From a virus (taxonomy: Duplodnaviria; Caudoviricetes), in IMG/VR virus record IMGVR_UViG_3300025430_001249, positions 1 to 57,014 of that record: a stretch of DNA of 57,014 bases; one strand, 5' to 3'. Under the pieces are notes generated by a model that ran no database searches, was not told the origin of the DNA, and saw nothing but the letters and a program-made list of their open reading frames with translations. Numbering within the stretch: position 1 is the stretch's first letter; the number at the start of each line of letters is the position of its first letter. Shown here piece after piece: positions 1-57,014 of the stretch. The translations under genes were made by a program, and so were the position numbers.

Positions 1-176
1 ACGATATGCGCAGAACTAGGAGGTTTAATAGCATTAATTATATCATTGAGACCGGATGTCTCATGTTGATAATCTAAAAAATGCCAGTGATATTTTATAC
101 CAATTTTATTTTTCAGATAATTAAATATCTTTGGCGAAGAAAACGCGCCGTGTATGGCATAAATGTCAGTTGTCAT
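1..176 (-). CDS. alpha/beta-hydrolase-fold protein, 5' part only (runs off the window; absent from the ORF track)
   Basis: ATG at 176 opens MTTDIYAIHGAFSSPKIFNYL...PSSAHIV. The 'IHG' oxyanion motif is present and the frame stops just where a GxSxG elbow would follow. Confidence 0.5.
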   Translation of the reverse strand, partial: MTTDIYAIHGAFSSPKIFNYLKNKIGIKYHWHFLDYQHETSGLNDIINAIKPPSSAHI

Positions 177-183
177 CTATTAT

Positions 184-669
184 TTAAGCCATTAATTTAA
201 TTATTTTAGCATTGGCCACTTTTTCAGCTTTTTCATGTAGTTCGCCGTTGCATCCAAGTTGCTCATCGGCAAAAAGTGTAATCAATGGATTTGGGCATGC
301 AACTGGTCGGACTTCCAACAAAAGTTGAATGCACTCATCAATTTTATCATTTCCATGATGCTGAACCAACAGTGCCAACGCTGCGGCAGTGCTGCGACTT
401 ACACCAGCTTCACAATGCACCAACACCACTGCGTTATGAGGCAATGATTGCCCCCATTCTAAAATTTTAGCAACATGCGCTCGGGTTGGGCTATTTGCAT
501 CAGTTTCATTGAGATTGTCTTCAAAATGCAGCAGCAGCCAATTCTTTCGATCGGTTTTAGGATGAAGAAATGGCTGCTTGCCAGGGTCCAGCAGGCTGAG
601 AACATGTGTTGCATCAACTTGACTGGTCTTTCGAGATACTGCACTTCGCTGGCATACAAATACTTTCAT
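184..669 (-). CDS. protein tyrosine/dual-specificity phosphatase-like protein
   Basis: CX5R P-loop VHCEAGVSRS, upstream FED acid loop, downstream PNP motif. Confidence 0.8.
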   Translation of the reverse strand: MKVFVCQRSAVSRKTSQVDATHVLSLLDPGKQPFLHPKTDRKNWLLLHFEDNLNETDANSPTRAHVAKILEWGQSLPHNAVVLVHCEAGVSRSTAAALALLVQHHGNDKIDECIQLLLEVRPVACPNPLITLFADEQLGCNGELHEKAEKVANAKIIKLMA

Positions 670-675
670 GCTTAA

Positions 676-703
676 ATATTAGCATATAACGCGGCTATGT
701 CAA
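676..703 (-). promoter_or_regulatory. sigma70-type promoter
   Basis: TTGACA-16nt-TAATAT on the minus strand, 6 nt before the ATG at 669. Confidence 0.55.
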
Positions 704-707
704 GAGA

Positions 708-1010
708 TTACCAGAAACCGCCATTTGTTTCTGTTGAAACTTCTTTCCTGGTAGATTTTCGATCAGCAAAATTATCTAAGGCTGTGATATACAGTTGGCT
801 AGCATCTCTATAAGATAAATCGGTATCTAACTTACGTTGCGCATCGTACATTTCGTCACTGAGAAATGTGGGCACCATTGTTAGACGTTTTTCATTTAAC
901 CGATTCACCAACAGCGCAGTAACTTCGTCTACATTACGACGATTTAAAGCTAGAACAATAGTCTCAATTTCATCTCGTAGAAAATTATGAATCCAGTCGT
1001 TGCACTTCAT
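708..1010 (-). CDS. hypothetical protein
   Basis: ORF with GGAGG SD upstream; no motif recognised. Confidence 0.6.
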   Translation of the reverse strand: MKCNDWIHNFLRDEIETIVLALNRRNVDEVTALLVNRLNEKRLTMVPTFLSDEMYDAQRKLDTDLSYRDASQLYITALDNFADRKSTRKEVSTETNGGFW

Positions 1011-1051
1011 ATCAAACCTCCTAATGCTGGTTTAAAATCAGGTTATTTATA

Positions 1052-1303
1052 TTAGTTGTTTAATTCTATCCATTCATAAATGCCGCGACTGTCCATTTCT
1101 TCTAATTCTTCTACAGAAAACCCGTTAGATACAAACGGTGCTGATTTATCTCCGCGCCATAAGTAGAATGTCATAGGGGGGCTAGCAGCTGGCCTATCAA
1201 TATAATATTGTTTTTCTGGATTTTCATTACAATATTTCATTAGATATCCAAACGCATCGTTAGTACTACAATTTGTAATCCATCTAGAATATCCATTTTT
1301 CAT
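1052..1303 (-). CDS. hypothetical protein
   Basis: ORF with GGAG SD; co-oriented with neighbours. Confidence 0.6.
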   Translation of the reverse strand: MKNGYSRWITNCSTNDAFGYLMKYCNENPEKQYYIDRPAASPPMTFYLWRGDKSAPFVSNGFSVEELEEMDSRGIYEWIELNN

Positions 1304-1314
1304 AAAACATCTCC

Positions 1315-1348
1315 AAAAAAATGCCCAAGATAAAAATCTTGGGCATTT
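1315..1348 (-). terminator. intrinsic terminator
   Basis: AAATGCCCAAGAT-aaaa-ATCTTGGGCATTT hairpin followed by a U-run on the minus strand. Confidence 0.7.
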
Positions 1349-1372
1349 GGCTCGTCTACATATATCTAGATA

Positions 1373-1630
1373 TTATGCGCGAGCGGTTGAACGCACTGCC
1401 TTGCGAACAGTCTTGCGAGGAACCAGCTTATAAACTGCGCGGTCAATGCCATCTCGGCCTGCGCGCATTTCGGTTACAATGTTATAACCGTCCTTGCGTA
1501 AATCAGCAATGCGAGCAGTTGGATTGGCAATCTTAAACCGAGACCGTGCTTGCGCAACCGATAGAGTAGTATCGTTCTTGCTGAGATAAGTAAGCAAACG
1601 AGTCTTTGCGTTAGTAGAAGTCTTTGTCAT
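1373..1630 (-). CDS. small winged helix-turn-helix DNA-binding protein
   Basis: LLTYL...LSVAQARSRFKIANPTARIADLRKDGYNI pattern and basic tail. Start moved to ATG 1630 (GGAG SD). Confidence 0.7.
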   Translation of the reverse strand: MTKTSTNAKTRLLTYLSKNDTTLSVAQARSRFKIANPTARIADLRKDGYNIVTEMRAGRDGIDRAVYKLVPRKTVRKAVRSTARA

Positions 1631-1679
1631 TGTTTTCTCCGTGCTGTTTTGGGACACTATATCCCTTTGTTACATCACC

Positions 1680-1708
1680 ATTGTATGCTCCTTAAATAAA
1701 ACTGTCAA
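1680..1708 (-). promoter_or_regulatory. sigma70-type promoter
   Basis: TTGACA-17nt-TACAAT on the minus strand. Confidence 0.65.
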
Positions 1709-1793
1709 TGATGTTAACCAAAAATCTTGGTTTGCAGGTATTAAAAGAACCAATTAAAAATGATATATAGTAGTTGTTAAAGGAGAACTTTTC

Positions 1794-2039
1794 ATGTTCA
1801 AGAAATTTTTAGAATACTTTGGATTTATATCAAAAGCTGTACACACCGTCGAAGAAGACGTGAAAGTTGTGTCTACCTCTGTGCTAACTGACTTAAGCGA
1901 TGTAGTTGCTCCAGTTGAAAAGTCAAGCAAAAAGGTTGCCGACCAAGTGCCCAACAACGTAAACACAGTGCCAGCAGCAACAGAAACTGCGGTTAAAAAA
2001 GTCCGCAAGCCTCGCAAGACAAAAAGGACTGCGGATTAA
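1794..2039 (+). CDS. hypothetical protein with basic C-terminal tail
   Basis: AAGGAG SD; followed by a terminator. Confidence 0.65.
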   Translation: MFKKFLEYFGFISKAVHTVEEDVKVVSTSVLTDLSDVVAPVEKSSKKVADQVPNNVNTVPAATETAVKKVRKPRKTKRTAD

Positions 2040-2043
2040 AAAT

Positions 2044-2082
2044 ATGATGAGTTGAACAACCTCAACTCATCATTTTATTTTT
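2044..2082 (+). terminator. intrinsic terminator
   Basis: ATGATGAGTTGA-acaacc-TCAACTCATCAT then TTTATTTTT. Confidence 0.7.
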
Positions 2083-2217
2083 CCGTATAACGTTGTAAGA
2101 CTCGCACCAAATAATACCAAAATTCCAGACGACCCATATGCACCAATTTCAATTTGCGTAACGAGCATTTGAACCGTATACGCAATCAATATAATCATTA
2201 TGATTTTCAATAACATG
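2070..2217 (-). CDS. small membrane protein
   Basis: two hydrophobic stretches; TTGACA-16-TAGATT promoter-like sequence upstream; start uncertain. Confidence 0.35.
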
Positions 2218-2300
2218 CAATTTTCATCCCAATAACATATACCTAAATCTAGCACAATTAGAAATGTCTGTCAAGACTGTAAGATTAGGTAAATATCTCT

Positions 2301-2678
2301 ATGAAAATGATGGAACTCATTTATGGCGATGATCCTGCTCAAACATTAGTAGACTTCATACGATTTGCATGTATAGAACTAGAATTACCATCAGTTCCTA
2401 AAATCAAACTCACTACTAAACCAATTTCAAATTCGCCTTATAACAGCTTTGCTGCATACCGTCCAGGTGTGGGACAAATAATGTTGTATGCAGGACACCG
2501 GCACATTTTAGATGTTTTACGTAGTTTATGTCACGAAATGGTACACTATCGACAAGATTTAGCAGGCGAGCTTACTGCTAATTCAGGAATTACTGGTAGC
2601 GATCAAGAGAATGAGGCAAATGCTGTTGCCGGACAAATAATGCGTAAATATGGCAAATTGCATCCTGAATTGTTCTAA
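2301..2678 (+). CDS. zincin-like (HExxH) metallopeptidase-fold protein, probably virion-internal
   Basis: LCHEMVHYRQ followed by ENEANAVAG; TAAATA 5 nt before ATG. Confidence 0.7.
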   Translation: MKMMELIYGDDPAQTLVDFIRFACIELELPSVPKIKLTTKPISNSPYNSFAAYRPGVGQIMLYAGHRHILDVLRSLCHEMVHYRQDLAGELTANSGITGSDQENEANAVAGQIMRKYGKLHPELF

Positions 2679-2692
2679 TTTACCTATAAATA

Positions 2693-3730
2693 TTGCCAAC
2701 AGTTTTAAGGCCTAAAATGAACAACGGCAATTTTAATACAGTAACCGCTAACAACATTAACGCAAATCAGGTCCAAGCAAAAAACTTTGGAGGACCCGGC
2801 GGCAGCGGGGCTATCATTACAGCTAGTAAAATTATATTAGGAGATTGGATTATTGAAGCTGGATCAGATCAAGGTCCCGGGTTGTATGTTACTACGCCAG
2901 ATGGCATCAAAACAAAAATGGAACTTATTGATTATCGACAGGTACCTGTGCCGGCCACAGCAACATTAGCTGTAGAACCAGCTCAAGAATCTGTAGCATC
3001 AATTGCCATAGGCCCAGGAAATCCAGGTGCGATTGCAACTGGTAACTGGGAAGGCGGTGGGACACCTAACACAACAACATCTGCTTCAACACCAATTTCT
3101 CCAGTGGGAGATCAGTCTACAAATAATAGTACTGTGCCAGTAAATGAAGGAGCATTAGGACCAGGTGCAAATCCAGGAGTTGGCACCGGATATTCAGAGT
3201 TATCCGCTGGCGGCATAACAACACTTGCTAATCATGGTATAACAGATCCTGCATTCATAACAGGTTTGAATCGTCTTTGTCAACAAATTAATGTGCCAGC
3301 CGATAACATGGTAATTGTTTTTCAAATTGAAAGTAATTTGAACCCTCATATACAAAACTCTATAGGTGCAACTGGGTTAAATCAAATAATGCCAAAGACA
3401 GCACAAGGCTTGGGATATACTGTAGATCAGATAAAATTAATGTCAGCAACAGAGCAGATAACAGGACCAACGGCAAAATACTTCTTAGAATGTAGGCGAT
3501 ATCTCCCTGCTACGCCAAGCATGGCTGATTTATATTTGGTTAATTTATACCCTCTTGCATGTGGCAAACCAGACGATTGGGTTTTAGGCTCGCCAAAAGC
3601 CGACGGAACTGTGACCAAAGAAGTCGCAGCTACTCAAATAGCTGCGCAAAATAAACCATTTGCTATGGGTAATTCCGTTATAACTATCGGCAGTTTCAAA
3701 CAATGGTTGGCTAACAAATGGAAGATGTGA
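2693..3730 (+). CDS. virion-associated lytic transglycosylase (C-terminal SLT/lysozyme-like domain after a Gly/Pro/Thr linker)
   Basis: QIESNLNP...GATGLNQIMPKTA = catalytic Glu-Ser and GLxQ motifs; TATAAATA upstream; true start may be ATG ~2717. Confidence 0.75.
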   Translation: MPTVLRPKMNNGNFNTVTANNINANQVQAKNFGGPGGSGAIITASKIILGDWIIEAGSDQGPGLYVTTPDGIKTKMELIDYRQVPVPATATLAVEPAQESVASIAIGPGNPGAIATGNWEGGGTPNTTTSASTPISPVGDQSTNNSTVPVNEGALGPGANPGVGTGYSELSAGGITTLANHGITDPAFITGLNRLCQQINVPADNMVIVFQIESNLNPHIQNSIGATGLNQIMPKTAQGLGYTVDQIKLMSATEQITGPTAKYFLECRRYLPATPSMADLYLVNLYPLACGKPDDWVLGSPKADGTVTKEVAATQIAAQNKPFAMGNSVITIGSFKQWLANKWKM

Positions 3731-3751
3731 TCTAAAAGTAATAAATATACC

Positions 3752-3964
3752 ATGGTCACTGCAATACCAAATACAGGTTCAACAATTCTCATGGGAGCTG
3801 TATATAATGCTTATTATGTTCCCAGTGGCGGTGTGCCTGCTGCTGGTACTAATATAGGTTTAAGAGCTACTCTAGGTAGTAAAATTGGAATAGTATCTGG
3901 TTCAATTACACTTTCGTCAACATTTGGTGGTAGAACTGGTCCTTATAACTATCAAGGTGGCTAA
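3752..3964 (+). CDS. small Gly-rich late protein
   Basis: TAAATA 4 nt before ATG; composition like a structural protein. Confidence 0.6.
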   Translation: MVTAIPNTGSTILMGAVYNAYYVPSGGVPAAGTNIGLRATLGSKIGIVSGSITLSSTFGGRTGPYNYQGG

Positions 3965-4018
3965 ATTTGATTTCAAAAAGCTGCTAATTTAATATAATAA
4001 GTAAAGGGATTAGCAACT

Positions 4019-4555
4019 ATGGACATTTCTGCAATCATTAATGAATTAGATAATATACCTGTTGCGCAGAGTCAATACGAATTTGATAATTTTTTCCTAG
4101 AAACGTTTCCTACTAAATCTAGGCAGCTTGTTGCAGTTATGCTGGAAATTGAAAAACTACACGCAACAAAAATAAGTCTTGAATTTGAATTTGCACACCA
4201 TTCAACAAATGCGGCCTCACTGCATCGCGAATTAACAGTAACCACCCAAAAATTAAATCGGTTATGCAATTGGTACGAATCTATTTCTGAAAAAGAACGT
4301 GTTGACATATTAAAGAATTATGAAGCTGAAGAGCCGCACTACTGGGCGCATGTAATAGGAAAAAGAGCTGCATTAGAAGTACTATCGCTCAATCGCACTG
4401 TTACAGACACCATAGCTGAAATGGTTAATTTACCAATTGAAGACTTCGAAGAGGCAGTGCGTATTTGTACAAAATATACTACACTTGTTAACTCAACTAC
4501 ACAATCTGTAGAAAATTCAATGAATAATGATGTAAACGGTATTCATCAAGGTTAA
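4019..4555 (+). CDS. hypothetical helical protein
   Basis: long ORF in operon with the glycosyltransferase-like gene. Confidence 0.65.
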   Translation: MDISAIINELDNIPVAQSQYEFDNFFLETFPTKSRQLVAVMLEIEKLHATKISLEFEFAHHSTNAASLHRELTVTTQKLNRLCNWYESISEKERVDILKNYEAEEPHYWAHVIGKRAALEVLSLNRTVTDTIAEMVNLPIEDFEEAVRICTKYTTLVNSTTQSVENSMNNDVNGIHQG

Positions 4556-4560
4556 TGTAA

Positions 4561-5205
4561 ATGAAAATAACCCAGCCCATTCAAAATACCAAGTTAGCTA
4601 TTTGTATTCCATGTAGAGAACAGTTACATGCTGTTTTTACTTACAATCTTGTCAAATTGGTACAATATTGTAATAAAATAAAGCTTCATATAGAGCTGTT
4701 TATGCAAACTGGCAGTCTTATTTCGCGCCAACGTCAACAGCTTGCATCTACTGCAATTGAGGCGGAGTCTACCCACATATTATGGCTAGACACTGACATG
4801 ACATTTCCACCAACAATTGCCGAAGTTTTATTATCTCATAACGTTGAAGTGGTAGCATGTAACTATTCAACTAGGTCAACTCCTTTAAAAGGAGTTGCCT
4901 ATACTAATATTGGCGATTGGGACAGTTATATCAATCCAACAAACATAGTCCCACGCTTACAAGCCGTTGAAGGTGTAGGTATGGGCTGCATGCTAACCAA
5001 AACTAGTATCTTTTCACATATTGAAAAACCTTGGTTTGAAGTGTCTTGGGTAGACGAATATAATGATTTCATAGGTGAAGATTTTTATTTTTGCTCTCTA
5101 GTGAAAAACGCTGGATTTCCTGTAATGATAGACACTATTATTAGTCAAAAAATTAAACATATTGGCACTTGCGAATTTGGATTAATTGAGACCAGCTATA
5201 ATTGA
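4561..5205 (+). CDS. GT-A (family 2-like) glycosyltransferase
   Basis: AICIP first strand, WLDTD (DxD), GMGCML, GEDFYFC, C-terminal HIG. Confidence 0.75.
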   Translation: MKITQPIQNTKLAICIPCREQLHAVFTYNLVKLVQYCNKIKLHIELFMQTGSLISRQRQQLASTAIEAESTHILWLDTDMTFPPTIAEVLLSHNVEVVACNYSTRSTPLKGVAYTNIGDWDSYINPTNIVPRLQAVEGVGMGCMLTKTSIFSHIEKPWFEVSWVDEYNDFIGEDFYFCSLVKNAGFPVMIDTIISQKIKHIGTCEFGLIETSYN

Positions 5206-5217
5206 TAAATATCGTGC

Positions 5218-5547
5218 ATGTTAGATGATCCAATATTAGCAGAGCTGTTTCCGGTGGCGACTACCATAAGTTTACTCTATCAAACTCCGGTTGATCAAAC
5301 AGCTACTGGCACTATTTTTTGCATGAATCAGAGTGATAATAGTGATTCAGTAAAAGTTGCACTGGTACCAAACACGCAACCCATATCATCAACTAGTTAT
5401 ATCGCATATAACACCGTAATATACCATGGCCAAAGTCTATATCTACAACAAATATATTTAAATTCTGGCGATTCAATATATGTTGCCAGTCAAAATGGTA
5501 CAAGTAATTTTATTTTTAACGGTACTGTGAATCCTACAACAATTTAA
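5218..5547 (+). CDS. putative virion structural protein (beta-rich)
   Basis: TAAATA 6 nt before ATG; LYQTP...LNSGDSIYV pattern typical of phage structural beta-sandwiches. Confidence 0.55.
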   Translation: MLDDPILAELFPVATTISLLYQTPVDQTATGTIFCMNQSDNSDSVKVALVPNTQPISSTSYIAYNTVIYHGQSLYLQQIYLNSGDSIYVASQNGTSNFIFNGTVNPTTI

Positions 5548-5765
5548 ACAACTGGTTTACCATCACTGATAAATTCGAGCATGCCTGCTTGAAAACGATA
5601 TACACCTCTACGATGCCGTTTCTCAAGTTCCATAATTAACCCTGTAGGTAATTCTACTTTGATGGTTTTTTCGTCTTGTTTTATAATCCAAGCTTTGACA
5701 CGGCGATGTGCATCAGTACATTCGACATACACTCTGTTCTTTTCAACAATACTTGGTCGCCCCAT
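5544..5765 (-). CDS. hypothetical protein
   Basis: AAGGAG SD; TTGACC upstream. Confidence 0.65.
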   Translation of the reverse strand: MGRPSIVEKNRVYVECTDAHRRVKAWIIKQDEKTIKVELPTGLIMELEKRHRRGVYRFQAGMLEFISDGKPVV

Positions 5766-5853
5766 GCCAATCTCCTTTAAGTCAGTTTTTCTTATTATGC
5801 GGACACATGGTATAAGTGGTCAAGATTAACATCAAATTATGGTAAATAACTGT

Positions 5854-6384
5854 ATGAGATTACATACATTAACCGAAGCTAAAGATAAATTATCACTTGT
5901 AGATTTGCCGTATGCAGTAGACGCCTTAGAACCTGTTATGGAACGCAAAGTCGTTGAGTTTCATTATAAGGTTTTGAGCAAAGGATATGTTGACCGTTAT
6001 AACAGCGGCGAAGGAGACCCAGAATTTAATCGAGCCGGAGCTTTACTGCACAATTTGTGGTGGCCGCAGTTAATGAAGCCAAAAGTTAATAATATACCAA
6101 AAGGTGCATCTAGAGAATTGATTGAGAAAGTACACGGCAGTTGGGACGAATTTAAGGATGCATTTATAGAAACTGCATTAACGTTCCAAGGCAGCGGGTG
6201 GTGTTATATGGCCAAAGATGGCAGCATTAAAACCCTGAAAAATCAAAGCTGGAAATCTGATGTTGTTATGCCAATAGATCTATGGGAACACTCTTATAAT
6301 CCGTTTGAGTTACGTAAAAATTATATGAAAACTATTTGGCGGATCATAGATTGGAATGTGATTAATGATCGTATAGGCGCATAG
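5854..6384 (+). CDS. sod: Fe/Mn superoxide dismutase
   Basis: LPYAVDALEP, LHNLWW, FQGSGW, DLWEHSY metal-ligand motifs. Start reassigned to ATG 5854, 5 nt after TAAATA. Confidence 0.9.
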   Translation: MRLHTLTEAKDKLSLVDLPYAVDALEPVMERKVVEFHYKVLSKGYVDRYNSGEGDPEFNRAGALLHNLWWPQLMKPKVNNIPKGASRELIEKVHGSWDEFKDAFIETALTFQGSGWCYMAKDGSIKTLKNQSWKSDVVMPIDLWEHSYNPFELRKNYMKTIWRIIDWNVINDRIGA

Positions 6385-6453
6385 AAGTAAATCGCGATGA
6401 TCTGTGTTAGAGACCGTAAATATTTCAATTAAAAATTGTACTATTGCAATAAA

Positions 6454-6499
6454 TTGCAAGACTAACTTTATAACAAATTCTTTAAAGTTAGTCTTGCAA
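6454..6499. terminator. 17-bp perfect inverted repeat, probable bidirectional terminator between convergent sod and rpoD
   Basis: TTGCAAGACTAACTTTA / TAAAGTTAGTCTTGCAA with a 12-nt loop. Confidence 0.6.
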
Positions 6500-6513
6500 A
6501 ATAATATTACCAG

Positions 6514-7968
6514 TTAATTTTCTAAAGCGGTTTCTAATTCTTTTAGTTTGTCCGGACGTGTAAGATGAGCAAGTGCTTTAGCTTCGATCTGCCGTACGCG
6601 CTCGCGAGTTACATTAAATCGCTTGCCAATTTCTTCTAGAGTATGCTCGTCCATAGTACCAATGCCAAATCGCATGCGGATAACACGTTCTTCTCGACTG
6701 TTAAGGGTACCTAAGGCATTTGAAATTATACGTGTGATATCTTCATCATTTATCTTTTCAATTGCATCTACAACATTTTCATCTTCAATATACGAACCAA
6801 GGCTATTATCCTCATCATCTCCAACAGGTGTTTGGAGGCTTACTGGATCTCTAGCCACTTGCATCATACGTCTAACCTTTTGAGGATCCATTTCAAGAAT
6901 ATTACCAATTTCTCCCTCTGTTGGTTCATGACCATGAGCAGCAACGTGATCTTTAATTACTTTTGTTATTTTTTTAATTGCATCAAGTACATGGCTTGGC
7001 ACCCGAATAGTCTTGCTGTGTTCAGTTGTTGCTTTGATAATAGCTTGACGAATCCACCAAGTAGCATAGGTACTAAATCGATAACCTAGACGCCATTTGA
7101 ACTTTTCAACTGCTTTAATAAGACCAATGTTACCTTCTTGTACTAGATCTAGCAAAGTAGTTGGATTATTTTGGTTATATCGTTTGGCCACACTAACTAC
7201 TAGACGCAAGTTACTAGTAACCATCTTTTGGATAGATTCTTCTTTTATTTTAGCTTGGGAACGCAGATCCCTAACTGTGTTGCGTAGATCTCGCAAACTC
7301 ATACCAGTTTGTTGACTAATATCGATAATTTTTTGATTGAGTTGTTCTATCTTCGCACCATGTTTTTCTCTAAGATTTAGATAACTTGGTACATCATTAG
7401 TATAAATCCAATCAAGCCCATCTGTAGAAAGATATTTCGCCATCCAATCTTCGCGCTTAATACCGCAACTTTCTGCTAGACGGAGCACTTCACCATCAAT
7501 ACTAACCACTTGCTTGTTAAATGCAATAACCTGTTCCATAAGATGAGACAAGCTTGCTGGATTAAGAGACAGTTCGTTAAATTGCTCAACTAATTGCGCT
7601 CGAACAACCTCATTAGTACGATCTTGTTGATAACTTTCACACAATAATTTGATTTTTGTGAGTTGAGATAAGAATGCAGGGCCTACATCGTCGTTAGAAT
7701 CAAGCTCAATGTCAAATACTTCAACAGCGTCTTGACCATTTATCATAGCAGCGTCAATCCAAGACGTAACTGTTGATATAGTAAGCGGAATTCCCAGCAA
7801 GCGATCAGTAATAGCCTGTTTAGCTGTTTCAATGGTTTGACTGATTTCAATTTCTTGTTTGTGAGTTAGCAATGGAGCTTTACCAACATCTCGCAAATAC
7901 AGCTTTATTGGGTCTTGATAACCTTCATTTTGTTTAGTTGTACGAGATTTAGGTGTAGTTAATGTCAC
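6514..7968 (-). CDS. rpoD: RNA polymerase primary-type sigma70 factor lacking region 1.1
   Basis: region 1.2 [15 protein letters not shown], long non-conserved region, [51 protein letters not shown]; GTG start with GGAG SD. Confidence 0.95.
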
Positions 7969-7997
7969 GTATAAGTCTCCTAATGTTGTAATTGATC

Positions 7998-8025
7998 AAA
8001 ATAGTGCTGCATGCTAAAATGTCAA
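7998..8025 (-). promoter_or_regulatory. sigma70-type promoter of rpoD
   Basis: TTGACA-16nt-TATTTT. Confidence 0.45.
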
Positions 8026-8054
8026 TAGTTATTTTGACTATATTATATATCAAC

Positions 8055-8573
8055 TTAAAATCTAGACTGCATTTTGGATCTAATGTCTTCAATATGAATA
8101 GGAGTGTATGAGATCTGTTCAACAGACACATTAAAATATCGGTTGTCATCTACTAAATGTTGATGCAAATGCCCGTGTACATTCCATTCTACTCGATATT
8201 CTAGACTATTTGGATGAACAGGTACATGAGTCAGTAACATATTAAATTCTGGAAATACCCGCCAGACTTGTACTTTGCTAAAATGCTGTGCTAGCTTTTG
8301 ATCTTTACCGTTGTCATGGTTGCCTAAAATGAGACGCTTTTGACCTTTTAAGCGATGTAACACTTGATGTCCTAGACCAAAATATACATCACCCAAATGA
8401 TATACTTTATCACCATCTTTAACCGTGCTGTTCCATTGATCGATCATATGCTCATCCATCTCCTCAAGAGATGAAAATTTAGCACCTCGTATGAGATTAC
8501 CATTGGTATCTGTAAATTTTAATATGTTAGAGTGTCCAAAATGCGTATCAGAAATAACCCATATGTCAGACAT
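8055..8573 (-). CDS. calcineurin-like metallophosphoesterase
   Basis: DTHFGH, HLGD, GNHD, THVP, HGHLH motifs. Confidence 0.9.
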   Translation of the reverse strand: MSDIWVISDTHFGHSNILKFTDTNGNLIRGAKFSSLEEMDEHMIDQWNSTVKDGDKVYHLGDVYFGLGHQVLHRLKGQKRLILGNHDNGKDQKLAQHFSKVQVWRVFPEFNMLLTHVPVHPNSLEYRVEWNVHGHLHQHLVDDNRYFNVSVEQISYTPIHIEDIRSKMQSRF

Positions 8574-8600
8574 AATACTATCCTTTAAGTCAATAAAAAA

Positions 8601-8641
8601 CCTAGACTGTGTGATTATACAGTCTAGGTGTTTTTTGTCAA
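8601..8641 (-). promoter_or_regulatory. consensus sigma70 promoter overlapping an intrinsic terminator hairpin
   Basis: TTGACA-16-TATAAT on the minus strand (8641-8614); CCTAGACTGT/ACAGTCTAGG stem followed by a U-run. Confidence 0.6.
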
Positions 8642-8657
8642 GCGCAGAATTTACAAA

Positions 8658-8840
8658 TTATGAGCTAGCAGTATTCTTGCTCTCTTGAATTTCGGCACGC
8701 CGAGACTTTGCCAACTTACCAAGTTCTCCAAGTGCTTTACGAGCTCGAGCTGCTGCTGCCTTAACCCCCTTAACTTCAAACTTAGTATTTTCAGCAAGAT
8801 ATGCGTTGAACTGCTCAACAATTTCGTCATGTGTAGCCAT
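8658..8840 (-). CDS. histone H1-like (Hc1-family) small basic protein
   Basis: KFE.KGVKAAAARARKALGELGKLAKSRRAEIQE signature; AAGGAGG SD. Confidence 0.75.
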   Translation of the reverse strand: MATHDEIVEQFNAYLAENTKFEVKGVKAAAARARKALGELGKLAKSRRAEIQESKNTASS

Positions 8841-9085
8841 GTTAATGTCCTCCTTATAGTGACTCTGTTACTTATTGCATTTTACGGTTGGTTTTGTTTT
8901 ATTTTCAACAAAAAACCGTATTTTAAATATCTAAATGCTAGATTAACACCGGCATGATAATACAAATTTCGTAAACTTAGTATCATATCTGCTAAAGCTA
9001 ATACTACGATGACAATTGTATCAAATAGTATAAACATATGCTTTAATAGATAAATAACGCATAGCATCAAGGATTTTGAACATAC

Positions 9086-10534
9086 ATGTATATTAATTTT
9101 TTGTTTGATAATTTTACCAACGGGCACCCAAACTACAATATAGTGCCAATTTTTAAGGCTAAAAATTTTGAAAGTGCTCCGGCGGCCAACTATGATTTTT
9201 TTTACAATCCAACTATTGAACGCACTCTTACAGTTAATAATGATATTATATCAGATTATTGTGTTAGATTTGTCAAAACTACTGACCAAAATATTGACAA
9301 CATTCTTACAGAAGATGCAGCAAAGAATATATATTACATTCAAACTAGACCAGATGATTTAGAATCTGCATGGCCAATACTTTACTTAACCAATAAGATA
9401 GTCAGTCTTATAAACAACAACTTGTTAACATTGGTAATTGGCACGCCATTTTCGTATCCAGTAACAACCAATCAATCGGCATTTGAAAAGAATTTAAGGT
9501 ATGCTTGCGCACGAGTTGGCATATTCAACTGGTCAAATATTGTTATAATAATAGATGCTGCAGAAGTTTTAATCAACTCTCACAGAGCGTTACTAAGTAA
9601 CGAATTTCTACCAGGTGCAGAGTACCAACATGCCTACATACCGCCTGAATACACTTGTCAACCAGGTGTTGGAGCACCTAAGATAGTTGGATCAAAAATG
9701 TGGGAAAGATTCATGTTACCGCATCTATATCCAATTAATGGAAATTATTTAGAATCTTACTTGCAAAGTTCTACATTTAGCTTCTATGCAGCCAACGAGA
9801 CCCCGCACCAATTATACAATGAAGATGAGATTAACTCTACACTTTCTAATACACATCAGCATTTTAATAAGCCGTTTAGTTTTTTGTATCTAAATCATAA
9901 TTTAAGATCTCATAGATATTTTACATATAAATGTATAGAAATGCTAGGAATATTAGATTCAGCATTGTATAGCTTTAAAAAGCCAACGTCATGGAATGAA
10001 TATCAATCAGACTCTATAGGTAGACAATTGTTAGCATCTAATTCAGAAGACAACCAGACATTGTTGCAATATATTGTTGCAAATCCAGACATTAATAGCA
10101 AAGATTTGCCTAACGACGATAAATTTGAATCTTTATATAAAGATAATCTTGTAACTGCCGCTGCATTTATAGATTCTAAAAATTTGCGAGACACATATTT
10201 TAGTGTCGTAACAGAAACAGGCGGATTATCCGAGAAAACTTATAAGCTGTTCTTTTATACCCACCCATTCATCATCATTGGTGCCAAAGGTTTACTGAAA
10301 GAACTACACGAATTAGGTTACAAAACTTTTGACATGCTTTTCGACGAAAGTTACGATGATATGAATTTAGGAATTGATAAGATCGTGTTTATATGCAACC
10401 AAATAAAACGATACTGCGGTGACAGCGGCAAAGCAGAATTTATAGCTAAAATGCCACAAATTGTTGAAGTGTTGAAATACAACAGAAAACTTTTTCTTGA
10501 AAAAGATCACAACAAATTTTGGGCATCAATATAA
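9086..10534 (+). CDS. putative glycosyltransferase-like protein
   Basis: C-terminal FSVVTET..SEKTYK..HPFIIIG..LHELGYKTF..DESYD resembles the GT10/fucosyltransferase-type nucleotide-sugar motif. Confidence 0.45.
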   Translation: MYINFLFDNFTNGHPNYNIVPIFKAKNFESAPAANYDFFYNPTIERTLTVNNDIISDYCVRFVKTTDQNIDNILTEDAAKNIYYIQTRPDDLESAWPILYLTNKIVSLINNNLLTLVIGTPFSYPVTTNQSAFEKNLRYACARVGIFNWSNIVIIIDAAEVLINSHRALLSNEFLPGAEYQHAYIPPEYTCQPGVGAPKIVGSKMWERFMLPHLYPINGNYLESYLQSSTFSFYAANETPHQLYNEDEINSTLSNTHQHFNKPFSFLYLNHNLRSHRYFTYKCIEMLGILDSALYSFKKPTSWNEYQSDSIGRQLLASNSEDNQTLLQYIVANPDINSKDLPNDDKFESLYKDNLVTAAAFIDSKNLRDTYFSVVTETGGLSEKTYKLFFYTHPFIIIGAKGLLKELHELGYKTFDMLFDESYDDMNLGIDKIVFICNQIKRYCGDSGKAEFIAKMPQIVEVLKYNRKLFLEKDHNKFWASI

Positions 10535-10579
10535 AAACTGTACTGTACAGAGTTATTATTTTGATTTAAAATTTTTAAC

Positions 10580-10930
10580 TTAGCCGTATTGTTTCATTTC
10601 CCTAATTGGGTCTTGCATTTTTTCAGCAATTTTGTTTTTAAGAATATAACGTTCGCCGTTGACATTTCTTACAGCTATTGCCCTGCGCCCAACTTCTTCA
10701 AGGCTATACTTGTGTTCAACAGTATACTTCTTGAAATCGTCTTCCATTTCCCATACACGTCGATGTATATCAGTTAATTCAACTAGTTCGTCCTTTATTA
10801 AATCAAAATTAAATTCTTTTAATTGCTCTGTGTAAAAATCCACTTCAGGTTGGTTATTTCCAAGTTTTTCGTACTTTAAGCATGCAATGCAATATCTATC
10901 TATAAGTTCAATAAGAGGGAATTTATACAT
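10580..10930 (-). CDS. hypothetical helical protein of the kind found in sugar-modification loci
   Basis: ELIDRY.I..LK...W..ED....N..R...K..I pattern; overlaps the upstream gene. Confidence 0.6.
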   Translation of the reverse strand: MYKFPLIELIDRYCIACLKYEKLGNNQPEVDFYTEQLKEFNFDLIKDELVELTDIHRRVWEMEDDFKKYTVEHKYSLEEVGRRAIAVRNVNGERYILKNKIAEKMQDPIREMKQYG

Positions 10931-12134
10931 CTATTATCTCCACTGTTGGAAAGTATTTTAAAAAAACATCATGCGGTTGATTTCTAATTTTTTTGATTCG
11001 TGCCGATATCTCATCAAAAAAATTCCAAGCCAATGGCACAAACAATATTTTTGAGTTTATTGTGTAATTATTTAGAAATTCGGGAGGTCGTATAGGTATC
11101 ATTGTACCAGGAGTGTATCGATTGTGTTTAAGCTGATTATCATCTAATATTACATCCATTTTAAGATCGATATAGTTTAAAAGAGTATTACCTTTTGCTG
11201 CTGCACCGTATCCAACAATAGCATACCCTTGATTGTGATAGCTATCAACAGTGTTTTTAAGATTTTGCATATTCGTCTTGACATTCATTTCCCACACTTG
11301 GTAGGTCGCTAGTTGCGTTAGAGGTTTTTCCATTGCAATCTTATTGATAATGTTATACTTTTTCTTAACAGTTTTGCTAAAAACAAATACATAACTATTA
11401 CCATGTATTGGTACTTTTATAGCATCTATGAGATTTAAACCTGCTCTATTTGCTAGGCAATTCATACTATTGATATTGAAATAACTAATATGTTCATGAT
11501 ATATAGTATCAAACTCATTGTTAAGCACCATATCAGCTTGACTGGTTTGAATGAATAAAAATGTTTTATCATCCATTAATTGTTTACACGTTTCAAGGAA
11601 AGCAAGTGGATTATAATTGTGTCCAAGTACGTTTTGTCCACAAATAGCATCAAATCCTACATTCAATTTGTTAAGACTGCTACTTCCAAAAAAATCACAC
11701 ACAATTGAGTGATTTTTTGAACTTAGCGGATATATATTCTCCGCAGGATCGACCCCCCAGGTATCGTATCCAAAATCTTTAAAAGAATCAAGTTGAGAAC
11801 CATCATTGCATCCAATATCTAATATTCTGTTGTGTTTTTTAGATATTGTTTCGTCTACATATGCTGCAAACCAATCACTATAGGCTTTAAGCGTTGTACT
11901 AGTACCGCTCACATAGATATAATCCTTAAAAAGGATAGACGGATTCACTGTGTGTGTCAATTGTAAGTGGTAACAGTTATTACACAAGTTTACAGCAAGT
12001 GGATATCTATTTTCTTGCTGTGTTGGTGTGTATGGATAACTGTTGGCTAGTGGTTGTTCGCCTAAGTCTAACGCGCTGAGAAGATTATCGCTGCCGCAGG
12101 CTAAACAAACCATATTTTGTATAATATCACACAT
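10923..12134 (-). CDS. NDP-hexose C-methyltransferase (zinc finger + SAM-dependent)
   Basis: CLACGS..LDLGEQPLAN, C..C.HLQL, LDIGCNDG, DTIYHEHISYF, HGNS, YGAAAKGNTLLN, LAWNF. Confidence 0.9.
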   Translation of the reverse strand: MCDIIQNMVCLACGSDNLLSALDLGEQPLANSYPYTPTQQENRYPLAVNLCNNCYHLQLTHTVNPSILFKDYIYVSGTSTTLKAYSDWFAAYVDETISKKHNRILDIGCNDGSQLDSFKDFGYDTWGVDPAENIYPLSSKNHSIVCDFFGSSSLNKLNVGFDAICGQNVLGHNYNPLAFLETCKQLMDDKTFLFIQTSQADMVLNNEFDTIYHEHISYFNINSMNCLANRAGLNLIDAIKVPIHGNSYVFVFSKTVKKKYNIINKIAMEKPLTQLATYQVWEMNVKTNMQNLKNTVDSYHNQGYAIVGYGAAAKGNTLLNYIDLKMDVILDDNQLKHNRYTPGTMIPIRPPEFLNNYTINSKILFVPLAWNFFDEISARIKKIRNQPHDVFLKYFPTVEIIDV

Positions 12135-13035
12135 AGTTGATAAATTGATTCCTATTTGAAAATCTAGTCATTTTAGAATTATCTATTAACTCTAGTACAA
12201 TAGATTCTAATGTTTCTTTAAACTCAAATTTATATATTTTTTGAAATTTAGTAGTATCCATCTCAAAATTATAAGTGCCGCTGGTATCTGGTAACAAATG
12301 TATTGTAGATGATAATATATTAGCAACACTATTGCCAATATGTTCAACTGTATTACAAAAACTAGCTAAATTGTAAATTCCTGGTTTTGGATCTTTAATA
12401 ACAGCATCAACTGCTCTAATAATGTCATAGATTCCAAGTATTGGCCGCATTATTGTTAGATTATTCAAATTTATATTACCGCTATCGATAGATCGTTTGA
12501 CCATAGAATTGATCATTAGATCATCTCTAATATGAGGGCTCCATCCGTTAACAGTGCCAAATCTAAATCCAATAATCTTCTTTCCAGCGTGTATGAAATT
12601 CTGTGCATTAATATCGAGGACATATTTTGTTAAATCATAATTATTAGCAGGATTAAGTCTAAGTGTAGATTCTTCATTGTTTAATTTACTTAACGAGTTA
12701 TATACGCTACCTGTACTGGCATATATCAGTACTTGATCATTGGTCAGTTTGCCAATTAAATCAATAAAATTATTAACATTATTTTGCCAACTTGCTGATA
12801 ATTCTCCATTGCACATGTTTACAGAACTATGTCCTGCTAGCAATATTACAAATTCAAATTTTGATAACCATGTACTTGTTAGGTCTCGATAATCTATTGA
12901 AATATTAGACTCTAAACCATACCACCCTATATCAATAGATGTGATATCATATTCTGCAGACAACTCATACATAAGTCGTGATCCTATGTATCCATTGCCT
13001 CCTATTATTAATACAGATTTGCTGTCCATGTTCAT
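12127..13035 (-). CDS. NAD-dependent sugar epimerase/dehydratase (extended SDR)
   Basis: GGNGYIG, YASTGSVY, YDLTK, RFGTVNG. Confidence 0.85.
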   Translation of the reverse strand: MNMDSKSVLIIGGNGYIGSRLMYELSAEYDITSIDIGWYGLESNISIDYRDLTSTWLSKFEFVILLAGHSSVNMCNGELSASWQNNVNNFIDLIGKLTNDQVLIYASTGSVYNSLSKLNNEESTLRLNPANNYDLTKYVLDINAQNFIHAGKKIIGFRFGTVNGWSPHIRDDLMINSMVKRSIDSGNINLNNLTIMRPILGIYDIIRAVDAVIKDPKPGIYNLASFCNTVEHIGNSVANILSSTIHLLPDTSGTYNFEMDTTKFQKIYKFEFKETLESIVLELIDNSKMTRFSNRNQFINYV

Positions 13036-13124
13036 TATTATTATTTCAACTTGTCATACAATGCAATTTTGCAATAAACAGCAATAATTAAAAATTTAAA
13101 TGATCGCTTAGATGTTTTGATTTA

Positions 13125-14471
13125 TCAAATACAACTATTAGTAGTTGTCGTCCATCGATTCAAATAATCTGTACCACGTAAGACAATATCTTCAACATTA
13201 GTAGCCATCGATAAAAAATCCTCGTGTTTATTGCGAACGTAATCTAAATCGTAATTGCGAATTGTAAAGTCGGTAGAAAAAATATTACTGTAATATAGAA
13301 AAGTTTTACCGACCGCACGATCAAGTAAGGATTGCGCGCTAACTGCGCTAAAAAGATTTATCTGTAAAAATTTTGCGTTACTTACACGAAATCTATTCCA
13401 TAATTGTTTAAAATTGTCTTCTGAACCAAAATCATCAAACATCATAGAAAGATTTTCTTCTAAAGAATTATTTATATATTTGAACATAGGTGCAAATTCA
13501 GATTTGCGAGCCATGTAATCAATAAGATTATTGCCATCCCATTCTTTCTTCATAGTTTCGATCCATTCTAACGACTTTGGATGGAAATCGTAAAACACAA
13601 AATCAACATTTGGCGATTCGTTTAATATTGCTAGATATTTAAATCCACTAGCTGGTCCCATATATGTGTCAATATTACACACAGGGATATCAAATTGATA
13701 TCGTTCGCTATTAAAAATCCAAATATCAGGTTTAAATGTTTTCTTTTTAAGCCATCTCACTTGGTTAGGATTGAGCGTAGGATCTATTGTATTATTAGTT
13801 ATACAATCATAGAAGTCCTCACTACGTGACTCTGGGTAGAGATATAATCTACAATCGCGCATAGCCTGTGAGAAGTTATCAATTTTTATTTCATTCAACA
13901 ATGCAGTTTTTATAATATTCCACCCTTGTTTTGTACGCTGCATTTCACTCAAACCAGTCTCACCTTTTATCCAATAAGGGGTATAATGATCATGGAAATT
14001 TTCTATTGATCTGCTGTAATTTGGCAACAACTCGGTTTTAGTTTCCCAATTGCCATAAATTGGGCTGCCAATATCCGCCCAAACGTTACGATTAATCAAT
14101 ATCATTTGATGGTGTAATTCTAACCAATCAGTCCCTTGCCAGTCAAGTGTAAATCCAACTAAGAAAAAATCTGGGTGCGCTGTTATATATTGATCCAGTA
14201 ATCCAAGTATATCATTGTCGTGGATATGATTACCAACAGATTGTATCAGCACTAGATCATACCCTTCCGACCCAGATAATGCTAAATCAATATTATCAAA
14301 AAATTTCACATCAGCATGTATAGTGTCAGCTAATCTATGAGTATAAAACCAAGTTATGCCAAACATGCGTTGAAATAATTCAGCATGACGCGATTTAACT
14401 TTAGCTTGGTCGACGACTGCAAATAATACTGTGCTACCTTGTAATGGAGTATCAGTGTATACTTTATTCAT
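13125..14471 (-). CDS. hypothetical protein of the modification cluster
   Basis: 448-aa ORF in the operon; no confident motif. Confidence 0.6.
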   Translation of the reverse strand: MNKVYTDTPLQGSTVLFAVVDQAKVKSRHAELFQRMFGITWFYTHRLADTIHADVKFFDNIDLALSGSEGYDLVLIQSVGNHIHDNDILGLLDQYITAHPDFFLVGFTLDWQGTDWLELHHQMILINRNVWADIGSPIYGNWETKTELLPNYSRSIENFHDHYTPYWIKGETGLSEMQRTKQGWNIIKTALLNEIKIDNFSQAMRDCRLYLYPESRSEDFYDCITNNTIDPTLNPNQVRWLKKKTFKPDIWIFNSERYQFDIPVCNIDTYMGPASGFKYLAILNESPNVDFVFYDFHPKSLEWIETMKKEWDGNNLIDYMARKSEFAPMFKYINNSLEENLSMMFDDFGSEDNFKQLWNRFRVSNAKFLQINLFSAVSAQSLLDRAVGKTFLYYSNIFSTDFTIRNYDLDYVRNKHEDFLSMATNVEDIVLRGTDYLNRWTTTTNSCI

Positions 14472-14474
14472 CTT

Positions 14475-15137
14475 TTACAACCTATTAAAATTATTAGATG
14501 TGTGTCCATGTACTATGACATGATATCTATATTCATCACTGTTGTTTATTACCATATGCCGGCGGCCAACATCTAATACCATACCAACACCTGCGCGAAA
14601 CGGCACTATCCCCTTATTTTCAAAAACAAAATCGCAACCAGTTGGATTATTAATTGCAAAATTTAATGGACCAAACATACGACTTGCACCATCTGTATGC
14701 GGCATAATATAACCTTGAGGCGCTAATTTCATTATCCGAACTCGATCAAACATATCGTATGGTAACGATTTGAGAAAGTTTGACAAGATTGGTACTTGTT
14801 CACATATTTCAGTCCAATGATAATTAGCTTCTTCTAAAGTTGTAAAACCATATCTAGTGTAATGTTCAGTTTTATTAGGTGCTAGACCATGTAGAGTTAT
14901 ACTCTGCCATCCTTTATGACTATAACCGCCAATTACATCAACTGGCCTATGATTTACAAATAAATGATCAATCTGCTGACACTCGACCAGCATAGCAGCA
15001 GTGTCAACTTGAAAATCAATTTCATAATGACTACATTCACTGTCTTTCCAGCATTCGTATAAAGGCCTGGTAGCGGTATATGAATGCACAGAATGCAATT
15101 TATAAAAGTTTAAGAGATCTTCTGGGTATTTTTCCAT
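14475..15137 (-). CDS. Asp/Asn beta-hydroxylase-like 2OG-Fe(II) oxygenase
   Basis: RVRIMKLAPQGYIMPHTD...H.VIN.S.EYRYH facial triad and 2OG-binding Arg; start reassigned to ATG 15137. Confidence 0.8.
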   Translation of the reverse strand: MEKYPEDLLNFYKLHSVHSYTATRPLYECWKDSECSHYEIDFQVDTAAMLVECQQIDHLFVNHRPVDVIGGYSHKGWQSITLHGLAPNKTEHYTRYGFTTLEEANYHWTEICEQVPILSNFLKSLPYDMFDRVRIMKLAPQGYIMPHTDGASRMFGPLNFAINNPTGCDFVFENKGIVPFRAGVGMVLDVGRRHMVINNSDEYRYHVIVHGHTSNNFNRL

Positions 15138-16102
15138 TTTGTCAACTTTATATCTGTAAAACAATGGCATTGATCTAATCCACATAACCATGGTTGATCA
15201 GGCCACTCTATTGTATCGTGTTTACTTATTTGACCCATTAGCGGGCCTTCTGTACAGTTTCCGCGTTTTATTACTCCGTGCTCATTTATAAACAAGCTTT
15301 CTAAACCCATGTTACACAACCAACCATTAAATTTGTTTTGTTTGTTTAGCACTAACGGGGCAATATGCGGTAAATCTTCTTCAGTGTCATCTTCAAGTAT
15401 AATAGTATTGTGTTGATTATATGGTCTAGCAGTAACTTTATTAGGTCTATGCTGCGTTGTAACTAGAGTGTCTAGCGATGATAATATTTGTTCTTGCTCA
15501 GGCGTGTAATCCATATCATATTTGACAGAATCCATTCCGTCGAAATAATTCAACAATCTAACCGGTTCAATAAAAACTGATCGAGAATTTTTCTTTTTAA
15601 AACTATCGTATAAATCTAAACAATGGTCCCAATGTTTTGGATCCATCATTATTCGAACAGCAACATGTGTTCTATTGTTTAGCCATTCTACCTTTTCAAA
15701 CCATTCCTGTCTTTCTTGAGGATCTACTACTACGCTAGGATGATAGCTAGCAGCAATATATGCCAATTTATCTACCACACGGTCCCACCAATCAGTTGTA
15801 CGCATGATATTAGAATTAACACCAATACTAACACGTCTATCTTCGCTGTATACTTTATCAACCATTTTGATAAAATATGGCCATACTGTTGGTTCGCCGC
15901 CGGATAGACTGATATGTGCATATGGATATTTGGCAAACACAGTATCTAAGAATTTATCACAATCTTCCCAGTCGTATGCACGGTTAACACCGCGATGCAC
16001 CGAATCTGGGCAATACCAACAATGAAAAGGACAAGATTGATTTACTATCCACGTTATTTCCATTGGACCAATATTTTTAATAGCTTTAAAAGGTTTGATC
16101 AT
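15110..16102 (-). CDS. radical SAM enzyme with C-terminal twitch/SPASM-like Cys cluster
   Basis: CPFHCWYC, SGGEPT, C-terminal CNMG...C...C..QCHC. Confidence 0.9.
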   Translation of the reverse strand: MIKPFKAIKNIGPMEITWIVNQSCPFHCWYCPDSVHRGVNRAYDWEDCDKFLDTVFAKYPYAHISLSGGEPTVWPYFIKMVDKVYSEDRRVSIGVNSNIMRTTDWWDRVVDKLAYIAASYHPSVVVDPQERQEWFEKVEWLNNRTHVAVRIMMDPKHWDHCLDLYDSFKKKNSRSVFIEPVRLLNYFDGMDSVKYDMDYTPEQEQILSSLDTLVTTQHRPNKVTARPYNQHNTIILEDDTEEDLPHIAPLVLNKQNKFNGWLCNMGLESLFINEHGVIKRGNCTEGPLMGQISKHDTIEWPDQPWLCGLDQCHCFTDIKLTKWKNTQKIS

Positions 16103-17160
16103 TTATCTAATATCTTCACATCTATTACGGTATCATACTTACTCCAAACATTTTTATTCCAATTTTGCTGGTAATTATTATCAATTTCTCGAATATCAAT
16201 TTGTTGCAAGGTATCAGTTTCACAACCAACAATTATTGCTAGAGGAATAAATCCAAATGCCATCTGATCCGATCGTGTTATATCATACTTCTTATGAAGC
16301 CCGTGTGCTTTAAACCATTTATAAAATTTGATTTGATCTAAACCCATGATATTATCAACACGAAAATGCATATAAAATTCAGCTGCAAATCTTTTTTGGG
16401 GTCTAACAGCATTTCTATTTGCAACTTCTATATCATTGTCTACCCATGTACTCATCCAATGTTTACCAAGCGTATTATAGCCTAGATAAATGTATCCCCA
16501 TTTTAATTCAGATGTGAACAAAAAATAATCTTCGTGTTCAAGATTTTCGTGTAATCCAGTAGGTATGTAATCTACTAAACAACTACAAAGAACACTATCT
16601 AAATTGTCCCATCTCTTAAGTATAATTTCAAAATTATGTATCTGTTCGTTTAATCTCAGCATACGATTGTGTACGTCCATATTCTGAACTTCTCCAGGCC
16701 AACTATCAGGATTAGCTATAGTATGCGATAAAGTAGCTGTTGGATTATTTTTTCTATTCCACTCTGATCGAATAACAGCATTATGAAAATAGCCAAGTAA
16801 TAAAAGTTCTTCTAAACGATCGCCATATATTTCATATTCTTCGTGCAGATCATTTAACACTGTTGGATTTTCTCTAAGCCATTCAATATCGCGCAATTCA
16901 GTTAAAACTCTGTCATACTGCGAATTTATTCTCTCGATATTTTCTTTGAATTCGTTAAACTCATTTAAAATTTCCTGATTAGATGGTATCTTTCGATAAT
17001 TTTGAGTGATACTTAAATTATTTGAATAACTTTTAACAACTAACTCTAACCATCTATCAGCAACATCATGATTAAGGGGTCTAAAAAACATTCTACCTAT
17101 TTCGTTAGTTTGACTATTTTTGCAAGTTACTTGTATTAGCTTGTTATAATTTATAACCAT
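16099..17160 (-). CDS. hypothetical protein of the modification cluster
   Basis: 353-aa ORF, ATGA-coupled to the radical SAM gene. Confidence 0.6.
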   Translation of the reverse strand: MVINYNKLIQVTCKNSQTNEIGRMFFRPLNHDVADRWLELVVKSYSNNLSITQNYRKIPSNQEILNEFNEFKENIERINSQYDRVLTELRDIEWLRENPTVLNDLHEEYEIYGDRLEELLLLGYFHNAVIRSEWNRKNNPTATLSHTIANPDSWPGEVQNMDVHNRMLRLNEQIHNFEIILKRWDNLDSVLCSCLVDYIPTGLHENLEHEDYFLFTSELKWGYIYLGYNTLGKHWMSTWVDNDIEVANRNAVRPQKRFAAEFYMHFRVDNIMGLDQIKFYKWFKAHGLHKKYDITRSDQMAFGFIPLAIIVGCETDTLQQIDIREIDNNYQQNWNKNVWSKYDTVIDVKILDK

Positions 17161-17246
17161 TATTTTATCTCACATTAATTTTTAAAAAGTCTGTATCAGT
17201 TTGTACTTAATTACATTATGTTTTTCATATTAAATATACAATAAGA

Positions 17247-18479
17247 TTATTGCATCAATTTACTAGAATATTTTATCCCTCGCATAGTTTCTATTTTTTG
17301 CGTTACTTCAAATGTTTGAGGTAATAAATGAGACCAATCTTCGGCATTCATAAAATCTATAAGATTTCTAAATTTCTGTATAGCAATATTATCAGCATGG
17401 GTGTCTGCATATGCAAGTAACTTTTCTGTAATCCTATCCTTGTCAGATTTTGATAGTACCTTGGTACAATAATATTGGGGCCAATGTAAAATACCAGGAT
17501 GGAACACACCACTATGATGCTTATGACTTATCTTTTTATAGTTCTGTGATATTAGCCAATCAGCAAACTCTGGCAACCACTCAATGTTTAATGCCTGTAC
17601 AGTGCAAAGTATTTTTGGATCAATATTGCTAGGCGTATTGTCGTACCGTTGTAGATTTTTTTCTATAGTTTTCCAGTCAGCTGGATGTCGTATGAATGAG
17701 TTTATATCGTTGTATCCGTCTATACTGATCATAATTTCCACAAGTTTAAAATGAGACCATAATTCAATCATTTCTTCAGATAAAATTGTACCATTTGTGT
17801 GGTAACGTATTTCAATGTTTTTACTGTAACCGCGTGCAACCAATTGTTGTATTAAGGTCATATGTTCTTTAATTAACAGCGGCTCACCGCCGCCAAATAT
17901 TATATGACGTATATTACCACATGATTCGTAAAAACTTTCCCAAAATTCAGTATTTTTATACCAATCAAAGTCATCTATTGCAATATCAGCTTTAACTTTC
18001 CAATCATACTTAGCATCAGTTGTTAATTCGTTTGCCATAACCTTAGCATGATTAAGCCACTTGCTGCTATCTTGAGGTCGGCACATGATACATTGCAAAT
18101 TACAAGTATTTCCTAATCTAAAATCAACTGTTATAATATCAGTGTCAATGCTACCATCTGATTTTGTATTAGAAACAAGTTGATCTAGATATTCTTCTCC
18201 TAGTTTACGCTTCCAAAGATTGTTTTCATTTTCTCTGTGACTGCGTATACCAGCATCTTCTTCCTTATAACAATTTGTACAAGCTCGAAATTTTTTACCG
18301 TCAATCATAGATAGTCTAGCATTGCGAAAATGCTCACTATTCCATATCTCATCCCAACTCATCCTGTTTAAATTCAACTGTCTGCTATTATGAGCAACAC
18401 AGCATAGCAATGCTGAACCATCAGTGTAAGTAGCAGCATGTATCCACGGGAGAATACAAAAAGGAGAGTCAGACTTCAT
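17247..18479 (-). CDS. radical SAM enzyme with N-terminal twitch domain
   Basis: FCILPW..CC..CTNCY, CNLQCIMC, GGGEP, TNGT; start reassigned to ATG 18479. Confidence 0.9.
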   Translation of the reverse strand: MKSDSPFCILPWIHAATYTDGSALLCCVAHNSRQLNLNRMSWDEIWNSEHFRNARLSMIDGKKFRACTNCYKEEDAGIRSHRENENNLWKRKLGEEYLDQLVSNTKSDGSIDTDIITVDFRLGNTCNLQCIMCRPQDSSKWLNHAKVMANELTTDAKYDWKVKADIAIDDFDWYKNTEFWESFYESCGNIRHIIFGGGEPLLIKEHMTLIQQLVARGYSKNIEIRYHTNGTILSEEMIELWSHFKLVEIMISIDGYNDINSFIRHPADWKTIEKNLQRYDNTPSNIDPKILCTVQALNIEWLPEFADWLISQNYKKISHKHHSGVFHPGILHWPQYYCTKVLSKSDKDRITEKLLAYADTHADNIAIQKFRNLIDFMNAEDWSHLLPQTFEVTQKIETMRGIKYSSKLMQ

Positions 18480-19800
18480 CTTTAATTGCTCCATATATTG
18501 CTGGACATACATCTTTAAATGATTGCGATCGTTTTTCATCTTGAGTAATAGTCATGGTATAAAACACTTTTAGTAGTCTATCGTAATCATTATGCCTAGG
18601 AGATTCCATTAAGTTAATTATGCTATCAACACTGTTTTTTATCAACCAATTTTCATTGTATCTATTACTGCTAGCCTTGTATTGGCGCAGCAATTGTGCA
18701 GATTCAACTCTCAACGAATTTGGTAATATAGTTACGTCTAAATGATGCGGGTGTCGATTTATTAAAAAATCAAGTCCAACATCTCGATTATATTTTTGCG
18801 AAACCATATCAACATAATAAAGCATATTAACGCAATCCAATGCATTATAAACTTGTACAACTGGTGTAACATTTGCTATCACGTGTGGTAATTCTACTAA
18901 TCTTTCAAAATTTTTGCTAACTCTGTCCCACTTACTTGGAAATCGTATATAGTCATTCATAGGACCAAAACCATCTAAGCTAGCATTTATCTTAACTGTT
19001 TTGAATTGTGATATAAGATTGATAAATTTATCTGTAACATTGGTACAATTGATATTGAAAAATAATTCAATAGTATCTTGCATATTAGCTGCTATACATT
19101 CCTGCATAAATCGATAGTTGTTTTCGATTAAAGTTGGTTCACCACCGGTCATATAAACTTTTTTTAGCGACGGTATTAATCCTATTAGTTCATCCCACAG
19201 GAAATTACTTTCAAACCAAGTTTGATCTTTTCGAAGATGTTCTGGACTTTTGCCATACATCCCTGTCCATATATCTTTGTAAGATTGATTACCTTCATCC
19301 CAAAGATCAAAATGTTCTTTAGCTATTTGACTGCTATTAAACGGACTGCACATACGGCATTTGAGATTACAAAGATTGCCTAAACGTAAGTCTAAATAAA
19401 TTATATCTAACTTACTATTATAGTCGCTATGTATCAAGTTTGAAACAATATTAGTAAATTCTTCTTTTCCAACACGCTGTATCCATTCGTTGGTCATCAT
19501 TTTACGATTGCTAGACTTACCTATACTTTCTTGATGATAACAATTCTTACATGCTGATATTGTATCGCCATTTACCATAGCTTTACGAACTTGCTTGAGG
19601 TTTTCGCTGGTCCATGCTTCTGATATTGAATTCTTGCCAGCTAGATAACGCTTTTTGTCAGAATCAACTAAAGCAGCATCTGATCCACTAGCAATACAAC
19701 AAAATCTAATTGTACTGCTGGTATCTACCATCATGCTAACAAATGGTACTGCACAAAATGATCGGTTGTTAATTATATTGTCTAGGTCAACCTCATCCAT
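18469..19800 (-). CDS. radical SAM enzyme with N-terminal twitch domain (paralog of the previous gene)
   Basis: FCAVPF..CC..CKNCY, LRLGNLCNLKCRMC, TGGEPT. Confidence 0.9.
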   Translation of the reverse strand: MDEVDLDNIINNRSFCAVPFVSMMVDTSSTIRFCCIASGSDAALVDSDKKRYLAGKNSISEAWTSENLKQVRKAMVNGDTISACKNCYHQESIGKSSNRKMMTNEWIQRVGKEEFTNIVSNLIHSDYNSKLDIIYLDLRLGNLCNLKCRMCSPFNSSQIAKEHFDLWDEGNQSYKDIWTGMYGKSPEHLRKDQTWFESNFLWDELIGLIPSLKKVYMTGGEPTLIENNYRFMQECIAANMQDTIELFFNINCTNVTDKFINLISQFKTVKINASLDGFGPMNDYIRFPSKWDRVSKNFERLVELPHVIANVTPVVQVYNALDCVNMLYYVDMVSQKYNRDVGLDFLINRHPHHLDVTILPNSLRVESAQLLRQYKASSNRYNENWLIKNSVDSIINLMESPRHNDYDRLLKVFYTMTITQDEKRSQSFKDVCPAIYGAIKDEV

Positions 19801-19867
19801 AATAACTGCCTTATCTAAAAATTCTAGTTAAGTATAGTTTCTATGGACGTAAATTCATATAAAATAG

Positions 19868-20683
19868 CTAATAATATAACATAGGCTGTTCAATATAATC
19901 ATTATAATTGATATTATATTTAGTTGACAAATGTAATCGTTCATCTAGAGATAATGATAACCAGGGACTCCGTGGTGTTTTACAATTATCAGGTGGTTTA
20001 GGCCACATTAACCCAGGACGGTCTGCGCTAAGTATTTCTCCTATATTTAAATTCAAATCCATTGTATACGGTGTACAAATAAACTGATTTATTACAGAGT
20101 CTCCTGAAACATTTAAATTATGTAATTTAGCGTATGTTACCAATATTTCGCTTGTCCAAGTATTTGACGATTTTCGCAAAGTGTCTGGTGGATACAAACA
20201 TCTACGACATATGATATCAAACGTTGTGGAATCTGCCATACAAGATAGGTCGCAAAGATGGTACTCTTCGTCATTATATAAATCGTACCATGAGGCATAA
20301 TGTGTCGCCGGCGATAATGTAAAAACATCTCTAGTTTGAAAAGGAATAGTATCTGTTCGTTGATCAAAAACGGCATCATATGTTACAAACCGTTCTCTGA
20401 TGTTTTTTGCAGGCAAGAGAGAATAACTTAGATAATTGGCTCCTACACCAGTATTATAAAATCTAACATTTTTTGGATTACTAACAAATGCTACCAATTG
20501 TTTACCATAAAAATCGTTTTTTATGGTATTTTCTTCAATACTTGGCGGGTCCCAAGTTGCGAAATACCAATCTATCTCATCGGCTAGTTGCTCATAAACT
20601 TTAAAAATAAACTGTTTTGTATAATTCCACGTACTAACATGCCCTTTTATAAAAACAGCAATGTGATTATATTTTTTTGTCAT
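19868..20683 (-). CDS. hypothetical, possibly GT-A-like protein
   Basis: IAVFIKGH N-terminus and YDAVFDQRTD resemble YDxVxxxRxD transferase-like phage proteins. Confidence 0.45.
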   Translation of the reverse strand: MTKKYNHIAVFIKGHVSTWNYTKQFIFKVYEQLADEIDWYFATWDPPSIEENTIKNDFYGKQLVAFVSNPKNVRFYNTGVGANYLSYSLLPAKNIRERFVTYDAVFDQRTDTIPFQTRDVFTLSPATHYASWYDLYNDEEYHLCDLSCMADSTTFDIICRRCLYPPDTLRKSSNTWTSEILVTYAKLHNLNVSGDSVINQFICTPYTMDLNLNIGEILSADRPGLMWPKPPDNCKTPRSPWLSLSLDERLHLSTKYNINYNDYIEQPMLYY

Positions 20684-20686
20684 AAT

Positions 20687-20803
20687 TTACCAACTACTAC
20701 CGTAGTTACTATAGAATTTTGCCGCCTGCATATAACGTTTTTTGTTAGAATCAAATAACACAATATCTAGATCATTAGCAATGCAACAATATCTACAAAT
20801 CAT
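20687..20803 (-). CDS. 38-aa Cys-rich small ORF similar to the twitch segment of the neighbouring radical SAM (peptide or gene relic)
   Basis: MICRYCCIANDLDIVLFDSNKKRYMQAAKFYSNYGSSW*; ATGA overlap with the GNAT stop; ends 3 nt before the next ATG. Confidence 0.55.
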   Translation of the reverse strand: MICRYCCIANDLDIVLFDSNKKRYMQAAKFYSNYGSSW

Positions 20804-21408
20804 GTATCTGGCCACATTATTTTATAATCTAGGTCAAGTTGTTGATATATTACCCATTGTGGTACATTTTTTATCAAAATTTTATTTGGCAACATTGTAA
20901 AATTCTTATAAAAATCTGGGCGAGAATGTCCAACGCCTTTTTCTGCTTTTGAGTTGTACTTACCGGATCTAGTTATAATTTGCATCAATTTAAAATTATA
21001 ATCATTAAATGTTAATGCAAATACTTTTGCATTGTGTTCAATTGCCCATTGTTGTTGGGTCTTTAACAAATAGTTAGCCTGAAGATATTTTGCTCTATAC
21101 GTTGGAAGAACCCAAGCTCGAACACCGCCAATAACTATATCTCTATTAACTTCAAATTTGTAACAACCACTTACAGCAACCAATTTATTATCATCATATA
21201 AACATGAAAACATGCCATTTGTTGAAACGAATCTATCCGTGCGTAATAATATGTACATTAAAGATGCTGTATTATTTTCCCAATTTGAGACGGCCATATT
21301 TTCAGCAGCATTTTTAATGCTCTCAACTTCTGCTAATTTACAAAATTCAAAAATATCACATAGAATTGAAGATTCTATGTGATCAGAACTAAAACAAACT
21401 ACCTCCAT
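20800..21408 (-). CDS. GNAT-family acyltransferase
   Basis: LVAVSG, RAWVLPTYRAK (motif A-like), LTFNDYN. Confidence 0.7.
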   Translation of the reverse strand: MEVVCFSSDHIESSILCDIFEFCKLAEVESIKNAAENMAVSNWENNTASLMYILLRTDRFVSTNGMFSCLYDDNKLVAVSGCYKFEVNRDIVIGGVRAWVLPTYRAKYLQANYLLKTQQQWAIEHNAKVFALTFNDYNFKLMQIITRSGKYNSKAEKGVGHSRPDFYKNFTMLPNKILIKNVPQWVIYQQLDLDYKIMWPDT

Positions 21409-22040
21409 TTGCTACTAAAATCGTCTTTATATAGCGCAAATTCTGAATATTTTTTCATTGAATTACTAATTAGGTCCGTCAGTTGATTATAATTTGGAAT
21501 ACCGTATATACCTAATATAATCTTTTCTGTCGTTGTTGGCATATTTGATCCATGCTTTATCGCCGTTGAATTCATAATCCACCAGTTACTGGTGGTAGGA
21601 TAAATTGGAAATATTTTAATATTGTCATTTTGAAAATAAAATGTAGTATCAAGGTCTTCATTAACAACCCAATATCGCATGGCAGATGGGTAAGATGTGT
21701 ATAGTCCAGTCACAAAATCTATATGAGGATCTACAGTTTTAATTTGTTTGAAAAAATAAATACGTATCAACTTTTCGTAAGGAAGTTCTCTAAACAATGA
21801 TACAGAGGTTGGGTATAATTCTTTAAACACTTCATCCCATTTTCCGTTGCTGAAAGCAAGCCATTGATCCCAATAGTTTATATTAGATGTTATTTTTCCT
21901 TGAATTCCGTTTGAATAATTGTTTTTTGTAACCTCTGGTAAAGTCGTTGCGTATGTTGTAAAGTTGTTTGTAAAGTTTAGAAGTTCTAAATTTGGTATAT
22001 CAAGCGGGAGATAATAAATGTTGTCTATATCATATTGCAT
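21399..22040 (-). CDS. 2OG-Fe(II)/cupin oxygenase-like protein
   Basis: VDPHID ... IKHGS ... K pattern. Confidence 0.6.
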   Translation of the reverse strand: MQYDIDNIYYLPLDIPNLELLNFTNNFTTYATTLPEVTKNNYSNGIQGKITSNINYWDQWLAFSNGKWDEVFKELYPTSVSLFRELPYEKLIRIYFFKQIKTVDPHIDFVTGLYTSYPSAMRYWVVNEDLDTTFYFQNDNIKIFPIYPTTSNWWIMNSTAIKHGSNMPTTTEKIILGIYGIPNYNQLTDLISNSMKKYSEFALYKDDFSSKWR

Positions 22041-22531
22041 GTTTTGAACCAATTGTATAAAAAATTATAATCATATTTTTTTATAAAAAATCCTATACTC
22101 AAAATATATCTAGTATTTGAAGATGACTTATTTTGAACACCATGTTTTTGTTCAACATTAATTAAAAACGGTACTAAATGATTTCCGTTATAATTAGGTT
22201 GAACAATGTTACCATCAACATCTATCATTTCAAAGATATGGTCGTCATCTGGTAAACTAATTAATGTGTTGATAGCGCAAAATCTAATAGCATCAATGTG
22301 CGTTTTATAAACTGTGTTTGGGGAGTTTTTTAGAATTTGAAATATAATTTCTTTTGGCTCGCTTTCAGGCAGCGGAATAATACTTTTTACGTAATCTTTT
22401 AATTCATTAGTTGGAAGTATATATCTAGCATCGTATGGAGATGTTTTAAATTCAGTGCTATCAAGATTTTGGATCTCAGCAAATTGATACAAATCTAATT
22501 TAGTTTTCATTTTTTTGAATAAATTATCCAT
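22025..22531 (-). CDS. 2OG-Fe(II) oxygenase-like protein
   Basis: THID..R.CAIN ... KHGVQN....RYILSI. Confidence 0.7.
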   Translation of the reverse strand: MDNLFKKMKTKLDLYQFAEIQNLDSTEFKTSPYDARYILPTNELKDYVKSIIPLPESEPKEIIFQILKNSPNTVYKTHIDAIRFCAINTLISLPDDDHIFEMIDVDGNIVQPNYNGNHLVPFLINVEQKHGVQNKSSSNTRYILSIGFFIKKYDYNFLYNWFKTCNMI

Positions 22532-23033
22532 AGATAAATTCTCCTATCTCAAATAGGCTTACTAATCTATCATACGAATGATATTGCATGTCATCATGCC
22601 TCTTATGCCATCCCATAGTAACAATATAACGATTTTTAGTTGTCTCTAAATTTACAACTCTATGCAACACTTGACCATTAAGAATAATTGCTTTACCTCG
22701 ACTATAATCAAACCTTTTAATACCAGATTCATCAGAAATTTCTAAGTAAATGTTAGTATTATCTGGAGATATTTGGCAGATCACAACCGTTTGTCGGTCT
22801 ACATCTTTATGCCACATATAATCTTCTAATGGATAATGTTTATGAAATGTAGCTATATCAAACGGAATCTTAAATTGTGCTAATAAATCATCTCGTAGTT
22901 CTGTAGGAACATAACGGCTGTGAAAATACCGTGTTCTTTCATTTTTTGGCCATTTGTCATCAGAAAGTGATTCTGCAAAATGATACCATTTTTCTGCGTC
23001 AATTTTGAGAGGTATATCTGTTACATATGTCAA
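22524..23033 (-). CDS. 2OG-Fe(II) oxygenase-like protein
   Basis: WHKD..R ... LHRVVN.....RYIVT. Confidence 0.7.
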   Translation of the reverse strand: MTYVTDIPLKIDAEKWYHFAESLSDDKWPKNERTRYFHSRYVPTELRDDLLAQFKIPFDIATFHKHYPLEDYMWHKDVDRQTVVICQISPDNTNIYLEISDESGIKRFDYSRGKAIILNGQVLHRVVNLETTKNRYIVTMGWHKRHDDMQYHSYDRLVSLFEIGEFIYG

Positions 23034-23035
23034 TT

Positions 23036-23776
23036 CTACACCTTTATCATCCGTATTATTTGGGCACTAATATCTAATTCCCACCATTTATTGCGTAAAT
23101 TCCACAGGTTTGGTTTTGCATGGTGGTTATTATGCCACCCTTCTCCCCACAATATCAAACTTATAAACCAGTTATTTGTAGATTTATCGTTTGTCTCAAA
23201 TGTTCTATATCCATACATATGCGTAAAAAATGTAAATAAATTTAATACCCACCCTGTTAATGCAACGGGTATTATCCATAAGAACATTAATGTTCTCATA
23301 TCTATTGCACCGATTATAACTACAAACAAAAACAATATAAGATTATAATAATCATCAATGTACCTGTGATACCTATTAGTTAACAATTCTTTGATAGAAA
23401 ATAAATTGATGTTTGTATAATTCAACAGGTGCGGTGCAAATATTCTAATACTGGGGGCATGCGGATCGTTTATACTATCTGCGTTCTTATGATGCTGTCT
23501 ATGCACTGCAACCCAACCAATAGGACTTCCCCTACCAGCTAATACACCTAAAATAGTACCAACCCAACGAATGATAAAATTTGTTTTGAAACTTCTGTGA
23601 CTATAATATCGATGATAAAAAATTGAAATACCAACACAACTCAAGAGGAAATATCCAACTGCTATTTCAAGTATAGCCTGCATATCAAGTTTAAAAACAA
23701 TTAAACCTGCTATAGCAGCCAATGTAGTAGAAACCTGCACAATCGACAGTGATATAGGAGAACTATTAAGTATCAT
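23036..23776 (-). CDS. membrane fatty-acid (delta-9/OLE1-DesC-like) desaturase
   Basis: His boxes HRYYSH, HRQHH, GEGWHNNHH; DPHAP; TM helices; TATAAATA upstream. Confidence 0.9.
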   Translation of the reverse strand: MILNSSPISLSIVQVSTTLAAIAGLIVFKLDMQAILEIAVGYFLLSCVGISIFYHRYYSHRSFKTNFIIRWVGTILGVLAGRGSPIGWVAVHRQHHKNADSINDPHAPSIRIFAPHLLNYTNINLFSIKELLTNRYHRYIDDYYNLILFLFVVIIGAIDMRTLMFLWIIPVALTGWVLNLFTFFTHMYGYRTFETNDKSTNNWFISLILWGEGWHNNHHAKPNLWNLRNKWWELDISAQIIRMIKV

Positions 23777-24021
23777 ACATTTTTCCTAATACGGTTAAAT
23801 CAAATTTATAATTTATACTAACGATAAACTGTTGTTTTGTCTATTTATATGCTTGCACTGCATCTATTACCGTATATTACACCATTGAATAACCATTACT
23901 ACCACTTAGTTAGATTAATTGATCTCATACAATATGAATTATTGTACAAATATTATCAGATAATCAAATATAAAATAAATTTTTGATGCAATATATAATA
24001 TTTTAATAATTAATAAGAAAG

Positions 24022-24774
24022 TTATCTATTCATTAATATATTTCTAATAATAAATGCTCCCCAATCAAATTCCCACCATTTTTTACCAAATTGGTAATCT
24101 GTTGGATTAGCATGATGGTTATTATGCCACCCTTCACCAAAGGTAAGATATGCTGTAACCCAAAGATTTCTACTGTGATCTGTAGTAATATTAGATACAT
24201 AACCAAATTTATGGTTGAGATAGTTAGAAATAGTGCTGGCCCAAATAGCTAAAGTCATAGGAACTATGACACAATAAGCTCCTATATTAACATCAATAAG
24301 TAGTGCAATACTAAACCAAATTAGTAATAATAAGAAATAATAATTATGCAAAAACAAATGCATTTTATCAGATAATATATCTCGAACACGCCTAGGATTG
24401 ATCTTATACTCATAATTAGCTACCAGTATCTTTAGTCCAGATAAGTGAGGTGTATGAGGATCACCAACCTTGTCGCTAAATCTATGATGGCTTCTATGTA
24501 CAGCAGCCCACCCTAATGGACTTCCAGTTCCAGCTAAACATCCAACCCAAAATAACGGAAACTTTAACCAAGTCCGCTTTAATTTAAATGATCTGTGTGT
24601 TAAATATCTATGATACCCAATGCTAATGCCAAAACAAGCTATTAGCATATAAACAAAAAGACTTAACATAGCTAGGTTAAAAGAAAAATCAAATAGTAAT
24701 ATTAAAATTGTTGCACAAGACATAACCAATTGAATGTAAGGCAAATACGCAGTGTTTGATCTAAAAATATTCAT
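24022..24774 (-). CDS. membrane fatty-acid desaturase (second paralog)
   Basis: HRYLTH, HRSHH, GEGWHNNHH; TATAAATA at 24798-24791. Confidence 0.9.
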   Translation of the reverse strand: MNIFRSNTAYLPYIQLVMSCATILILLFDFSFNLAMLSLFVYMLIACFGISIGYHRYLTHRSFKLKRTWLKFPLFWVGCLAGTGSPLGWAAVHRSHHRFSDKVGDPHTPHLSGLKILVANYEYKINPRRVRDILSDKMHLFLHNYYFLLLLIWFSIALLIDVNIGAYCVIVPMTLAIWASTISNYLNHKFGYVSNITTDHSRNLWVTAYLTFGEGWHNNHHANPTDYQFGKKWWEFDWGAFIIRNILMNR

Positions 24775-24909
24775 AAATAATCCCTTATGATATTTATAAT
24801 AGATACAAGTATATCTACAGAATATATTATTTGAGAAAGTAATTGCATAAAATATCTAGAATGGTAGAATACCTCGTTTTATGCATATATAGCGAAACAC
24901 CGTAGTCTA

Positions 24910-25629
24910 TTAACCGTGATAATACCAACGGTTAGTAGACATGAGATAATTTATCCTCGCTAACACCTCGTCTAAATTTAAAAAATATTTGTATAGATCA
25001 GTGTGTTGATCTGAGGATGTTACTGTATAATCAAACCCAAGATCTTCTTGGCCTGCTATTAATTTATCAAAATCAATATATCGGCCGCGGTTGTTTGCAA
25101 CAAGGTCTCTTTGAATTTTGTCAGTCATATTAAGATGATTAAAATAATAATCAATGTCGTGCATTTTAGCATGTATTGGATTAGATTCATGCTCCCCGTT
25201 AAAATTTAAGTTATAGTTAGTTAATAAACCACTTAATAGTTGTTCTGTTTGATTTTTACGAATTGTACAGAGATAATATCTATCATCTATACATGACCAA
25301 ATATTTTTGTTAATAACCATATCACCATACCATACAGTAACAATACTCGGAGTTATATCTTTATATTGGTTGAAAACAGTCTGTCTTTCCAATGATTCTA
25401 TGCTTTTTACTGAATGTAACTCATTTTTATTGCGAGTTTTCCAGTATGTACGGTTTTTATATTGTGTTTCAACCAATAATCGATTAGAATATGGGATTGT
25501 ATCATAAATTATTTCACAGGAAAAACAGTTGAAGAATTCTCCAAAGTTAAAATATCCAGCTGCTGAATGTAAATCAGCAAGCAATTTAGTTCCAGATCTA
25601 TCCCAACCAAAAATAACTCGATTTTCCAT
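24910..25629 (-). CDS. sulfotransferase-like P-loop protein
   Basis: N-terminal GWDRSGTKLL (5'-PSB-like), GEFF, R.N..EQLLS. Confidence 0.55.
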   Translation of the reverse strand: MENRVIFGWDRSGTKLLADLHSAAGYFNFGEFFNCFSCEIIYDTIPYSNRLLVETQYKNRTYWKTRNKNELHSVKSIESLERQTVFNQYKDITPSIVTVWYGDMVINKNIWSCIDDRYYLCTIRKNQTEQLLSGLLTNYNLNFNGEHESNPIHAKMHDIDYYFNHLNMTDKIQRDLVANNRGRYIDFDKLIAGQEDLGFDYTVTSSDQHTDLYKYFLNLDEVLARINYLMSTNRWYYHG

Positions 25630-25644
25630 ATAGCAGAATCTCCT

Positions 25645-26907
25645 ATGAAAGTTTTGTGTCTTTTTAATAATTTCACTTTAACGCATCTAATAGATCATTT
25701 AGCAGTATCAAATGATGCATTATTTGATATTACAGTAGCTCCAAAAAAATATCAACCAATAAAAAATAACATTAACTGTATTCCAATGAATCTGATTTAT
25801 CAAAATGGGCATGCTTTACCGCCTATGCATATTGTAGCTAAATATGCCTTAGACAACTGTGATCAGTATGATTTAATAATAGCGGTTAGTCCATATTTAC
25901 AGAACCATATACCGTTGTTGTCCTTAAAATCCGTTCCTATCTTGTGTCCAAATAATGTATGTTCAAAATTAGAAAGTGACAAGATATTTACAAAATCTTT
26001 ATTGCAATTAATTGATATTCCTACACCAAATTACAAAATATTGCAAAGCGATCAAATTTTAGAAGTTTTTGATAAAACTCCACTACCTATTGTTTTTAAA
26101 TTGAGCAAAGCTGATTATAGAATAACATCATTTGGTACACAAGTATTCACTGATCGAGAATACTCAGAAACTATCAATATTTTGATAAGCATGTCTAACG
26201 ATGAGCAGGTCTTCTATATGGAAGATTTTGTAGCTGGGAAAGAAGTATCAGTGCATTTTCTTTGTAACGGTACAGATTGGTGTTATCTTGGTGTAGCACG
26301 TGATTATAAAAAAAAGCAAGATAGCGACATTGGTATAAACACAGGTAGTACAGGATGTTATACTCATGTCAACTACTTTACTAACGATATAAGAGATACT
26401 GTATTTACATACATGAATAAAATTCTAAAGAAGTTGAATTCGATGGGAATATTTTATAAAGGAATTATGTATTTAGGTATAATTATTGGACACAATTTGG
26501 TTCCGCAAATCTTAGAGATAAACACAAGACCTGGATATCCAGAATTTGCTGCTATTATTAATCATTTGGATAGCAAATTATTGTTAGAAAATTTTATTCA
26601 TGCTGCGAAAGGTGAGGAAATGATTCCAATGACGCAAAATGATAAGGTTTCTGTTGTAGTAACAATTTATCATAAAAACTACAATTTGAAAAATTCAATT
26701 AATTCTCCAATATATCCTACTCTATCAACCGTTCCGTCAAATATCAAAATCATATATTCTGAACTAGAACTTTATAATAATGTATATGCAATAATTATAG
26801 CAGAAGCCAGTACGAGGTGCGACGCAGCTGATCGTATATATAGTTGGCTTGATACACAGAATCTTGGAGATTATGTAGTAAGACACGACATAGGTTATTT
26901 GGAATAA
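25645..26907 (+). CDS. divergent PurD-like ATP-grasp ligase
   Basis: LESDKIFTK..IPT, EDFVAGKEVS, DYKK..D.D.G.NTG, YKGIMYLG, EINTRPGYPE, RHDIG; lacks the N-terminal GSGGREH. Confidence 0.75.
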   Translation: MKVLCLFNNFTLTHLIDHLAVSNDALFDITVAPKKYQPIKNNINCIPMNLIYQNGHALPPMHIVAKYALDNCDQYDLIIAVSPYLQNHIPLLSLKSVPILCPNNVCSKLESDKIFTKSLLQLIDIPTPNYKILQSDQILEVFDKTPLPIVFKLSKADYRITSFGTQVFTDREYSETINILISMSNDEQVFYMEDFVAGKEVSVHFLCNGTDWCYLGVARDYKKKQDSDIGINTGSTGCYTHVNYFTNDIRDTVFTYMNKILKKLNSMGIFYKGIMYLGIIIGHNLVPQILEINTRPGYPEFAAIINHLDSKLLLENFIHAAKGEEMIPMTQNDKVSVVVTIYHKNYNLKNSINSPIYPTLSTVPSNIKIIYSELELYNNVYAIIIAEASTRCDAADRIYSWLDTQNLGDYVVRHDIGYLE

Positions 26908-27215
26908 AATTAATTAATAGGCGTTATTTTTTATAAGTGCTGTGTATATTTAGATAAATCAAATAATTTAAACCTAACCCTTATTGTCAGTCTAAGTTTT
27001 AGACTTATTTAAACAGATGCTTAAATTCTTAGTTGACGAAAATAAGACCTCTTATTGAAAAATTTATCCTTTAGATTCTAAATTGTTGATACATGCAAGT
27101 TAATAATTAGGTTTATTCAAAAATGTTAGTTTTCTTTTAGATTAGTATTCTCAATAATTTACTGATATATTTTAAGAAGCGTTAAACGCAATGTATTTTT
27201 GTTTTGTAATAACAT

Positions 27216-27773
27216 TTATTCAATTAAAATATTCTCAAAATCTATACCTGTATCTAGAATCCATCTAACAGCCAGACATAAACGCGGAATAGTGTTTGGG
27301 TTTTCAACGCTATGAATTATATCAGATCTAATCAAAGTTGGGCAGTTAACTTCAATTTTATCTAAACATTTTAATTCTGTTGGATTTAATATTTTGGTTG
27401 CGCCAAAACCTTCATTAGTGACCCAGTGCTGCATAACCGCATTTGTTTCATCCCACCAATAAGTAATCGAGTTGCGGCAGCCACTTATTGGAATATTAAG
27501 TGTTGCTAGACAACGCTTAATAGCTCCCCCGTCTATGTGCATATTAAATTTTCCGTTCGGAGGTGTGTTATACACGCGATAAAACATTATAGGAAATTTA
27601 CTGTGATTTATTAACCAGTTATGTAACTCAGGGCAGAATCTCTCAATTTCTAAAAATGACATATCATAATAACACCACACTGATTGGTCGACAAACTTAT
27701 CCTCTAAAAATGTAAAAAGATCTTTTTGAATTTTTTCAAAATTAGGTATTGATACTGGTTTATAATATTGCAT
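27216..27773 (-). CDS. 2OG-Fe(II) oxygenase-like protein
   Basis: MHIDG..LNIPI..HSVEN....RLCL; TAAATA 7 nt before ATG. Confidence 0.75.
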   Translation of the reverse strand: MQYYKPVSIPNFEKIQKDLFTFLEDKFVDQSVWCYYDMSFLEIERFCPELHNWLINHSKFPIMFYRVYNTPPNGKFNMHIDGGAIKRCLATLNIPISGCRNSITYWWDETNAVMQHWVTNEGFGATKILNPTELKCLDKIEVNCPTLIRSDIIHSVENPNTIPRLCLAVRWILDTGIDFENILIE

Positions 27774-27795
27774 TTCTATATATTTATCACCTATT

Positions 27796-28692
27796 TTATC
27801 TCATAGCTGCTAATTTCTCTTGACCTCTTGAGAAAGCTGCGATACCAAGAATTGCACCAAATGCAAGATGTATTAATCCACCGTTGGATAGTGTTAGACT
27901 TTGCCATGGTACATAATTGGCTATGATCCCGTCTTTTTTAAAGACCAACGGTAAGAACATGCTTATCAAAGGAAAACCAATAAAGTCCATAAAACAAATA
28001 AGCATATATAGCCAGCCTGCTGCAGGTCTCCAATATGATTTTACCCAGTGTTCGTCTTCTTTTTTGAGTTGGTCATCCAACAGTTCTTTATCTAAGCTTG
28101 TTTGCGCTACACCAACACTTGCTTGAGCTTGCGCAGTTGCAGCCATTCCATTCATCTGCATAGTTTGCTGATTCATCATAGCAGCTCCAACATTCCCGTT
28201 GCCGCTATTATCAATAACAGTTGTATTCATTATAGGTGGAGGCATTCCGCCGCCTGTCATTGGTGCTGGCATTCCGCCCATTGGAGTGGGTATTCCCATC
28301 CCGCTTGGCATAGATGCTGGCATTCCGCCCATTGGAGTGGGTATTCCCATCCCGCTTGGCATAGATGCTGGCATTCCGCCGCCTGTCATTGGTGCTGGCA
28401 TTCCGCCGCCTGTCATTGGTGCTGGCATTCCGCCGCCTGTCATTGGTGCTAGCATTCCGCCCATTGGCGTGGGTGTTCCCATCCCGCTTGGCATAGATGC
28501 TGGCATTCCACTCATTGGTGGGGGCGGAAGTCCTGAGTTACTCCCAAAAGATGCTGTTGATGTTGTACGCGGTCCCAGCGGCGCGAGATATTCTCCGGCG
28601 GCGGCATGTACAGCATTAACTTCATCAATTGCCGGACGATGACGTGGTAACGGTTCGTCATCATCAGGAAGCATGCTAACAGTTTGAGACAT
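27796..28692 (-). CDS. holin-like membrane protein (GTA 3TM-holin-like C-terminus) with long Pro/Met/Gly low-complexity N-terminus
   Basis: [10 protein letters not shown] ... [15 protein letters not shown]; follows the spanin pair; start at ATG 28692 (GGAG SD). Confidence 0.7.
28241..28506. repeat. nested coding tandem repeats (27-bp and 51-bp units)
   Basis: GGCATTCCGCCGCCTGTCATTGGTGCT x4 (PAPMTGGGM) interleaved with a 51-bp unit x3 ([17 protein letters not shown]). Confidence 0.9.
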
Positions 28693-28776
28693 AAAAAGTT
28701 CTCCAGTGAACAACAATGTACATAATTATGTACACATTTATTTACTGGTCATCGTTTGCAGAATTAAATGGTATGT

Positions 28777-29154
28777 TTAATTTGACAGGGTTGAGGTCGA
28801 AGGGGTATGCGTTGTAAGATTTCTATAATATACTATTACAGCCTGTTGCTGTTCAATATATCTATGTAAATCTGCCAGGCTAAGACTGAGATTTTCATAA
28901 TCTTTAGTGGTTATTGCTATAAAGACTGGGTTAGACGTACCTTGTGCTTTACTTATATTAGCAATAAATGCATCTAAGTTAGATTTATTAACAACTTTAA
29001 ATTGTATTGGATACAACTTGACAGCGGCAGGGTCAGCTGTTTTAGAAATATCAATCTCTATAGGTTTAGCAGATACACTGAGTTGCTGAACACTAGATCC
29101 ACATGCAGACAGCGTTATTGCTATAATAGTCAATAAACATAATCGATGTATCAT
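28777..29154 (-). CDS. o-spanin (outer-membrane lipoprotein)
   Basis: signal peptide II with lipobox LSAC; ATGA overlap with the upstream TM/coiled-coil gene. Confidence 0.75.
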   Translation of the reverse strand: MIHRLCLLTIIAITLSACGSSVQQLSVSAKPIEIDISKTADPAAVKLYPIQFKVVNKSNLDAFIANISKAQGTSNPVFIAITTKDYENLSLSLADLHRYIEQQQAVIVYYRNLTTHTPSTSTLSN

Positions 29155-29681
29155 GGAGTATTACCTGTATTATTGTAGATTTTTGGAGGTTTTGGTAGCG
29201 GCTGTTGATTAGAATTATTAGGGTTGATTGGTTTAATTTTTGCTGTTGAATCAGTAGTTGATCGGGGCAAAGGCGTTTCTAGTTGAATTGGAGTAACTGC
29301 TCGATCTTTTGGTGTTGTTAAATTGATCATATCTTGCAATGCTTTGATTGTAGCACGATTCATACGCATTTCAAGATCAGCAGCATTAGCACGAGCCATA
29401 GCTGCTAGATCTTTTTGTCTAAGCTTGTCTTCTATATCTCTACGATGAGATTCAGCATCAGCAGTACTTTGTTGTAGAGCAATCATTTGCTCACTTTGTT
29501 CTTGAGCTGCTTTTTTTTGAGCATCTATAGTAGCTTGTTGCGTATTAACAGCAGTTTCTAATTTAGCATTATTCTCGTGCAAAATGGCTATTTGTTTCTC
29601 ACTATAGCGAAAATATGATACCCCAGCAACTATCATGGATAGTATTAGTATAAACTGTATTACTGCAATCTTGCCGAACAT
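29151..29681 (-). CDS. i-spanin
   Basis: N-terminal TM helix plus periplasmic coiled coil; TATAAATA 5 nt before ATG. Confidence 0.7.
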   Translation of the reverse strand: MFGKIAVIQFILILSMIVAGVSYFRYSEKQIAILHENNAKLETAVNTQQATIDAQKKAAQEQSEQMIALQQSTADAESHRRDIEDKLRQKDLAAMARANAADLEMRMNRATIKALQDMINLTTPKDRAVTPIQLETPLPRSTTDSTAKIKPINPNNSNQQPLPKPPKIYNNTGNTP

Positions 29682-29779
29682 ACACTTATTTATAAGAACC
29701 TGTTTTATTTAAAAAGCATTTATAACAAATTTACTATGTAATAAGACATATTTAAAAATAAGAAAAATCACAGATATAA

Positions 29780-29815
29780 TGCTTTGCTTAGATAGGCGAA
29801 GTTCTAAGCAAAGCA
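29780..29815 (-). terminator. hairpin/terminator after the nuclease gene
   Basis: TGCTTTGCTTAGA / TCTAAGCAAAGCA 13-bp stem. Confidence 0.55.
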
Positions 29816-29849
29816 CCGTATTAGTAATTTAGTAATATGTGAATTTAAT

Positions 29850-30668
29850 TTAATCTGTTGATGTATTTGGTCCACATTTCGCCCGTTTCATACTGGTTAA
29901 CATACCAAAATCAATCTTCCATTCTTGGCCAGCAGTAAGTTCTTTAGCATTTGGTGGGAAACCAAATTTAATACCAGTTAACGTTTGAATTTGCGCAACA
30001 GCCGTGCGGAACTTTGTCAAATCATTGCCAAGACCGCCAGCTTGTGGGAATACCCAACCAGCTACTTCACCGGTTGTATCATTGATTACAATTTTAAACA
30101 ATGCATGCGGAACCACAACACCGTTGCCTATGGTTTTGTCGCCTGGCCCATAAATGTCACCTACGTATATAGTATACGGTTGACGTAATTCAGCTGCCCA
30201 TCCTCGCACCGATGTCTCTAATAATTTCCAGGCTCCGCGGTTCAGCCCGGGCAACTGCGGTGACATATTGGTCATAAAAAAGCTTTCATTTTCAGCTTGA
30301 TCATCAAATGACATGTCTCCATCAGGTCCCAGGTGACCTTTGTCGTAACCACTTGCATTATAATCTGCCGGCGTTGCACTGCCAGGTAAGCTTTGATCAG
30401 CAGCAAACGCATTAGTTCGAGGTAAGCATCCTAGCGCATGATCTGGTGTTAGTGTATAAACGACCCACTCAGGTATTTTAGCTACAGGATCAACAAAGGT
30501 TATGTAGGCATGGTGACACAATGGAACTCCTTGACGATTGCTCTGCGGAAACCCATATGGTGCTTGAATTTGGCAAGCTGCTACCGGTTGTGCAGGCGCC
30601 TGCGGCGCAGCTATTGCTGGTGCCGCTATGATTGCTGCTAGCAATCCTGCAACTATATATTTTTTCAT
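29850..30668 (-). CDS. secreted DNA/RNA non-specific endonuclease (NucA/EndA family)
   Basis: Sec signal [20 protein letters not shown]; YDKGHL (DRGH), TNMSPQ..LNRGAW..LE, VPHALFK; GGAGG SD at ATG 30668. Confidence 0.9.
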
Positions 30669-30744
30669 TTTTTCCTCCTTGGGAATTATACAAGTATTTA
30701 TTGCGTCGCTAAAACAAGCGAGGGATAACCATAAATACACCATC

Positions 30745-31761
30745 ATGTCAGCATTCCCTCCAAGTCCGTATGACGGAGAAATTTATAATTTAGGTCCAAG
30801 ATCATGGACTTGGTCAGAATCTCAGCAGGGATGGTTACTTAATTATACAGGACCTACTGGACCGTTGGGTCCTACTGGTCCTCAAGGTGTACCTGGCGTT
30901 CTTCTTACATCTCTTACTGTAGATACATTCATCGGTAATAATATAACAGACACATTTACACTAAGTCTTACACCTCAAAGTGTGTATAACACCATAGTTA
31001 ACGTAGATGGACTTATTCAAACTCCTAATATTAACTATACAATAGTAGGCAATCAGCTTTCATTTGTGGTGCCACCTATTATAAATGCTACAATTGATGT
31101 AATTATTTTCTTAACTGGTTCTCCAGTTACCGGCCCAACAGGTTTGATCGGATTAACAGGTCCAACTGGTCCTTTTGGAGGTCCAACCGGACCTCAAGGT
31201 CCTACTGGTCCGCTTGGAGCACCAACTGGTCCTACAGGTGCAACCGGCAACAACGGTGCTACTGGTCCTACTGGACCTATATTTAATACGTCTTTTTGGG
31301 TAAATGCAGGTTCTAATATCATCAACGGGACTATAAGCGATCCCACTAAAGGTACTGTAACAACTGACAATATCAGTTATCGTCAAATTGGTATAAACCA
31401 ATGGGAAATATCGCTAACATATATACAAACAGCAAATGATGGCGCGGCTGGTGCTGGTGATTATTTAATAACTCTTCCTAACAATTTACAATTTGACACC
31501 ACATTACCTACGCAACAGCAATATACAGATAATACCGATACTAATACTTGGACGCTTGCAACGTATGTAATACCAACAGCAAGCGGCATATTAAGCAATA
31601 ATAGTCAAGGTGGACCAGTTTATCCAATAGTATGGAATGCAACACAGTTCCGTATATTCACTATCTATGGTAGCAATGCTCAATGCTGGGGTAGTAGTTA
31701 CTACAGTATAGGTGGTGATATGCCTAAGGTAAAAATGGTTTTTACCTTCACGTCATTATGA
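30745..31761 (+). CDS. collagen-like (G-P-T) virion fibre protein
   Basis: two Gly-X-Y tracts separated by a beta domain; start reassigned to ATG 30745, 7 nt after TAAATA. Confidence 0.8.
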
Positions 31762-31778
31762 CATAAGGAGAAGTTTAA

Positions 31779-32489
31779 ATGAGCGGTAGTATTACAGGTC
31801 CTACAGGCCCGCAAGGACAGCAAGGTAATATTGGTGCTACAGGCACTACTGGTCGCACTGGACCCACCGGACCATCTGGCCACATTGGACCAACAGGACC
31901 GCAAGGTCAGATAGGCAACATAGGTCCAACAGGTAGAACAGGTGTTGCAGGACCAACTGGGTATACTGGGTATACAGGTCCTGCAGGCGTTGCATCATCT
32001 ACTGGGGCTACAGGACCTGTGGGTCCAATAGGAACCCCCGGTCCTACAGGTCCAGCCGGAGCAGCCTCAAATATAGCAGGTCCTACAGGACCTGCAGGGG
32101 CAGGCAGTCTAGCTACTAGATCTACTATATCTATAACTACACCAACATTAGCTGCAGGAGCAAGTTCGATTATATCTAGTACCGCATATCGTAGTTATGC
32201 TCTATACAAAATACAAACATCTGCGCCAGCATGGGTAGTTTTGTACAATAGCACAGCCGCTGCATCAGCTGATGCTAGTAGACCAATTTCAATTGATCCA
32301 ACCCCTGGTAATGGAATTATAGCAGAAGTGATAACAACAAACGCTAATATTGCAACATTTTCTCCTTGGGTAGGAGGATTTAACAACGAGTTGCCACCTA
32401 ATACTACACTCACAATGAAAGTTTACAACAATGGGTCTTCTAGCACAGCTATCACAATAACATTAACATTGTTAGAGATGGAGATATGA
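31779..32489 (+). CDS. collagen-like virion fibre protein
   Basis: about 30 Gly-X-Y triplets rich in GPT, then a C-terminal beta domain; AAGGAG SD. Confidence 0.85.
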
Positions 32490-32490
32490 T

Positions 32491-34161
32491 ATGAATTTAC
32501 AACACACAGTTGAGTTGCCAAACAGCTTGGTAACTCTACCATTAGATGCAGTATCAATAGTGCCAATGGATCCCAATATACAAATTAATGTTACTATTAT
32601 GATACGTCGTCCATTATGGAATGGCATATCAATGATAGATTACGCAGATAAAATTGCTAACGGTCTAATAAAAAACATCTTGTCATATGAAGAGTTTGCG
32701 CAAAATTTTAGCGCTTGTATAGAAGACGTTAACCATGTAATTAAATTCGCACAACAATCAGGATTATCAGTTGTAGAATCTCTGCCTGCATCTGCAACAG
32801 TTAAGGTTACAGGTACGGTTTCAAACTTCAACACGGCATTTGGAATTTCGTTGGTTATTGTAACGATGTCCAATTATAGATATATAACCTACGACGGAAT
32901 AATTACAATACCTGTAGAATTAGACGGGGTAATTGAATACATATTAGGATTACACAATCCAATATTACTCAAACATCTTGCTATACCAACTGCTGGTATT
33001 CCTGCAGGAGATACTGCATTAACACCAGTTCAGGTATCAACTGCATATAATTTCCCTACATGCGATGGGTATGGGCAATGTATAGGTATAATAGAATACG
33101 GAGGAGGTTATACTACGCAGAACTTATCTTCAACATTTTCACAGCTTGGTTATTCAAACCCAACAACAATTGATATATTAGTCGACGGCGGTACTAACAA
33201 CCCTAATGATATAAACGGCGCACCGGAAGTCATGCTAGATATATATTGTTGCGGCGGTGTTGTACCTAAGGCCAAGCTGGCAATATACTTTGGATATGGC
33301 GGTGGCGATAGCAGCCCCGTTCCGGGGCCCAATTGGTATGATCCTATAAATGCAGCTATACACGATGTGGTTAACGCCCCAAGTGTATTATCAATAAGTT
33401 GGGGTGCCGGCGAACTTTCTTATTGGACCCCAACTACAATTTTAGCTACTGATGCTATTCTAGCACAAGCAGTTACAATGGGAATTACAATTTGTGTATC
33501 GTCTGGTGATTCTGGATCCACATGGGGAGGAATACAAGAAGAAGTATTATATCCTGCATCAAGTAGGTACGTATTAGCCGTAGGTGGTACTACATTACAG
33601 TTAAGCGGTAATGTTAGGTCAAATGAGGTAGCATGGAATCCTTCGGGTGGCGGTATTAGCGCATACGAAACAATACAATCCTGGCAAATAGGTCTCACAG
33701 CTAGATCGTACCCATCAGGGACCATATCTTCGTTAACTGTTAGAGGAGTTCCAGATATTGCTGCAAATTCAGACCCAAATACAGGTTATCGATTCTATTG
33801 GGGGACAACTAATACTCTTAGTCAATATGGTGGTACTAGTGCTGCTGCACCATTAATTGCGGGAATGATTGCTCGTATAAATCAATTAACTGGCAAAAGA
33901 ATTGGATTTGCCAACACCCTATTCTATGCCCACCCAACTGCATTTTATGATATTACATCAGGTGAAAATGCAGTTTCATTGTCGACCGGTTATAGTGCTA
34001 CCGCTGGGTGGGATGCAATTACAGGATTAGGAGTACCAGATGGCTCAAACATCTTTAGATTAGTAAATGTAGGTACGACATTTCCTCAAAATAACTTTGG
34101 ATTTAGGCCAACATCTGGTATTGTTTACCCTCGTATAACTCTAGGTGTAAGACTTGATTAA
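32491..34161 (+). CDS. sedolisin/kumamolisin-like S53 serine-carboxyl peptidase with pro-domain
   Basis: pro-domain; E-x3-D (EVMLD), SISWG, SSGDSG, RGVPD, GGTSAAAP, GWDAITGLG Ca site. Confidence 0.92.
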   Translation: MNLQHTVELPNSLVTLPLDAVSIVPMDPNIQINVTIMIRRPLWNGISMIDYADKIANGLIKNILSYEEFAQNFSACIEDVNHVIKFAQQSGLSVVESLPASATVKVTGTVSNFNTAFGISLVIVTMSNYRYITYDGIITIPVELDGVIEYILGLHNPILLKHLAIPTAGIPAGDTALTPVQVSTAYNFPTCDGYGQCIGIIEYGGGYTTQNLSSTFSQLGYSNPTTIDILVDGGTNNPNDINGAPEVMLDIYCCGGVVPKAKLAIYFGYGGGDSSPVPGPNWYDPINAAIHDVVNAPSVLSISWGAGELSYWTPTTILATDAILAQAVTMGITICVSSGDSGSTWGGIQEEVLYPASSRYVLAVGGTTLQLSGNVRSNEVAWNPSGGGISAYETIQSWQIGLTARSYPSGTISSLTVRGVPDIAANSDPNTGYRFYWGTTNTLSQYGGTSAAAPLIAGMIARINQLTGKRIGFANTLFYAHPTAFYDITSGENAVSLSTGYSATAGWDAITGLGVPDGSNIFRLVNVGTTFPQNNFGFRPTSGIVYPRITLGVRLD

Positions 34162-34187
34162 TTTAACAAACTTTCGGTAAATAATAC

Positions 34188-34757
34188 ATGTTTAATCATC
34201 CGTTTATTTGTCTCAGTACAAAAGATGATTTAGGAGATCAAGATCTCCTAAATTGGTTTAAATCTGTAACAGAATTGGGTCCACCCGGTATATTAGGCGA
34301 AGTACAGTTACGACCTGAAGATAAACCTCAAAGGTTTTATCATAGAAAACTTAACGGTATGAATCGATATTGTGCAGCTTTATGTAGAGATTTAGAATCA
34401 GATGAAGCCAATAAAATTGCGCAAGGTGCGAATTCTGCCATACCAACTGGTGACTTTGAAATATCTTGGAGTCAAAATCCACAGAATCAAAATCAATACG
34501 AATCTGTTTCTAAAGATTTAATAAAAGCCATAGCACTTGAAGCTGCAAAACGTAATCATACAACATGGTTAAATCAAAAAATTAATGAAGGTTGGAGATT
34601 TGGTCAAAATTTCCATTCTCGTAATAAAGTTAGTCCAATGTGTAGAGAGTGGGATTCGCTTAGTGAGCGATATAAACGTGCAGAATATCATAGGATGATA
34701 TCATTGTTAGAAGTTTTAGACGAAATGAAATTGAGTCTAGCAGCCAAAAGACCTTAA
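34188..34757 (+). CDS. RyR-domain-containing protein
   Basis: A...H..W...K..EGWRFG......K.SP....WDSLSE. Confidence 0.7.
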   Translation: MFNHPFICLSTKDDLGDQDLLNWFKSVTELGPPGILGEVQLRPEDKPQRFYHRKLNGMNRYCAALCRDLESDEANKIAQGANSAIPTGDFEISWSQNPQNQNQYESVSKDLIKAIALEAAKRNHTTWLNQKINEGWRFGQNFHSRNKVSPMCREWDSLSERYKRAEYHRMISLLEVLDEMKLSLAAKRP

Positions 34758-34771
34758 ACTTGTAATCATGC

Positions 34772-35611
34772 TTATTTTTTAGGCATTAGCCCTATTGTTA
34801 AACCTGGCGGTGGGTCACCTAGAATAAGATAATTTTTAATACCGTCATTATACCATTTTTTCCCATACGCATGATTATTTGGGCCGGAATTAGACGTTGA
34901 ATTTTTTAATCTGTGTTCAATAGATTGTGTCTTACCTTTTCGTATAACCGATTGTTTAGCTCTAGTTTCAGCTGACACAATTTTACCTTTGTTTGATGCA
35001 GAATTTTTAGCTCTAGATTCAGCTGAAACAATTTTACCTTTGTTTGATGCAGAATTTTTAGCTCGGCTTTCTGCAGTAGGAGGCTGTCTGTTTTTAGCAA
35101 TTTCTGACATTTTTTGACAAAACTCAACACTGCGTTTTCTACCTAATGCCGCAATTGATTGTTTAGCTCTAGTTTCAGCTGACATTATTTTACCTTTGTT
35201 TGATGCAGAAATTTTAGCTCGGCTTTCTGCAGTAGGAGGCATCCGGCCAGGTTTAAAATCTACCGGACACGAACTTGCTCTAATTGATATAACATCGTTG
35301 GTATACCAATTTCCTATACCATCGCCGCCGTCTGTTCTATTATGTAATATACCAGTACCAATATCTTGGCGGCCATACCATTTTATCAATCTACGTTCAA
35401 TAGCACACGCACCCAAATCTGTTAAATTAAATGCTACAATAACAATTAGATTTTGATTTTTAGGTATAGGTACAGTATGTTTAGCCCATGCTCTACGATT
35501 ACTCCCTTTACCTATATAATAAGGAGATCCTATCTCACCATTTTTTGAAGTTTTATTTCTTAAATAAGCATAAACATAATGCCCAACTGGCATTTTATTT
35601 GTAAATAGCAT
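34772..35611 (-). mobile_element. free-standing GIY-YIG homing endonuclease with NUMOD3 repeats
   Basis: YVYAY..YYIGKG...R, E..LI..YGR, L.N.TDGGDG; repeated SAESRAK.SASNKGK (51-bp units). Confidence 0.85.
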
Positions 35612-35682
35612 AGCTGTTGCTCCTTATAAGCGATAGAGCGGTTTGGGATTGGCGTCCCGTGGACCGCGATATATATTTATCG
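35612..35682 (-). promoter_or_regulatory. late promoter plus structured leader of the GIY-YIG gene
   Basis: minus strand: ATAAATA, then GCGGT-CCAC-GGGA-cgccaa-TCCC-AA-ACCGC stem, then GCTT-ataag-GAGC hairpin covering the AAGGAG SD. Confidence 0.65.
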
Positions 35683-35695
35683 GAGATTTGTCAAA

Positions 35696-36241
35696 ATGGG
35701 TGATATAACACAACAAGATCTTAAGTTAGCTATACAAGATTTGCATAAATCTGCAGAAACAACACAACTAGCACAAGATTTGATATCCGGTAATATAGAT
35801 CCTCATATCTATAGAAACCTTTGCTATCAAATGTGGTTGATTACAGATGCTATAGAATCGCAACTTAAACTAAATCTAGATATTTGTCGACGACATCAAT
35901 TTGTACAAGATATCGCAGAATGTCCTGCCGGACCAGTGGCGGCGTGTCCGTCTACCATAAAATATGTAGACTATATCAAAGATATGTATTTTACACACGG
36001 AAGTGGTCAATTAAAAGGAGCAATTTATTGTTTTTATCTCGGCTGGTTATATGGCGGGCAGATGATTGCAAAAAAGCTCAATTTGCCAAAGCATCATTTA
36101 AAATTTGATAATGTAAAAGATTCTATAGAATATGTAAGAAATACAATTTTAGTGCATCTAATTGATCGAGATATTAATGAAGCACGTAAAGCATTCAAAT
36201 ATACCATTAAAATATATCAGGAACTTTATGAACTGCATTGA
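35696..36241 (+). CDS. hemO: heme oxygenase
   Basis: proximal His in DLHKSAE; distal helix YLGWLYGGQMI; EARKAF. Confidence 0.85.
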   Translation: MGDITQQDLKLAIQDLHKSAETTQLAQDLISGNIDPHIYRNLCYQMWLITDAIESQLKLNLDICRRHQFVQDIAECPAGPVAACPSTIKYVDYIKDMYFTHGSGQLKGAIYCFYLGWLYGGQMIAKKLNLPKHHLKFDNVKDSIEYVRNTILVHLIDRDINEARKAFKYTIKIYQELYELH

Positions 36242-36842
36242 TAAAGTTGATTCAATTGCTAGGCGGTTAAACTTTATTTTACAGCAGCAACACGGTGCAT
36301 ACCTATTACCAACACACGAATATGGTTGGGAAAATTTTCAATATCGTAGTCCTAAATTTAGGCTAGGTCATGTGCAGATTTTCAAACAAGAAAAATTTGC
36401 TGCTATTCATTGTTGCGTTTTTCCGCACGGTGTAGATCCTGCACCAATATATGGATTTGATGTAGTAGCTGGTGAGAACAAAGTTACTGGTGTTTTCATG
36501 GATTTAAGTCCAACTGTAAAAGAAACCAATCCATTTACCAACATAAATGTAGGTAGAATTAGAGATCGACCAGAATGGGGAGATATATTTTCACCTCATT
36601 GGCTAGCATGCCGGCCATCTCCAGAGGAACTAGATATCGTAGGTATCGAAGCTGTAAAAGTTTTGATACAATATCTTCCAACATTAGGCGATTTTGGAGA
36701 TCAATCTGCTATAATTGCAGGTCAAAATCGCTATTGCTTAAAGCAACGACAGAACCAGCACACCCGTAAAGCACTTACTAATATACTGGGTGCAAATGGC
36801 GCAGAAGAATACATGTCTACAGTGTTGTTCCCTACAATTTGA
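36228..36842 (+). CDS. ferredoxin-dependent bilin reductase (PcyA/PcyX type)
   Basis: HCCVFP..PIYGFDVV...DLSP, R.RPEWGDIFS, QNRYC.KQRQN.HT; overlaps the heme oxygenase stop; start at ATG 36228. Confidence 0.85.
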   Translation: MNCIDKVDSIARRLNFILQQQHGAYLLPTHEYGWENFQYRSPKFRLGHVQIFKQEKFAAIHCCVFPHGVDPAPIYGFDVVAGENKVTGVFMDLSPTVKETNPFTNINVGRIRDRPEWGDIFSPHWLACRPSPEELDIVGIEAVKVLIQYLPTLGDFGDQSAIIAGQNRYCLKQRQNQHTRKALTNILGANGAEEYMSTVLFPTI

Positions 36843-36956
36843 CTTTTACAAAATCACATCGTATAAATAATTTGTAATCAAAAAGAGTTTGATTACACTG
36901 GTAGTTAAGACCTAGAGGTGATTCTAGGCATGTTAAAGAAACCAAAGGAGGACAAC

Positions 36957-37718
36957 ATGAATCTACCCAATCCATTCCCCGGCATCGCTGTAAACGTAGC
37001 AGCCGCAGTTCAAATATCGACACCAATAGCCAAAGAATACAAATTTAAGAAAGCTGGTAAAAATGGTACACTAATCGCCATTGTACTAGATGAAAGTGGC
37101 AGCATGCGTAGCTGTTGGGATACAACCATTGCAGGATTTAATGAGTTTGTGCAAGGTCAGCGCAGTGCAGAATCTAGTGCAGGCACAGGTTATCTAACCC
37201 TTATTAAATTTGACAGTCCCCAAATCAAAACAGTTTTCAATAATCGTCCACTAAATGAAGTACCTCTTCTAGATAAGAATAATTATACCCCTAATGGTGG
37301 AACTAACTTGCTTGATGCTATTGGCAATGCTATCGAATCTGTTAATGCTGTATTAAAAGCCAACAAAAAGAACGATCGGCCAGGAGTAATTATTACAATT
37401 ATGACAGATGGTGCTGAAAATGCATCAACACGTTATACCAGTGCAGATATCAAGTCTATGGTTGCAGCAGCAGAAAAAGCCGACTGGACATTTACTTTCC
37501 TTGGCGCAAACATTGATGCGTTTGCAGTTGGCAGTACATTTGGTATGAATATATCAAATAGTGTGAATTACAGCACAGCTAATATGGCCGAAACTATGAC
37601 TAGTGTAAGTGCAAGCACAACACGCATGCGTTTTGCAAAAACAGCAGGTGTTAGCACAGCAGATCTGTATGCACAAGGGTTATATACAGATGCCGAGCTA
37701 AAAAGCATGAAGGAGTAA
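36957..37718 (+). CDS. von Willebrand factor A (vWA) domain protein
   Basis: MIDAS DESGSM, GGTNLLDAIG, TDGAENAS, FTFLGAN; AAGGAGG SD at ATG 36957. Confidence 0.9.
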   Translation: MNLPNPFPGIAVNVAAAVQISTPIAKEYKFKKAGKNGTLIAIVLDESGSMRSCWDTTIAGFNEFVQGQRSAESSAGTGYLTLIKFDSPQIKTVFNNRPLNEVPLLDKNNYTPNGGTNLLDAIGNAIESVNAVLKANKKNDRPGVIITIMTDGAENASTRYTSADIKSMVAAAEKADWTFTFLGANIDAFAVGSTFGMNISNSVNYSTANMAETMTSVSASTTRMRFAKTAGVSTADLYAQGLYTDAELKSMKE

Positions 37719-37723
37719 TACCT

Positions 37724-38623
37724 ATGTTTGATGCAACACGTCAATACGAACTTACTATCCGTCCTTTAGGTCGTAATACAGCAGATGAGTATTATCACAA
37801 CGGATCAATTTGGATAGAAGGTCGTGAAGGTAATAATTACACAATTGATTTAACCAATAGATCTCATCAACGTGCGTTGTTTATTCTTAGTGTTGATGGT
37901 TTAGATGTACTAGAAGGCAAACCAGCAGGGTTGAACAGCCAAGGCTATATTATCCCTGCAGGTCAAACTATCTCTGTGCCTGGTTGGAAAGTAAATGATC
38001 AGCAAGCAGCTGAATTTTATTTCAGCCGTAGCAGAGAAAGCTATGTTAATAGTATTGGTGGAACCACTACCAATACTGGCGTAATTGGGGTTATGATATT
38101 TTCTGAATACAAACAATATTACGAAGTATACGATATGTCTACCCCAGGGACCCGAGGCATTTCTACCAACCAAATACCAACTTCTAATATACAGAACATT
38201 GGTGATCTCAATGTTTCTGAAAGTTCAGTTGATAATTCATGGATAGCTAATGGTATTTCTAAGAATCAGACATTAAATGCTGCAATAGTGCAAGCTGCTG
38301 CCGCCAACATTCCTATGAATTCTGCATCTGCTGAAGTAAACACCAGTGGAAGTATCATAAGCCAAAATTATCTTAGCCAAGAAGTTGGCACTGGTTTTGG
38401 TAAAGCTACAGATTGGCAAACTGTATCTACTCAATTTAGGCGCAATAATCCAACTCAACCAGACACAATTATGGCCATTTACTACAATACCGCAAGGAAT
38501 TTGGAAAAAATGGGCATTAGGCTCCGTAGAAAACGCGATGTTCAGTATAAGGCTGATCCTTTTCCCGCATATTCATCAACAACAACCGTAGGGTGTCCAA
38601 CACCTTACAATTGGAAGCCCTAA
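37724..38623 (+). CDS. hypothetical beta-rich protein, partner of the vWA gene
   Basis: IEGREG..Y.I.L.N....R..FILSVDG.DV..GK...GY; AGGAG SD. Confidence 0.7.
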   Translation: MFDATRQYELTIRPLGRNTADEYYHNGSIWIEGREGNNYTIDLTNRSHQRALFILSVDGLDVLEGKPAGLNSQGYIIPAGQTISVPGWKVNDQQAAEFYFSRSRESYVNSIGGTTTNTGVIGVMIFSEYKQYYEVYDMSTPGTRGISTNQIPTSNIQNIGDLNVSESSVDNSWIANGISKNQTLNAAIVQAAAANIPMNSASAEVNTSGSIISQNYLSQEVGTGFGKATDWQTVSTQFRRNNPTQPDTIMAIYYNTARNLEKMGIRLRRKRDVQYKADPFPAYSSTTTVGCPTPYNWKP

Positions 38624-38632
38624 TATAAAACA

Positions 38633-38667
38633 GGCAGCGGGATAAACCCGCTGCCATTTCCTTTATT
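38633..38667 (+). terminator. intrinsic terminator
   Basis: GGCAGCGGG-ataaa-CCCGCTGCC followed by ATTTCCTTTATT. Confidence 0.8.
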
Positions 38668-38723
38668 GCTATCCCCATAACAAGCACTGCATCATTGGCT
38701 CTACATACAAGATGATATAACAT

Positions 38724-39175
38724 CGCAGTAAATGGTATCTGCGTAGGGAAGGGGTGGTATTCCACCAGGAACCTGCTAAAATGAGTGTTTCATCCACTCG
38801 ACCGAGAAGCATCGTCTGTGACCGTGTGGTATAAAATCTCCAGACCGAGCTCGGAATAATATAACCAAGTGCGGCAATAGGTTATTTAAATTATCGCCTT
38901 AGGTGAGGCCTAAGACTACAAATGGATCGCTCTATCTACCATTGATAACGATCAAGAATATACAGGGTTAATCAGTCCTCCCAGTATATTTCCTCCGCTG
39001 CTGAACAACGTTCAAGATGTACATGTAATGCTGGTACCGGGCAACCGCCGGCGACTGTAAAAGGTCAAGCATGAAAACTGGTCTATGAAAACTGCCTATA
39101 TGCAAAAATTTCATGAGAAACATCCTTCCTCGTATAGCGGGGGAGATATGGTCTATTCCCCCAACCAACTGCATA
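38724..39175 (+). ncRNA. candidate large structured non-coding RNA
   Basis: no credible ORF; GC-richer than other intergenic DNA; more than 10 hairpins plus long-range pairings; extended -10 TGATATAAC at 38713-38721. Confidence 0.6.
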
Positions 39176-39243
39176 TATAGAAGACAAAATATCCTTTAGT
39201 TACTATAATTAATCCATAACCACTTAGTTAAAAAGGAAATTAA

Positions 39244-40458
39244 ATGCCCCTCACAAAAAATATTGCTGTAATAGGAGCAGGTATTGCAGGTGTAACCATA
39301 GCGTATCAATTGGCACGCTTAGGGTATAACGTAACTGTTTTTGACAAAGAGCGATACCCCGCAATGAAAACCAGTTATGCAAATGGGTCACAGTTGTCTG
39401 TCTGTAATAGCCAAACCTGGAACACATGGAGTACCATAAGCAAGGGCTTAACTTGGCTCTTCAAACAAGATGCCCCTTTATACATAAGCCCCAAAATTGA
39501 TTTAGAAAAAATCAAATGGCTCTCTAAATTTATATGTACAACAGCATATAACCGTCATGTGCAAAATACCACTGCTACGATCAAGCTTGCTTTAGAAAGT
39601 CGCAAAGAAACACTAGACATTGCATTTAAAGAAGATATAAAATTTGATCATGTAAACAAAGGTATACTTCATATCTACACAGATAGAAAAAGTTTTAACG
39701 ATGCATTTAAAGCAGAATCACTGATGACCAGCAACGGTTGTGAATGGGATATATTAGATCCTCAAGCATGCATTATGAAAGAACCTGCATTATCTTCCAA
39801 TCCTAATCTTATAGGTGGCGTGCTTACCTCTAGTGATAGTACTGGTGATATGAATATGTTTATTAATGGATTGGTAAACGTATGCATAGCAAAATACAAC
39901 GTGGCCTTTCGTTTTGAACAAAACATAACAGATATAAATGTAAGCAACCACGGAGTTGTTATAAACGACAGCAGTTTTGACCATGTGGTAATAGCAGCAG
40001 GTGTTGACAGTAATAGATGGGGATGTAAATTTGGCGATAATCTTGGGATTTATCCTGTAAAAGGATATAGTATAACAGTTGATCTACTTGATACTCGTAG
40101 TCAGTCAACTGCTCCGTGGACTAGTTTACTTGATGAGGGTACAAAAATTGTATGTTCGAGATTAGGAGCAACTAGATTGCGTGTAGCTGGTACTGCAGAG
40201 TTATCAGGCTATAATCTAGACATAAAACAAAATCGAATAAAACCTCTCCTTGATTGGACACAGCATTGGTTTCCCAATGTTGATACTAGATCTTACCGTC
40301 CTTGGACAGGCTTACGTCCTATGACTCCCAATATGATGCCAATTGTTGGACGAGGTAAGCATCGGCGTGTGTGGTATCATACAGGTCACGGTCATTTAGG
40401 CTGGACGTTGTCCGCTGCTACAGCTAAAAACCTAGCTCTACAAATATATCTAACGTGA
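39244..40458 (+). CDS. dadA: D-amino acid dehydrogenase (FAD-dependent)
   Basis: GAGIAG, TSYANGSQLS, IYPVKGYSIT, RLRVAGTAE, WTGLRPMTP, GHGHLGWT. Confidence 0.9.
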   Translation: MPLTKNIAVIGAGIAGVTIAYQLARLGYNVTVFDKERYPAMKTSYANGSQLSVCNSQTWNTWSTISKGLTWLFKQDAPLYISPKIDLEKIKWLSKFICTTAYNRHVQNTTATIKLALESRKETLDIAFKEDIKFDHVNKGILHIYTDRKSFNDAFKAESLMTSNGCEWDILDPQACIMKEPALSSNPNLIGGVLTSSDSTGDMNMFINGLVNVCIAKYNVAFRFEQNITDINVSNHGVVINDSSFDHVVIAAGVDSNRWGCKFGDNLGIYPVKGYSITVDLLDTRSQSTAPWTSLLDEGTKIVCSRLGATRLRVAGTAELSGYNLDIKQNRIKPLLDWTQHWFPNVDTRSYRPWTGLRPMTPNMMPIVGRGKHRRVWYHTGHGHLGWTLSAATAKNLALQIYLT

Positions 40459-40463
40459 TTTGA

Positions 40464-40491
40464 TTGACAGCAATTATTTTAATGCTATTAT
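40464..40491 (+). promoter_or_regulatory. sigma70-type promoter of the ligase gene
   Basis: TTGACA-16-TATTAT; GGAG SD downstream. Confidence 0.6.
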
Positions 40492-40514
40492 GCTGCTAAG
40501 AATGGAGCAAAATT

Positions 40515-41354
40515 ATGAAATCTGCTGCTGATGTTGTTTTGGCGTTGGAAGTTACTAGTGGTCGTTTGGATAAAGAACGGATTGTGCAAGATGCATGGGA
40601 CCTAAAAATCACAGAATTCTTCGAAGGGGCTCTGATGGCATATGATGCATTGCGCACATATGGCGTTAAAAAAGTACCTCTTATTGAAGGTGACGATTAT
40701 TCAAATTTTGTTTCAACATTTGACTGGGATAGATTCAAAGCTATTGCGCACAAACTTGAAAAACGCGAATTGACGGGTAATCAAGCACGAGACGTTCTTA
40801 GAGCCGCCGCCGATGCTGCCGCAGTTAAAGATTGGAACTGGTTTTATCGCAGGGTACTGCTTAAGGATCTTAAATGTGGTATCACAGAAACCACAATTAA
40901 TAAAATTTTGGAAAAGAACGGTGATAGTGCTAAAAAATACATTATTCCTGTTTTTTCATGTCAACTTGCTAAGAATGGTGATGATCATCCTAAAAAAATG
41001 ACCGGAGCAAAACTACTTGATATGAAACTAGACGGATGTTTGTCGGCACAATGGGAAATTGAATTTGATGATGGGCAAAAAGTATCCATCGCTGAAGTTG
41101 TTGATAATAAAATATCTGGTAAAATTAAATCCTTTAATACCTTAACTGGTAAAATTGAGTTTAATACTATAACAAACTGGGCCAAAAATGCCAAGGATAT
41201 TAATGATGACACAATTAAATGGTATCGCATTACATTAGAAAATGGTAAACTGTTGCCGCCATTAACTGGTAATCATTTGGTATGGTTACCAAATATTAAA
41301 TGTTGGCGAAGGGTTGATTTACTAAAAGTTGGTGATAAATTGCTGGAAAAATAA
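40515..41354 (+). CDS. lig: ATP-dependent DNA ligase N-terminal part fused to split intein N-half
   Basis: R.LTGN, KDLKCG, CQLA, motif I KLDG, then intein block A C-LSAQW (from 41037) and block B LTGNH, ending in a stop. Confidence 0.9.
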   Translation: MKSAADVVLALEVTSGRLDKERIVQDAWDLKITEFFEGALMAYDALRTYGVKKVPLIEGDDYSNFVSTFDWDRFKAIAHKLEKRELTGNQARDVLRAAADAAAVKDWNWFYRRVLLKDLKCGITETTINKILEKNGDSAKKYIIPVFSCQLAKNGDDHPKKMTGAKLLDMKLDGCLSAQWEIEFDDGQKVSIAEVVDNKISGKIKSFNTLTGKIEFNTITNWAKNAKDINDDTIKWYRITLENGKLLPPLTGNHLVWLPNIKCWRRVDLLKVGDKLLEK

Positions 41355-41357
41355 AGT

Positions 41358-41416
41358 AATACACCATCAAGTTTATAGTCTGTGATAAATACGGTACAAT
41401 AAACTTGGCAGGTATT
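41358..41416 (+). promoter_or_regulatory. hairpin with late promoter in its loop, occluding the endonuclease translation start
   Basis: CAAGTTTAT (41368-76)/ATAAACTTG (41399-407) stem, outer AATAC/GTATT pairing, TAAATA at 41386-41391. Confidence 0.6.
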
Positions 41417-41419
41417 TCT

Positions 41420-42304
41420 ATGTCGTATTGTAAATTTTGTAAAAAAACAAATATTAGTCCTAGTCATTATTGTAGGACTATGAAAAGTCAGGCACGATTA
41501 GAGCCTTTTGACAGCCTGTTAAGACAAATGTTGATAGTTGAAAAAATGCCAATCTATAGAATGGAACAAACAAGCGAAGAATGGGCTGGAATTAAAATTA
41601 GTGGAGCACATTTACGAGATTGGTGCAGAATAAATGGAATTACCACTATGAGTATTAAAGAATCTGCAAACTTATTATCAACACGAGAACAATATAAATC
41701 AACTGTAGAACAAAGATACGGAGTTGATAATGTTTCTAAATCAACGTCAATAAAAGAAAAAAAGGTATCAACCAATCAAGATAGGCATGGGGTTGACAAT
41801 CCTTTTCAAAGGGCAGAAATAAAAGACAAAATAACTACAACTCTTTTGGAAAAATATGGTGTTTCTAACGCTCGGTACCTACCTCGTTCTACAGACAAGC
41901 ATATGTTAACAAAACCGCATCAAAAGTTGTCAAACTGGTTACTTGATCAAGGTTTTGTACACGAAAACGAAATTCCCAATTTATTTCCTAAAAAGCGTAG
42001 TAAAAATAACAGAATATATTCCCCGATAGTTGATATATGGATGCAACAATATAGAATTGTGATAGAAATATTTGGTACCTATTGGCATGCTGACCCGAGA
42101 GTATATTATCCAAGTGATATCATTCAATTACATATTGGTCCTACTACTGCCCAAGAAATTTGGGAAAATGATAAGTTGCGACAGGAGCATATAGAATCCT
42201 TTAATGTGACAGTTATCACGATATGGGAAATTGACATTAAAAAAAGCTTTGACAAAGTTAAAGAATTAATACACAATACCGTCAACCTAACCAACTCGTA
42301 TTGA
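41420..42304 (+). mobile_element. free-standing Vsr-like/PD-(D/E)XK homing endonuclease between the intein halves
   Basis: YGV.N repeats, then VDIW....IVIEIFGTYWH...D..R......VITIWE.D. Confidence 0.8.
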
Positions 42305-42314
42305 GGAAAATATT

Positions 42315-43253
42315 ATGACGTTTGTTACAATTAAGGCGATCGAAGAAATTACTGAGCAGTTTGATCGTTATGATTTAGAAGTTGAAAATGTTAGTAATTT
42401 TTTTGCTAATAATGTTCTAGTTCATAATTGTCGAATTATAAGTATTCTTGATAAAACAAAGAATACAGTTACTCAATATAGCCGAGACGGCCGCCTTAAT
42501 GAAAATTTTCCGCAAATTGCTGCCAATCTTGCTAAACTATTACCAATAATTAAAACCAGTATGGTGTTTGACGGGGAAATGGTAAGCCGTAACTTCCAAG
42601 CATTGATGAAACAGCTTAATCGCAAGGATGACGTTGATACAACTGATGCGAAACTAGCACTGTTTGATTGTTTGCCATTGGAAGATTTTCTGCAAGGCGA
42701 ATGTACGCTTACTCAAACACAACGACACAGTGCTTTGGTTGAATTTCAGCCATTGCTTAGTCAAATATCTAACGGAACTGTTTATGTTGTACCTAAACTA
42801 TGGGTCAACTTAGACACGACCGAGGGACAAAAAACATTTGGAGAATTTAATCGAGATACTGTGGCTGCTGGCTATGAAGGTATTATGATTAAGGATCCAG
42901 AGTCAACTTATAAAACAAAACGCACAGATGCTTGGCTTAAGATTAAACCTTTTATCACTGTAGATCTAGAAGTCATAGCGTTTGAACCTGGTAAAACTGA
43001 AAGTCGATTTGCAAATACACTTGGCGGATTGGTTTGTCAGGGTACAGACCAAGGCAAGTTAATTCAGGTAACGGTTGGCAGTGGTTTTAGTGAAGAATTG
43101 CGTGATCAAATTTGGACCAATAGAGATACGGTAAAAGGTAGAATTGTTGAGATCAAAAGTGATGGTGTAACGCAAAATCAAGATAGTACATACAGCTTGC
43201 GGTTTCCAGTATTTATGCAGTTTCGAGGTTGGGAGCCAGGTGAGAAGATTTAA
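42315..43253 (+). CDS. lig: split intein C-half (38 aa) fused to DNA ligase C-terminal part
   Basis: YDLEV...NFFANNVLVHN|C (blocks F/G, ending 42428), then SRDGR, FDGE, LFD, EGIMIKD, WLKIKP, VGSGFS, SLRFPVF. Confidence 0.92.
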   Translation: MTFVTIKAIEEITEQFDRYDLEVENVSNFFANNVLVHNCRIISILDKTKNTVTQYSRDGRLNENFPQIAANLAKLLPIIKTSMVFDGEMVSRNFQALMKQLNRKDDVDTTDAKLALFDCLPLEDFLQGECTLTQTQRHSALVEFQPLLSQISNGTVYVVPKLWVNLDTTEGQKTFGEFNRDTVAAGYEGIMIKDPESTYKTKRTDAWLKIKPFITVDLEVIAFEPGKTESRFANTLGGLVCQGTDQGKLIQVTVGSGFSEELRDQIWTNRDTVKGRIVEIKSDGVTQNQDSTYSLRFPVFMQFRGWEPGEKI

Positions 43254-43516
43254 TGACAACGGATACATTGCAGGACCTAATAAGTGCTAATTTTTGGGGC
43301 CCAAAACGTATTTCGTCTATTGATACACTGAGTAACCAAGAAATTTGGAATGCGGTGATGGCTAGAAAAAATAGACCTATTCGCCGAAAATTACAAAAGA
43401 CAAATATTAATCTATGTTTTCTCACAGATTTGGCTTATAAAAAAGCTGAACACGTTGTAACATGTAATTTTGATAGGACCTGGGCAACGTTATCCTGGGA
43501 ATACGATGATGTCTAA
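43253..43516 (+). CDS. hypothetical protein
   Basis: TAATG overlap with the ligase stop. Confidence 0.55.
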   Translation: MTTDTLQDLISANFWGPKRISSIDTLSNQEIWNAVMARKNRPIRRKLQKTNINLCFLTDLAYKKAEHVVTCNFDRTWATLSWEYDDV

Positions 43517-43517
43517 T

Positions 43518-43694
43518 ATGACAGATTATTTTTTTATTGGTTTGATTTTAATGTTACCTGTTGCTGGCATATTGTTTGGTGTAGTTTGGAATCTATTCAA
43601 ATTTTTAGTTCGTGTTTTCCGAAATTGCTGCTATTGGTGGCATTATCGACGATACCGCATTAACAAACGTCAAAAGATTGAACCACTATTATGA
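43518..43694 (+). CDS. small membrane protein
   Basis: one TM helix plus basic tail; ATGA overlap downstream. Confidence 0.5.
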   Translation: MTDYFFIGLILMLPVAGILFGVVWNLFKFLVRVFRNCCYWWHYRRYRINKRQKIEPLL

Positions 43695-43993
43695 TTTGTA
43701 ATGTTGAAAAACTGAACAATTACCAGCGGCCTGATATAATTCAATATGTGTATGATCACTGCGTAGCTATACAACCTGAACAACGGGTTGATCTCTATCG
43801 TATGACACAATGGTGCATTAATAATATAAGCGAAAGACGTGACGGTGATATCTTATTCGAAGCAATGGATGGACAATTGGACTATTTTGACGGAGATTGG
43901 CAGGATTTTGTCAATCATCTAGACTTGTCACAATATCTATTTTGGTTTTATAAAAAACAAGACAGAACATTGTTTACCTTGACATGGTTATAA
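43691..43993 (+). CDS. hypothetical phage protein
   Basis: WC...FWF....D...F.L.W pattern shared with the next ORF. Confidence 0.6.
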   Translation: MICNVEKLNNYQRPDIIQYVYDHCVAIQPEQRVDLYRMTQWCINNISERRDGDILFEAMDGQLDYFDGDWQDFVNHLDLSQYLFWFYKKQDRTLFTLTWL

Positions 43994-44012
43994 AAGCATG
44001 CTAGTATAGTTC

Positions 44013-44342
44013 GTGGGAAGATTTATTTTATTAGATGAAATGCTTGACAATGATCACTGGTTAATTCCCGTAGATCTTGTTAGATATGACCGTCGCTACT
44101 CTCCGTGGCCTAATGAATTATTTCCGTATAATCTTACTGTTAGCGGTTATGCCATACAAAATGGTTATAATAGCATAAAAATGCGACGGTTTTGTGAACA
44201 ACAGTGTCGAGGTGACATTGCTGTTGACAAAGTATATACTAATAGCGGCTATCGATTGGTGTGGCAATTTTGGTTTGAGCTTGAATATGACTATACATTG
44301 TTTGATAACGCATGGAAACCGTACATAATGGAAGCAACATAA
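44013..44342 (+). CDS. hypothetical phage protein (distantly similar to the previous one)
   Basis: FC...FWFE...D...F...W; preceded by TTGACA-17-TAGTAT. Confidence 0.6.
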   Translation: MGRFILLDEMLDNDHWLIPVDLVRYDRRYSPWPNELFPYNLTVSGYAIQNGYNSIKMRRFCEQQCRGDIAVDKVYTNSGYRLVWQFWFELEYDYTLFDNAWKPYIMEAT

Positions 44343-45358
44343 TGACACAGCGTATTGGATTTGCTTGCAAATATATGCTTGATGCTGATGTTAAGAAATC
44401 TAAAGCAATTTTAGAAGCCGAGCGTACGCTTAACACCGGTAGTACTACGGTTGCTTGGCTGAATCGTCAAACTAGAACTGTAGCAGAAGACAAACTATGG
44501 CAGGTGGTGCAACATAATCTCACCAGCGTACGCAATGTATTAGCAATAGTTGCAAAAATGGATCCAAGGCTGCGCATGATGCGGTTGTCTAGCGATTTGC
44601 TGCCAATGTATACTGAAAAAACTTGGGGATATTTTTGGCAACAACCGGATGTAAAAGCGTATTGCCAAAAAGAATTTGCTGTAATTGGCGATTTTGCACG
44701 CACACATGACATCCGTTTGAGCTTCCACCCGGGCCAATTTTGTTGTATAGTTTCTGATAAATCAGATGTAGTCATCAGAAGTATAGAAGAGCTTGAATAT
44801 CATGCAACAATGGCATCTTGGATGGGGTTTTGTAAATCAAAATTAGATTTTAAAATTAATGTCCATCTAAGCGGTAAACTTGGTGTTGATGGATTTAACG
44901 CGGCATGGAACAAGATGAGCACAGAACTTCGATATACATTAACAATTGAAAATGATGAATACCAAGCAGGTTTAGACGATATTCTACTTGTTGGCGATAA
45001 AGCTGGGTTGGTTATTGATTTGCATCATAATTGGATTAAAACTGGAAAATATTTGTCTCCATTAGACGATAGAATACATACAGTAATAGATAGTTGGTGC
45101 GGACAACGGCCAGCATTTCATTATAGTCAATCAAAAATAGAAATCTTACAGCATTACATGACGTCAATACCTGATATAGAGATGCTATTGAAAAAATATT
45201 CAAAAACGGATTTGAGGGCACATAGTAATATGTATAATCATCAAATTATAAACACATGGGCCCTTAGTCATTTAGAATGGGGCGATATGATGGCAGAAAG
45301 TAAATCAAAAAATTTGGCAAGTCAACAACTCTTCAATCAGCTTGAGGTACCCACTTAA
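44342..45358 (+). CDS. uvsE: UV-damage endonuclease (UvdE/UvsE)
   Basis: RIGFAC, RLSSDLLP, RLSFHPGQF, EL.YH, IENDE, DLHH, FHYSQS, RAHS, E.K.K. Confidence 0.9.
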   Translation: MTQRIGFACKYMLDADVKKSKAILEAERTLNTGSTTVAWLNRQTRTVAEDKLWQVVQHNLTSVRNVLAIVAKMDPRLRMMRLSSDLLPMYTEKTWGYFWQQPDVKAYCQKEFAVIGDFARTHDIRLSFHPGQFCCIVSDKSDVVIRSIEELEYHATMASWMGFCKSKLDFKINVHLSGKLGVDGFNAAWNKMSTELRYTLTIENDEYQAGLDDILLVGDKAGLVIDLHHNWIKTGKYLSPLDDRIHTVIDSWCGQRPAFHYSQSKIEILQHYMTSIPDIEMLLKKYSKTDLRAHSNMYNHQIINTWALSHLEWGDMMAESKSKNLASQQLFNQLEVPT

Positions 45359-45379
45359 ATCGCCTTTTACCGTCGTCGT

Positions 45380-45545
45380 CTATATACATCTCACGACGTA
45401 ATCCAGCATATTTGATTTTTTTGTAGCAACTCCATTCATAGTTCTTTTTAATCTTGACTCTGCTGTCATGTTTAAATTTCTTTTGATTGCAATAGCAGAA
45501 AGTTCTTCTTTGCTGGGTTTTCTACGTGTTTTGGGTAAATACCAA
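45380..45545 (-). pseudogene. possible remnant of a NUMOD-type homing endonuclease C-terminus
   Basis: short basic frame with SKEELSAIAIKRNLNMTAESRLKR, similar to the TAESRAK repeats at 34772-35611; no RBS. Confidence 0.35.
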
Positions 45546-45565
45546 GGTACATATTGGAGACTAGC

Positions 45566-46708
45566 ATGAACCTTGGCCAACTTACAAATCCACTAATAAC
45601 TATAATTGCACAGCGACCTGGGGTTGATATGGATGCTGTTACGCATGTTGGACCTGAGATTTCTCAACATCTCAACGCAATAATTAATCTTTGCGATCGT
45701 ATACCAAACAGTCAAAATCTCAAAGATAAAATAGATGATTTACGATCACTTTTTAGCACATATGTCCCAATGCAAGACAACATGCTTGAAAAAGATAATG
45801 TTGCTGAAAGCGTGGTGCATCATTTAAATCAACAAGATCCAATGAATAAAAGTGAGATCAAAATACTAGGTGGCGCTGGTAGGTATACAATGTCAGGGTT
45901 ACGTCGTAAAGCAGCTAGAGAGTCCGCCCAATTGGCTGACGACCTAACAAGTACACATGTTAATTATAAAGCAGCGTCGTATCATGTTAAACAAGTTGCT
46001 AATACAGTCAATACTATAGTTGCAGCACTTAGTGAATTTGAAAAAATAGGCATATCTGAAAATGACAGTGCCCAACAGAGCATTAAAAAATTAGAACATC
46101 AGTTAATTAGTGCAGTTAAACACGATAGATCAGTAGACTATGATGCTATAGATTCTATTATGAAACAAATTTGTGCAGATGATCATATTTCTCCAAAAAT
46201 GTTGCATGACACATTTATGTCTGCCCACGGTACTACACCAGATAATTGGATCAAAAAACAATCAATTGTTGAGCAGCAGGTTAAACATGATGCATTAAAA
46301 GCAGTAGGTGTATTGCGCAACGAACTTGTAAAATATGGTCGAACTGGTAAGCCTATTACAGATGCTGTTGTAGAAAAAATTATGCATGAGGTATTGGCTA
46401 AAACGGGCCGTACAGATATGAATAGCTTGTTGCAAACGTGGAAAAGCAGTAAAGCAGGCCTAACTCCGTTACAATGGGCCAAACAAGCACCAGATATACA
46501 TGACAGAAATATTCATAATACTGATATTAATGCACCTATAGACGAATCAATTAAAGATTTATGTATTATAGAAATGTATGAAACAATGAAAATTGGTCTT
46601 GGTGACAAAGCTTGGGTAGCAATTTCAAAACGATTAAAAGCAGAAGGTTACAATGCGCAACTTGTAGAAGATATTATTGATCGTGCTATAGTCCTTATAA
46701 ATCAATAA
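45566..46708 (+). CDS. late modular hypothetical protein, possibly head-internal
   Basis: TAAATA plus GGAG SD; modules separated by Glu-containing linkers (VAES, ISEN, IVEQ, IDES); two similar ID/VE.IM.......L...F/W.....TP..W.K modules. Confidence 0.65.
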   Translation: MNLGQLTNPLITIIAQRPGVDMDAVTHVGPEISQHLNAIINLCDRIPNSQNLKDKIDDLRSLFSTYVPMQDNMLEKDNVAESVVHHLNQQDPMNKSEIKILGGAGRYTMSGLRRKAARESAQLADDLTSTHVNYKAASYHVKQVANTVNTIVAALSEFEKIGISENDSAQQSIKKLEHQLISAVKHDRSVDYDAIDSIMKQICADDHISPKMLHDTFMSAHGTTPDNWIKKQSIVEQQVKHDALKAVGVLRNELVKYGRTGKPITDAVVEKIMHEVLAKTGRTDMNSLLQTWKSSKAGLTPLQWAKQAPDIHDRNIHNTDINAPIDESIKDLCIIEMYETMKIGLGDKAWVAISKRLKAEGYNAQLVEDIIDRAIVLINQ

Positions 46709-46770
46709 TACATACATTCTATACTTTAGGTCTGCATAAATATTACATTAGGATAATTAAGGGTGATATT

Positions 46771-47121
46771 ATGAGAGCTCGAGAACTGTTTGAAACAAAA
46801 CAAAAAGGTGCAGAATTACCAGATAGTTCTAGAGAAGCATTACCAAATGGTAGCTTAACACCCGATATACCATCTGATTATGAGTTTTATCGATTGTTAA
46901 CAGCTCTAGCGGGCGTACCAGATAGCCCAGATATTCCCCTCAATAGTGTTTTACAAGATAAACCAATTGTTGTTCCGTATACACAATTAGAACACGATCA
47001 AGTGGTTAAAATGTTGAAAAAAATGAAACGAAGTCATGAGCATCTTACGGTTGCACCTAGTGGAGAGATGGAATCAGTTCACAAAATAAGTCCAGTTAGA
47101 GCGTTTAAGGATTATGAATAA
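46771..47121 (+). CDS. hypothetical late protein (paralog of the next gene)
   Basis: MRARELFE N-terminus; Y..YR.L..LA, E...V...S.VR.F.DY. Confidence 0.7.
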   Translation: MRARELFETKQKGAELPDSSREALPNGSLTPDIPSDYEFYRLLTALAGVPDSPDIPLNSVLQDKPIVVPYTQLEHDQVVKMLKKMKRSHEHLTVAPSGEMESVHKISPVRAFKDYE

Positions 47122-47487
47122 ATGCGCCTCATAGATCTATTTGAAGAATACACAACACCAGCATTGCGTCCAAATATTAGGGATACACTCTCCCCTACAG
47201 TTACTATACCTAGCTTACCTAACAGCAATGGTTACGATCAATATAGATATCTTTTGAATATAGCAGCAGCAGAAGCAGTATCAAAAGGTGAGGTTGTTAT
47301 CGACCAAGAAAGCGCATTAAACCAGTCTATTACCATAGTTTGTTATGCTCCAGAAGAAATGAAAATTGTTGATGAAACTGATAAAATCATGGGTGTTAAA
47401 CATAAGGTGATGGTAGCTACAAAAAGCAAGGAACCAGACTGGGTTAACGCAACCAGCACAGTACGAAAATTTATTGACTACAAATAA
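47122..47487 (+). CDS. hypothetical late protein (tandem paralog)
   Basis: MRLIDLFEE N-terminus; same motifs as the previous ORF. Confidence 0.7.
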   Translation: MRLIDLFEEYTTPALRPNIRDTLSPTVTIPSLPNSNGYDQYRYLLNIAAAEAVSKGEVVIDQESALNQSITIVCYAPEEMKIVDETDKIMGVKHKVMVATKSKEPDWVNATSTVRKFIDYK

Positions 47488-47555
47488 ATTTACTTGACCC
47501 AACGTGTTGTGTATGCTATATGTTGTACAGCATAGGCATAAAGGATGCTGTTATT

Positions 47556-48497
47556 ATGGGCGGTAACGTATTTGAGGGTAAAACTTCTAATATTAAATTA
47601 GAATACATTGACACTACACTGGCTGCGTATTTTGATGAACTAAAAGTAATTTTTCCAAAAAAATCTTCTATTTTTAACGAAGCACATTTTGTACCAGTCG
47701 GATCTGTTCGTAAAAAACTATATTCTGGTGACATTGATCTAGCAGTCTCAATAACAGATCTGTTAGATGATTCTAGCAGTGCTGATTCGATTAGTAACTG
47801 GGGGCTTGATATAGTCGAAGTTGAAAAAGAATTTTCAACTTTGGCAAAGCGTGCAAGAACCGCCACAGCACATCAGCTCCGTATAAAAGCATTCTTGAAA
47901 ATATTAGCAGTCTACATTAACACACATGGTAGTAATCTCCATTGTGATGAAAAGAAGGTAACAGACGGGAATTTATTTGGGTTATATCCTCAGATCGATA
48001 CAAATTGGCAGCAGTTAGACATTGGTGTACAAATTGACTGGATGGTGGGTGATATCAAATGGTTGAAATTTTCTTATTATTCTGCAGCATTACCAGTGGG
48101 ATCTAACGTAAAAGGATTACACCGTACACAGTTAATGCTTGCAGCATTTCAAGTGGCAAATTTATCATTTAATCATATTAACGGGGTTAAAGATAAAGAC
48201 ACTGGACTTGTTGTATCTACTGATCCTGATGATGCACTTGCGCTCCTTGGTAATCGATTGGGGCTAAAAGTTATGCAACAGGATGCTGAAAACTATTATA
48301 AACTGCATGCGGTCCTAAAAGAAGGAATGAAGTTTGATGACTACAACCTATTGCTTGATGTTTATTTTAAAATATTAGATTCTACTCGTGCAGACATCCC
48401 TGATGATTTGCAAAATTTGTGGATAGCTCGTCAACACACACTTGGTCTTACAGGTAAGTTTCTACCTGATACGTCAAAATTAAGGGAATTTGTATAA
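47556..48497 (+). CDS. Pol-beta-superfamily nucleotidyltransferase-like protein
   Basis: VGSVRKKLYSGDIDLAV (GS...DxD) plus VQIDWM third Asp; start MGGNVF at 47556; TTGACC-17-TATATG upstream. Confidence 0.7.
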   Translation: MGGNVFEGKTSNIKLEYIDTTLAAYFDELKVIFPKKSSIFNEAHFVPVGSVRKKLYSGDIDLAVSITDLLDDSSSADSISNWGLDIVEVEKEFSTLAKRARTATAHQLRIKAFLKILAVYINTHGSNLHCDEKKVTDGNLFGLYPQIDTNWQQLDIGVQIDWMVGDIKWLKFSYYSAALPVGSNVKGLHRTQLMLAAFQVANLSFNHINGVKDKDTGLVVSTDPDDALALLGNRLGLKVMQQDAENYYKLHAVLKEGMKFDDYNLLLDVYFKILDSTRADIPDDLQNLWIARQHTLGLTGKFLPDTSKLREFV

Positions 48498-49384
48498 TGT
48501 CTGGGGTTACAGGTGCAGAACGAGTTAGGTCGAGAAATGACTTTCAACATTTTGTTAACAGTTATAAAGCACTGATAGGACAGTATCCCGGATTTTGCAG
48601 TATAGCAATATCTGGCAGCTACAATTCGAACATAAACAAGCAAGATTTTGGTGATATAGATCTTGTAACACATATCAATACAACCAAGTTAAAATCAAAG
48701 TTGAAGAAAGACTTACAGCAATTCTTTCTGCAACAACCTGAATCAATTATTGTACCGTTTAGCTCTGTAAAATATGCAGGCAGGCGCAGTTATAATTCAG
48801 GCGAAATTGTAACAGTACGATATTTTGACACTGATCTTGGATACAGTGTGCAGATTGACAACATCATTGCACTGGATACAACTGAAGCTGATTTTAAAAG
48901 AAAGTTTCTAGATTTTCCAGCAACTAAACAAGGTCTAATTCTAGGATTAGTAAAAATTGCCGCAGTTGAAACTGAACCTAACCTACTATTTGACAAGTTA
49001 GGAATTGATATCGATGCATTAGATCCAGAAGGAAATAAGTTCTATCAAGAATATGAGTTCAATCTCAGCAGTAGCGAACTACAACTACGAAAGGTAACCT
49101 ATATTGCAGGTACATTTCAACAGGATAGCAGAAGTATCCTGTGGACATCGCGCAACATGCAACATTTAGAACAGCTTCTATATCAGTATGATCTCACGCA
49201 AAACTTTGATAATCTGCTAGAAAATACCAAAATAATGTTGCATAATCCTCGTAGCTATAAACGAATTACCGGAGTGTTTACAAGCATGGTAAGTGTGAAG
49301 TCGGGAGAAGTTGGCACAAAAAAAGGCGAAGAAAAGACCCTAGCGATTGGCAAGATTTATACTGCATTTGAGGAGCATTGGTAA
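48497..49384 (+). CDS. second Pol-beta-superfamily nucleotidyltransferase-like protein
   Basis: ISGSYNS....DFGDIDLV plus VQIDNI; TAATG-coupled to the previous gene. Confidence 0.7.
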   Translation: MSGVTGAERVRSRNDFQHFVNSYKALIGQYPGFCSIAISGSYNSNINKQDFGDIDLVTHINTTKLKSKLKKDLQQFFLQQPESIIVPFSSVKYAGRRSYNSGEIVTVRYFDTDLGYSVQIDNIIALDTTEADFKRKFLDFPATKQGLILGLVKIAAVETEPNLLFDKLGIDIDALDPEGNKFYQEYEFNLSSSELQLRKVTYIAGTFQQDSRSILWTSRNMQHLEQLLYQYDLTQNFDNLLENTKIMLHNPRSYKRITGVFTSMVSVKSGEVGTKKGEEKTLAIGKIYTAFEEHW

Positions 49385-49992
49385 TGTCGAACAATGGTAA
49401 AATGGTTGTTATTTTTAGCGGAAGATTTCAACCATTCCATCGAGGGCATGCAGCTATGTATGCAGCATTGCAAGAACAGTTTTCTGATGCAGATGTTTGG
49501 ATAGCAACTACTGGTAAAGTAGCTACTGATAGCCCTTTTAATTTTGCCGAACGTAAGTATCTTGCAGAATTAATGGGTATACCAGGAAATAGAATTATGG
49601 AAGTGAAAAATCCATATATTGCTAGTGAAATACTTGCTAATTACAATAGCCAAACGGATACAGTTATTTTTGCTGTAAGTGAAAAAGATGCTGATAGACT
49701 TAAATTTGGATTGAAAAAAGACGGCTCGCCTACATATCTACAACGATATGAAACCAATCTACCAATGAAAACATTTGATACAAATACTGGACATGCATAT
49801 GTAGCAATAATGCCGGTTGTACCTTTTAAAATTGCAGGTAGTTTGATTACAAGTGCTACTGATATTCGAGCTATGTTAGTTGATGATAAATTAAAGCAAG
49901 CAGTTTTAGAAGATTTGTATGGCAATAATGCTCAGCAAGCTGCTAGCATTATTGCCACGTATTTTGAAGTTTATGCCTGCCGCACAAAATAA
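49384..49992 (+). CDS. HxGH cytidylyl/adenylyltransferase (NadM-like fold)
   Basis: FSGRFQPFHRGH, SPFNFAER, TSATDIR. Confidence 0.8.
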   Translation: MSNNGKMVVIFSGRFQPFHRGHAAMYAALQEQFSDADVWIATTGKVATDSPFNFAERKYLAELMGIPGNRIMEVKNPYIASEILANYNSQTDTVIFAVSEKDADRLKFGLKKDGSPTYLQRYETNLPMKTFDTNTGHAYVAIMPVVPFKIAGSLITSATDIRAMLVDDKLKQAVLEDLYGNNAQQAASIIATYFEVYACRTK

Positions 49993-50339
49993 TGAATTCG
50001 GTTCTTGGTGCTTCCAAAGTAGTCGGCACAACACTGAATTACGTCATCATTATTAAATTCCCGACAAGAAAAAACATCCAGATAGAAGCTGGTGTTGCCG
50101 TTGCCATCGTCTTCAACAAAATGACAACAAATATTTGAAGTTTCGATGAGCTGTACCAACGTGTAACCAGCCTTGTTACCTGTACCAAATCTAACTACTT
50201 GTGGTTCTCCAAATGCAACCATATCGATGCGTTTAACTAGATTTTTAGCAAATTCTGTAATATTTTCTCCGCTGCTTATGGCCTTCAAATCAGCTCCGGC
50301 AGCATCCAATGCTAAATGGTATCCCCAATAGTTGCTCAT
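49971..50339 (-). CDS. speD: S-adenosylmethionine decarboxylase proenzyme
   Basis: GYHL.LD, VQLIETSNI..HF autocleavage site, YLDVFSC. Confidence 0.85.
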   Translation of the reverse strand: MSNYWGYHLALDAAGADLKAISSGENITEFAKNLVKRIDMVAFGEPQVVRFGTGNKAGYTLVQLIETSNICCHFVEDDGNGNTSFYLDVFSCREFNNDDVIQCCADYFGSTKNRIHYFVRQA

Positions 50340-50446
50340 CTCATGTAGTCTCCTTTAAAAATAAGGGTTAGATGGTATTTATAATATAGCATTACAAAAG
50401 ATGCAATGCTACATAAATATCATACACCAAAAAAGGTTAAAATGCT

Positions 50447-51472
50447 ATGAAATTATTTGATTTTTTAGATCAACATCCTCTTGATAAACCTACATCAACT
50501 CCGCAGGCTCTAGCCAACAAGTACAATGTAGACGTTGACGAAGTTATACGTCAATTAGATCGAGGTGTATCGGTAGAAATGGAACATACTAGTGATCCAA
50601 AAGTTGCTAGAGAAATAGCATTAGATCATTTAGGTGAACGTTTAGATTATTATGAACAGCTGGCAAAAGTCGACGAAGAGAAGGACGACCAACCGTCACA
50701 TGCTCCATACCCGGGTCAAAGTTCCGGTAGACTGAAAAATTATATTAAACGCAAATATGGCGGTGATATATCGTGCAGAAAAGCAGGGAGTGTATTACGT
50801 GATCCAGATGCTGGCAATTTTTACAAAAAACGTGCCAAATGGTATCAAAGTCTACACTGTAGTGGTCGCCGCCAAGTAAGAGAAGAAGACGACGACGGTG
50901 CTGCGCTAACATGTTTTGATATAGACGATACATTGATGCGCACTTCTGCTACAGTTCATGTTAAAAAACCCAATGGGACATCAACAGAACTATCAGCGTC
51001 AGAGTTTAATGAATATAAGTTAAAACCTGGTGAAGAATTTGATTTTGGTCAATTCAACGACGCTAAGTTATTCCGTGCCACTAGTCAACCAATTGAAAAT
51101 TTATGGAGAACTGCACAATCTACACTCAGCAATTTAGGTAAACGTCCTGGCTCTCGTGTGGTAATTGTTACTGCGCGCAGTGATATGGATGATAAGGACG
51201 AATTTCTACAAACATTTCAAGATCATGGTCTAGATATGAGCAAAGTGCATGTATTTAGAGCAGGAAATTTAGATAAAGGCACCGGACCAGAAAAGAAAAA
51301 AACCATAATACGTAAACTTTTAAACAATGGTGAGTTTACGGAAACTCGATTATTTGATGACCACATAGAAAATCTCAAAGCTTTTCTGTCACTTAAAGAA
51401 GAATTTCCAAATATTGTATTCAAAGCATATCCCGTAGCATCAGGAAAAATTGGTCAGCCAATTATTGTGTAA
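50447..51472 (+). CDS. modular late protein: N-terminal G..VEMEH...A.EIALDHL.E..DYY domain plus C-terminal HAD phosphatase-like domain
   Basis: FDIDDTL, IVTAR, K, LFDD...NL HAD motifs; TAAATA upstream. Confidence 0.75.
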   Translation: MKLFDFLDQHPLDKPTSTPQALANKYNVDVDEVIRQLDRGVSVEMEHTSDPKVAREIALDHLGERLDYYEQLAKVDEEKDDQPSHAPYPGQSSGRLKNYIKRKYGGDISCRKAGSVLRDPDAGNFYKKRAKWYQSLHCSGRRQVREEDDDGAALTCFDIDDTLMRTSATVHVKKPNGTSTELSASEFNEYKLKPGEEFDFGQFNDAKLFRATSQPIENLWRTAQSTLSNLGKRPGSRVVIVTARSDMDDKDEFLQTFQDHGLDMSKVHVFRAGNLDKGTGPEKKKTIIRKLLNNGEFTETRLFDDHIENLKAFLSLKEEFPNIVFKAYPVASGKIGQPIIV

Positions 51473-51516
51473 TTACAACATAATCCGTTATGTTTAATCA
51501 TAATCTGAGGAATTCC

Positions 51517-52011
51517 ATGCCATTATTGATTGCACATAGAGGACTATTAAATGGTCCAAATAAAGATAAAGAAAACACGCTGTCAGCGGTTCTATCAGCT
51601 AGGCAGCTAGGGTATGATGTTGAAATTGATTTATGGTTCCAAGATGGTTATTGGTGGTTGGGACACGATAAACCTCAATACAAAATAGATTTTGATTGGC
51701 TGCGAATGATAGATAGACGAGATTATCTTGATACCCATCATTTGTGGATACATGCAAAAACCATTCAAACTTTGTATCAATTACAAAAACAGCGGTGGCA
51801 GAGTCACATATTTTTTCATGAAAACGATCCGGTCGTATTAACCAATACAGGATACCTATGGACTTATCCTGGTCAAGAATTAACACAGTTGAGTGTTTGC
51901 GTGATGCCTGAATGGACAGATGCTATATTACGTTGTAAGCAATTGAATATATATGCATTTTGTAGCGATTTCATATATGACATACAAACGTCTTTATTAG
52001 AATCTAATTAG
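51517..52011 (+). CDS. PLC-like/glycerophosphodiester phosphodiesterase-fold protein
   Basis: IAHRG, ENT, DVEIDLW, GHD, WIHAK, CSDF. Confidence 0.75.
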   Translation: MPLLIAHRGLLNGPNKDKENTLSAVLSARQLGYDVEIDLWFQDGYWWLGHDKPQYKIDFDWLRMIDRRDYLDTHHLWIHAKTIQTLYQLQKQRWQSHIFFHENDPVVLTNTGYLWTYPGQELTQLSVCVMPEWTDAILRCKQLNIYAFCSDFIYDIQTSLLESN

Positions 52012-52058
52012 GCAATCTCCGTTCTGGTAAATACTGCTGTATTGATTTAGGATGAAAA

Positions 52059-53069
52059 ATGCAAACCACCATTCTTGTAGCTGGAGTTCTTAACCAACCA
52101 TTTGGCAGCTGGCCAGCAGCTAGTACAAGCAATGACGGTGGGATTACCTGGACGTCAATTACTTCACCTTTTGCCAAAAATGACTTTTGTACAAGTTTGG
52201 CCACCGACGGTGTTACCACAGCTATAGCTAATGAACGCGGATATCTAGCCGTAACTTCAAATATGGCCAATTTTGTGCAAGTTGTTATCAACGATGGATT
52301 TGGTACAACTAATTTAGCACAAGCAAAAGACGCAACAGGTGCTGATAGGTGGCTAGCTGTTGGCAGTTACAATTATATTAATGGTTACGGTCCTTATCCA
52401 CCATTTTCTGAAGTAGCACAGATATATCTATCTACGTCAGCATCCTCTGGGTGGCAATTAGCGTGGACACATCCCAATTCAAATACAATATTCTATCAAA
52501 TAGCGTATTTTAAAAATGCACCAATTGCAGGAGTTACTCGTGCAAATGTTTGGGTTGCAGTTGGTAATAACGGTACAAATGGCGGCGATATTTGGTATAG
52601 CCTTGACTACGGATATTCTTGGGTAAATGCTGTCATTCCGACCGGAGTTGGTATAATCTATAGTGTTAACCTCTATCAATCTAATGGAATATACAATTGG
52701 TATTGGGGATGTAACGGGACTGTTTTCATTTCATCAACACTTAGATCGTCAGAATGGGCCGAGATAGGTGGTGTTAATTTTGGAGATAAAATTACAAGTA
52801 TAGTAAAAAACGATGTTGGAGAAATGATACTAAACGGTGTAAACAATTTATATATTTCCACCAACGGTCTTAATTTTACAAAATTTAACCAACCAGGATA
52901 TGTGTTTAATAATATATTGGTAGTTGCTTATAACTCTGGATATAGATGGATAGCGTTTGCTCGTAGCACTCTTACACAGTATACCATGTGGTATACTGAT
53001 AATCTCACATTGTGGATTCCGTGGAATAATGGTATAGAAGTGCAAGGTTCTGCGGCTGTTGTTAGTTAA
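52059..53069 (+). CDS. Asp-box/BNR beta-propeller protein, probably virion-associated
   Basis: SNDGGITW, SLDYGYSW, STNGLNF, TDNLTLW repeats; TAAATA upstream. Confidence 0.65.
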   Translation: MQTTILVAGVLNQPFGSWPAASTSNDGGITWTSITSPFAKNDFCTSLATDGVTTAIANERGYLAVTSNMANFVQVVINDGFGTTNLAQAKDATGADRWLAVGSYNYINGYGPYPPFSEVAQIYLSTSASSGWQLAWTHPNSNTIFYQIAYFKNAPIAGVTRANVWVAVGNNGTNGGDIWYSLDYGYSWVNAVIPTGVGIIYSVNLYQSNGIYNWYWGCNGTVFISSTLRSSEWAEIGGVNFGDKITSIVKNDVGEMILNGVNNLYISTNGLNFTKFNQPGYVFNNILVVAYNSGYRWIAFARSTLTQYTMWYTDNLTLWIPWNNGIEVQGSAAVVS

Positions 53070-53125
53070 TTGACATCATGTCTGCAAGCTAGCATGCTAG
53101 TGTTACTTTACAAAAGGAGTATATC

Positions 53126-53398
53126 ATGTCAATAGGTTCACTATCTTCTGGAGATAAGGCACGCTTACAGAGTCTTATCAACGAGGGTGTTCAAGCAATG
53201 GTTGATATTGCAGCTATGAAAGACGGTCTTAAGGAAACAATTGAAAATATTGCCGAAGAGCTAGATATCAAAAAGACAGTGCTAAACAAAGCCATTACTA
53301 TAGCATTTAAGAATAGTCAAAATAAAGACAAGTTAACTGAAAGCCGTGAAGAACTTGACGAAGTTGAACAGGTATTGATGGCTGCTGGTCGCGCATAA
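53126..53398 (+). CDS. small dsDNA-binding protein (T4 DsbA-like)
   Basis: L..LINEG......I.....GLKETI..IAEELDIK..VLNKAI..AFK; AAGGAG SD. Confidence 0.55.
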   Translation: MSIGSLSSGDKARLQSLINEGVQAMVDIAAMKDGLKETIENIAEELDIKKTVLNKAITIAFKNSQNKDKLTESREELDEVEQVLMAAGRA

Positions 53399-53404
53399 TT
53401 AAAT

Positions 53405-54406
53405 ATGACAAAATGGATATTCATAACTGGGGGCAACGGCTATATAGGTAGTCATGTTGCTGCTCAGATTAAAGATACAACTGATTATTCAGTTATGTTG
53501 ATTGACAAACGAGCTAAACAGTTACCTCATACCCAACGGTATTGCGACGTACTTATTGATGAAGATTTTGCCAGTCAAACTGTACAAGACGCTATTCAAC
53601 AATATCGTCCAGAAGTGATAGTACATCTAGCAGCTGATAGTACAGTTGGGCCGAGTATGTTGAACCCTTATGCAACATGGCAAAATAATGTGGTTAAAAC
53701 ATCTGAACTATTAGAATGTTGTGCTAAAAATTCTATCAAGAATATAATTTTTGCTAGCTCAAGTTCTGTTTATGCTGATCAAAATGTAGCTGTAGACGAA
53801 TCAAGCCCGCTTTCACCTTACAGCCCTTATGCATCTACTAAGATGGTAGGTGAAATGATGTTGAAGGATTGGTTTGGCGCGTACGGTATACGCAGTGTAA
53901 GTTTTCGATTTTTTAACGTAGCAGGTGCTCATAACAAATATGATTTGGGCGAATTAAATGGTAGCTCACATCTTTTAGCTAAAATTATGGAATCAGCAGT
54001 TCACAGCAATGATTTTACTGTGTATGGCAGAGACTGGCCAACGTTCGATAAGACTGCTATACGGGATTATACACATGTACTAGACATAGCTGATGCTATT
54101 ATTAAAGCAATAAATTGGTTACCAAATAATCCGGGGTCTCATATAATGAATCTTGGCGGCGGACAAGGATATAGTGTACAAACGGTTATTGATACTACTG
54201 AAATGTTACTTGGAAAAGAATTGCCATATCGCTATGGGCCTAGAAGAGATGGTGATTCGGCTATGCGATTCTCTAACAATGACAAAGCTTTGAAATTACT
54301 AGGATGGCACCCTTTGAGATCTATTAATGATATTATACTTGATGGATTTAAATGGTATAACAGTGCTATGTATACAGCATTGACCAGAGCTAACATAGTT
54401 TATTAA
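53405..54406 (+). CDS. galE: UDP-glucose 4-epimerase
   Basis: TGGNGYIGSH, HLAA, SSSSVY, PYASTK, RFFNVAGA, TAIRDYTHV, RRDGD. Confidence 0.88.
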   Translation: MTKWIFITGGNGYIGSHVAAQIKDTTDYSVMLIDKRAKQLPHTQRYCDVLIDEDFASQTVQDAIQQYRPEVIVHLAADSTVGPSMLNPYATWQNNVVKTSELLECCAKNSIKNIIFASSSSVYADQNVAVDESSPLSPYSPYASTKMVGEMMLKDWFGAYGIRSVSFRFFNVAGAHNKYDLGELNGSSHLLAKIMESAVHSNDFTVYGRDWPTFDKTAIRDYTHVLDIADAIIKAINWLPNNPGSHIMNLGGGQGYSVQTVIDTTEMLLGKELPYRYGPRRDGDSAMRFSNNDKALKLLGWHPLRSINDIILDGFKWYNSAMYTALTRANIVY

Positions 54407-54627
54407 AATATCATCATTTTAGACATAGTTTTGCACAACTGCTGCGGTGTAATCTTTTGAGTATTGATTTTCTTTTAACACTATTCCCTGTTAAAAGTAA
54501 CATAACAACTATGATTGTATGATATTATAAACTTTTAATGCATCAATATCAGTAAGTTGGTGTTGAATAGGAAATAGAATTTCAATAAAATTGTCGTATA
54601 ATATTAGATGACGGAGAAAAGTAACTG

Positions 54628-56859
54628 ATGTATATAGATGCATTTTTAGAACGCGAAAAAAATCAAATACTTGTTGTTGAACGTAATAAAGTTGGTAAAA
54701 GAATTTATAATCAACATACAACAAAATATTCAGTATATTGGCCTGGTGCTAGAGGTAAGGTACCAAATATATATGGTCAATTGTGTGAAAAGTTTCATTC
54801 AACTAAGCTAAAAGAATTCACTAGAGAAATCAGCATGCTGCCAAAAACCAGCTTGCACGAAAGTGATATAAATCCAATATTTCGATGTTTGTACGACAAT
54901 TATAAAAATGTTCCAAATCCTGAATTACATGTAGCATTTTTTGATATTGAAGTGGATTTTGATCCACTTCGAGGTTTTTCTAGCCCGGACGACGCATTTT
55001 CGCAGATAACAGCTATCTCAGTATATCTCAATTGGTTAGATAGAAATTTTACTATGGTAATTAAACCAAAAGCTATGTCTAAAGATGTAGCTGAGGATAT
55101 TGTGAGCAAGTTTGAAGATACTATTTTATGTGACAGTGAAAAAGAGCTGTTAGAACTTTTTCTCGGTCTTATAGACGACGTTGACATTCTAAGTGGCTGG
55201 AATAGCGAAGGGTTTGATATACCTTATATTCACAATAGAATTGTACAGATTTTGGGTAAAGAAGAAACACGTAAACTTTGTCTTTGGGGTAAATTTCCAA
55301 AAAAGAGAGAATATGAAGCATATGGTCGACTAACCACTACGTATGATCTTGTTGGGCGCGTTCATATGGATTATCTTCAATTATATCGTAAAAATACCTA
55401 TCACGAAATGCATAGTTATCGTTTAGACTTTGTGGGCGAATATGAAGTAGGTGATAAAAAAACTCACTATGAAGGCAGTTTAGATAGTCTATACAATAAT
55501 GATTTTGAAAGATTCATTGAATACAATCGCCAAGACGTAATGCTGCTGGTTAAAATTGATGCAAAGAATAAATTTATCGAACTTAGTAATAATCTTGCAC
55601 ATGAAAATTGCGTATTGTTAGCAACTACAATGGGTGCCGTTGGACTAATTGACCAAGCTATTGTTAACGAGTCTTGGGATTTAGGATTCGTTGTTCCAAA
55701 TCGCAAACACGACAATCGCAGAAGTGAGGCATCTGATGATGATGAAGATGATGTTAATATATCAGGTGTGGTAGGTGCGTATGTTGCAGATCCAAAAGAA
55801 GGAATGCATGATTGGATCGGTGGTGTTGACATCAACAGTCTATATCCTTCTGCTATTAGAGCATTGAATATGAGTCCAGAAACTGTAATAGGTCATATTA
55901 TTAGACCAGAAGCTACTGACAAATTGATATACAAGCGGATGAAAGATGAAAAGAAAAGCTTTGCAGATGCTTGGAACGGGATGTTTGGTACACTTGAATA
56001 TAATTGGGTAATAAATCAAGATCTAACACCGGTCACAGTAGATTTTGAAGATGGGTCAACATCAACGGTATCTGCTAGCGAATTGTATGATCTTGTGTTT
56101 AACAGTGGCAAAAAGTTAATGATATCAGCTAATGGTACAATTTTCAGCTGGGAAAAATCAGGCATTATTCCCGGATTGTTGGCTCGATGGTATGCTGAAC
56201 GTAAAGAACTACAAGCATTGATGCGCGAGCATGCTAAAAAAGCAGACGAAGAAACTGATCCAGATAAAAAGAAAGAATTAAAAAAGCTGGCAGACTTTTA
56301 TGACCAGCGTCAATTGATCAAGAAAATTTTGCTCAACAGTTTATATGGAGCTATTGGAAATCCAGGAAGTCGATTTTATGATCCTCGTGTAGCACAAAGC
56401 ACAACCTTAAGTGGTCGTTGTATTGTGAAGCACATGCAGAGTAAAATTAATGAAATAATTGCTGGCGATTATAATCATCTTGGTATTAGCTGCATTTACG
56501 GCGACACCGATTCTGTTGATTCTTCATCAATTATCAACACTTCAGTTGGCAAAAAAACAATAGAAGATCTATTCTTAAATGGTAATTTATTCTGGAGCGA
56601 GAGAGACAAGGAATATTCTGTTAATGATCAAATCAAATTAATTGGATATGATCATTCTTTGAAAACAGCTGATTGGAAAAATTATAATTACGTTTATCGA
56701 CATAAGGTATCCAAAAAGAAATACCAAGTTAGTACAACAGATGGCAAAAGCGTGATTGTTACTGCCGATCATTCGATCATGATACTTACCAAAGATGGAC
56801 AGCTTGTAAGCAAGAAACCTACCGAACTTTCTATCGGTGATAAGGTTATTTCGTTGTGA
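54628..56859 (+). CDS. family B DNA polymerase N-terminal part fused to intein N-half
   Basis: FDIEV, GWNSEGFD, YNRQD exonuclease motifs; DINSLYPS, KILLNSLYG, YGDTD; then intein block A SVDSSSII (from 56512) and block B VTADHS, ending in a stop. Confidence 0.93.
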   Translation: MYIDAFLEREKNQILVVERNKVGKRIYNQHTTKYSVYWPGARGKVPNIYGQLCEKFHSTKLKEFTREISMLPKTSLHESDINPIFRCLYDNYKNVPNPELHVAFFDIEVDFDPLRGFSSPDDAFSQITAISVYLNWLDRNFTMVIKPKAMSKDVAEDIVSKFEDTILCDSEKELLELFLGLIDDVDILSGWNSEGFDIPYIHNRIVQILGKEETRKLCLWGKFPKKREYEAYGRLTTTYDLVGRVHMDYLQLYRKNTYHEMHSYRLDFVGEYEVGDKKTHYEGSLDSLYNNDFERFIEYNRQDVMLLVKIDAKNKFIELSNNLAHENCVLLATTMGAVGLIDQAIVNESWDLGFVVPNRKHDNRRSEASDDDEDDVNISGVVGAYVADPKEGMHDWIGGVDINSLYPSAIRALNMSPETVIGHIIRPEATDKLIYKRMKDEKKSFADAWNGMFGTLEYNWVINQDLTPVTVDFEDGSTSTVSASELYDLVFNSGKKLMISANGTIFSWEKSGIIPGLLARWYAERKELQALMREHAKKADEETDPDKKKELKKLADFYDQRQLIKKILLNSLYGAIGNPGSRFYDPRVAQSTTLSGRCIVKHMQSKINEIIAGDYNHLGISCIYGDTDSVDSSSIINTSVGKKTIEDLFLNGNLFWSERDKEYSVNDQIKLIGYDHSLKTADWKNYNYVYRHKVSKKKYQVSTTDGKSVIVTADHSIMILTKDGQLVSKKPTELSIGDKVISL

Positions 56860-56870
56860 ATCATAACACG

Positions 56871-56905
56871 GCTTCTATTGTGAATAAATAACTCATAATA
56901 GGAGC
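56871..56905 (+). promoter_or_regulatory. 13-bp SD-sequestering hairpin with late promoter in its loop
   Basis: GCTTCTATTGTGA-ataaataac-TCATAATAGGAGC. Confidence 0.75.
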
Positions 56906-56912
56906 GCATAAT

Positions 56913-57014
56913 ATGCCAAAGAAAATTGATAATATCACCGATGTAATAAACTCAGCTAGGTTTAGAGCGGCTACAAATCAACGATCATATTCTCAATCTG
57001 AGATAGAAAAAATA
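56913..57014 (+). CDS. 5' end of ORF interrupting polB, probably a homing endonuclease (partial)
   Basis: MPKKIDNITDVINSARFRAATNQRSYSQSEIEK open to the window end; function inferred only from context. Confidence 0.5.
   Translation, partial: MPKKIDNITDVINSARFRAATNQRSYSQSEIEKI

What the first reader, a model, noticed from the sequence alone, without database searches (positions are those of the whole stretch)
38695..39180. Unannotated ~450-nt highly structured RNA with its own candidate promoter, downstream of a vWA gene pair
Seen: this is the longest gene-free stretch in the window, insulated by a strong terminator (38633-55) and preceded by TTGGCT...TGATATAAC. It is packed with stems: CGCAG/CTGCG, GGTGG/CCACC, GAGTG/CACTC, a long CCGAG..TCTG/CAGA..CTCGG arm, ATAACC/GGTTAT, CTTAGG/CCTAAG, GATCG/CGATC, AATATAC/GTATATT, TGAAC/GTTCA and CATGAAA/TTTCATG. 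An ATGCT/AGCAT junction encloses GGTACCGGGCAACCGCCGG. Possible closing pairs are GCAGT..TGGT (38725-36) with ACCAACTGC (39164-72) and GGGAAGGGGTG with CATCCTTCCT. It lacks the tmRNA, RNase P and group II intron signatures I know. Inference: a large phage ncRNA in the size class of ROOL/GOLLD-type RNAs, possibly a new class. It might act as an RNP with the adjacent vWA/partner proteins, by loose analogy to the vWA domain of Ro60-Y RNA complexes; that part is speculative.
Basis: partly seen in the sequence, partly recalled or inferred. Interest (0 to 1): 0.85.

Follow-up and report, generated by a model that had tools for sequence, protein, structure and literature searches.

The report
New large pseudoknotted giant-phage RNA
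The gene-free stretch encodes a roughly 470-nucleotide, intricately folded non-coding RNA that belongs to a previously uncatalogued family found so far only in uncultured freshwater giant phages; its function is unknown.

Summary
Window ~38702-39175 (+) is a real structured-RNA gene. It cannot code for protein: every frame holds 7-12 stops of all three kinds. The single sequence folds no better than shuffles (z -1.13). Homologues settle the matter. Across 40 distinct sequences (<97% identical), 88.6% of cells pair in an 84-pair model against 72.0% in shuffles (0 of 500 reach it), and 65 of 84 pairs carry compensatory changes. The fold has about 19 helices, two covarying pseudoknots and a long-range closing helix. 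No Rfam 15 family matches. It was not found in 50,697 cultured-phage records or in the bacterial species genomes scanned. Giant-phage genomes carry 1-3 diverged, dispersed copies. A sigma-70-like promoter sits at a fixed distance upstream in 25 of 40. Neighbouring genes vary, so it is not a leader and not tied to the vWA pair. Its pseudoknotted core and an identical 17-base loop recur in two other phage RNA types. One of these begins with the Rfam motif Polynucleobacter-1. Function is unknown; I infer a trans-acting RNP scaffold or ribozyme.

The parts
38633..38655 (+). Intrinsic-terminator-like hairpin ending the upstream vWA/299-aa gene pair. It scores on both strands.
   Evidence: 9 pairs, 8 G-C, loop of 5, T-rich tail. 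The weak Rfam hits (E 0.14-9.7, minus strand, 38560-38727) all centre on this hairpin.
38666..38695 (+). Candidate sigma-70-type promoter of the RNA: -35 TTGCTA 38666-38671, 18-nt spacer, -10 CATCAT 38690-38695. Inferred start near 38702.
   Evidence: A site scoring >=8 of 12, with its -10 ending 18-32 nt before helix H1, is present in 25 of 40 family members. Control 15-nt windows further upstream hold 0-6 of 40. The window's own site scores 8 of 12 and fell below the threshold of the tool scan.
38702..39175 (+). The RNA gene, about 470 nt. The 5' end is inferred from the promoter; the 3' end is inferred from the end of conservation and from the next gene's promoter.
   Evidence: Conservation limits in A2 and A3. 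No ORF. G-U cells outnumber A-C cells in the model 319 to 100, which points to the + strand.
38724..38743 (+). H1 hairpin, CGCAG 38724-38728 / CTGCG 38739-38743.
   Evidence: helix 1: 100% of cells paired, 4 of 5 pairs with changes on both sides.
38745..38774 (+). H2: outer stem 38745-38747 / 38772-38774 and inner stem GGTGG 38753-38757 / CCACC 38762-38766. They enclose an invariant all-purine 5x5 internal loop, GAAGG 38748-38752 / AGGAA 38767-38771.
   Evidence: helices 2 and 3: 100% and 99.5% paired, 2 of 3 and 4 of 5 pairs covary. The loop columns are invariant in A3, in part because the search pattern required them.
38782..38800 (+). H3 hairpin, TGAGTG / CACTCG.
   Evidence: helix 4: 95.8% paired, 5 of 6 pairs covary.
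38802..38854 (+). H4 (CCGAG 38802-38806 / CTCGG 38850-38854) enclosing H5 (TCTG 38815-38818 / CAGA 38841-38844).
   Evidence: helices 5 and 6: 100% and 98.8% paired. The A-U to G-C switch at columns 114/168 occurs in 7 of 40.
38861..38885 (+). H6, a variable hairpin (ATAACC / GGTTAT). It is missing in three members: L128, L212, L216.
   Evidence: per-sequence folds; own-versus-cross complementarity 4.92 against 3.04; 0 of 5000 permutations reach it.
38898..38914 (+). H7 hairpin (CTTAGGT / GCCTAAG) with a conserved loop.
   Evidence: helix 7: 100% paired, 2 of 4 pairs covary.
38925..38953 (+). H8 (GATCG / CGATC) with inner stem 38933-38936 / 38944-38947 and the conserved CTCT segment.
   Evidence: helices 8 and 9: 99.0% and 99.4% paired, 4 of 5 and 3 of 4 pairs covary.
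38960..38988 (+). H9, a long variable hairpin. Its loop, ATCAGT 38971-38976, forms pseudoknot PK1 with ACTGGT 39077-39082.
   Evidence: the whole PK1 helix is replaced by other sequence in the L078, L132 and L200 types. helix 11: 7 of 8 pairs covary; own 6.62 against cross 4.35; 0 of 5000 permutations.
38995..39014 (+). Conserved CCGCTG 38995-39000, of which GCTG 38997-39000 pairs with the H11 loop CAAC 39042-39045 (pseudoknot PK2), followed by the H10 hairpin TGAAC 39002-39006 / GTTCA 39010-39014.
   Evidence: column 333 with column 397 is paired in 40 of 40 (G-C 34, A-U 3, U-A 3). helix 12: 94.8% paired, 5 of 5 pairs covary.
39016..39124 (+). Long-range helix GATGT 39016-39020 / ACATC 39120-39124. 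It closes the 3' domain.
   Evidence: Found. helix 13: 90.4% paired, 5 of 5 pairs covary.
39022..39073 (+). Three-way junction. Outer stem CATGT 39022-39026 / GCATG 39069-39073. H11 GCTGGT 39030-39035 / GCCGGC 39047-39052 with the near-invariant 11-nt loop 39036-39046. H11b 39053-39056 / 39063-39066.
   Evidence: helix 14: 94.6% paired, 4 of 6 pairs covary; outer stem own 4.56 against cross 3.43 and H11b 4.42 against 2.14; 0 of 5000 permutations for each.
39085..39114 (+). Hairpin ATGAAA 39085-39090 / TTTCAT 39109-39114 with an apical stem at 39093-39095 / 39102-39104. The apical stem is specific to one subfamily.
   Evidence: own 3.9 against cross 3.23; 1 of 5000 permutations. helix 15: the apical stem is paired in only 49% of cells family-wide.
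39125..39175 (+). H12 hairpin (CTTCCTCG 39125-39132 / CGGGGGAG 39138-39145) and the conserved 3' tail, including AACCAACTGC 39163-39172.
   Evidence: helix 16: 72.2% paired, 7 of 8 pairs covary. The tail's contact with the H1 loop is only marginal.
39181..39209 (+). Promoter-like site of the next gene (AAGACA, 17 nt, TATAAT), ahead of the DAO-type ORF 39244-40458.
   Evidence: 10 of 12; a site scoring >=9 of 12 lies within 90 nt after the RNA in 20 of 40 members; 25 sites fall in the first 90 nt against 7 in the next 210 nt.

Best explanation
The stretch is a stand-alone gene for a structured non-coding RNA of about 470 nt, read from the + strand. It belongs to a family absent from Rfam 15 and found so far only in uncultured virus and metagenome contigs. 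The virus records checked for copy number are 170-453 kb. One complete 453-kb genome and four incomplete records of 170-329 kb carry 1-3 diverged, dispersed copies.

Shown:
- About 19 helices.
- Two pseudoknots: the H9 loop with a segment 3' of a three-way junction, and CCGCUN with the invariant H11 loop.
- A long-range helix that closes the 3' domain.

Inferred from comparison:
- The RNA has its own sigma-70-type promoter starting near 38702.
- It is a transcription unit separate from the DAO/ligase genes downstream.

Inferred from size, the double-pseudoknot core, the invariant unpaired nucleotides and the absence of any fixed neighbouring gene: it acts in trans as a folded RNA. The most likely role is the scaffold of an RNP with a phage or host protein (about 0.45 of the trans-acting case). 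A ribozyme (about 0.2) or an RNA-only assembly of the GOLLD/ROOL type (about 0.15) comes next.

The same core architecture, with an identical 17-base hairpin loop, occurs in two other phage RNA types (X and Y). Type Y begins with the Rfam motif Polynucleobacter-1. The element is therefore probably one branch of a wider phage RNA superfamily.
For: Non-coding:
- 7-12 stops per frame, all three stop types in every frame.

Family:
- nhmmer confirms 42 viral loci and 49 of 67 metagenome loci.
- There are 47 distinct full-length sequences, falling into 39 clusters at 97% identity, plus the window.

Structure:
- RNAalifold on 21 sequences gives 76 pairs, 54 with compensatory change.
- My 84-pair model on 40 sequences: 88.6% of cells paired against 72.0% in shuffles, covariation score 0.514 against 0.209, 0 of 500 shuffles reaching either, slid controls 0.09-0.13.
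- PK1, the junction stem, H6 and H11b each pass an own-versus-cross permutation test with 0 of 5000.
- PK2 column pair 333:397 is paired in 40 of 40 with three pair types.

Strand:
- 319 G-U cells against 100 A-C cells.

Own transcription unit:
- A promoter at fixed distance in 25 of 40, against 0-6 of 40 in control windows.
- A promoter for the next gene within 90 nt after the RNA in 20 of 40.
- A terminator upstream in the window.
- The window encodes a sigma-70-family factor.

Not a leader:
- Downstream genes differ: DAO, ATP DNA ligase, methylase, virion protein, unknowns.
- In five lineages (L078, L122, L145, L126 type, L128) the next ORF is on the opposite strand.

Copy number:
- 3 copies in a complete 452.8-kb genome, 2 in three 223-329-kb records, 1 in a 170-kb record and 1 in the window.

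Not catalogued:
- Rfam gives no match.

Shared core:
-.
Against: - No expression data. No RNA run was listed, so transcript ends and even transcription itself are inferred.
- The single-sequence folding z-score is only -1.13.
- No conserved intrinsic terminator follows the RNA, so read-through into the next gene is possible.
- 15 of 40 members lack a scorable promoter at the expected place. The window's own site is weak (8 of 12).
- The trans-acting mechanism has no direct support: no partner protein, ligand or reaction was identified.
- Most homologues were retrieved with patterns that demand three motifs, so part of the invariance is by construction. L161 and L162, found only by the second pattern, do deviate in one motif.
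- The link to types X and Y rests on the 17-mer and on shared architecture. A covariance model of the W region without the 17-mer found 0 of 100 X/Y loci at the expected place.
Confidence: 0.7

Rival explanations
1. A cis-acting 5' leader, such as a riboswitch or protein-binding operator, that controls the downstream gene. That gene is DAO-type oxidoreductase in the window and ATP-dependent DNA ligase in close relatives.
For: - In the window lineage the RNA lies 40-90 nt upstream of a co-directional ORF.
- No terminator follows it.
- The related Polynucleobacter-1 motif is listed as a likely cis-regulator in one table row of Weinberg 2010 (passage seen).
- Double-pseudoknot cores are typical of ligand-binding RNAs (general knowledge).
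Against: - Downstream genes are unrelated across the family.
- In five lineages the next ORF is convergent.
- 20 of 40 members have a separate promoter between the RNA and the next gene, including the window at 39181-39209.
- About 470 nt is far larger than any known leader of this kind.
Confidence: 0.1
2. The RNA of a mobile or selfish element: a degenerate or novel self-splicing intron, or an RNA that travels with homing-endonuclease genes.
For: - There are several copies per genome.
- Endonuclease-like ORFs recur beside members. A SegE-type GIY-YIG ORF sits directly upstream of types X and Y. A relative of the window's DUF7487 ORF lies 30 nt from the RNA in L078.
- In L062 a 216-aa ORF is inserted next to a partial duplicate of the RNA's 5' end.
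- The window holds a NUMOD3 ORF and an intein-interrupted ligase.
Against: - Copies within one genome are strongly diverged, not near-identical.
- No interrupted host gene or conserved flanks exist: the upstream ORF ends with a stop and a terminator.
- There is no group I or group II match even at E <= 10.
- The RNA has its own promoter at a fixed distance.
- Endonuclease genes insert next to any highly conserved target, so the adjacency is explained without mobility of the RNA.
Confidence: 0.07
3. A replication-origin transcript: a structured primer RNA, in the manner of plasmid primer RNAs, marking one to three origins in a very large genome.
For: - There are 1-3 dispersed copies per 170-453-kb genome.
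- In the window lineage it lies among replication and repair genes: ligase, DNA polymerase, endonuclease.
- Types X and Y lie beside SbcCD-like genes.
Against: - Other members lie beside virion structural genes.
- No repeat arrays or AT-rich unwinding elements were noticed next to it.
- The invariant loops and two pseudoknots go beyond what a primer needs.
- No test of GC skew was possible on the complete genomes.
Confidence: 0.06
4. Not a functional element: a decayed gene or a chance set of stems.
For: - The single-sequence z-score is -1.13; 16 of 100 shuffles fold as well.
- A 68-aa minus-strand ORF overlaps part of it.
Against: - 65 of 84 pairs carry compensatory changes; 0 of 500 shuffles reach the observed scores.
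- Whole-helix swaps preserve a pseudoknot.
- The element is conserved across 40 distinct sequences with 55% mean column identity.
- One member (L163) has an insertion that is not a multiple of three in the 3' tail, which argues against a peptide there.
Confidence: 0.01

Closest known systems
Polynucleobacter-1 RNA motif (Rfam RF01718; Weinberg et al. 2010, PMC2864571, of which only one table row was seen)
   Same: - It is found in freshwater/estuary sequence (table row).
- In 9 of the 20 loci scanned it lies about 100 nt upstream of the same 17-base hairpin loop that the window RNA carries.
- The RNA that continues from it (type Y) shows the same core as the window RNA. A hairpin loop pairs 3' of a three-way junction. 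A CCGYUG segment pairs with the invariant loop. An outer stem, the loop hairpin and a second hairpin complete the junction.
   Different: - The window RNA does not match the RF01718 model at all: nothing at E <= 10, whereas true members score 68-112 bits.
- The shared core lies outside the Rfam model.
- The 5' and 3' domains differ.
- Type Y sits after a SegE-like GIY-YIG ORF in phages with T4-type baseplate and SbcCD-like genes. The window family lies in much larger phage genomes, in varied contexts and in several copies.
- A model of the window family's H7-H9 region does not detect type X or Y (0 of 100 loci).
GOLLD and ROOL RNAs (Kretsch et al., bioRxiv 10.1101/2024.12.08.627333; passages seen)
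   Same: They are large, multi-pseudoknotted non-coding RNAs of unknown function, encoded by phages and prophages, with no known protein partner. They are of the same size class (hundreds of nucleotides).
   Different: - No sequence or structure match: no Rfam hit.
- GOLLD and ROOL are described as often lying near tRNA islands. No tRNA is found in the window or in 50 family loci.
- Multimer formation is shown for them and untested here. A possible palindromic loop proved to be subfamily-specific.
Candidate structured RNAs from IMG/VR (Fremin et al. 2023, PMC10690425; abstract, passages and section 2.6 seen; supplements closed)
   Same: A catalogue of 10,006 candidates predicted from the same virus collection that holds this window. 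It could include this family.
   Different: The main text names no candidate of this size or context; my search of it found no mention of jumbo, ligase or heme oxygenase. The candidate lists are in supplements I could not read, so prior listing cannot be excluded.

Membership tests
Any Rfam 15 family (4227 models) | Covariance-model score at or above the family's gathering score | tested here: not met
   0 matches in the whole window; at E <= 10 only four weak hits, all on the minus strand over the upstream terminator; 6 weak hits in 17 homologue loci, none overlapping the RNA.
Polynucleobacter-1 RNA (RF01718) | Match to the 141-position model (gathering score 37 bits) | tested here: not met
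   No hit in the window. Positive controls score 68-112 bits in 9 loci.
Proposed superfamily sharing the pseudoknotted core (types W, X, Y; defined here) | A hairpin carrying the 17-base GGTACCGGNCAACCGCC segment inside a three-way junction | tested here: met
   Window 39033-39049. The junction stems covary. The same arrangement is seen in Y and X.
Proposed superfamily sharing the pseudoknotted core (types W, X, Y; defined here) | A pseudoknot between the loop of the preceding hairpin and the segment 3' of the junction, and pairing of CCGYUN with the invariant loop | tested here: met
   W: (column pair 333:397, 40 of 40). Y: columns 295-300/453-458 (covariation 1.06) and 319-323/370-374 (0.17). 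X: partial support only.
Proposed superfamily sharing the pseudoknotted core (types W, X, Y; defined here) | Statistically detectable homology outside the 17-mer | tested here: inconclusive
   Model R1 (W columns 206-335, without the 17-mer) found 0 of 100 X/Y loci at the expected place. Its single hit, E 0.61, lies elsewhere.
GOLLD / ROOL | Match to the family model | tested here: not met
   That both families are in Rfam is recalled, not checked.
GOLLD / ROOL | Often encoded near tRNA islands in phages and prophages | tested here: not met
   0 tRNA genes in the window and in 50 family loci. Phage origin is met.
GOLLD / ROOL | RNA-only multimeric assembly | not testable with these tools
   Needs native gels, SEC-MALS or cryo-EM.
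Group I / group II intron | Intron model match, and insertion within a host gene with conserved exon flanks | tested here: not met
   No hit at E <= 10. The upstream ORF ends with a stop and a terminator. Flanks differ among homologues.
tmRNA / RNase P RNA | Detection by ARAGORN or by the Rfam models | tested here: not met
Riboswitch or other 5' leader | A consistent co-directional downstream gene or gene class | tested here: not met
   (unrelated or convergent downstream ORFs). (intervening promoter in 20 of 40).
   The vWA ORF cluster is present in 4 of 31 loci examined. Y RNA models gave no hit.

The most novel reading that the evidence does not exclude
The window RNA and the X and Y types together form a widespread, phage-specific superfamily. 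It runs from T4-like phages to 450-kb giants in fresh water, and type Y includes what Rfam lists as Polynucleobacter-1. Its conserved double-pseudoknot, three-way-junction core would be a new functional RNA machine: a new large ribozyme class, or a self-assembling or protein-recruiting RNA. Giant phages would keep it in up to three specialised paralogues.
Probability: 0.25. Interest if true: 0.9.

Novelty: new variant of a known kind. Interest (0 to 1): 0.72.

Why it matters
Large RNAs with this many conserved helices and pseudoknots are rare. Most classes that have been characterised turned out to be ribozymes, RNP cores or, recently, RNA-only cages. This one has three notable properties:
- It is confined to uncultured giant phages.
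- It is kept in up to three diverged copies per genome.
- It shares a pseudoknotted core with RNAs in unrelated, smaller phages.

That pattern points to a general phage function still unknown. The analysis also suggests that the 2010 Polynucleobacter-1 motif is only the 5' part of a longer RNA. The secondary-structure model with two pseudoknots gives direct targets for probing, cryo-EM, and cleavage or pull-down assays.

Tried and rejected
- **Coding under another genetic code.** Rejected: all three stop types occur in all six frames.
- **A short peptide at the SD-like GGGAGAUAUGG near the 3' end.** Rejected. The AUG is replaced in several lineages (L078, L149, L191, L128 types), and L163 has a one-base insertion there.
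- **Heme oxygenase and bilin reductase as conserved upstream neighbours.** Similar ORF sizes in distant loci suggested this. Pfam gave no such domains for L136 and L149, and PHROGs calls the L136 ORF a virion protein. Rejected.
- **A symmetric kissing loop (palindromic tetranucleotide) in the apical hairpin at 39092-39105.** That hairpin exists only in the window's subfamily (49% of cells paired). Dropped.
- **H1-loop/3'-tail pairing.** Only marginal: own 3.86 against cross 3.63, and 247 of 5000 permutations reach it.
Not conserved.
- **Cultured phages.** blastn 'distant' against 50,697 records found nothing for the window RNA, L136, type Y or type X.
- **Bacterial genomes.** 17 pattern matches, none confirmed by nhmmer.
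- **Expression.** No RNA holder was listed among 24 runs. I did not use read laying, because only DNA contigs were on offer.
- **Literature.** Six searches and look-ups in four papers found no description of this RNA. The supplements of Fremin et al. 2023 and Weinberg et al. 2010 were not readable and may bear on prior listing.
- **A full-length covariance model.** Only a 116-position sub-model (R1) was made.
- **Statistical link from W to X and Y outside the 17-mer.** Not obtained.
Full report
**What is there.** The window is an IMG/VR virus record of 57,014 bases that CheckV rates 15% complete, so it is a fragment of a very large phage genome. It encodes a DNA polymerase, a sigma-70-family sigma factor and radical-SAM proteins. 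It also encodes a heme oxygenase, a bilin reductase and a vWA protein.

Between the stop of a 299-aa ORF (38623) and the start of a DAO-type oxidoreductase ORF (39244) lie 620 bases without a credible ORF. Every frame holds 7-12 stops, and each frame holds all three stop codons, so no alternative code opens one. GC is 41.8% against 35.8% for the window. A strong hairpin terminator sits at 38633-38655.

**Single-sequence folding does not show structure.** The + strand folds at -127.8 kcal/mol with a z-score of -1.13, and 16 of 100 shuffles fold as well. The - strand gives z -1.41.

**Homologues.** The syntenic relative L002 was found through the 299-aa protein (72% identity). Three pattern scans of the viral collection followed, then one of metagenome contigs and one of bacterial species genomes. 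nhmmer profiles confirmed 42 viral loci and 49 of 67 metagenome loci. None of the 17 bacterial pattern matches was confirmed.

There are 47 distinct full-length sequences, falling into 39 clusters at 97% identity, plus the window. blastn in 'distant' mode finds nothing in 50,697 cultured-phage records, for the window copy or for the divergent L136 copy. The window sequence itself is held by DNA runs labelled freshwater or lake metagenome.

One caveat applies. Most members were collected with patterns that require three motifs, so the invariance of those motifs is partly by construction. L161 and L162, found only by the second pattern, deviate in one motif.

**Structure.** RNAalifold on 21 sequences predicted 76 pairs, 54 of them with compensatory changes. 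On 40 sequences (alignment A3, mean column identity 55%) I assembled a model of 84 pairs in 16 helices and tested it:

| Measure | Observed | Shuffled | Shuffles reaching it |
|---|---|---|---|
| Cells paired | 88.6% | 72.0% | 0 of 500 |
| Covariation score | 0.514 | 0.209 | 0 of 500 |

Sliding the partners by 1-3 columns gives scores of 0.09-0.13. Compensatory changes occur in 65 of 84 pairs.

Helices that the alignment does not keep in register were tested differently. I compared each sequence's own complementarity with cross-sequence complementarity:

| Element | Own | Cross | Permutations reaching own (of 5000) |
|---|---|---|---|
| Junction outer stem | 4.56 | 3.43 | 0 |
| H6 | 4.92 | 3.04 | 0 |
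| H11b | 4.42 | 2.14 | 0 |
| Hairpin 39085-39114 | 3.9 | 3.23 | 1 |
| PK1 | 6.62 | 4.35 | 0 |

PK1 joins the H9 loop to a segment 3' of the three-way junction. In the L078, L132 and L200 types the whole helix is replaced by different complementary sequence.

PK2 joins the conserved CCGCUN to the CAAC of the 11-nt H11 loop. The variable N covaries perfectly with its partner: 40 of 40 paired, as G-C 34, A-U 3 and U-A 3.

A long-range helix (39016-39020 / 39120-39124) closes the 3' domain. G-U cells outnumber A-C cells 319 to 100, which fits transcription of the + strand and an RNA-level rather than DNA-level structure.

Ten of the listed stems are conserved helices. ATGCT/AGCAT, CATGAAA/TTTCATG, GGGAAGGG/CCTTCC and the GCAGT..TGGT/ACCAACTGC closure pair in only 51.0%, 44.7%, 74.7% and 69.6% of cells, and do not covary. 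Better-supported alternatives exist for the first two. A loop-tail contact is only marginal.

**Transcription unit.** I aligned the upstream regions on helix H1. A sigma-70-like -35/-10 pair scoring >=8 of 12 has its -10 ending 18-32 nt before H1 in 25 of 40 members. Control windows further upstream hold 0-6 of 40.

In the window this site is TTGCTA 38666-38671 and CATCAT 38690-38695, which implies a start near 38702.

Within 90 nt after the RNA, 20 of 40 members have another promoter-like site scoring >=9 of 12. There are 25 sites in the first 90 nt against 7 in the next 210 nt. The window's own is AAGACA/TATAAT at 39181-39209. No conserved terminator follows the RNA. Expression itself is untested.

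**Context and copy number.** In close relatives the order is heme oxygenase, bilin reductase, (vWA pair), RNA, (DAO), ATP-dependent DNA ligase. Elsewhere the neighbours are a methylase, virion structural proteins, PhoH, an HD protein or unknowns. In five lineages the next ORF is convergent.

The vWA family is adjacent in 4 of 31 loci examined. No tRNA gene lies in the window or in 50 family loci.

A pattern scan and the covariance model R1 agree on copy number:
- 3 dispersed copies in a complete 452.8-kb genome;
- 2 copies, about 106 kb apart, in three records of 223-329 kb;
- 1 copy in a 170-kb record;
- 1 copy in the window.

Copies within one genome are strongly diverged.

**Relation to known RNAs.** No Rfam 15 family matches the window or 17 homologue loci.

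I examined 121 occurrences. Among those with enough flanking sequence, I classed 36 as type X and 57 as type Y. Three belong to the window family.

Both types lie just after a SegE-like GIY-YIG ORF that follows SbcD/SbcC-like genes. One such locus also carries a T4-type baseplate gene.

In 9 of 20 such loci scanned, the Rfam motif Polynucleobacter-1 (68-112 bits) lies about 100 nt upstream of the 17-mer. The 17-mer and what follows it are outside the Rfam model.

Alignments of 55 Y and 33 X sequences show the same core as the window family: a hairpin whose loop pairs 3' of a three-way junction, CCGUUG paired with the invariant loop, and a covarying outer stem and loop hairpin.

A covariance model of the window family's H7-H9 region, which lacks the 17-mer, detects none of 100 X/Y loci. 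The relationship therefore rests on the identical loop plus shared architecture. I call it probable, not proven. Types X and Y also have no match among cultured phages.

**Literature.** Weinberg et al. 2010 gives Polynucleobacter-1 one table row: likely RNA, likely cis-regulatory, Burkholderiales and fresh water/estuary. It is the only paper in the library that holds the name.

Fremin et al. 2023 predicted 10,006 candidates from IMG/VR. The main text mentions nothing like this RNA, and the lists are in supplements I could not open.

Kretsch et al. describe GOLLD and ROOL as phage and prophage RNAs that are often near tRNA islands and form RNA-only cages. Four further searches found no description of this family, and neither did a look-up in a 2026 preprint on noncoding clusters.

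**Interpretation.**
- Shown: a conserved, strand-specific, pseudoknotted RNA fold of about 470 nt in a phage-restricted family.
- Inferred from comparison: its own promoter and separation from the downstream gene.
- Inferred from analogy only: action in trans as an RNP scaffold, ribozyme or RNA-only assembly.

The cis-leader, mobile-element and origin-primer readings remain possible at low probability. The vWA-RNP idea is not supported.

Noticed in passing
window 40515-43253: The ATP-dependent DNA ligase is split into three ORFs. The first is a 279-aa N-terminal part (phrog_114). The second is a 299-aa ORF in another frame (DUF7487). The third is a 312-aa part that begins with an intein-splicing C-terminal motif followed by the ligase adenylation and OB domains. 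Relatives L040, L131 and L134 have an uninterrupted ligase of 448-467 aa. This looks like a gene fractured by an intein with an inserted free-standing ORF. The comparison with published 'fractured genes' is recalled, not checked.
   Followed up: partly
L062 2749-2811, L125 4607-4669, L207 1447-1506, L219 2944-3006: A partial duplicate of the RNA's first ~63 positions lies upstream of the full copy. In L062 the two are separated by a 216-aa ORF of unknown function (phrog_15526). It may be the footprint of an insertion next to the RNA gene.
   Followed up: partly
L055 4049-4400, L053 4420-4760 and about 90 further loci: Two other phage RNA types (X and Y) share the 17-base loop and the pseudoknotted core. 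Type Y starts with Rfam's Polynucleobacter-1 motif, which therefore seems to be only the 5' part of an RNA of about 350 nt. Both types follow a SegE-like GIY-YIG ORF.
   Followed up: partly
L169 1862-1928 (-): A sub-threshold match to the cyanobacterial sRNA family NsiR1 (34.3 bits, gathering 39, E 0.004) lies about 1.2 kb from a family member. It is a weak hint at a cyanobacterial host.
   Followed up: no
window 6514-7968 (-): The phage encodes a sigma-70-family sigma factor (phrog_351, E 1.9e-86). This fits the sigma-70-like promoters seen before and after the RNA.
   Followed up: no
window 35696-36842: Heme oxygenase and ferredoxin-dependent bilin reductase genes lie side by side. They are auxiliary pigment-metabolism genes that recur upstream of the RNA in the close relatives L131, L134, L062 and L125.
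   Followed up: partly
window 32491-34757: A sedolisin-type peptidase (pro-kumamolisin activation domain plus S8 domain) is followed by a small protein with a RyR domain. This is unusual cargo for a phage.
   Followed up: no
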